A stretch of DNA of 64,000 nt, taken from positions 12,400,001 to 12,464,000 of the forward strand of contig OX597818.1 in assembly GCA_951406725.2 (NCBI GenBank), written 5' to 3'. Made by a program: the position numbers and the translations under genes. This document shows positions 1 through 64,000 of the stretch, piece by piece (positions within the stretch are counted from its first letter, which is position 1; every line of letters begins with the position of its first letter). The notes below the pieces were generated by a model that saw only the letters and a list, made by a program, of their open reading frames with translations, was not told the DNA's origin and made no database searches. Source of the DNA: Octopus vulgaris (lineage: Eukaryota).

Positions 1-129
1 CTATAAAAATATTATATTAAATATTATTAAATTACGTTTTATAGTATTTCATTTATTGAGCAGCTGAACGCCAAACATCCCGATTTTTTTTATGTATGAA
101 TGTATGTATGTATGTATGTATGTATGTAT

Positions 130-310
130 GTGTCCATCTATCTGTGTGTCTTTGTGTTAGTGTCTGTGCTTCCACTGTTTAACAGCCCATGCTGGTTTCT
201 TTACATCCCCGTAACATTAGCGCTTCGGCAAAAGTGTCCGATTAAATTAATACGAGGCTTTAAAAATATGTATCCATGTAGTTTCCATTCCAGGCTGTGC
301 TTCGTCATGG
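130..310 (+). mobile_element. SINE family B, 3' half, degraded
   Basis: Similar to the 3' half of the full copy at 52441-52857 (gctggtttctttacatccccgtaacattagcgcttcggcaaaag); preceded by a (GTAT)n microsatellite. Confidence 0.7.
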
Positions 311-744
311 CTTCTGATATAACACATAACCTAACTACACACACTCCTACTACGATTGTGACTTCATCACCTAACTCTGTTTCTCTTCCATATTTTTTTT
401 TACTTAGGGACACCTTTGATCTTTATTTTACTTGGATGCGCCCTCCTAGACGTTCGTTGTTAAAAATCCTATGATATTATAATTGAAAATTATGAGAAAT
501 TATATAAAAATAATTATTAAAATATTTTGTGTACTGTAGGAGAATAAACAATTTACTGGAGAAAATCTTGTATGGACCCAGAGTAAGAACCACAGACCAA
601 ACTGAATGGCATCAGGCATCACTCTGTGGCTATTTATCACCGTTCCCCTCTACAAATGATTTACTCACTTTACCATTTTTGCTACTGTATACACACTCTG
701 CTTCCAAACGCTGCTATTACTGTATCCAAGGATTATTTGTTTGT

Positions 745-872
745 AGCGGTGAGTTAAGAAGCTTACCTCCTATCCACATGGTTCCGGGTTCAGTCCCACT
801 GTGTGGTACCTTGGGGCGACCAAAGCCTTGTGAGTGGATTTGGTAGACAGAAACTGAAAGAACTCGTCGTAT
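745..872 (+). mobile_element. SINE family B, 5' tRNA-like half
   Basis: ccacatggttccgggttcagtcccactg...ccaaagccttgtgagtggatttggtagacagaaactgaaagaa matches the head of 52441-52857. Confidence 0.8.
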
Positions 873-875
873 ATT

Positions 876-1050
876 TACGAGGTGGAAATCGATAACATTG
901 AGTCCAGTGCGCAGCTGGCACAGATTTTCTCGAGACTGAAGCGATGTAAGGCAACGTTGACCTCAGCGGTATTCGAACTCAGAAAGTAAAGAGTAGTAAA
1001 AAATGCCACTAAGCATTTGTCCGACGCGGTATCGAATCTGCCAGCTTACC
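876..1050 (-). mobile_element. SINE family A, degraded
   Basis: Reverse complement of gctggcaga...aaatgcttagtggcattt...ttctgagttcgaat...gaggtcaac, as in the other family A copies. Confidence 0.75.
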
Positions 1051-1271
1051 TCATGCTTGTGTATGTGTGTATGTGTGTGTGTCTGTGTGTGCAGCCGAAA
1101 TTGCAAAGATAAGCCGAAATTGCAAAGATAATCTGGAACTCGACTGAGGAAAGAAAACTTTGAATGACCCGTCCGTGTTTTTCTTGTCCCTTTTTGTATC
1201 ATCTAGCTGTCTGGATGTTTTGTGTTCTTGTCCCATTTTTTGTATTCCTTTATATATATATAAGTTCAGCA

Positions 1272-1703
1272 AAAATTAGATTCAAATGAATATGGTACTT
1301 AAGTTGGATGCACCAGAATTCTGTATGGTGTTATCCATATAAATCCATGGGGTGATTATAATCAAAATAAGCAGCAAAAATAACTCCAGTAATTTGGTAC
1401 GATCGTTTCGCACTACATCATTTTATTAAATGTTGTAAGTATTACAACAGTTTTAAAATGCTGAGCACTCATCAGCCATCAATAGAGGTTTTCCATTAAT
1501 ACATAATTTTCATATCAAGTGGTAACATTATAGAGAAGGTAGATATATAGACAAAGATGTGGATTTAAATTTTAAGAACATTTGAGGTAGTAAATTGAGG
1601 AAAAAGTTCGTGGGCCGTGTTTTTAAGAATAGTCTTTGTTTTTGAATAAATTCTTGCATAATAAAATCATTATTTTAAAACAACGCACGAACTTTTTCCT
1701 CAA
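1272..1703 (-). mobile_element. Penelope-like/retrozyme-like non-coding terminal remnant carrying a hammerhead ribozyme
   Basis: Contains the HHR at 1395-1478 (-); 18-bp perfect inverted repeat at 1595-1612 / 1686-1703 on its 5' side; no ORF. Family assignment is inferred from the HHR style. Confidence 0.55.
1395..1478 (-). ncRNA. Type I hammerhead ribozyme, intact core
   Basis: Minus strand: ugg-CUGAUGA-stem II (gugcu/agugc, cauuuua/uaaaaug, uguuguaa/uuacaaca)-GAAA-cgaucg-UA-cca. Palindromic stem III ACGAUCGU; GUA triplet with predicted cut at 1398/1397. Confidence 0.85.
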
Positions 1704-2280
1704 CCTAGTATATATATAGGCATATATTTTTACATATATGTGTTTGTATACACACACATACACATATATATGTATATTTATATAATTGTAGATAATTGTG
1801 TATGATGTATACGGGTGTGCATGTATAGAGAAGTAAGTTTATATACATGTTATATACATATATATAACTGTATACATACATAGATACACGCGCACACACA
1901 TACACATACATATAGATCCATACACACATCTATCATTGTAAGTGTGAATGTGTCATTCAACATCTATGAATATATCTAGAAGAGACATACGGTTGTCTAA
2001 GATTGATGAAACAAATTATTTATGGAGTAAACCTAATCCTCGGTGGATTATGAAGCTCAGTGGTAAAATATTCAATAGGGATCAAAATGTCTCGCTCAAA
2101 ACCTACTTTAAATCAATTTTGTTATGACCGATATCTTTGTCACAAGTCCTTTGAAATTAATATTATTTCCATGCATTTTGAATGATAAAATGATATTAAT
2201 TCCAGAAACATGCGGTTTGGGATCAAATCTCACCTTCGACAGCTTTGTCTTCCGTAGTCAGTCAATATGTGTGTGAGTGA

Positions 2281-2468
2281 AGGCTGCAAGGTGGCAGAAA
2301 CGTTAGCACGCCGGGCGAAATGCGTAGCGGTATTTCGTCTGCCGTTACGTTCTGAGTCGACTTTGCCTTTCATCCTTTCGGGGTCGATAAATTAAGTACC
2401 AGTTGCGTACTGGGGTCGATCTAATCGACTGACCCCTCCCCCCAAATGGGCCTTGAATATTAAAAGAA
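2281..2468 (+). mobile_element. SINE family A (tRNA-derived head, monomeric, internal deletion)
   Basis: ggcagaaacgttagcacgccgggcgaaatgcgtagcggtatttcgtctgccgttacgttctgagt...gtcgactttgcctttcatcctttcggggtcgat. Confidence 0.85.
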
Positions 2469-2534
2469 TACGCGTGTGAGTGTGTGTGTGTATAAAATGC
2501 TTATATACACAGGTGTATATACGTCACTCTCTCC

Positions 2535-2538
<4 letters not shown>

Positions 2539-2578
<40 letters not shown>

Positions 2579-2670
2579 TGTACGTATTTATATTATATAT
2601 ATATATATATATATGCATGTATGTACGTATTTGTATATATATATATTCGCTAAACGAATCGCAACAGCCA

Positions 2671-2753
<83 letters not shown>

Positions 2754-2763
2754 TGTATGTACG

Positions 2764-2802
<39 letters not shown>

Positions 2803-2860
2803 CGTATATATATATATATATATATATATATGCATGTATGTACGTATTTATATATATATA
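2539..2860. repeat. (AT)n compound microsatellite with interspersed gcatgtatgtacgt units
   Basis: Seen directly. Confidence 0.95.
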
Positions 2861-2919
2861 TTTTTTTTTTGTACTTGTTTCAGTCATTTGACTGCGGCCA
2901 TGCTGGAGCACCGCCTTTT

Positions 2920-3200
<281 letters not shown>

Positions 3201-3230
3201 CGTATATATATATATATATATATATATATA

Positions 3231-3390
3231 GGCGTGACTGTGTGGTTAGAAACTTGCTTCCCATCTAAATGGTCCCGGGTTCAGTCTAGCTGCCTAGCAC
3301 CTTGGACAAGTGTCTTCTATTATAGCCTCGGACCAACCAAAGCCTTGAGTGGATTTGGTTGATGGAAACTGAAAGAAGTCTGTCGTATAA

Positions 3391-3460
<70 letters not shown>

Positions 3461-3653
3461 ATCTTTGTGTTTGTGTTTGTGCGTAACTCTGTGTCTGTGT
3501 TTGACAACCAGCGCTGGTGTGTTTACGTACCCGCAACTTAGCTGTTTGGCAAAAGAGGCCTATAAAATAAGTACCAGGCTTATAAAAGAATAAGTTGTGG
3601 GGTCGATACCTTCAACTAAAAATTCTTCAAGGCGGTGCTCCAGCATAGCTGCA
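3231..3653 (+). mobile_element. SINE family B, near full length, with internal (TA)n(TG)n
   Basis: Head, internal microsatellite and tail are colinear with 52441-52857; the tail is truncated by the element at 3657. Confidence 0.85.
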
Positions 3654-3656
3654 CTC

Positions 3657-3843
3657 CCAGTGAACGGATCGCGGTCTCAAAGCGACAAGAATATTTCGAC
3701 AAATTAAATTTAAATGTTGAAGTGAATCTTACAGGTTTTGTGTATTTTGAAATGGCTAATAAATACCTCCCACGCTGCGATTGTTTTTGTTTCGGCATCC
3801 GATCTCAGATGAAGTCACTAGCAATGCAAGTACATCTCCGTAA
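3657..3843 (+). mobile_element. Short non-coding repeat (family shared with 54528-54867) with a degenerate HHR-like motif
   Basis: Clear similarity to both arms of 54528-54867 (cagtgaac..tcgcgg...aaattaaattt.aatgttgaagtgaatct...gtacatctccgt). Confidence 0.7.
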
Positions 3844-3852
3844 TATATATAT

Positions 3853-4004
3853 ACGACGGTTTTCAGTTTCTGTCTACCAAATTCACTGACAAGGTTTAGG
3901 TCTGTTTGGAGCTGTAGTAGAAAAGTCCCGAAGGTGCTGCGCAATGGGACTGAACCCGGAACCATGTGATTAGCAAGCAGACTTCTTCTCACACATCGAC
4001 GCCC
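3853..4004 (-). mobile_element. SINE family B, 5' half
   Basis: Reverse complement of the family B head (tttcagtttctgtctaccaaattcact...gggactgaacccggaaccatgtg). Confidence 0.8.
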
Positions 4005-4056
4005 ATAAATGTACATACATACATACATACATATATATAAATATATATATATATAC

Positions 4057-4123
<67 letters not shown>

Positions 4124-4220
4124 ATCCAAACATGAAAACACAAAGAGAAAACACAACAACGCGAGGACGTGGAAAAAATATAGTATTATTGGACGCTCAG
4201 GAAAGAAGGAAAGAAGGAGG

Positions 4221-4255
4221 GTCTAACGTTTCGAGCGGAGCTCTTCGTCGGAAAC
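4221..4255 (-). ncRNA. Minimal Penelope-type hammerhead ribozyme with a U4C change, within a PLE-like terminal fragment (about 4118-4284)
   Basis: Minus strand guuu-CCGACGA-a-gagc ucc gcuc-GAAA-cg-UU-agac; stem I guuu/agac, stem II gagc/gcuc, palindromic stem III ACGU. Confidence 0.65.
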
Positions 4256-4574
4256 ATAGGAGAAGGAAAGATCCAGAGAAGGGATATATATATATATATA
4301 TATATACATTTACTCACACACATACATTGTTGTACCTCGGGACAGTCATTTTTTTTTTACCCAAAAAAGCCCACGCACTATATATCCGTTGTTCACTCGT
4401 TTATTCCTGTCCTTATTTTAACTCATGTTCATTGTCCGGAAATCGTTCGTCTTTCTGTGACCTCCTCAGCGTCTTCGTGTGTGCTCTTCCTCTGCTTATT
4501 CCATTTTGTTCTTCTATGATGCGTATCTTTATATGTCCATGTCTCTGTGTGTGTGTGTATATATGTGTGTGTAC

Positions 4575-4608
<34 letters not shown>

Positions 4609-5359
4609 GTATGTATGTGTGTGTCATCGTTCTTAGGGACACTATGACCCTACTTGCCGCTGCTGCTGCCTTGAACCCGACATTTTGTAACGTTATTGTA
4701 ACTCACTCTTTGTATGTTCGCCCAAGCTGTCGCCATCGTGGTAGTTGTTGTTTGTTATTGCTGTTGTCGTTGTTGGTGGCGTTGTTGAGATTGCTGCGGC
4801 CGTTTGTGAAGTTACACTATGTGTATATGTGTATGTTGTTTCTATCCGTGTCCTTTGTACAGTTTTTTATGTCTAATCTTTTTTATATATTTATCACTGG
4901 TATATGCATCTATGTCTATCGTATGTGTATTACGCTGTTTGTATCTGGGTTTTGTTTTCTCCCTTTAATCTTTACTCGTCATGTTGTGTGATGTAGTGGT
5001 GTGTGTTATTGTTCCATTCGTGTTTTCTGTTGAGGCTCGGTCTGTCTATTGCTGTGTGCAACCTCTGTGATGTGTCTACGTGTTGTGTCAGTTCTATGCG
5101 TTGATAATACTTTGACCTCTATGGTATTGACTGAGCCTCTATGTTCTGCTTGAGCACCTCGAATTACAACAATATTTGTTTCAACACACGATCTTATCCT
5201 TATTTATATAAATTTATATATTTATTTCATCATTATATTCACTGCGGTGATATATTTGACCATATCGCACGAGGAGTTTTAGGCGGGTTATTTAAACTGG
5301 TCGTGTGCATACGTGCATATATATGTATGTATATGTTCGTATATGTAAGTATTCGTATA

Positions 5360-5407
<48 letters not shown>

Positions 5408-5425
5408 CATTTATGTGTTGCGTAT

Positions 5426-5483
5426 ATTCCACTTATGAGGCAAAGCATTTCTTATGCAAAGTCAGAATTCCAGGATCTGGAAT
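5426..5483 (+). ncRNA. Degenerate hammerhead ribozyme
   Basis: auucca-CUUAUGA-ggc aaa gcau..augc aaa guc-AGAA-uuccagga-UC-uggaau. The 6-bp stem I and stem II are intact, but the core is mutated (G5U; GAAA>AGAA). Confidence 0.45.
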
Positions 5484-5724
5484 TATCCAGTAATTTTTTT
5501 TGCTAGTTTATTTTGTCCTTTTGTCTTCTCTTCTGGTGCTGTATGAACTTTTAATATGGTTTTAGAGTCAAGCTTTTGCTGCTATTTCAAGCGTGGTGGT
5601 ATCTCTTTGATACTCTAAAATATAATTTTAATAATAATAATTATTACCTTTGAAGTGTTTTATTCCCATGCTGGCCACTTCATAAGTTCGATATTTAAAT
5701 AACGATCTTATCCATATATATATA

Positions 5725-6491
5725 TAGGGTGTCTCAAAAGTCACTGATGGGTTTTAATTTTTAATAACTTCCTTAACTTTACAAATAATTGCATAAAATT
5801 TTGATACTATGTAAAGGATATAATGGAAATTAATATGGACAAGGCAAATTTTGCAACACCACTACATCACATATGAAAAAATGACATCGATTAAATGGCA
5901 GCCATTTTCAACTTCGCACACACATGCTCTTTACAAAACTTGCACCATAACACTCTTAAGAGTTTCAGAGCCTATGATTGAGACCTTTTTGCGTCCTGCC
6001 ATTCAAAGTAGACTTCACATGATTCGAGCAAGATGGGGAAGCTGCTCATATCACAAGAGAAATGATGTAGTTGCTACGGCAGTGCTTTGGAGAGAGAATA
6101 ATCTCCCGCTACAGGAATGTCAACTGACCTTCACGTTCCCCAAACTTGACTAGCCTGGATTTTTTTTCTTGTGGGGATATCTGAAAGAGGGTTCACGTCA
6201 ATAGGCCCTGTTGCAACTGAAGGAGAACATCAATAGAGAAATCAGAGAAGTGGGGTCTGAAACGCTTGAGGGCCTTATGGTGAAACTTTTGGAAATACAA
6301 CAGGCGTGCGAATCGGAAAATGGCTGCCATTCAATTGATGTAATTTTCCATATGTAGTCGTGTTGTAATATTTGACATGTGCATATTAAATTCCATTATA
6401 TCCTTTATATTTATCAACATTTCATGCACATATTTGTCAAGTTAAGGACACTATTAAAAAAAAAACCATCAGTGACTTTTGAGACACCCTG
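5725..6491 (+). mobile_element. Non-autonomous Tc1/mariner-superfamily (maT/rosa-like) fold-back element
   Basis: TIRs (t)agggtgtctcaaaagtcactgatgg / ccatcagtgacttttgagacaccctg, TA flanks; transposase C-terminal remnant SRSPNLT..DFFLWGYLK...LKENI at about 6125-6357; the inverted arms extend about 250 bp. Confidence 0.85.
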
Positions 6492-6509
6492 TATATATAT
6501 ATATATATT

Positions 6510-6720
6510 CTTTTATTCTTTTACTTGTTTCGGTAATTTGACTGTGGCTATAATGGAGCCCCACCTTGAATCGATCCCAAGGATTATTCTTTGTAAGCCT
6601 AGTACTTATTCTATCAGTGTCTTTTGCTGAACGGCTAGCTTACGGGGACTTCCACCAGCATCGGTTGTCAAGCGATGGCGGGGGGACAAACGCACACACA
6701 CTCACACACACACACACACA

Positions 6721-6784
<64 letters not shown>

Positions 6785-6945
6785 TACACACACACACATG
6801 CGCACACATATACGACGGGTTTCTGTCAGTTTCCATCTACCAAACCCATTCACGAGATTTCGGTCGGCCGGAGGCTATAGTAGAAGACAATTGCCCAAGT
6901 TGTCGCGCAGTGTTACCGAACTCGGAACCATATGGTTGGGAAGGA
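6510..6945 (-). mobile_element. SINE family B with internal (CA)n
   Basis: Reverse complement of the head, microsatellite and tail of 52441-52857. Confidence 0.85.
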
Positions 6946-7167
6946 AGTAAAGACAAAAATGTAAATAATGGTCATTGGGGAGGGACATTACGGCAATTAT
7001 AAGGCACACGCTCTGAGGTATTTTTTCTTATTATTGGAGTGAAAACCCTCCTTAGATACAAGATTTGTTTCAATACACGTATTAGCATTATGAAGCTTGC
7101 AAACTAAAAACATAAATGTAGTATATATGAGTTCGTGCGTGTATGTATGTGTGCATGTGTGTGTGTG

Positions 7168-7223
<56 letters not shown>

Positions 7224-7369
7224 ACACACTACTTCAGTCTCATTCCAAGTTTTATTAGGCTTTATTGAGGATTTAATAACCTCCTGATCGTCGGCATGCT
7301 TCTGTGGATTTCGTTTTCATTGGAGAGAAAAGTGGGTATATATCTTTGACAGGGGAGATGGTGTGAAAT

Positions 7370-7372
<3 letters not shown>

Positions 7373-7466
<94 letters not shown>

Positions 7467-7480
7467 AAGAGAGAGAGAGA
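7373..7480. repeat. (GA)n microsatellite
   Basis: Seen directly. Confidence 0.95.
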
Positions 7481-8278
7481 GGAGGGTAAGAATGAAGGGT
7501 AAATTCAGAAAAGAATTATTTTTGTAGAAGAAATATTGGAATGAAGAGTGTTGTAGATAGATATAGATAGGGAAAGCATTAATCTATACCTGAATTTACA
7601 TCTGCTTTTGTATACATGTGAAAATATATGCTGTGTGTATGTATGTATGTATGTATGTATGTATGTATATATCTGTGTGTATGTGTATGTATGCATGTAT
7701 GTATATATCTGTGTGTGTGTGTATGTATGTATGTGTGTATATATGTGTCTGTGTTTGTATGTATGTATGTATATATCTGTGCGTGTGTGTGTTTGTATGT
7801 ATGTATGTACATATCTGCGTGTGTGTGTATGTGTATATATCTGAGAGTGTGTGCGTGTATTCGTATGTTTACAAATATGTACGTGTGTAGATGTGCGCAT
7901 GTACGCTGATGGATACATATGCATTTATGAATATGTTTCTTTGGAGGCGCGTGTGTACTACATTTATCTATCTTCAATAGCAGATGCGACCTTAGCGTAA
8001 AAGTCATAAACAAATTTGTGACAATAATTTTGAGCGTATTGCAATTAAATTTTTTCGTTCTAGAGTAAATAAAGTAGAAAAATGTGTGCAAAAGAGAACT
8101 TGCCAGAGATTATCTTTATTTATCCTCGTGGGAAAGTGCGATGACAGCGTAAAAATTATAATAAAAAGAAGCACCAACAATAATTCGTGTATATAAAAAT
8201 TAAAATTTTCTGTTCAATAACAAATTTATAGAAGAGAGAAAGACAGAAATATTAATATTCTCCTTTTGAACGAGACAA

Positions 8279-8349
<71 letters not shown>

Positions 8350-8619
8350 GAGCGAGAGAGCATGTGAGTGGGTGAGTGTGTCACTGTACGTATGCAAAAG
8401 AAAGAAAAGAAAACATGTTTATTTATTCGGTATGTAAACTGCGATCAAAGTGTTACAGTTTTAAATAAATTACCAAATATAGTTTTCTCTAATAAGAATT
8501 CAAATCTTCCTTCAATAATATATAAGTTACCTAAAATAATATAACAGTAAACCAAAGTAAAAATTATATACACTCATACTGATATATGTGTGTATATGTA
8601 AATAAATAAATAAATAAAT

Positions 8620-8662
<43 letters not shown>

Positions 8663-8823
8663 ATATATATATATATGTATATATATGTATGTATATATGT
8701 ATATGTATATATATATATGTATATATACATATATAATATATATATGATATATATATATATATATACATATGTATATATTTATATATGTATATATATATAT
8801 ATATATAAGTTTATATATATATG

Positions 8824-8879
<56 letters not shown>

Positions 8880-8911
8880 TGAATGGAGTTGAACGAAGAT
8901 GTTAACAAAAT

Positions 8912-9007
8912 TCCTTTACTCTCGACATATGTTTCGAAGACAACATGGTTTCATTCCAAAGGAATAAATGGTGCAAGATGCAATCTTCTCATCAGGAAAG
9001 AAAAGGA
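8912..9007 (-). ncRNA. Type I hammerhead ribozyme, intact core (left arm)
   Basis: Mirror of 9193-9285: CUGAUGA...GAAA-cauaug-UC; predicted cut at 8924/8923. Confidence 0.88.
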
Positions 9008-9192
9008 GCCTCTCTCAACAACAAGACAAACAAAAATTGTTCCCTACCTATTATTCCTTTAACCCTTCTCTTCCTACTATCTAACTTTGACGTCAATTCT
9101 ACTAACGGTTTTTTAAAAACACTTATTATCGTTTTGTTTACCATGTAGGCAGTCATCGCAATTTTTGTTTGTCTTGTTGTTGAGAGAGGCTC

Positions 9193-9285
9193 CCTTTCTT
9201 TCCTGATGAGAAGATTGCATCTTGCACCGTTTATTTCTTTGGAATGAAACCATGTTGTCTTCGAAACATATGTCGAGAGTAAAGG
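9193..9285 (+). ncRNA. Type I hammerhead ribozyme, intact core (right arm)
   Basis: CUGAUGA 9203-9209; stem II gaaga/ucuuc, extended; GAAA 9263-9266; palindromic stem III ACAUAUGU; GUC 9272-9274; stem I ccuuucuuuc/gagag(u)aaagg. Confidence 0.9.
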
Positions 9286-9415
9286 AATTTTGTTAACATC
9301 TTCGTTCAACTCCATTCATTTATTTATTCATATATGACACACAAATTTCTGCACATGAACCCGGAGTTTTTACCCTTGGACAGGCTTCGGATCCAAACGC
9401 TTTGAAGGTTCCAAG

Positions 9416-9460
9416 TTATGTGAAGAACAAACGATAACACATCTGAAACAGCTGTAGTGA
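9416..9460 (+). ncRNA. Degenerate hammerhead-like remnant
   Basis: uuau-GUGAAGA...GAAA-cagcug-UA-guga; palindromic stem III retained, but C3 is mutated and stem II is decayed. Confidence 0.35.
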
Positions 9461-9508
9461 ACCTCCACCCATCTGTGTTGTTCTTTATGTATATATGTAC
9501 ATATATAC

Positions 9509-9561
<53 letters not shown>

Positions 9562-10094
9562 GTGTGTGTGTGTGTATATGTTTGTATGTATGTATTGCAT
9601 ATATATATGTATATGTGTATATATATATACATACATACATGCATGCGCACACACAGACACACACACACACACATATATAATATTCTTGAGGCCGTATTTC
9701 TTTGATTTTTAAAATATACTTTTACTTCTGGATGGGGTACTGCGTTTTCTTTTCCTCTTATGCAAACTGCCAAATGTAGCTTGAACACCCTGTACAACTG
9801 CTTATCCAATTAGAAAAGAGTAACTATTTATAATAAAGTTGTGGTGTATTTGTTTGGTTTACTACACTTTTATGAGCTTACAGGAACTGTAGTACAAGTC
9901 ATAATCATGCATGTAATGCAAATGAATAAAAATAATAGAACAGATGTTGTGACTGAAAGTATAAAACAAGCATAATAAACCAAAGCAGTAGCTGTGGGAG
10001 TCAGCAGTACTAAACAGGAATGGAAACGAATGATACAAAGCCTTGAAGACGAACAGTAATTACAGGTAAATAATGATATTAAGGAAACAGTATG

Positions 10095-10307
10095 GTGGCG
10101 AGGTGGTAGAATCGTTAACACGCCAGGCAAAATGCTTAGCGGCATTTCGCCTGTCATTAAGTTCTAAGTTCAACTTGTTATGAGTTCGACTTTGCCATTT
10201 ATCCTTTCGGGGTCGATAAAATAAGTACCAGTTAAGCACTGGGGTCAATGTAATCGATTTAGCCCCTCCTCGAAAATTTAAAGCCCTTTTAGTAGAAAAG
10301 ATATTAA
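10095..10307 (+). mobile_element. SINE family A, monomeric
   Basis: ggtggcgaggtggtagaatcgttaacacgccaggcaaaatgcttagcggcatttcg...cctttcggggtcgataaaataagtaccag. Confidence 0.85.
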
Positions 10308-11329
10308 GGAAGCAATAAAACAATCATGATGTATATAGAAACAATGCAACCTGTTCCTCCTCCTCCTCCTCCTCCTTCTCCTCCTCCTCCACCTCTTATT
10401 TTTCCATCTTCAATCATTGTTTGCATAAGCGTACTCGTATACAAAATGTAACCTTTAGTGCTGGGTCTGATGGTCTGAATTCTATAGAAAATCTGTATAG
10501 ATAAACTTACACATATATATATATATATATATACATATAATTATTTACATACGCGTCCACACATGTTTATAATATTAGTGACTATCCACTCGGTCTCACG
10601 CATGGCCACTTTATTATTGCGATCATTTACTTACATCAAGTTTGTAGAGCTTCTCTATCATGACGTTTTGCTGACTGCATAAAATTCATTTAATGTCTTT
10701 GTGGCTCAAAATTTACTGAAGCCTGATATAGTTTTCTTCATAAATATACGTATTCACGCCGATCTATAAATTTTATTGCTGTTGCATGCACTTGTAACTC
10801 GGTTACAATTTATTCCAGTTAATGATATAACATCAAAATTCTCTTAGGTAGTAGAATTGGATATTAATATAAATGGTGGAAATGCCAGCGATAAAGATAT
10901 TATTGAGAAAATCTGTGTGTTTGACTGACAGATTTTCCCCATTAATATCATTAGATGTTTCTGTAAATTCAGTTCAATCACAGTCTATGAAGTAATTACT
11001 AAATGAGATAATCATGTTACTACTTCTAATCTTCTTAGGCATATGTACATGTCCATACGCTCGCATCTGCATGTTACCGACATACCAATGTCAACTGAAG
11101 CATGCTTACTCACACATACACACACAAACGCAGTTTGAGAAACACATTGCTTCCTTTAAATTCTGGTTCTCTTATGTGCTTGCCCTATCGCTCTTACATG
11201 TTTAATTTTTAGTGACTGTACAAATACATGCATGTATACATACATACATACGTATATATATACATATATACGTATATACATACATATATGCGTGCATGCA
11301 TATCCAGAGGAAGGATTGCCCTGACATAT

Positions 11330-11760
11330 ACATCAAAACCATGTCAGAAACATCATGTATTCACACCTTTTAAAAACAAGGAATACTGGCGGAACACTCC
11401 AATCAAAACGGCAATTCGGTACAAACATCGCAGGCTTGATATTGTTCTGTGGAACAGAGAACAAAAGTCATGTACTGTTGTAGAGCTTAGGTACCCAGCG
11501 GATGTGAATGTACCATCAAGATTCCAGGAAAGAGAGCATTTATGGTGAATTAATGCCGAAATTCCCGCTCCTGTGTCCTGACTATTTCTAACTTGTACCT
11601 ATCATTATAGGTGCATTAAGCTTGTACCTAGAAATACTAGGCATCTCGACGAAAAAGCAAAAGAAACTGTCACGGATTCTCCAAATCCAATCTGTTGGTG
11701 GCATAGTGAAATTTTGTAAGATACTTCTAAGAATCTCCACCTCAGATTATTTAGGTGAAT
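11330..11760 (+). mobile_element. Non-LTR retrotransposon 3' fragment, restriction-like endonuclease (Dong/R4-like), degraded
   Basis: KEYWRNTPIKTAIRYKHRRLDIVLWNREQKSCTVVELRYPADVN resembles the RPDIV..K.C..IE..P.D.N REL motif; downstream VPIIIGAL in another frame. Confidence 0.7.
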
Positions 11761-12025
11761 AGGTGTACACACTTCGGTGTGAGCATCGACAGCTCAACCA
11801 ACGCACCAACTCAACCGCTTATTTACGAACACCAAGAACGCTTTTGACTCTGAAAGTGCTGTGGCTTTGTAAGCTACGACTTAAATACTCTTAAGAACTT
11901 AATAAAACTCAGAGAAAAACATATACATATGCATACATACATATATATATATATATACATACACACACACACACACACACTCACACACACGCACACACAC
12001 ACTCACACACACGCACACACACATT

Positions 12026-12250
12026 GTGAAATTAACGTGCTCGTACCTAGGTATTCCACTGACACGCGTACTATTGACGTAGTTCTCACTGAGATTTGGC
12101 GTGACACAGAACGTGACAAGGCTGGGCCTTTCAGTTACTGGAGCAACGTGAAATAAAATGACTTGCTCAAGGATACAACGCATCACCAGGTATCAAACTC
12201 ATGACCTTACGATCGATAGTCGAATACCCTAACTAATAAGCCATGCGCCT
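12026..12250 (-). mobile_element. tRNA-derived SINE (family C-like head)
   Basis: Minus strand ggcgcatggcttattagttagggtattcgac...gagtttgatacctgg...ccttgagcaagtcattttatttcacgttgctccag; the tail is similar to 43440-43560. Confidence 0.7.
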
Positions 12251-12551
12251 TTACGTGCGTGTATATGCTGACCGATTCAGCATTCATTGTAGATGAATGC
12301 ACAAGATGTCTTTTGTAATAGAAGGACAAAGCAATTCAGTAATAATGGAGGGACAAGGCGATTCAGTTACTCGATTTAATGGTCAATGGTGTTACACAGG
12401 AATATATATTACGACCCCTGGGCGGAACTGAATAGATGTTTAGAAAACTATAACGAATTCATCTCTATATGGCCAGTGTATAAGAGCGCCCTTTATTTGC
12501 ATGTATATTTGTACGCATATGCATGGATTTATGTACATATAAATGTATATA

Positions 12552-12768
12552 CGACGGGGTACTGGAATGTTCCTGGATTTGGGTAAAAGAAAATACAGGA
12601 GGATCAGTTGATTATGATCTTATTCAGCATGTTCCTCTCTTAGATTCGCACATTTATTGCATCGGTCCTTCGGTTTTTCTAAGCCCAGTGAAAGAACTCA
12701 GAATGATGGGCCGCTAACCAGGCCTTTCGAGACACCCTAAAAGCCAGGGACTCTTCCGTACGCCCTCG
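12552..12768. mobile_element. Mariner-type MITE
   Basis: Imperfect TIRs cgacggggtactggaatgttcctgg / ccagggactcttccgtacgccctcg with TA on both sides. Confidence 0.65.
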
Positions 12769-12823
12769 TATGTATATTTATACTTACGTACACATATTTA
12801 TGCGCAAATACACACAGACACAC

Positions 12824-12920
<97 letters not shown>

Positions 12921-12964
12921 CATACATACATGCATACATACATACATGCACTCACATACATACA

Positions 12965-13000
<36 letters not shown>

Positions 13001-13016
13001 TACATACATATATATA

Positions 13017-13077
<61 letters not shown>

Positions 13078-13261
13078 GTACATGCACTCCCATATATGAT
13101 TTGATGAAGACAAGAATTAAAAGTGAGATACTTCTAGTTGCATGGGTGGACAGACCAGTAATCAAACGGGCTTGTATAACCTAACGTACACGATATAGCA
13201 ATTGTTCAGTCTCAAACAGTACAGCTACTACATGAAGAAAAAAACAAAACGTTCTAATGGA

Positions 13262-13516
13262 AAAGGTAAAGTAAAGGGAAAATTTCGTTCTCGAGTTATA
13301 CCGACTCATAAAGGCCGCTTTCCCGGTTTCCATTACCCACCTGGACGGGACGCATGTCCGTCGCATGATTACTCATTTTTGCCCGCTGAAGTGGACTGGA
13401 ACAACATGAATTGAAGTGTTTTGCTCAAGAACATAACGCGTCGCCCGGTCTAGGAATTGAAACCACAATCTTGCGATCATGAGCCGAACATCTCAACCAC
13501 TAAGCCACACGCCTCC
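13262..13516 (-). mobile_element. SINE family C, near full length
   Basis: Reverse complement closely matches 35127-35385 (ggcgtgtggcttagtggttgagatgttcggctcatgatcgcaagattgtggtttcaattcctagaccgggcgacgcg). Confidence 0.85.
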
Positions 13517-15643
13517 ACTGATGGAAAGGGGAATAAATCCGTTTAAGGAATCTAGGTTATGTTCCTTGCATTCGACTTCTGCCTTTGTACAGTTGCTGGG
13601 TGCGTTTTACTCTTTAGCTTGTCTGTGCAATAATAAACACGAATGTCCCAATGGATCTACAAATAAATTCTGGAATGTCGCGAACTATTTCTACGACACT
13701 GTCTATAGATTTGTAGGTATGACTAGTACCCCGCAACAACTGCCAGTTGATGTTGATGCTGTTTTCTAAGCATTTTTGTTGTGCAACCATTTGTGTGTTA
13801 ATGAAGTTTCAGGTTGAGGAAAACGTTTGATATAAATTATTCTGGAAGCTTAAGTACTGCACGTAAAGGAGCTGAATCAATGGCGAATTACTATCGGAAG
13901 GAAACATTCCCTCTTCAGCTTCTTGGCAAAATGACAGACAGCTGGTTTCTAAAAACCGCTGCTTCTCATGTTGATTGACATTTTGAAGACTTTTACGTTT
14001 GTCTAAAATGACAAAGAGTTAAAGGATACACGAACTTAATTGGTGTTCATTCTTTTGAAGATCTCGAATAATGCCTAAGGTCACTATCGCAGCAGTTCTC
14101 ATTTGAGATTTATTGTTATTTAACTCATTCAGTGTCTTACATAGAGTCTCTAAGAGCTTTTTTGCACTCGAGTGTGTATTCATTCCAGACAATCAACATC
14201 GCAAACACGCATCTTTTGCTCTCAGTTCTGGAAAGCAGAATATGCCGCACAGCTCATAGGAAAGAATGTGGCGGCAGTACCTGATGAAACAAACACAATG
14301 GCTTTGCTTTTATGCTGACGGACATTGGCGAAGAATAGACGGATATCTTTCTACATGCTGTCATGAACATAAAATAAATAAATAAATTCTAGCTTCTTAT
14401 GGGCAAATTCTCAAAAACTAACAAGATACAGTTTCTCAAGCTTGCTACGACCTAATGTTCATTGTCATTTCCAACTTTCTGTAAGTCATTCCAAAAATAT
14501 GTGATACTTCTTTCAAAATTTATTCTCAGAGATTTTTGATTTCGGTGTCGTTAGGTCGGAGTAAGGCATATTTTAAAAGTTCTTGGGTTTACATTCTTGG
14601 GTTGATCGCTGGGGGTTGCATTCCAAGAATAAAGTATGACTGTTTAGGTGGCGCAGACTTGATTTTGGTATTGGCAATTCGAAGATCATGAAACGAACTC
14701 TAATCTCAAATTTACAGAGGAGTTGTAGAAAGAACCAGCCATTTTGGCTTGTGTGTACAGCTCACTCTCTTTCAGGAGCACTATTAAAGTCTATGTCACT
14801 TTTTATTCTTCACCTTTGATACTTCACCTTGGATTCTCAAGTTGTTTAGTGTTCAATGTATAATAGGGCAAACACTGATGGTACAGAAATATTTTTACAA
14901 GGGGGCCATGTTGGCATGCATTGAAAACAAAATTAGCATTTCTCTTGGACTTTGTGTTTGCTGCGCAGTATTTGTTTGAGTGAAATAAACACGTTCACTT
15001 ATTTCTAATCGGAAACCAAGCTGTTCAGTCTTGGTATATCTTAATGAATGCGTAAGAGAAAAAATGTCAGAAAAACTCTTTGTTGCTGAAGCCGTGTTCT
15101 TGCGAGAATTGGATAACATCATCGCAGTTGCTTTGATGTTTCAGATCATATATTACTGAAAGCTTCATGCGATATTTGAAGATATATTTGATAGATTTTA
15201 TAGAATGGAAGAACTTAAAACTGAATAAAACACTCGGTTAAGAGTAGGAAATGATGCATCTGTCGTTAATTTTCTGCTAACCCATCGAGTTTGGCAGCTC
15301 CCGTCCTTTTTACTCCTTGTGTATAAGAGAGGTAATCAAGAAATGTTTTGGTCTACTTGGTACATGGTTAAGAAAACCTGGTACAATTGTTATTTTGCAA
15401 TATAAAGTGGCTTCATGCTGAGGCATACCAGTCATCATGAATTATCTGGATAATACTGATAAATTCTTTCTCTCTACAAGTTTCTGAGAGCTGTATAGGT
15501 ACATGTAATCTGATGTATCGAAGTGAACTTATTTCAGAAAAAAGTAAGTGGTCTTTCTATTATTAGAGTGGTAGAGAGGTAAAGACAATAAGCAGTACAA
15601 TAGGTGGTAACGAGGGAGGTAGAAAGAGCAAGAAAGAAAGAAC

Positions 15644-15683
<40 letters not shown>

Positions 15684-15889
15684 ATGTCAGGAGAATATTA
15701 TAAATGACCTGACAACAGTAAAACACAGAGGAGATAAAAGACAAAAAGAAGTAGAGATCGTTTGAGTGACTGTGAGAGAAAGGTTAGCGAAAGACCAGTA
15801 GTATATATACATATACACAAAGATTTCACACATTCACACGATATGCATATGATTCAGAGACGACATATTGTTTTGCCTCATCAGAAGAC

Positions 15890-16620
15890 AATCTTTAGTA
15901 TGCACTGAACAGGTTTGTCGTCGACTGTTTCAAGGTCGGGATAAGAGATAGAGTTTCGAAGACTGAGACATTGATCTTCTCAAGAAAGTCTTCGCAGTGC
16001 CCTCTTCACGTTAGTGGAACACCACTGATATTATTAAAGAAGGCGAAGTCTATCGAGGCCGTATTCCCCAGTGACGGGGAGCAGGAGACTGAACTGGATA
16101 CTAGAATCGCAAGTGCTGGCACAGTAATGCACTAGTTGTAGCGTTCGATCCCCAGAAGAGAAGTTAATAAAAAATGTCAAACTCGCTCTTCAATTCGCTT
16201 TTATTGTCTGTCCTCACATATGTTTATGAATGTTGGGCAGTGACTGAAAGAATACAATCGCGGACATAAGCGGCAGTTATAGGGTTACTCCGAAAGATCT
16301 TTGGAGTATCATTACTCGACAGACCACGTAGCTCGGAGATCTCTCTCCAGGTCGAACCGCAACTTTTCCGCATTGAGAGGTCATAGCTCCAGCACTACGG
16401 ACATGGGATTAGAATGTCACAGCAAGAATCACAAGAGGGATTCTTCAAGCCGATCCAATCAGCAGGAGACGAAGCAGGAGATGTTTGGATAATATCCAGA
16501 GTTTCAGTTGGTCACCCTTGGGAATCCAGTTGGAAAGTCAAATGACGGTTGTTTCTGAGAGAATTTTACAGAGGAGTTGCCAGAGGACTTTACCCTCACG
16601 ACCGTTGTAGGAATAGCGAA
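15890..16620 (+). mobile_element. RTE-clade LINE 3' fragment (post-RT region), degraded
   Basis: Frame-broken translation ELDTRIASAGTVM...LTYVYECWAVTERIQSR..AA.IGLLRKIFGVSLLDR.RSSEI...RIERS.LQHYGH.IRM, typical of the RTE ORF C-terminus. Confidence 0.8.
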
Positions 16621-16989
16621 CAGGGAAAATGATTGCATGGGTAGAAATACGTTTAAAAATCACACAAAATCAACCAATGCCATAATAATATTTTAACTGT
16701 AAGTAGATGACTCCATAACTGAAAACGATTTGCGTGAACAGTATATCTGTGGTGTTAATGAGTCTGTCTGAACATGATGAGAATCCTGTTAAGCTGCGTG
16801 AAACCGCACAGGGGAAAATCTGAAAAGAATAGCAAAATCTTCATCTCTACTTCATCGATTAAAATATTCGGATGTTCATCAGTTTTTGACCAGATCCAGG
16901 ATGACTACAATAATTGTGGGTCATGCAATTGCCATACCAAATAATATCAATGAAAATACCCAAATGAGTATTTTCATATTATTTGAAGT

Positions 16990-17760
16990 TCATTAGAGAA
17001 TACTCACACAATATCTGATCGCTAATGAAAGCTTTGAAGTTTAATCTTGATTTAGCTGCTCTAGAAGCTTTCGAGCTTATCAGGACGAACATTGAAAAAT
17101 GTTGTTATCAGCTGCAATATCATTTACAGAAAAATAAGAGAATCATTTCAAATTTTTGTCCAAGACACAGAATTAAAAAAAAAAAATATCATTCTGGCGC
17201 TTCTCGAAGTCGCTCAATAACACCAGGCGTATTAGCCTCCAGTTGAAAAAAAGAAGCGTTAGCTGCTGCTGAAGCGATTTCAAAACGCAAACATTACTTA
17301 AACCGATGTCACTTCAGTCTAATTGCAAACTAGCAAACTGTCTCTTAGATATTCAGTACAAAAGGACGAGGCATAACAAAGCATAATAAAACACATGCAA
17401 TGAAGGAAATAGAAAAGAAGAGAAATAAAGAAGAGAAGACGGAAGGGATATCTAGTATCGTCCACAAAACGACAATCTTGCTACAGTTTGTCTCTTTTAT
17501 TATCCCTGCTCAACCTTCCATATGCAAAATAATTTATCACTACCCAATATGACTACCTTTCTGTAACAAAGAGGTTCAATGCACACAAAGTACTGGACAC
17601 ACTCTATATTCCAGGTATTACAACTTTAGATCATTATGTATAGTGCTGTACTCATCTGAATACCATTTGACCTTCTACTTATGCTGAAACGAAACCGAAG
17701 TTCTATAAACACTTTAAGACATCTTGATTAATGCAAAAGTAACAATACTATTTGAGTAAG
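16990..17760 (+). mobile_element. Ty3/Gypsy pol remnant (RNase H and integrase zinc-binding region), highly degraded
   Basis: ASRS....KKEALAAAEAISKRKHY (compare EKEALAIVEAI.KWKHYL); IPGITTLDHYV and YAETKPKFYK (compare HPG.TR.YHFV / CAE.KP.FYK). Confidence 0.6.
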
Positions 17761-19239
17761 AAAATATTAGTTTATTAGTTTTAAAAGCCTTCTTCTAAAG
17801 AACCATTAGATCTTATAGTTCAGAATTAAAGATACTAGCGCTTGCTTTTCCGCGCACCGATGTTTTCACTAGATTTACAGGTCTATTTGCAATCTTTGAC
17901 TGGCCAATTTACGTTCATTCAGGCATTGAAAACGCTTTAGTATCAGAAGAATGAAAGCGTTGTCTGCATAGTAAATGAATTTTTACGAATTCAAACAATA
18001 CTCTACGATCACACAGGGAATGTACAGGTAGAGCAATATGACGTATTGAAAGTAATTACTATCGCCCTGAAATCCAGTAGCTTACTCATCAAGATTAAGT
18101 ACGTAGCCGAAGCTTTCCTATTGAGCACTGTAACGAATGCCACATCCTACGAACAACTTTTTAGTTCTCTCAGTCATGTCTTTCTGTTTTCATTGTTCAA
18201 TTAATCTCACATGCATCTCTGAATCAGGCAATATCTTTATCAGAAAATATATGAGCAACAGCAAATTTGACATTTTGGCCAAAAAGCTGACCTTATCGAC
18301 GTTTACCTGCTGTATGCACTCAAACAATTTGTTAAATCTGCAGCTTCTTTAAAGGCGTGGAAGTGTGATGGTCTAATATGAGATCATATAACTACAAAAC
18401 ACACGAGAGTTTGTAAACAAAAATTTGTAAATGTGTCACGACTTTTTATCGGATGTATTTCATTGAATGACTTTTCAACAACCGACTTTTATGGAACGAC
18501 TTTTCATTGAACTTTGAAGCATGATTTTTCATTAAAAAGTTCGTATATATTTGTATATATATTATTGTATTGATGAAAACATGACATCTAAGATGATTAA
18601 TCATTCTACTTTGCTAAATATATTGTGCTGACCTTCACTGCTATTATTAGAACTGAGTAAATCCTCTTGTAAACGTTCACAAACATTCCAGTAATCTTCG
18701 TTATCGACGTCTTTCACATTGTCAAGGCTCGAATCACGTAGTTTCAAAATAGTATGTACATTCGTTCACATTCTGCACAAAAGCATACGGAAATTTCTCC
18801 TGTATACTGACAGACATATGCAGAGTGTAGTAAATAAATTTCATTTAAACAAACACTCATGCACGCCACGCACACAACCAAGCAATTATCCTTGAAATAT
18901 AAATAGACCCATTTATTAACGTTTAGAAATGTTGATAATGGTTGAATGAGTTTTATTTAACTTACTGGATGAAATTTAAAAAAAATATATTAAAGATAAA
19001 TTTACATAGAAAATTATTACATTTACATTAATAATTATTGCTATCTATTGCAAATATTTAGTATTAAAATTCTTCTAAATCTACAAATGTTCTGCAGTGA
19101 TAATCATTTTATATAATAATACTTTAATAAGTTTATTCTAACGGAAATCGCTTCAATAATATCATTGCGATAAAACATCGTTCCATTAAAAGACACTCGA
19201 TTGCCATTCGATAAAATGTTATATAAGCTGGCTGTTTTA

Positions 19240-19335
19240 GGCGGCGAACAGGCAGAATCGTTACCACGCTAGGCAAAACATTTAGTGGCATTTCGTCTGA
19301 CCTGACGTTCTGAGTTCAAATTCTTCTAAGGTCAA
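19240..19335 (+). mobile_element. SINE family A, 5' fragment
   Basis: ggcggcgaacaggcagaatcgttaccacgctaggcaaaacatttagtggcatttcgtctg...ttctgagttcaaatt. Confidence 0.75.
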
Positions 19336-19607
19336 CGCAAATGGTAACAATGAAACTTGGTATGTAATTAATCATTATATTTTGTATTTTTCATTTGTCT
19401 TGTTCGCTTACGTTCTGGAGTCTGCCGAATTTTCTTGAGAACAATTTTTTCTTAGTGGTGAGACCATATGGGGTCTACATTTAGCATAGTGGTCATCCCT
19501 CATATATGTATATAATATTATATATGTATATGTATATGTATGTGTGTGTGTATGTATGTATGTATATATGTATGTATACATACATAAACATATATATATG
19601 TATAGAA

Positions 19608-19638
<31 letters not shown>

Positions 19639-19792
19639 GATTGAGACCTACAAGTATTCGCGTATATAACTGCATGTTTGTATGAATAGGAATATATGTT
19701 AATACATACACACATACTTATATATGTCTACACACGAACACACACATATACTTGCGTGTACATGTGTGTTTATGAACGTATGTGTGTATAAA

Positions 19793-20670
19793 CGTGGTCT
19801 GATCAGTAAGTATCCGGACTGTTGCTATAGTAACGACGCTAAGGCACGGAGAGTAAAGCCGCTTGGCATAGAGTGATCATGAACTCTGCTGTGCATGTGC
19901 ACTAAGTTTTAACGTTGTACCTTACTTCTGCTGTTTACAACAGTGCGTAGAAGGAAGGTGTATAGCGTGTGGTCGTCGCACTGACCATGACAGAGAATGT
20001 TGAGCAGAGAATTTGCATCAAATTTTACTAAGAGCTTGGCGATACCTGCCTAGAGGCCGATGCAAAGTTTTCAGAAAGTTTTCATTGTTCTCGACACACT
20101 CAAGGAGGTCTTGTGTAACTGAAACCCGTGTGTCTTTTTGGTCAGCTGAAAGCAGTTTTGCCACAAAATTGGCAGACACGCGTCTCATACCCAAATTTTC
20201 AGTGATAATGGACTGAACTGAACCATAACTAATCTGCACACCCCCTGATAACTCCCGGTTGGTGATTCGATGTTTTATCCTGACAGCTGCACGCACATCT
20301 ATAATGTTTTTCTCAGTGTTGCTTGTTGCGGGTCTGCCAGAGCGTTCGTCAATATCAACATTTTTTCGGCTATTTTGGAAACGTCTGAACCACTCGTACA
20401 CTTGTGTGCGATTCATACACACCTCTCCATACATTTTTTGCAAATTTGCGTAGACGGCGGAGTAGGTATCGCCATGACAACTTTCTCTGCCATGGTCAAT
20501 ACGACGACATACGCTACACACCTCCCACCGAAGCACTACTGTAAACAACGTTAACACTTAGTGCGCATGTACAGCAGAGTTCAACGTCAGTCTGTGCCTA
20601 GTAGCTTCACTCTGCTTGCTTTAGCTTTGTTACTATAACAACATTCTGCATATTTATTGATCAAACCTTG
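19793..20670 (-). mobile_element. Non-autonomous mariner with long inverted arms (5' end duplicated); transposase N-terminal remnant
   Basis: TIR cgtggtctgatc / gatcaaaccttg+TA. ORF 20018-20557 has the mariner HTH region (VYEWFRRF..DERSGRP..) and the linker RVSANFVAKLL, ending at FLKTL before the catalytic domain; the left arm repeats MTENVEQRIC on the + strand. Confidence 0.9.
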
Positions 20671-21099
20671 TATGTATATGTGTATATGTATTTAGATGTA
20701 TTATGCGAGTACGTGTGTATTATGTGAGTCGTGTGTATATGTGTATGTCATTATTTCGGTATAAACGCTTTCCTCTATGGAAGCGAGGAGAGATATATTT
20801 CGTATGTACAATATCCTATTTAAAGTTATTTTAAATTCTTTTATTTGTTCTTTGAAATTCCTTCACTCGTTCATCTAAATTCCTTCATTGAATTATAGTA
20901 AACAGATTGGATCAAAATCCATAATCTGCTTGTCATTATAGCAGCAGTGATCGAATATTACTCCGAATTATCTTTTGAAGTAACAACCCAAATAGCAGTT
21001 GTTTTGATCAGTCGTCTATTCATTAATCCATTACTGTGGCCTTAGAGAATATTGATTTCTCTAAGTCGGCATTACTTCTGAACTTTATATTTCCTTAAA

Positions 21100-21990
21100 T
21101 GTATCGCCACAATGCTGTCTGCTCCTCTGCTTCCACTTCCATATTTTCTCTCTCTTATCTTTCTTTCAGTTTATATAGTTTCATTACTTATTTCCCCAGG
21201 TTTCTCCTCTTTTACAAAGATTTTGTTCTTCTCCTATGATTTTCTTTTGTTCTTAATTTCTTCGGGTTTTCTCAATTTCTTGTCTTAATAACTTTCGCCT
21301 TTCTATTTTATCTATTTCACCCATTCATCTTTCTTTTCTTTCTTCCGTCTTCTTGTTAAATAACTTTGTCAGCTATTTACCTACCAGTTTATGTATATAC
21401 CTGTCAGTCTGTCGTTTCTTTCTCTTTTTCAGCCGTATCTTGCTCTTTGCTTGTTTCTTCGAATGTCGTATCTTTGTTTTCCTATTGTTCCTAGAGTCTA
21501 TCTTTCTTTTTGACTGTCTTATTTGTCCTCTTACTCTGACAGTCTGTTGTGTCTGCTTGCCCGCTTGTCTCTTTCTATGTCACCTATTTCTCCCTGTCTG
21601 TCATTTCATTTTCCTGAACTATTGTGTTTGTGTGCTTATCTGCCTGTTCGAATTGTATTTCTGTTTGTTAATCAATTTCCCAGTCTCTTTCTCTTTATCT
21701 GTCCGTCTGACAGTCTGCTGTAATCTTTGCCCATCTTTCTTTTAGTTTTTGATCATTCGTTTATTTTCTTGACCTTTAATCTTCCACCTGTATTTTTTCT
21801 GTTTTATAATTCCAGAATAAAATCATTAACATTTTCTATATGCATTTCATTCTGTTAATTTTTTCTTCTTTAACTATTCTCAAGAATTTTTCTATATTCT
21901 TTATTCTTCTCTTTTTATAATTTTATCTCACATTCTTTCCATCATTCACTCCATTGCATTTTACAATTTTACAATTTTTTTCAGTTCTAA
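21100..21990. repeat. Pyrimidine-rich low-complexity tract
   Basis: C/T-dominated sequence with decayed (ctgt)/(ctat)-like units. Confidence 0.7.
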
Positions 21991-22231
21991 TGAAATTAAA
22001 CCAGTTTAATTAGGCGATTATTTTATTTTAGCTAATATAACACATTTTGAAAAGGAGATATTAATTCCCCAGAACAATTTCGACTAACTTCAGACAGTCT
22101 TATTCAATTTTGGTAGCAAACATCTCGACTATTTCCCGATAAAGAAGCTGAAAATCATAGAAAAATGGAACAGCAAAGTTCATAGTTTATGTGGAAATCG
22201 ATTATTAACAAGAGTCCTATTTAATAAATGA

Positions 22232-22597
22232 GCAGGCGTATGTGGCTAAGAAGTTTGCTTCGTAACAACATAGTTCTGGATACAACCCCATTGCGTTGCA
22301 AGCGTGTTCCATTTTGGTTTAAGAATGTCTTGTGAGAGAAATTAGGTTGATAGAACGTGTGCGGAAGTGGATCGTGTATACCTATACATGTATATGTCTA
22401 TATTTGTATCGACTGATGTAAACTGGTGTAGTGGCACTTTATGTCAAAAGTAACCTAGGCATTCAATGAACAGCGGTAGATAAAATAATTACTAGCTTTA
22501 AATAAATAAATACTTGTGATGCTGCGAACTTTTGATGATGTTGCCCTAGCATGACCGTAGTCTAACAAGCAAAACCAATGAAAAGAAAAAGAAAGAA
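22232..22597 (+). mobile_element. SINE family B, old diverged copy
   Basis: Recognisable head (aagaagtttgcttc..aacatagttctggatac) and tail (gttgccctagcatgaccgtagtc...aaaagaaaaaga). Confidence 0.6.
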
Positions 22598-23015
22598 ACG
22601 TAGTAAAGGCTGATTCCTTAGAAACGACATGTCATTCATAATTTGACAGTTTCTCACTCTCAAATAAAACTCCTCGAGTGTTTAATTGTCGAAAGAGAGA
22701 TAAAAGTATTCAGTATATTGGAAATAAAGTTTACGAGATTTCTAATAAAATATTCTGTTCAGTTATATGATTTGAATTGGCACTCAAATTATGCATAAAG
22801 TTATTTTATTTCAGCATTAGTATAATACATTAAAAATTAAAGGACTTTTAGAAGCTTTGGTCAAATAAAAACTGATAGATTCACATACATGCTCTTAAAG
22901 CACATACACATATGAACACATATTCACACCCACCTACATTCATGCATGCATACATACATACATACATACATACATACATACATACATACATACATACATA
23001 CATACATACATACAT

Positions 23016-23050
<35 letters not shown>

Positions 23051-23535
23051 GACGCCTAACTACTTGTGTACAAACACATATTGAATAGATACGCGTATAC
23101 GAATCCATTTACTCATATACTGAAAGTGAAGCAGACACGAGATACTGATATTCGGAAAACAACTCACAAAGGGACACATTTACACACATATATTTATATG
23201 TAAAGATAAATGTATATCAGAGTGAAGGAAATATATACAGAGACACAAACCTTTTAGTAGTCATACAAATATGCAGATGTTCCACAGGGCTACTGTTAAG
23301 TAAATATGCTGCTTTTCTTTAAGCAGGTATATTAGAGATTGCTCGTTCTCGTTTCATATATTTATTTCACATTGACATTGATCATAGCCTCGACACATGA
23401 GTAGTTGTTGCAAATAGTGTTTAGTGAATAAATGCCTTGTGTATATACAATATTATAGCACCACACACACACACACATATATATATATATGCATACATAT
23501 ATATATTTATATATATACATATATATATATATATG

Positions 23536-23608
<73 letters not shown>

Positions 23609-23620
23609 TATATATCATAT

Positions 23621-23688
<68 letters not shown>

Positions 23689-23753
23689 TACATATATATT
23701 ATATTATATATATATACATACATACAGAAAGTAAAAGAGTATATATACATATG

Positions 23754-23793
<40 letters not shown>

Positions 23794-23805
23794 TATATAT
23801 ATATT

Positions 23806-25465
23806 GCAGTTTCAGCTCAGAGCGGCAGCCATGCTAAGGCACTGCCGTTCTGCTGCACTGTTATTATTGAGAGCCTCCTCTAATATGTGGCATTTGGTGA
23901 AAAAAGGACTTTGATGTCGGTACCCTCATTTGCACCTCCTGTCATGAGGTAGGTTCATCTGGGATTCTCGACAGGAAGAGGTCCAGTTTTGATTTGAAAA
24001 CATCTACATCAACTTTGTGTAGGTCCCTCAGTCTCTTTGCGAGAATACTAAAAAGCTGTGTGTCCCTGAAACCCAGGCTGTTGCAGGTTCTGAAGCGCGA
24101 TGGCATTGCTGGGATCTTTGCCACTGTGCAGTGTCGACCCGTTCTGGCATTGGTGTAGCTTTCAATGTCAAAATGTGGCACAATCCCTTTCAGGACCTTC
24201 CAGATGCATATATCTGCATACCCCTCCCCGCTTCGCTCCAACGAGTAGAGACTTAACTGATTCAGCCTTTCCCAGTAGCTGAGCTGTTGCAACGAGACGA
24301 TCTTCTTTGTGAAACTTCGCTGGATGCTTCAAGGTCCGTTGTTAATTTTACACTCTTGGGTATCCATTGCTGGGAGCAGCACTCCAAGTGTCTGAGGACG
24401 AATGTCCTCCAGTGAACCATCATGGTTTCCTTCTCTCTGGTTCTGAACGTTCTAAGGATCCATCTAGCCACTCGTCTGCCCTTTGTGGCCATCCTGGTAA
24501 TGTGCACTTGTAAAGATGTATCATCACTCATGTCGACACCCATGTCCTCACTGATTTAAGTTCTGGGAATGTAATCCCCTGTAGACCAGTGTACCCTGTA
24601 AATTTTATATTCAGTTTTCGACGCTGGTAGCGCAAGGCTTGAAATTTTTCAGCATTAAAAACTGCATATTAATCTCCTCGGCCCATCTGCAAATTGAGTC
24701 CAGCCCCTACTGCAGATATGCAACATCGCTGGTTTTCTGTATTTTCTGAGAGACTTTAGTATCGTCTGCATAGCTAGCAAGAGTGGCTATCCGGGCAGCT
24801 GAAGGCGTATCTGAGTGGGCTACTATGAAAATCAGTGGCAAAGATCCCAGCAATGCCATCGCGCTTCAGAACCTGCAACAGTGCCCCGTGGAACACCGCT
24901 CTATTTTTGTTTTCTTTGAGGTGGCTTCTTTGGCCACAACTGCCTGACTTCTATCTTTCAGAAAGTCATGTAACCACTCTCGAAGTTTTCCAGCTATGCC
25001 TGGATCAAACAGTTTGTGGCATATCATACTATGATCCATTTTATCACAAGCTTTTGCAAAGTCAAGGCATATTACGTCCACATTTGAGCTGTTAAGCAAC
25101 TGCCTCAACACCCAATCATAGTGCTGTGAGGGCTGGGTCAGGCAGCTCCTACCTGGTCGAAAGCCATGCTGGGTATCATTCTTCAAGGAATGCAATTAGT
25201 TTCCCTCTGTCTATCTGTTCCATGACTTTGCTGATGTGTGAAGTCAGAGAGATAGGCGTATAGTTTTTGGCATTTGCTCTGCTGCCTTCTTTATGGATTG
25301 GGCATATTATTGCCTCCTTCAGTTTGATTGGCAGATTGCCATTTGCAAGAAAGCTCTGGAAGAAAATCTTTAGAGGCTTCGCCAAGGAACACTTACACGA
25401 TTTGAGGAGGAGTGCTGGGAAACCATCAGGACCAGCAGTTGAGTTTGCTGGAATATGGTTTGCAT
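23806..25465 (-). mobile_element. CR1/L2-group LINE, 5'-truncated, reverse transcriptase pseudogene with 3' tail
   Basis: GPDGFP..LK, NYTPISLTSHISKVME, QHGFRPGRSCLTQ, LDFAKACDKMDH, SGVPRGTV, YADDTK, LSLYSLERS, FKSKLDLFLSRIPDEP across several frames with frameshifts. Confidence 0.92.
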
Positions 25466-25559
25466 AACAGACATGAAATATTCTAGTCTCATGTCAATGT
25501 CTGGGGTGGAAAGACATTTCGGCCAGCCCTGTCTTAGGATTTCTTTTTGGATCGATTTC

Positions 25560-39699: not shown

Positions 39700-41600
39700 C
39701 TTCTACAGGTGTCTCATGAGATCTGAAAAAAACTGTTTTACGTTTTGTGCTTCTGACTTCTATCTTTTGATCATTGCCATGCTCTTGGAATATCACCGAA
39801 CTGCGATACATATTAGGTGTCGGTAGTATCAAATAACTGGAGTCCGAAAACGTCTACTGAAGGTCCACAGCAGCATCTTTGTTGCTCACAGACTCAAAAT
39901 CCATGTTTGACTGAATTATCTTCTCTGAAACAGTTATTGTCCGACTGGGTATCAATCGACTTGGAGGGTTTAGTGTTCAACCATGAATTCTGAGGCTGGG
40001 ACGTAGAGCTGCAACATATCAGTCGATGTTGGTCATATAAATGTACAAATCTGTGCGAGATTTCATTGCACTGGATGACTTCCCAATTATGTCGATCAGA
40101 TGGGGCATCTATAAGATTAATGTCATGACACGTCCACATCACGTTAGCTGTTTTGTATGTCTGCATGTTGAAGATTCTGCAGTGTTGTGGAGAAGCTACT
40201 AGTGACAGGTATGCAGGCAGTAATAATTTGGCCGGAGAGCGAAAACCAAGATCACTTCTGGAACAGAGAAAGTTACCTATTAGCATGCTATCGTCAAACG
40301 GGAGGCTGCATATTTCCTCCACCCTACACCGGTTAGAATTTCTAAGTTGGGCGTGGTAGAGCGTCTGCTTGTGAGACGGGACCTTGTGAAAGGTAATAGA
40401 ACAGTTTTGGTATGATAAAAAAGTTTTATAGGAGAAAGATGATGGGATGCGTTTCGAATTGGAGTTTGCAATTCGATGGTCGATCGTACCACAGACGGAA
40501 GGATCAATGAACTAAGGATAAGGACATGTTCTTTCGAAGTCACCTGCACCGGGTGTATTGTCGATCGCACGTCGCAGACGGATTCGTCGAAACTGTATTT
40601 GATACAGGTGAAATTTATGGCTGTAGGTTTTGATGTCTTACTCTCGAGTTTAATTCTCAACAAGACAGAGACGGAGAAGTAGAGGTTATGAAATAGATAG
40701 CGACTAATAGCTTTGCATATTGTATCATCGTTAAGTACCAAACATTGAAAAAGTGATGTGATGCTGCATGCGGTATCGTCAACGGTAAGTGCACACAGAA
40801 GAGAGGTTAGGAGAACTGTGGGAAGCAGTGAAAGTTGTTACAGTGTTACTGCGTGTGATTTCACAAAATATGTCAATAGCTAGACAGATATGAGTCTCTT
40901 AAGGTACAATTCCATCAGTTGGTCTCGAAGCATACAGTTTAAGACGTTTCTATATCAAGTATCATAATGAGACATCAAAAATCCGCAGATTTGGCTTAGG
41001 TGGAGTGTCTTTCACGAATTGAATGACAGTGTGGTTGGTACCCTTACATCTGTATGCGACTCTGACAACGAACTAGGATAGCTCATGATTTTACTGCAAA
41101 CATACGAACGACCGTTAGGTATAAGTCACGATGGTCGTTGCCAACGACCAAGGTCACTTGGCAGAGTGGTTAAAATAGCAAAAAAAGTAAAGACCGTAGG
41201 CTTATTCAAATCACTGTGAATAAGTCCGTTGATGAGCAACACAATCGCCTACAATAGATATAGATCGGCTTCTACGGCATATAATGACAACAAATCTTTA
41301 AGATGACTAGGTCTGAGGCCATCGACATTTCAACTATTACTTGCGGGAAAGGAATGATTTGTGGATATAATAGTGTGCTCGAACGTTGAGTACGATGAAT
41401 TGGTGTTCGTCAGGGAGATGGGGTTGAGGCGCGGGTGGATCAGGACACTTGAGCCGGATGAAAGAAATGACCCGCTTGAAGTCATCTGAGACAAATACGG
41501 TCACGTAAACATTTCGAATTAATGTCGATGACAGAGGACGGTGGGTTGCACTCAGACGATGAATATTCGAGTGGGACATGCATAAATAGCTTTGCCGAAG
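39700..41600 (-). mobile_element. CRE-like non-LTR retrotransposon remnant (RT and downstream domain), highly degraded
   Basis: SDLGFRSPAKLLLPAYLS (compare GGLG.RS...ALPAFLAS), SWLNTKPSKSIDTQSDNNCFR (compare WL...P....G..L....FR), ILDI/NVLNCMLRD (compare LDF.NAFN...R), IKLESKTSK. Confidence 0.55.
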
Positions 41601-42742
41601 TTTAAACCGTTGTTTTTGATACTGAAATATATTTCTAATGTGCGCGTTGCTCGTGGTGTATTTGAGATTGCTCCTTAGCTGTTACTCGGTTGACTATTTT
41701 AGTTTTTAATTAGAGATAAATATTTAAATTGCCATTTGAAATATATCCTGCTGTTTTATTATACCGTTGAGAGTGTGTACTGACGACTGCAGTCTTGTTA
41801 AACTCTTATCTAATTCTGACATTATGTGTAAGTGGTTCCACTTGGCTGTCTATTATTGAAGTTTATAAAAACATTTCCTTTGTTCATTCATGTGTGAGTC
41901 TGTCATGATAATGATAGGTGGAAGTGTGGGGTTAGGACAATGATTGCTGTAAGGTTGGGGTAACTGAGAGTGTTTGTAATTGACAGTCTTGTATGTAAAT
42001 TTATTATTATTTTGTTCATGGTGTAGTAGTGTTTGTTTGACCTTTTTTAAGATGCAAACATTGCGGTACGAATGCCTGTAGGTATGAACTAAACAGGTGG
42101 TTTCTACCTATGGCTAAGTGTACTATACTTCCAAACTTGTATCGAATTACAGGACTGTGACTACATCTAGTATGACTTCTACTTGCATCTAGTTGAATGA
42201 TGTTGTATCGGAAACTGGTAGATTAAAATTTGGTCGTAGTAATTAACGTTTTGTTCGGCTATATATAACTGAATCTTTTAGGAGTAAGGCATATTCTAAG
42301 CCACGTATCTGCTTACTGCAAAGTAGACTGTAACTCTCCGTGGGGCTTAGTCTTGCAGACTGTGCCTCTCTTCTCTGTGATGCCTAGATCGAAATGAACC
42401 ATATCTTAGTTTCTTATATAAAAATATGTATTTTCTTTTCATTTGATCTATACGAAGGGACTATGTTAATAGCAATCTCAGGGCCAAGATTGGTGAGATG
42501 ATCATCGTTTATATTCATCTTGAATAATTGTATGTTGGTGGGTGTATTGAAAACTTGGGTAGAGTGGAAATTTCTAGATCAGTCCAGTTGTTCTTAGGGA
42601 AATATATTTGTACAAGATCATTTAGAAATAATATGGGTGATGAGAGGAGTATGGACGAATAAATAGGAAATCCGTAACACTAAACCAGCCATCTCCGTGA
42701 AGCAGAGGACACCCTAGTAGCAGTAGAAAATATATAGAGAAC

Positions 42743-42794
<52 letters not shown>

Positions 42795-43086
42795 AAGAGG
42801 AAGAGGGACAGATAGAGGAAGAGATAAAGTAAAAGAGAGGGAGAATGGTGGGAGGGAGAGAGTTATCTCTCTCTTTCTCTCTCTCTTCCGCATGCCTGTG
42901 TCATGGAAATTGCATAAGGTTACGTAATTATTATGGAATATCGATTGAGATTTCTGCTTCCCCACCTTTACTTCAATTGTGTTATCGATCCCAAATAGAA
43001 GGACGATTAGCTAGAGACAAAAAACTAAATGATGTAAGACTTTAAAACCAATTCCTGGTCTTTTCGACCTCTTACCATGTCCTATC

Positions 43087-43122
<36 letters not shown>

Positions 43123-44224
43123 CTAGAACCTTAGACTATATTTTAAATTGTATTGTACGTACGAAACCATATTGTGTATATTTATGAATGTTTGAAATCT
43201 TACATTTTTACCTTCATGATCAATTATGATAGAAACAGAAGTTCAGAATTAAGAGTGGCATGTGATATTTCGCCCATAATCCTAGAGAACTGGTGTTAAA
43301 CATGAAGATGAAGATATATTGTGATATATAGAATCACGACAACGACGAAAAGACTATAGGGACGAATGCTTCCAGATTATTGCTCTATTGGAGGAGGTGT
43401 GGCGTCGCTGTCGTCTACGATGAGGATCAAGTGGTTCGATCAACCAATATTACCTGCTCCTGAATAAACGTGTAAGTGGCTGACCAGTGTATCCTTACGT
43501 CCTACTCATGCGCAATCAGCGTGACAAATTGTGTGACGAAGCTCTATCTTTTGAATTACATGTACAATTTGCACAACGTGGTCTATACAGTTTTCGTCTC
43601 CATGAGTTTATAGAAATTGACATATTTCCAAAATGCTACACAGTAGACAGGGCCCAGGGACCTCATGAAAGCGAGTTTCTTTACCATTCGACCATCCAGG
43701 CTCTACTGCAACAAACGCGAAACACGAATATGTGTAGTAACCCACCTCATTAAAACATACTCACAGAACTATAATAGTAATTATTTCATGACGTAGCATA
43801 CTGAAATAGTTAATTGTAACCTTTGTAATGAGTGAGTGAAATATTTTATATATTTCAACACTTGCATTCAGCATCCTCTAATTTTCACTAAGATAAATCT
43901 TTGTAAAAGACAACAAACCTTTCGGGCTTAATTAATATGAATTGAGTTTAATTAAAACTTATTGAGCTTTATTCACATATATTTCTTTAAGAAATATTCG
44001 ACCGAATTTAAGTGATATGTATTGTTGGCTAAACAAATTGGTGTAGAGTTACATGTAGGAAGAGAATTTGGAATAATTAATCTCAAGTTTCACATTAAGG
44101 AACTTGTACGTTTAAACAGACAGCATATAATTATTTAGATTTTTGCAGATGGAGAACACTGTGCTTTGGAAGTTTTCCAAATCTCGACATTTGAAATGTT
44201 GGCAAGCTAGATACATAAATTATC

Positions 44225-44274
<50 letters not shown>

Positions 44275-44945
44275 GTATATAAATATATATACATACACAC
44301 ATACATATTTTTACGTATGTATGTATGTATATATACATATTTATGCGCTTATATATATATATATATACATATATATCGTCGTATATATAAATATATATGT
44401 GTGTCTGTGTGTGTGTTTGTACACACTCATACACACACACACACACACACAAACACACACACGCATATATCTAGGAACCTAGTGAAAAATTAGATTTAGC
44501 ATTTCAAAAATATAAATAATAGAACATTCCAAGATGAATAATTCAACTCTATAGCATTTTCTTTGAAGGAATTAATAGCTTAAAGATTGTTTGCCTCAGA
44601 GATTCTTTTTTTTTTCTTCTCTAGCGAACAAAAGAACACATACCAATATGTACGTGAGTCTTCCGGAGGTAGACTGAATATACAATTAGAGGTAGATTAC
44701 ACTGATGTAAACGAATATTTGGCTCTAACACCATGCACATAGTCTAACAATACACGCACACGCAAACATATAGAACAAGCACACGCATAAACATAGAAAC
44801 ACAAGCACGCATATATGTATATATACCTAGATACATATATCTTTGTGCGTATGTGCGTGTGTAAGCAGACACCCGTTTAAAAACTGGGAGAGCCACAATT
44901 TGAGGTACTGCTTGTAAATGCCATAATCTCTATATACAATGAGTA

Positions 44946-45010
<65 letters not shown>

Positions 45011-45039
45011 ATGTCTATCTATCTATCTGTCTATCTATC

Positions 45040-45385
45040 TAGGCGTAGATATGGTTGTGGTAAGAAGCTTGCATCCCAACCACATGGTTCCAGGTTCAGT
45101 CCCACTATGTGACACCTTGGGCAAGTATCGTCTACTATAGCCTCGGGCTGTCCAAAGCCTTGGGTAATTGAAATATATATCAGTGTGTGTGTGTGTGTTT
45201 GTCTCCCTACAATGGAACATTCAAAGATGAATAACTTTCCGTAACTTAGTGATTCGGCTAAAAGATCAATAGAATATATAGTAGCCTGAAAAAAGAACTA
45301 TGGTCGATTCATTTGACTACAAATTCTTCAAAGCGGTGCTCTACCATGGCTGCAGTAAAACAAGTAAAAGGTAAAAGATATAAGG
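45040..45385 (+). mobile_element. SINE family B, full length, diverged
   Basis: aggcgtagatatggttgtggtaagaagcttgc...ggttccaggttcagtcccact...gcggtgctctaccatggctgcag. Confidence 0.85.
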
Positions 45386-45420
45386 ATACACACACAGATA
45401 TAAGGATACCGGAGTACTAC

Positions 45421-45502
<82 letters not shown>

Positions 45503-45589
45503 GCATATATACCCGTTTATTGTTACCTGTTGGTGAAAGAGTATGTAGTGATGACCATGACTTTAAGAGCTAGTCCCAACTTCATCCTA

Positions 45590-47151
45590 CGTCGATATCC
45601 CCTCACCTTGCCCAGGCCCGACCCCTTGATCTTATCCCTGCTCTCTCTCCCGGTACTCGTCCTATCCTTACCCGGCCTCCATTTTCCCCTCACTTACCAC
45701 CCCTCCAACCTACCCCTCCAACGCATCATTTCCCGAGCCTTCCGTCGTCTCCAGTCCGACTCTCCACCTCCCACATCTTCCCTATCCCATCTCTTCCCTC
45801 CTTCAAACGCACCCATAACCTGCGTGACTTTCTGGTCCGTAGTCTCTTCCCTACTCCGTGTCATCCAACATAGATCCTTCCCCTGCTCTCGCCCACGCTG
45901 TCGCACCTACCACATACCTCTCCAACACCACTATCCTCACCGGCAACCACCCTCCTCCTGTCACATCACCGACTCTTTGCACCTCCAGCAATGTCATCTA
46001 CTGCATCTTCTCTCTCTGTCCTTCCCTGTACAATGCTCAAACGGGACGTCGTTAGGCCGACCAGTCCACTGAGCTCCTCTGAGGCATCAAACTCAGCAAT
46101 GACACCACGGTCTCGCACTACTTCTGCTCCGCCGGTCACTCGCTACAACATCTGTTTGCGTACGAACGATCTTTACACAGAGTCCACTCGGACTCCTGCT
46201 TCCGCCGTGAACAGGAATTAATCTCAATTTCTTTGCTCATAATAATCTTAATTCACTACCTGTCTTCATCTAACACCAACCCCACACATTTTCTCACACA
46301 CATCCTACCCATAACAGCACTTCCCCTCCACCCACATCTGTACATCGCCCAGCTCAACACCCTCACCACACGTACCATTATAAAAACACCCATACACACT
46401 ATTCACCTCAATACTCATACCACGCACTATCACGCACCCTCGCACTCACGTATACTTTCCCACTCCACACCTACTAGCACTTAACACCTCTCAGTACCAC
46501 ATCACTTACCAGTATGCACAAGCCCACACACACTCACCAGGACTCTGACCACATACAGCACTATACGAACACCCAGGCACACTGTTCAATACAGTAGTCA
46601 CACCACACACTATTATGCACACACCCACACACACTCACATACACATGTCTTCACACGCACCTTCCTACTCCTCACACACTAGCACTCAATACCTCCCAAC
46701 CCCTAACCCATGTCACCCCTATCCCACCTCCCACACCCATACATTCCCCCACAGCACATAGTATACACTCCTAAAAGCACACACAATGCTCTTTAGACTG
46801 CCCTTTATTTTTCAACTTCCTAAAAGTTTAGCTCTCACACCTTCATACACACATATACACATATACACTCACACACCATTCTTACATGCACACACGCGCT
46901 TGCTTACCATATTTCGGTTGGGTCACCTTATTATCTCTCTTTCACTCAGCCTCTTGCTTCCTGTCATTTCATCCTGCAGAACCGTTAACCCCCACACATT
47001 TTCTCTCTCTCATTTTGTTTCGGTCTCCACTTTTTTCCTGGCTCGAAGCGTCAAAAACATTTCCATTCTTCCCGAGCGTCAAACTAATACACCTACTTGT
47101 TGGTCCGTCACCTGTCTTCATCTTTTGTTTTCTGTAAATTTGAACTATATA
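45590..47151 (+). mobile_element. Penelope-like element 3' portion: RT-GIY-YIG linker, GIY-YIG endonuclease pseudogene, CA-rich 3' region and terminus
   Basis: FPLTYHP..L..II...FRRLQSD; FKRTHNLRDFLVRS; FPCSRPRCRT; CTSSNVIYCIFSLCPSLYNAQTGRR*ADQSTELL (GIY-YIG signature); RREQELI. Half-HHR remnant gctcgaagcgtc at 47041. Confidence 0.88.
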
Positions 47152-47158
47152 ATGTATA

Positions 47159-47400
47159 TCTATATATATAAAAGTCAAGTTGTGTGTGTGCGTGTGTGTG
47201 TGTAAACCTGCATAATTTCTGAAGATCACAACAGATTGGAAACTGGAAACATATATTACTTATGCCCCAGAGATGGTCTTAGACTCTTCAACTTATTCAC
47301 GTATTGAGTAACAAGCCCTCTGGGAGCAGAACACACCCTTTCCTGCGTTTCGTCGAGAAGGAAGGTAACTCTTTGCAAAGTAACTTTCAGAAATTGATTG
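47159..47400 (+). mobile_element. Non-autonomous Helitron-like 5' end
   Basis: 5'-TCtatatatataaaag followed by (GT)n, the same layout as 48430 and 62621; 3' end not identified. Confidence 0.4.
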
Positions 47401-47564
47401 ACTCCTTTACATCCAGCGAGATTGATCCACTAACGTTTTTTACCTTTTTAAAATATTGATGGGGGAAGGAATTCGACAGTGTTTTACCTTTCAGAAATAA
47501 TGAATGAAGTAAAATGGATGTATAGTGAGGGAATATATGTTGCTGCAAGAGAACAATGTTATAC

Positions 47565-47815
47565 AGAGAGGGAGAAAGAGAGAGAGAGAGAGGGGGGTGA
47601 GAGAAAGAGAGGGGTTGAGGGAGGGAGAGGGCGAGAGGGCAAAGAGAGGATTGAAAGAGCGTGAAAGAGAAATGAAGATGGAGAAGGAAAGAGATAGCAA
47701 GAGAGAGATGGAGAGAAGAGAGAGGGGAGAGAGAGGGCGAAGGAGAAAGAGAGAGAAAGAAAGAAAAAAATGGAGAGGAATGGAGAGAGGGGAAAAGAGA
47801 GGAGGAGAGAGGGCG
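47565..47815. repeat. Purine-rich (GA) low-complexity tract
   Basis: Seen directly. Confidence 0.9.
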
Positions 47816-48429
47816 AATGCATTGTGCAGACTTGCGAGAAGTAGTTTGCTCTTTAGTAGAATTTAAGATCAATGTCCATTTTAACAGCAGTGGAAGAGTA
47901 AGAAATGAAACTGCATAAGTTGCCACCATAGGTTGACGTATTGTGGTACAATGACTTGCTTTTAAATGAGAAAACTGATATTTATGGATGCAGAATCATT
48001 GTCACATAGATCTGAAAGTAACTTTGTTGCTGATTGCACTTAAGATTTTACGGTGAATTAGCAGTTGAAATATTTTATCACCGCAAAGATAAATCTGTTC
48101 TTCAAAATGAAATTTTCGCATTGCTATATAATTGTTATTTGCCGAGGTTTTGAGACCTAACATTTCTTTATACTTCATATAATTCTACAGCGGCTGTACA
48201 GTTGATACTTTGAAGATTTTAGCCTATTATATCTACACCAGTAATTATTCTATTCTGATATTATTTATATGTAACTTTGTCAGACCACTAAGTTGCGTTA
48301 TATAGAGGTAGACAATACTGCTGCAACACCAATTAGTCGGTGTAAACATAAACTACGGCTCTGATACAGATAGGCATCTACATAGTATATTTAAGATGTT
48401 TTGAGACTTTTCCATGAGGCACACACACA

Positions 48430-48720
48430 TCTATTATATAAAATCCGTTCTGTCTGTGTGTGTGTGTGTGTCTTCTAGGATCTTGGGCATCCTCCATCCG
48501 ATTGCGCTCAAATTTGATATGTAGATACCAACGGTATCAGGGCGTGTATAAATCTTGAAAAAATTACAAAAATCGATTCCAGGTGAGAATGCGATATATA
48601 ACGCCGTGGGAACGTGCATTTGTACGCGCAAGTACATCAGCTGTTGCGATCGATACTATGCGTAGGCGAGAAAAATGCACGTGCAGTTTGTGCAAAGAAG
48701 CCGGCTTGTTTGGTGTCTCA
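48430..48720 (+). mobile_element. Non-autonomous Helitron-like 5' segment
   Basis: tctattatataaaa...gtctgtgtgtgtg...ccgattgcgctcaaatttg, motif order shared with 62621 (ctgatttcattcaaatttt). Confidence 0.45.
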
Positions 48721-48847
48721 AATTTAGATTAAATCAGTGTTTCTCAAAGGGGAGGCGTATGGGACAGTGGGACAAGTTGTTTTGAGAAAATTTGGTTTAA
48801 ATGTTTGACAACTCAGCACCGTCCATTGGACGGGGGGCGTTTTGCTC

Positions 48848-48887
<40 letters not shown>

Positions 48888-48889
<2 letters not shown>

Positions 48890-49175
48890 AGTACAAAACT
48901 CAAATTTCTTTCGAAGATCCTCTGATTTGGATGCACTTGTTGTAGCGCTCCAGTCACTTCAAGAAATTATTCAAGGTGAAGATGTTCATGACCCTTGTCA
49001 CAATCTAGACTGTAGAAAGGATGGGAGACTGTTTTAATGATCATCTCTGTTAGGTAGTTGGTTACTAGGATGGAACTTTGGATTGGTGCATACTCTTGGT
49101 GCAGGTGCCAACTATCTGGGTGGAAAATCTCTGGCCTTTTGTTACAAAATCTCTTCCTAAACCCCCGCAAGAGTT
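48888..49175 (-). mobile_element. Mariner transposase C-terminal fragment
   Basis: KRPE....SWHLHQEYAPIQSSILVTNYL...IKTVSHPFYSLD resembles W.LHHDNAP.H...HPPYSPDL. Confidence 0.8.
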
Positions 49176-50142
49176 GTCCAAAGTTACCCAGTGATTGGAA
49201 AGTACAATAGTAATGTCTTGGTACTGCCTCAAATGTGTCAAGAGCTAGATTTATGCATAGAGAACATTATGTTTCATCAGAAAGATTAATAAGAAAAAAA
49301 CCTAGGTGCATGCAGGCTCAAAGCAGTGGTCTATGATTCATTTTGTTCTTGTGTGTTGAAGCGACTTTTGTCATATATGCCGTACCTGCGTTATGCGGGA
49401 AGCTGAATGACGGACTGACCGTCGTGTTATTCATGCAAAGGGTGAACTTTGTTACAAACCGAAGGTATAGCCAACAGTGTGACCATTCCAAAGAAATATG
49501 ACTTATTTGAAAGATGATGTTATTAAAGATGAGTTGGTGAAGGTAATAGACAAAAAGTAAATTCAATGACTTGTAGGAAGAGTCCAAAATGTCCACGTAT
49601 GGCGTTTGCAAAGATATTCTAGCGAAAAAACAGCATGTTTGATAAAAATGTATGAAATTCAAGTACTATTAAATCATAAAAGCATAGGGAGAAAGGCTTG
49701 TACAGCTCGTGAAATTGTAAGGTGCAGCATAGGCTTCGTGACAACAAGATACTTGGTGGTAGAATAAAGCAGATCAGATCCAATCTTCATGTGACCTTAA
49801 CGATACGAAGCTTCTGTATAACTTGTTGCAGAAAATTTATGGGCTGTCTTCCTCTCCTACTGTACTTCTGAGTACTCAGGATATTAAAAAATTACTAAGA
49901 GATATCAAAGATATTCTGATCAGATTTATATATATAACTGTAAATACTCCCGTTACCATAGAAAGGTTATTACACCTATGTTAGCGGGTTCACATTTTAA
50001 TTATTTAAACCAGTTGTCTGCAAAACTTTATCACGTGAGATCCGATTCGTATAAAGTAATCAAGCCCATGTACTTTGAATACTGACCGAATAAGAGATTT
50101 TCTTCCTGCCTGCTGCGTAACTTCCTAGCCCACCAACATACC

Positions 50143-50143
50143 T

Positions 50144-50176
<33 letters not shown>

Positions 50177-50220
50177 ACGCGTGTGTGTGCGCGTTTGTTT
50201 CTTCCCAACATCGATTGACA

Positions 50221-50256
<36 letters not shown>

Positions 50257-50292
50257 TATCAATTGATGTTGGGGAGAAACACACGCACACAC

Positions 50293-50385
<93 letters not shown>

Positions 50386-50386
50386 A
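50143..50386. repeat. Palindrome of SINE B fragments plus microsatellites, centred on (AT)n
   Basis: (TA)n(TG)n..cccaacatcgattgacaaccg-(AT)n-cggttatcaattgatgttggg..(CA)n(TA)n. Confidence 0.85.
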
Positions 50387-50421
50387 ACACACACATATTA
50401 AAATCTATAAACATATATCAT

Positions 50422-50600
50422 TTTCTTATACTTGTTTCATTCACAAGGCTACAGGCAAGCTGGGGCGCCACCTAGAAGGCTGATTTCTAAAACTTGGTAT
50501 TTATTTTATCAGGTGCTTTTTGCCGAGCAGCTAAGTTACGGGGACGTAATAAAGCAACATAAATTATCGTATGGGGAAGGGAAAAACACCGACATAAACA
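50422..50600 (-). mobile_element. SINE family B 3' half
   Basis: cttgtttcattc...cttttgccgagcagctaagttacggggacgtaa is the reverse complement of the tail. Confidence 0.7.
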
Positions 50601-51323
50601 TGCACACATACACGCACGCATACATATGTGTATATATATATGTGTGTATGTGTGTATGTATGTATGTATGTATGTATGTATGTATGTATGTATGTATATA
50701 TATATATATATATATATGCTAATATTGAACAGTGAGAATGATTACTCACTCACATTGGTGGATAAATATGCGAATTAACAAGGTATCCAATGGGTTCATG
50801 CGAAGACGTCTTCACAATTTTTCGAGCGTACAAGGTGGAAGTGTTGGTACTCGTCTCTATTATGGATAGGAATGCACAAGATTACACGAGACTGAGCTAC
50901 CTCTGGAAATAAATACACAGATCAGGTGAGGTCACTTATAAGAATATCTCAATTGTTGGCCTCTGCATTAGTTCTGGATTTTTTCCAGAAATTATAAAGA
51001 TCTTCTTACATGAAACTACTGGCTGTCTTCTTAACACAGAAATAAAGTGTAAAAACACGCGCACACGCATATGTATAGTATGAATAAAACACAGCAACGT
51101 ATTTTTTATTTCATACCTTATAAAATGTTATGCGTTAGGAAACGCGTTTCAGCAGATTATAAAGCAGGAGCACATTATAGTTTGTTGAAACTCATATAGT
51201 CTTATGAAAATACCTCCATAGTGTTTAGCAAAAAGTACAAAGAATGTTAAAAACACTTATTACTTATGTAATCCTACTTGTTCATTTGGCCAAACGCGTT
51301 ATGTTGTATAAATCATAAAATAC

Positions 51324-51739
51324 ATATTTCTTTATTACCCACAAGGGGCTAAACACAGAGGAGACAAACAAGGACAGACATAGGTATTAAGTCGATTACA
51401 TCGACTCCAGTGCGTAACTGGTACTTAATTTATCGACCCCGAAAGGATGAAAGGCAAAGTCGACCTCGGCGGAATTTGAACTCACAACGTAACGCAGACG
51501 AAATACCTATTTCTTTATTACCCACAAGGAGCTAAACACAGAGGGGACAAACAAGGACAGACATAGGTATTAAGTCGATTACATCGACCCCAGTGAGTAA
51601 CTGGTACTTAATTTATCGACCCCGAAAGGATGAAAGGCAAAGTCGACCTCGGCGGAATTTGAACTCACAACGTAATGACAGACGAAATACTCCTAAGCAT
51701 TTCGCCCGGCGTGCTAACTTTTCTGCCAGCTCGCCGCCT
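51324..51739 (-). mobile_element. SINE family A, dimeric body, with a perfect 15-bp TSD
   Basis: TSD taaatcataaaatac at 51309-51323 and 51740-51754; two near-identical body units of about 183 bp. Confidence 0.95.
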
Positions 51740-52440
51740 TAAATCATAAAATACCAACTATGTTTTCTGCTTTTTTTGTATTCATATCTTCTCGTGGTGC
51801 GTATTTTGCATACCGCCTATCTCAGAGAATTGATTTTAGGTATGTATTTAAGAGACATTTAGGAGTGGAGTACCATTTATGGTGAAGTTAAGGTTTCGTA
51901 TAGCTCTCTTCAGAGTGCGCGCGAGAATGCACGCACACACACACACACACATATTCTTTTATTCTTTCACTTGTTTCAATCATTTGCTTGCGGCCATGCT
52001 GGAGCACCACTGTGTCTAGGAACTGAAACCACGATCTCGCGATAGTGAGTACAACAACCTAACCGCTAGTCCTAGTGTCCTCACACACATATACACATAC
52101 ACACATACACATACACACACGCATATATATGTGCGCGCTCGTACATGTCTGTGAACTTATATATAATGAAAGGTGGAATTTTGAATAGCTTGCACATCCC
52201 ACCAGCTTCAACCCGGCTCAACATTTTTAGACTTGTGAACGATTGAGTAAGTATGTTGTGTTTATAAAAAGTGGATTAGTTTCATTCTTTAGAAATTGTT
52301 TGCTTTATATGTGCGTATATAAAATGTGTTTGTATTTTTGTTTATATTTCCTTTCTTTAGTTTAGACAATAAAAAAATTTAGTCTGCATATGATATAGAA
52401 CTAATGAATATTATTAGCATGCAGAATATTATTCGTATGC

Positions 52441-52857
52441 AGGCGTAGGAGTGGCTGTGTGGTAAGTAGCTTGCTTACCAACCACATAGTTCTGGGTTCA
52501 GTCGCATTGCGTGGCAGCTTGGATAAGTGTCTTCTACTATAGCCTCGGGCCAACCAAAGCCTTGTGAGTGGATTTGGTAGACGGAAACTGAAAGAAGGCT
52601 GTCATATATATGTATATGTATATATATGTGTGTGTGTATACATGTTTGTGTGTCTGTGTTTGTCCCCCCAACATAGCTTGACAACCGATGCTGGTGTGTT
52701 TACGTCACCGTAACTTAGCGGTTCGGCAAAAGAGTCCGATCGAATAAGTACTAGGCTTACAAAGAATAAGTCCTGGTGTCGATTTGCTCGACTGAAGGCG
52801 GTGATCCAGCGTGGCCACAGTCAAATGACTGAAACAAGTAAAAGAATAAAAGAGTAA
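52441..52857 (+). mobile_element. SINE family B, full-length reference copy (tRNA-derived head, internal microsatellite, LINE-like tail)
   Basis: aggcgtaggagtggctgtgtggtaag...gggttcagtc... ending ggcggtgatccagcgtggccacagtcaaatgactgaaacaagtaaaagaataaaaga. Confidence 0.92.
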
Positions 52858-53277
52858 AATGGTAACTTTGATAGGTATAAGAGAAAAACGCATTATATGA
52901 GATAAAAATTAAGCTTTGACAACTAAAATTTTGGTTAAAGTATCTTTCATTAAAAAACCATTGAAACATTGAGTGTGGAGCAAAGTATGTTTTTTTTGCT
53001 AAGGCAGTATATAACTGGGTAACATTTTGTTCGGTGGGAAGGTTGATCATTGTCTGGTAGAGTGCGTTTAGGTAAAATGGTGTGTTTATGATGGCAGCAA
53101 ACCTCACGCTGATAAACATTGTTAAGTCCAAGCATATGCAAGCACACACATACAATCATACAGAATTAACTAACATGCACGTAGACGCATAGACAGAAGA
53201 AAAAATACAGATGAGAGGGAGCACATAGGCGGAAAATTATGCGCATACAAACAAAATGGGCATACACGAATTCATAG

Positions 53278-53436
53278 AAAATAGACGCTAAATCGTCTAA
53301 CCATATGTCGAAATGAAGAAAGCGAGCTAACAAATTCATAAAATTTCTGCTCGATCGCTTTCCTCGTTTCCATACATGGTGTAATAAATATAGTGAGAAT
53401 ATTTTATGTGGTTAGATGATTTAGCGCCTATTTTTC
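53278..53436. repeat. Nested hairpin (outer arms 53278-53303 / 53410-53436; inner gaaatgaagaaagcga / tcgctttcctcgtttc)
   Basis: Reverse-complement pairing seen directly; most outer-arm mismatches are transitions. Confidence 0.7.
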
Positions 53437-53570
53437 AGCATATTGGCAAAGAAAGATTCTTTCATTTGCCCTTATTTATAATTGTATTAATAATTTTCAC
53501 CTTAAAAGATATTTTTTCATATGTTGGCCACTGATAAAATTTTTCTAATAAAGTTTTATCCTCATAAAAT

Positions 53571-54497
53571 TGCACCGGCATCTCTTCAGTTATCGATGTA
53601 ATTAAAATATGCTATGAAAATGACTGTTAAACAAAGGGAAATTATTATATAATGACCGTTATTAAGACAATGAGTCCACGTACAAGCCTTGTATCTCTCT
53701 ATATTTTATATATATATTTCGTATATATTTTTTTACATATATTTTATATAATTTCACACTTTTTCCCTGTATTTTACCTTATACCCTGCTTTTTTCTTGT
53801 GCATGTGCTTATATAGACGTGTATACGAAACTTTTGTGCGTGTGTGTGTGTGCGGGTATGTATATATGCACATATATATGCACATGTGTATGGTTGCATA
53901 TATACGTGGCAGTCCACGCGATCGTAAGTGAGCATATGCATATATAGCATGCATGTATTTTAGACGTGCATTTGAATATAATGGTGCGCGTATGGTTACG
54001 TGCACTTGTGTGTGTGTGTGTATGCACATATAGGTATGTGCACGTATGTGTGTGCATGTGTGTGCGCGCGTGTGTGTGTAGAGTTGTATACGTGTACATG
54101 CATGGTTACATGTATATGTGCATCTATTTGGCGCATGTGTGTTTCATGCGAGTCTGAGTGAGCATATGCATATAAACACATGTACGTAGGTGTGCGTGCA
54201 CGCATGTGTATGTATGTACATGCGCCCACACGCGATTGGTATGAGCTTTCTTACTCCTTTACTTTCTTCTTCCTCCCCTTCGGTCTTTTCCCTTATTTAA
54301 CGGTCATTTTCATAGCATATATTAACTGCCTCGATAACTGAAGAGATGCCGGTGTAGGTTTCCGCCTCGACATCCGAAACGCGGAATTTTATTATGGCAA
54401 CCGAATAATTGTCACATATTATATTACAAATAAATTCCTCATTTACATAATATCGAGGTCTTTTTCATTCTTTTGTTGTCTTACCATTACTATTAAT
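53571..54497. mobile_element. Penelope-like termini in inverted arrangement (about 69-bp arms at 53571-53640 and 54288-54356), degenerate HHR in the right arm
   Basis: The arms are reverse complements. The right arm reads auaa-CUGAAGA-gaug...cauc-c-GAAA-cgcg-GA (U16.1 mutated) at about 54333-54393; the left arm is truncated inside stem II. Confidence 0.7.
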
Positions 54498-54527
54498 ATG
54501 TATATATATATATATATGTATATATAC

Positions 54528-54867
54528 TTATAACGGAGATGTACCTGCATAGCAAGTGCCTTTATTTGAGATCGTGTGCTGAAACGAAAACAGCGTGGAA
54601 GATGTTTATAAGCCATTCAAGAACCCACAAAAACCTTTAGATTTACTCTAACATTTCAATTTAAATAGTGTCAAAATATTTTCGCTGATTTGAAACCGCG
54701 ACCTGTTCACTGAGATGCAGCACGAAGTTTCCTCAGTGAACTGGTCGCGGGTGTAAAGCTACGGAAATATTTTGACAAAAATTAAATTTCAATGTTGAAG
54801 TGAATCTAACGTTTATTTGTGTTCTTAGATGGCTTATAAACATCTTCAACGCTGAAATTGTTTTTGT
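54528..54867. mobile_element. Head-to-head palindromic non-coding element with an HHR-like motif in each arm
   Basis: 54580-54714 is the diverged reverse complement of 54732-54867; third copy at 3657-3843; flanked by (TA)n. Confidence 0.75.
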
Positions 54868-54888
54868 ATATATAAATATATTTCTCTC

Positions 54889-54982
<94 letters not shown>

Positions 54983-56195
54983 CATACATATACGTGTATG
55001 CGTGTGCGTATGTTTGTGATTTTATGTACATCCATAATGTATATGCACAGGTTTAGGTATGTGTATTTTTGCGTGTCTCTGCACCTGATGCGCATATGTC
55101 CAATTTGCTTGTTTTTTTGTGCTTGATTCCATAATCATCCGGTGTATAATTATCCAAGCAGTATATACATATGCATATGTCTCACTGTGCCTGTCTCTCA
55201 AATTTATATAATTGTTTTCTCTCTGCATATATAGTGTATATTTGTGTGCATGTTAAGGCTTCACAGTAACCACGTTTATGAAACAAACATTATTCAAAAC
55301 TTTTGAAGCGTTTTCATCGTCCATAGGTTTTGCTATGGTTATCGTTGGCCCGAAGAATAGCCTGCAGTATACACCTCGCTTGAATATTTACCACTACTGA
55401 GGTTTCGCTCGCTATGAAACAAGTGTAACCCGGATCTTATCTATTCCATTCCTTAACTCTTGTATACATATGCATTAATGTTTCTTACTTAGAGGTACTT
55501 AAAAAAATTGAAAGTAAATTTCTTGTAAGATTATTTCCGTAAAATATACCAGAATTCGGGTTTCGATCTGTTTATGTTATGATTTTTGAAAATTTGATTT
55601 TCGTTATTTGAAGTTTTTGTTATTCTGAGTTTACCATCTTTTAATATTCGCTGTTGTAGCTTTCGAGATTTTGTCTCAAAACCTTTGGTACATGTTCTCT
55701 TTCGTAGTTAAGAAGACAAGCCTTTACAGCACCACTTTGGCAGTAAGTTGAACATTTGATGGGAATATTGGTATTTATGCGTTTTAATTCCATTATGTTT
55801 AATTCCATTATGTTTCGTCTCCGTTTTGCACGTTTAATGTATGGCCATTTATAGTATATTTTTCTTTATAATGCTCATGGTGTAAATGCATCTGCTACAT
55901 TTATTTCTTAAATGTTTATATGAAAATGATGTTTTTCTAAATCAGAGTTATAATGAGTCTCTTTCCAAGACATATTACACATAGAATGGAGAGTCCGTAC
56001 TTTTTTCATCGTCCATCGTCAATACACAATATATCCCTTGAACACCTCTGTGTGGTACAATTATTTACAGCATATTGTAGTTGCAAGACCTCAACAACAC
56101 GTCTTCTCTGCCAGATATAAGCAAAATTTGTCGAACATAATTTTGGTGAATTAATTTAACCATTTAATATTTTTTAATTATAAAATACACACATA

Positions 56196-57064
56196 TGTGG
56201 TCTGATCAATAAGTATATGGAATATTGCCAAAGTAACAATGCTAATGCACGCAAAGTAAAGCCGCTTAGTACAGATAGACATTGAGCACTGCTGTGCATA
56301 GGCACTAAGTTTTAACGTTCTAGCTTACTTCCACTGCTTACAGCAGTGCTTGGAAGGGAATGTGTGTAGCGTGTGATCGTCGCATTGACCATGACAGAGA
56401 ATGCTGAGCGGAGAATCTGCATCAAAATTTGCCAAAAGCTTGGCGATATCTGCTCAGATGCCTACGCAAAGTTTTCAGAAAGTCTTCATCGTTCTCGACA
56501 CAATCAAGAAGATCTTGTGCAATTGAAACCCGAGTGTCTTTTTGATCAGCTGAAAGCAGTTTCAGCACAAACTTAGCTAATACGCGTCTAATACGAAAAT
56601 CTTCAGTGATAATGGACTGAACTGAACCGTAACTAATCTGCACATTCCCTGATAACTCACGGATGGTGATTCGACGATTTCCCCCTCACAAGTGCAGGCA
56701 CATTTGCGATGTTTTTCTCAGTTTTGCTGGTTGCAGGTCTCCCAGAACGTTTGTCAATATTGACATTTTTCGGCCATCTTAGAAACGTCTGAACCACTCG
56801 TACAGTTGTGTGCGACTCATACTCTCCTCTCCATACACAGGTATCAGCATGACAATTTTCCCTGTCATGGTCAATGTGACTATCATACGCTATACACCTT
56901 CTTTTGAAGCACTGCTGTAGACAGCAGAAGTGAGCTACAACTTAAAAATATTCAAGGCGTATGCACAGTAGAGTTCAAGGTCAATCTGAGCCGAGCAGCT
57001 TTACTCTACGTATTGTATCTTCGTTACTATGACAACATTCTGGATAGTTATAGATCAGACCTCG
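56196..57064 (-). mobile_element. Second copy of the fold-back mariner derivative
   Basis: TA-tgtggtctgatc ... gatcagacctcg-TA; colinear with 19793-20670, including the internal junction; QISYGSVQSIITEDFRIRRVLAKFVLKLLSADQKDTRV. Confidence 0.9.
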
Positions 57065-57088
57065 TACACATCTATCTATCTATCTATA

Positions 57089-57191
<103 letters not shown>

Positions 57192-57489
57192 ACGTATGTG
57201 TGTACTTTTTACCCTCTCTTGTTTCAGTCAGTGGATGTGGCTATACTGGGACTCCGTGTCTGCTGTGGTGAGGTTTATTTCACGACCACTTTCCAGCCTA
57301 TTCTCTGAAATGTTTTTGGTGAAGGAGTGAGATGGTTAGAACTAGTATTTTCCCTGTCGAAATGTGAGTTCATTTGGTCCCGCAGATAAAAATACTCTTT
57401 GAACACATATCTCGCAGGTCTCGTAGGGTTCTAGAATTTAGAAAAGATGCAGGCCTTTGAATTCTAACCTGGTACATGTTGGATTTCAA

Positions 57490-57640
57490 GCATTACTCAC
57501 TTTTGCTCGCTGGGTGGTGGACTTGAGCTACGTGAAATGAAGTGTTTTGCTTAAGCACACAACGCATCGTTCGGTCCAGGAATCGAAGCTACAATCTTAC
57601 GATTGTGAGTCCAAAACTCCAACCACTGCTCCACATACCC
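57490..57640 (-). mobile_element. SINE family C, 5' part
   Basis: cattactcactttttg...gtggact..agctacgtgaaatgaagtgttttgcttaag...ggtccaggaatcgaa is the reverse complement of the 35127 copy. Confidence 0.75.
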
Positions 57641-60600
57641 CTTGCACCCATGCATACGTATGGATATATGCTAAGATATGTGTTTGTGTGTATATGTGTG
57701 TGTGTATGTGTGCATTTGAAAAGTAACTTTTATAAGTAATACCTTCCTGAATATGTAATTAAAACGATAAAAATAAATTGATAATGTACATGTCGTAAAT
57801 CTATGAAATCTTTTAATGAGAAACAATGTTATCTTTTCAGTTTTCTTTTGAAACTTTATATACTCGACACATAGCGCTGATTCTAATTACAGTCTTCGAT
57901 AATTAGGATGTTCTGCGCAAATTAGAAGAAATCAGAAATGAAAAATAACAAGAGGAACAACATTAAAAATGTTCATATTGAAGATATTCACTGAATAATT
58001 GCAACAGAGATGTGAATATAGCATAATGGTAAGGAACAAAAAACCCAATTACTTACTTTGTAACAATAACAACGTGGACGAATTACAAGTTGGTTTCGTC
58101 CGAGTATTTTTTCAATAATATATAATTTGATATAATTTAATAACGGAAAGAAAAGAAACTTTTAAAGAATGAAAATTGAATAATGGAATTGAATACTTTT
58201 TATCAACAAACCAAGTCACTATATGTTGGCAACGCCATATTTATACCAAACACAAAAAAAGCCATGGAAAACGTTGTTAGTACCATTAACATATACATAC
58301 ACAATCTCCGTTATTCTCACAACACATAAATTCTGATACACTGGTATTTTCTTTCCGTATATTTTCACAATATATCATCGAGATTTTTGAAGATACTTAT
58401 ACAATGAGGTTGAAGATGATATTGAATATACTACAAAGTGTTCCAGAAAGCATTTGAGTCCTCTATACTTGTTTTTATCGTCCTTATTATTGAAATAAAA
58501 AAAAGAACAATTGATCTACATGATATTTAAAACAACTACATAAAACTAATGTGGTTAAAATCATAATATGATGCTAGAAATAAAATAAAAAGAGCATATA
58601 TTTATTTAAATAATCCACATAATAAAATTCAAAGATGCACAAAAGCGATTGATCACTAGAATACATTTCTGTTCACCTTTTCTTGGTTTCAAAATATATA
58701 TTATTATCGTGAACAGATCAGATACTATTTCCTTAACACTTGTCGGTTACCATGCCATCAATTCATTAATTCGTTTTATTTGTTTTAAATACAACACCCG
58801 TTTTATAGAATTTACATTTCATATTGAAACCAAACAAGAATTAGTTAAATAAACTATAGTACCGGTGTTTTTTTATTTAAATGCAATTCACACTTAACAC
58901 AAATAGATGATGTTATGCACAGTCTGAAAAATCACAAGGATGTTTGAAATAATATATATATAGTCGCTTATGTAGTATACAGTATGAATGTATGATACTG
59001 ATTCTAATTGTTTACAGTCAAATGTCTGTTTTAGTACTCAAATCAAATTTTCATCTCGTTTTGTAAATGTCTCAACCTGGAAGTGAATGACATCACCAAA
59101 ATTAGTTTTTAAAATATAATGACTTTAAGTATTTTCAGATTAATTTATAATTTATACTTCATGTTTTAAACATTATCACAATATATTTTTTAAATGAAAA
59201 TACTGAATGATATATTTATAAATGTGATTGATTAAAAAGAACAATCGTTTTGATTTGAAACAGGAGAAAAGAAACGATTTGAAAAATATACAACAGATTA
59301 GATGAGAAGGGGAATTAGACAGATGCTGGAGACAGCTATATTTCATTGTTTATATTTTCTGTCACTCTTATTTTTAGGACGCTAGCTTCGTTAGTAACAA
59401 TCGAACGAATATTAAACTAGAACTATTTCAGTCAAGGTAGCAAATTTCAAATTAAGCATTGAACGATTCATAAACTATTGAATGGTGGATGTTACAAAAA
59501 TGGTTAAATGTATTCATGTGAATGATGACGAAATTGCAACACGTCCAGTAAAGAATCACGCGGAAACATTTTCTGAAAAGTGGCAGAGTTCTTGCAAATT
59601 TCTTGGTAACATTATTAAATTATAATTTGCTTATTAATTATTAAGAGATTAGAAATCGGTATATACAGAATTGCAATTTGTGTCACTTTTTCTCATTGTC
59701 GTTTTATTTAATAAAATACTAGAAAAGCAATGTGGGGCTCTTGCATTTTACTAAGAATATTGGAGTTGCAACTGATACGATTTGGATTCAAACAACAATT
59801 TAAAATGTGGCCTCGGCTTGACGATACTACCAATATTATTTGATTTGAATACTATCAAACATTAGTTTACTCTTACTTTCTTTCTAATTTGTTATAATGT
59901 ATTCATTCGCACGTTCATTCCTTTTTGCTTCATTTAGTTTAAAATTTACATTTTTGTCAATCTTTTTTTCACATAATTTACGCTTTTCATTAATTTTTTC
60001 AGTATTTGATGTTTGATGTTCACAACAAAGTGCAATCAAAGTATCTAACTAGTATATTTATTTGAGGACACCAGTGCAGCAACAATGATATCTCTAGTTT
60101 TGATTGTAAAGAAGGTTAACTGCTATCGACCAAAGGTACTGGAGATTGGAAAAGACAGGTTTTACAAGGGGTTCTTTTCCGAACTAGGGTTTGAAATATT
60201 ACCACAACCAAACTTAAATATCCTGGCTATTTTGTTAGAATTGATTATCTTAAATAATTTTTAGCTATGAGAATCTCACAATAAGTGATCAAACTAAGAG
60301 TTTCACATGACTGCATAGTGGCACAAAATTTTGAAGAGGATTTTAGAAGATTGACTTGAGCTAATACTTGACACATATTTATTATTTAGAGTTGAGAATT
60401 GAAGTTGAAAGAAATGCGGTCCACTAAAATACCTATCAGTTCCATCCTTCGAGAAATTACAGTATTAATGTCTTACCTTGTTCAGTGTCCTATATTTACA
60501 GAGAAGGGCTGTAGTCGATTTAAAGCAATTCAGCAGGATTTGAATTCAGAATATAAAGAAATAAAACTGAATATCAGAATACATTGTTTCAAGCAATCCG

Positions 60601-61647
60601 CCGATCTTTAGTTCTTCCACCCATTTTACTTATTATATTGACCTCTAACAGTTGATACAAAACTTCTTATTTTCGGTAAGGAGTATTGACGATGTTTTCC
60701 AATTCCAGTACAACATCACTACGTTATCAATACTGGAGGGCTAAAATTCAAATACCGCCTTAGAGAGATTCAGGCTTAAAATACTACGTGACACAATCAT
60801 ATCCCTCAAGACATTTTGTTTGTCGTTTACCGATTCTGGCAATTGTAATTAGTAACAACAATAGCCGTAAGGGTTATTTTGACAATTAATTATTACAATG
60901 ACTTTCATAACATTTATGTTGATAAAGATACCACCAATGTAATATGTGTTAGAATAACAACAATAAAAATATCACAAAATAAGAACGTATCAACATATGT
61001 GTGATATCGTAAGAGCAAGAGAAAACGCATCCCTAAAATAACTATAGCTACATATAGTGTGACGTTTTATTGGTGATAGTCATTGTTTATCTCCAGATCA
61101 CTCATGAGCGAGCAAAGATTTGATAAAGGGTATTTCAGCTACGACAATCCCATTTTTTATTAGACGCTGTTTATAAAAGACTTGGTGCGTCGTTCCATAT
61201 CGTTAAAGAGGTGCTCTCTTTGGCTCGTTATTGGTTGAATTTATATTAGAAAAACTAGGAAAATTGTGGTATTCATATGTTTCTCGAGGACATTCTACGT
61301 TAAGTTGATTCGTTAGAATAGAAATGGAAGTTTTGAGATCACTACATTTTGTTTTAAAAATATAAGTATTGTCATATAGTCAAGTAGGCAGCATGTCAGT
61401 TGAGTAGCATACAAGCCAATGATTCGCATTCTATCAATAGGGCTACGCTGCCTCGTAACAGAGGTCTTTAGACTAGGGTGGCTGTTTTAAACTCTTAACT
61501 CCATCTTACACTGTTTTCAGTCAATTTCATGTCTTCTCCCATTTATACTCCCCCACCCATTTCTTGATGCTGCATAGCTCTTTTACTAGAGATGCTCATG
61601 CATGATCATATTTTCAAAACGGCAGGTTGTTATGGGGTGAAGATATT

Positions 61648-62043
61648 CTTTTCTACTCTAGGCACAAGGCCCGAAATCTTTGGGGAGGGTGTCGGTCGAT
61701 TAGATCGACCCCTGTACGCAACTGGTACCTAATTTATTGACCCCGTAGGGATGAAAGGTAAAGTCGTTCTCAGCGGAATTTGAACTCAGAGCGTAAAGAC
61801 AGACGAAATACCTATTTCTTTACTACGCACAAGGGGCTAAACACAGAGAGGACAAAAAAGGACAGACAAACGGATTAAGTCGAGTATATAGACGCCAGTG
61901 CGTAACATATACTTATTTAATCGACCCCGAAAGGATAAAAGGCAAAATCGACCTCGGCGGATTTTGAACTCAGAACGTAACGGCAGACGAAATACTGCTA
62001 AGCATTTCACCCGGTGTGCTAACGTTTCTGCCAGCTCACCGCC
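61648..62043 (-). mobile_element. SINE family A, dimeric body, 18-bp TSD with one mismatch
   Basis: TSD ttatggggtgaa(g/a)atatt at 61630-61647 and 62044-62061; two body units. Confidence 0.92.
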
Positions 62044-62620
62044 TTATGGGGTGAAAATATTGTATACTTTGTTGTAAAAAGATAACCGTGGCGTGTAGGT
62101 TTGCTCCGGTTAACAACAAATGGGACTAATCTATAATTAACAGTTGGTTTATGTCGCTTAGATTAAGTACATGCTTGAGTAATCTACTAGCATAGGAAGA
62201 TTAAAAAGCGACTGATTGAACAGCGTACGAGATAAAAGAAGACCGCTTCATAGTCTCCTCACCGGAAGGCGATCCTAAATGAGACATAAATTCCTCAATG
62301 TAGTATTTGCAGTATTTACATAAAATTAAAACATAATTGGAAGACAAAAACAATCGATCGCTTTTATAACAGGTAATCACAAATATAAACATAAATATTT
62401 TGTTCAAGGATAAATATAAATTATTTTCTCACGGATTATTAAGAGAATTAATATTAAGTAGTACATCGTCATATTTTCCACTGTAGTAACTATCTTTCTT
62501 TAGGCAATAGGTATTCATGTTGTTCAAGGACATATGGAACTTATGATAGAGATACCTTTCTGTAAGATGACTAAAGAGGACACGAAGCAGGTTTGTAAAC
62601 AGTATCATGCTATTGAGTAA

Positions 62621-64000
62621 TCTATATATATAAAGAGGAGAATGTGTGTGTGTGTGCGTGCGTGTGTGTGTGTCTGTCTGTGTGAATCCCTAAAACTCGA
62701 GAACTACGCAACTGATTTCATTCAAATTTTACACATGCCTTACTTAGGGTTCATGCAGTGTCATGTGCCGCAAAATGTTCAACTTCTTCCCTAATGCGAG
62801 CCCAGAGCAATCTCTGATCTCTTACATTATTTCAATAATACGTCTCTATTATAATGTGAGATAATACTTTCAGTTTGAAAGAAGTCTCTCCTATATATAT
62901 TCCTTATGCATTCCAAAAACCGAGTTACCGATTTTGAAGTATGAGGTTTCAAAAGATTCAGTACCATTTCGGCTACAAGCTAAATTTAATTTCCATTCAC
63001 ATATTTAAATTAAAAAAAAAATTAACATAATCTTTTCCATAAATCAACTACCGTAAGCATTTTATACGATGACGACGATGATGTCACATTTTCTATATGT
63101 GTGTGTACCTTAAAAGACATCAATCATCACGAGACACACCTTCACGCACGCGCTCTACTTCTCACTCATTTTCTCTCTTTGTCTCTCTCACACACGCGGA
63201 CGCGCGCACACACACGTCCATTTCATATACACGTACATAAATCTTTCAAATTCTCATCTCCTTCACTTTCTTTCTTTCTGTCCTTTTCGCTTTCTCTTCT
63301 TTCAATTACTGCTCTCTTCAAATAAATTTTACGCAATGAGCGGGAGAAACATAAAAAAAGAAAAAGATATAGGCAAGAGAAAGAAACGGAGACAGAAAAC
63401 AAGTTTCTATAGCTGACTGACATAACGAACGGCTGGAGGTGAAACTCTTGACAAAAACAATAAGGTGACAGGTCCAAGGTATATATAAATACACATTTAC
63501 CGTTCAATTGCCAGTTAATAATTATCGCAGCGGTTGCAAGGTTGCAAGGTATTTAAAGTTAGATATTTCCAATTAAATTAACCTATAATAGACGTGCTTA
63601 ATATATATATTAAGAAATTTATCTATATTAATTATTGTGGCACTTACCGTTAAATTAGCAGTTCATACATGTGTTTCTATTTAGTTAATTTATACTGCAT
63701 ACACAAATAAAAACATACTATACACGCACAACTGCTTACAAAATTAGGGATTAATGTATAATTTTTTCTATGTTCATAATTTTTTGTTTTCAATATTGAA
63801 AAAAATATGCCACCAAAGAAAAGACGTAATTTCACCAGAAACAAGTATAAAGCAAGGGGGATTATAGAAAACCTCAATAAAGAAGGGAGATGAGACCTTC
63901 TCAAGTTCAGGAAAGGCATGCTGCTGCACGTCAGATAGAGTCTCAAGAGAGAAGGGGATGAGACTTTCCCAAGATCAGTAGATCAGCAAATGCATGCTGC
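62621..64000 (+). mobile_element. Helitron-like element 5' portion, running off the window; degraded Rep/helicase N-terminal repeat region
   Basis: 5'-TCtatatatataaag + (GT)n; ATG at 63807 gives MPPKKRRNFTRNKYKAR..., then two decayed repeats (RLSQ.Q.RHAAARQIESQE-like). No catalytic motifs within the window. Confidence 0.5.

Follow-up and report, generated by a model that had tools for sequence, protein, structure and literature searches.

A palindrome with two hammerhead motifs in Octopus vulgaris and its very likely derivation from the 3' terminus of an autonomous Penelope-like element

Organisation of the palindromic locus

The window analysed here, a stretch of 64,000 nucleotides of the Octopus vulgaris genome (contig OX597818.1), contains an inverted repeat at positions 8863-9039 and 9159-9335 whose arms are 98% complementary. 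Between 8870 and 9328 the arms differ at three pairs of positions (8962/9236, 8969/9229 and 9004/9194), every one of them a transition, and a fourth mismatch (8869/9329) lies immediately beyond. An earlier note on this DNA had described 170-bp arms with three transitions, and the comparison of the arms bears this description out.

At the left end stands a (TA)n-rich microsatellite (8623..8869), the usual insertion site of the family. It is followed on the minus strand by an inverted, 5'-truncated 3' end of a Penelope-like element (PLE), comprising the last 170 nt of the element (8870..9039; reference positions 3010-3179). By comparison with the reference, this left arm ends in the terminus that lacks a tail (termed site A below), beyond which (TA)n begins, and it carries a type I hammerhead at 8913..9005 on the minus strand (core 8995-8924, predicted cut 8924/8923). 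The head-to-head junction, placed by alignment to the reference, is a 3-nt overlap, or microhomology, at 9037..9039. From here the 5'-truncated main copy runs along the plus strand to 9328, representing the final 292 nt of the element (3' UTR / pLTR) at 98% identity to positions 2888-3179 of the reference copy, L036, and including the right-arm type I hammerhead at 9193..9285 (plus strand; core 9203-9274, predicted cut 9274/9275). Nucleotides 1-56 of the family's 162-nt tail, which is 5' UTR sequence of the next unit, follow at 9329..9384 on the plus strand with the remainder absent, and other repeats (9382..9490, plus strand) abut the shortened tail. The loss of the tail beyond 9384 in the window copy is likely due to a subsequent deletion, whose ends meet at an AGG overlap of 3 nt.

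Two of the limits drawn in the earlier note are altered by this arrangement. The palindrome at 8870..9328 stands, but its right limit is not that of the element, which continues to 9384; likewise, the 119-nt 'spacer' at 9040-9158 is present, but rather than being a separate spacer it is part of the PLE 3' end and is taken in by the main copy. The reported lack of an ORF in the palindrome holds, because the window copy consists of untranslated sequence only; at L041, the reading frame stops approximately 410 nt upstream of the 3' end. Contigs from four runs contained family pieces of many copies, with no listed piece spanning 9037-9039; these runs represent other samples with repeats collapsed, and have no bearing on expression either way. 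Elsewhere in the window, positions 35366-35419 match the family 3' end weakly (78% over 54 nt, mainly a simple TTTA repeat), and probably represent the end of some other element.

Identity of the source element

A search of the 2.8-Gb genome with the palindrome yielded 2630 candidates, 40 of which were scored. Most of the scored matches span query positions 168-459 at 95-98%, and the supposed spacer and the right arm are therefore a single continuous piece. Other copies continue for kilobases upstream, and downstream into common sequence. L036, which served as the reference for the element positions given above, is full length. It begins with a partial pLTR, which is followed by the 162-nt tail, the remainder of the 5' UTR, an ORF in decay and the 3' pLTR. 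The pLTR arrangement by which endonuclease-positive (EN+) PLEs are recognised is found in partial tandems at L036, L162 and L163, and in tandem arrays at L156 and L164. The arrays at L156 (C1:119516000-119525900) and L164 are head-to-tail arrays of a sister family with open frames of 836-899 aa and identical hammerheads, and are likely recently active source loci.

The locus can be identified with high confidence, the priming model discussed below being left out of this assessment, as a 5'-truncated insertion of an autonomous PLE with an adjoining inverted and more truncated copy of the hammerhead-bearing 3' end. A PLE origin of the inverted termini had already been suspected in the earlier note, and is borne out by the fact that the same sequence ends ORF-bearing PLE copies. 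In itself the locus is ordinary; the shape of such a PLE stub has been described in previous papers.

A genome search with an RT-region fragment gave 8334 candidates, of which 121 were scored, while a homolog search with the fragment gave 181 homologs, many with PF26215 and with an Argonauta homolog among them. Among the 121 scored of the 8334, sister families retain open frames of up to 934 aa (for instance, one of 899 aa). The copy that carries the sister-family ORF P0123 is 68% identical to P0002 across the RT region. When the P0123 model (101-row alignment; pLDDT 80.3, pTM 0.79) is compared with known structures, telomerase RTs occupy ranks 1-4 with a best E of 1.1e-9, as befits a single ORF with a telomerase-related RT. 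The family RT has DKT and YRDD motifs, with DKA in P0002, one decayed copy. A GIY-YIG-type motif (IYQC..YIG, R, E, N) aligns at the C terminus, and PF01541 occurs in 26-50% of the members of its Atlas neighbours. Pfam scans of family and homolog proteins returned no RT or GIY-YIG match, and PDB sequence searches, a profile search included, returned nothing relevant.

Several features recall the Hydra clade, for which PMC8557442 describes a change of DKG to DKT, the absence of CCHH, and CxxC and CxH around the E and N residues. In the octopus proteins, CCHH is absent from the nuclease core, and CxxC and CxH flank the conserved E and N; of the Hydra-clade motif RWK, the RW is kept and the K is not (RIRWL in P0123 and P0124). 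The CxCX5C linker before the nuclease is absent in P0001 and P0123 and present in 115 of 120 homologs listed. Among 15 frames, it is also absent from the 11 with a properly delimited linker; three further frames have no CxCX5C-like motif in the last 45 residues before the nuclease, and L153 was mis-delimited. In the ORFs of L148-L164 and at L041:1233-2795 (minus strand), the place of the CxCX5C linker zinc finger is taken by a disordered stretch rich in Asn and Ser, together with a conserved motif that lacks cysteine. Judged by these motifs, the family is an EN+ PLE of Hydra-like type, not filed as a member of the Hydra clade because the CxCX5C linker is absent.

The hammerhead ribozymes

The hammerhead core pattern has three matches in the window, at 9203-9274 (plus strand), at 8924-8995 (minus strand) and a third that belongs to another family, as compared to 0.05 expected from shuffles. 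The claim of a type I hammerhead on each arm is upheld by the presence of the core pattern on both and by the formation of stems I and II in the isolated unit, and the predicted cut positions agree with those proposed earlier (9274/9275 and 8924/8923). The stem III word, ACAUAUGU, is self-complementary, as had been claimed; among the hammerheads compared it changes to ACACGUGU, the stem remaining palindromic. The hammerhead went undetected in Rfam scans, even with a threshold of E<=10, likely owing to the long stem II.

Across 13 hammerheads from the family and its sister families, 92.7% of cells are paired, compared to 36-53% in slid controls, and 7 of 20 pairs have a double-sided change; as the 13 sequences share ancestry and the structure is that of the window copy, these counts are to be read as support and not as probabilities. 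By the measure of covariation, the hammerhead is real.

In a co-fold of two right-arm units, the dimeric hammerhead forms freely at -44.8 kcal/mol, as against -33.0 kcal/mol for two forced monomers and -37.4 kcal/mol for two free monomers, these and the folding figures below being equilibrium predictions. Together with the self-complementary word, this agrees with the dimer-type stem III proposed in the earlier note, and the hammerhead is likely to work as a dimer in tandem PLE transcripts, as far as folding can predict. For the PLE hammerheads described in PMC4209133, no activity was reported for monomers and low activity for dimers.

Other features were seen in the window and at further loci. 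The hammerhead is immediately preceded by a purine run (9183-9201) that is able to pair with stem I, on its 5' strand, and so competes with the ribozyme fold. The third core match, at 1398-1475 on the minus strand, is a type I hammerhead-like motif that belongs to another repeat family and has the palindromic stem III ACGAUCGU. That repeat has 2441 genome candidates, with a nearby opposite-strand second copy at 3 of 40 scored loci, and is probably another PLE family. More minimal hammerhead-like motifs of other families are present at L148:735 and 1295 (minus strand) and L154:5333 (minus strand).

Inverted copies across the genome

An exact 25-nt ribozyme word has 93 genome matches (0 for the reversed control) that correspond to 79 loci, the window locus included. 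All were examined, mostly with approximately 3.6 kb of upstream flank, and the sample favours young copies and two-hammerhead loci. A head-to-head second arm is present at 54 of the 79 loci: 22 have inverted pairs across both hammerheads, 23 have inverted pairs with one, and 9 have a tail-type second arm consisting of the tail only or of the tail and approximately 20 nt, leaving 25 single loci. The earlier note had made its case depend on whether other genomic copies are palindromic, and the window locus is clearly not a one-off in this respect. Both arms have the strict core at 14 of the 22 two-hammerhead loci.

The junctions and arm lengths of the double-arm loci are 45 distinct of 45. Arm length is continuous, reaching 2918 nt and extending into the ORF, with a median of 143 nt for the shorter and 207 nt for the longer arm. 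Because all 45 double-arm junctions differ, the palindrome is a frequent insertion product and not a replicating unit, and it likely arises anew at each insertion. The median arm divergence is 3.4% among the 33 pairs measured; at 1.8%, the window locus is the fourth lowest, in keeping with its description as a young palindrome.

Among shorter arms, none of 45 is 75-111 nt long, a length that would place the 5' end inside the stem II and loop of the hammerhead, while 24 of 45 are 112-174 nt long. This gap may reflect stalling of the RT near the ribozyme fold, although the sample is small and part of the gap would be a selection effect.

Termini, tails and junctions

The outer ends of the insertions fall at two sites 162 nt apart, of which site A is the pLTR end and site B is the tail end, with 53 of 64 site-B ends aligning to position 162. 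The tail, 162 nt long in the reference (L036:3760-3921) and similar in sister families, compares to PLE tails of 30-40 bp in PMC3846280 and PMC8557442. Of 65 site-A ends, 56 have a (TA)4 no more than 22 nt away, as do 54 of the 64 site-B ends, as compared to 4.8% of positions in the window background; thus, insertion into (TA)n, a feature of the Hydra clade, is seen at 110 of 129 ends.

Of the 45 pairs, 41 have the tail on one arm and not the other, 4 lack it altogether, and none has it on both arms. If the ends chose between A and B freely and equally, the chance of zero B-B pairs in 45 would be about 2 in a million (0.75 to the 45th power). The tail-bearing arm is the longer in 19 of the 41 pairs, the shorter in 20 and of equal length in 2. 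In at least two pairs (L133 and L135), site A is at both arm ends, and at L046 a short inverted piece stops before the 3' end in a fold-back-like manner.

With six pairs with gaps of more than 20 nt excluded, and with the proviso that BLAST overlaps may contain mismatches, junction overlaps of at least 4 nt occur at 12 of 39 near-flush junctions, as compared to 1.7% when simulated; only one of the 39 overlaps is palindromic. At 31 loci, the arms differ by 4.5% within an insertion and by 7.4% between insertions. The strictly nearest arm is the arm's own partner for 12 of 62 arms only, and a shared template is therefore indicated at the level of the subfamily, not of the individual molecule.

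No 5' boundary was found at the ribozyme cut site, with 2 of 45 shorter arms starting within 5 nt of it, and at the stem I edge there is a broad peak only, without a sharp boundary. Since 38 of 45 shorter arms extend beyond the cut site, the template would have been uncleaved.

Origin of the inverted insertions

Insertions of this shape were likely made when the PLE enzyme cut a (TA)n tract and used the two resulting DNA ends as primers for reverse transcription. The uncleaved RNA of a single source element would serve as template, with one DNA end priming at site A and its counterpart at site B; both cDNAs would terminate early, and the early-ended cDNAs would then be joined head to head, often via a few nucleotides of microhomology. 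The hammerhead in the window stub would be a passenger. We consider this coupled, two-ended priming at A and B, with subsequent microhomology joining, rather probable, as a mechanism read from genomic products only. PMC11167929 provides a precedent in that a PLE protein uses two RNA start sites, which bound the tail, when it extends the two target strands. However, the start site did not differ between the two strands in that study, whereas the A/B pairing in this family implies a difference, which counts against the two-ended model, as do the A-A pairs L133 and L135 and the fold-back-like copy L046.

Alternatively, the same PLE could give rise to inversions by self-priming, or fold-back, of an antisense or first-strand template, resulting in a hairpin whose two arms the endonuclease subsequently trims, one at A and one at B. 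Fold-back has been proposed for PLEs in the Discussion of PMC3846280, and PMC8557442 attributes the tail to endonuclease resolution; the junction microhomology and the likeness of the arms are equally well explained by such a mechanism, and L046 has the look of it. In plain fold-back, however, the longer arm is the template and must carry the tail, whether or not the shorter arm does so as well; instead, it is the shorter arm that has the tail in 20 of 41 pairs, and none of the 45 pairs has two tails. In addition, 9 loci have a second arm that is mostly or wholly tail sequence absent from the first arm, and the near absence of palindromic junction overlaps (1 of 39) is difficult to reconcile with fold-back. 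Only an extra, precise trimming step would save the model, and we regard fold-back as unlikely.

The earlier note had suggested a non-autonomous family of ribozyme retroelements whose transcripts choose between cleavage and a dsRNA hairpin, which would amount to a palindromic element or retrozyme that is propagated as a unit. The frequency of short palindromes and the presence of the strict core on both arms at 14 of 22 two-hammerhead loci would fit such an element, but PLE copies with an ORF end in this very sequence, all 45 inverted pairs differ in arm lengths, and the arms run continuously into the ORF. Moreover, retrozymes are by definition tandem arrays, as set out in bioRxiv 10.64898/2026.07.22.740005, whereas the window has two inverted copies only, and the predicted pairing of the hammerhead stems is 0.00 in the full palindrome (MFE approximately -300 kcal/mol). 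The proposal is largely refuted by the diversity of the junctions, and is very improbable. An assembly artefact or one-off rearrangement might be suggested by the microsatellite-rich surroundings and by the lack of a listed public contig crossing the junction, albeit in other samples with repeats collapsed; yet the three arm differences are unlike a mirrored read, and the same shape, termini and one-sided tail recur at 54 of 79 loci on many contigs, such that we give this reading hardly any credence. Likewise, two near-perfect inverted arms flanking a short middle recall a MITE, a DNA transposon that would have a hammerhead in its terminal inverted repeats by chance. Here, the middle continues the element sequence without a break, the arms can be of any length, a second arm is lacking at 25 of 79 loci, and an RT is encoded by the long copies. 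A MITE or any fixed palindromic element is expected to have a shared length and a single junction and is refuted by the 45 distinct junctions, leaving the MITE with a negligible probability.

Coupled two-ended priming may also be formulated more broadly, for PLE insertion in general. In this formulation, the tail end of the RNA is invariably the priming site of one target end and the pLTR end that of the other, the two sites being 162 nt apart in this family, the inversions are twin first-strand cDNAs and not fold-backs, and (TA)n targeting has been kept in this lineage despite the loss of the linker zinc finger; we advance it tentatively, its chances being a little short of even. The linker zinc finger was previously proposed to confer (TA)n targeting, and the persistence of (TA)n targeting after its loss argues against the motif being needed. 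No proposal of coupled two-site twin priming for PLE inversions was found in the open literature searched. The mechanism of tandem and inverted PLE insertion is called undefined in PMC8557442, and the family represents a clean natural data set in which the long 162-nt tail makes both termini easy to score, and for which young sister copies with intact ORFs exist.

Hairpin versus cleavage in a read-through RNA

A choice between self-cleavage and hairpin formation had been envisaged for transcripts of the palindrome. When both arms are in one RNA, the predicted structure is a hairpin of approximately -300 kcal/mol, in which the pairing probability of the hammerhead stems is 0.00. For transcripts starting in the middle part, the hammerhead stems have probabilities of 0.01-0.05 until the start is within approximately 45 nt of the core. 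Because the antisense arm is transcribed first on either strand, a real choice is unlikely; no switch is expected, and the hammerhead of a read-through RNA is predicted to be buried in the 170-bp hairpin. The viroid-like ambisense layout suggested in the earlier note arises incidentally when one end is duplicated as an inverted copy. Formation of dsRNA is plausible should the locus be read through, and PLE stubs, if transcribed, would feed perfect hairpins to host dsRNA pathways.

Comparison with known systems

An inverted pLTR with a one-sided tail is typical of endonuclease-positive PLE insertions, as described in PMC3846280 and PMC8557442. The insertion units of those reports (including the legend to Fig. 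2 of PMC8557442) resemble the present family in having an inverted 5'-truncated copy by the 5' end, in head-to-head orientation, as well as a tail at one end only, microsatellite targets and an Asn-rich ORF insert. The tail is 162 nt here and 30-40 bp in the described units, and a target-site duplication is unreadable within (TA)n in the octopus insertions. Dual hammerheads approximately 100-700 bp apart on opposite strands were linked to truncated PLEs by Cervera and de la Pena in 2014 (PMC4209133). The hammerheads of that report share with those described here the type I core, G10.1-C11.1, a long helix II, a palindromic helix III and dimer dependence, whereas helix II is 11 bp here with a loop of approximately 31 nt, and positions 9 and 10.1 are not separated by an extra base.

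Relative to the C-terminal-endonuclease PLEs of the Hydra clade (PMC8557442), the family is alike in its DKT and RW motifs, the lack of CCHH, the CxxC/CxH flanks, a canonical hammerhead and (TA)n targets, and unlike in lacking the CxCX5C linker, in having RWL for RWK, and in a unit of 3.2-3.6 kb as opposed to <3 kb. Hydra-1_Obim in the supplement to PMC8557442, compared by its description, is 2507 bp. The non-LTR retrozymes of bioRxiv 10.64898/2026.07.22.740005 similarly have a type I hammerhead from a PLE pLTR in a copy without an ORF, but the octopus locus has neither a tandem array nor fixed-unit propagation. In the case of PAc, the Poseidon of Anolis (PMC11167929), the likeness extends to two defined 3' termini that bound the tail, AT-rich targets and the copying of hammerhead-uncut RNA. 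The PAc start sites did not differ by strand, however, and the PAc hammerhead overlaps the ORF start with the tail in the ORF, whereas in the octopus family both lie upstream of the ATG.
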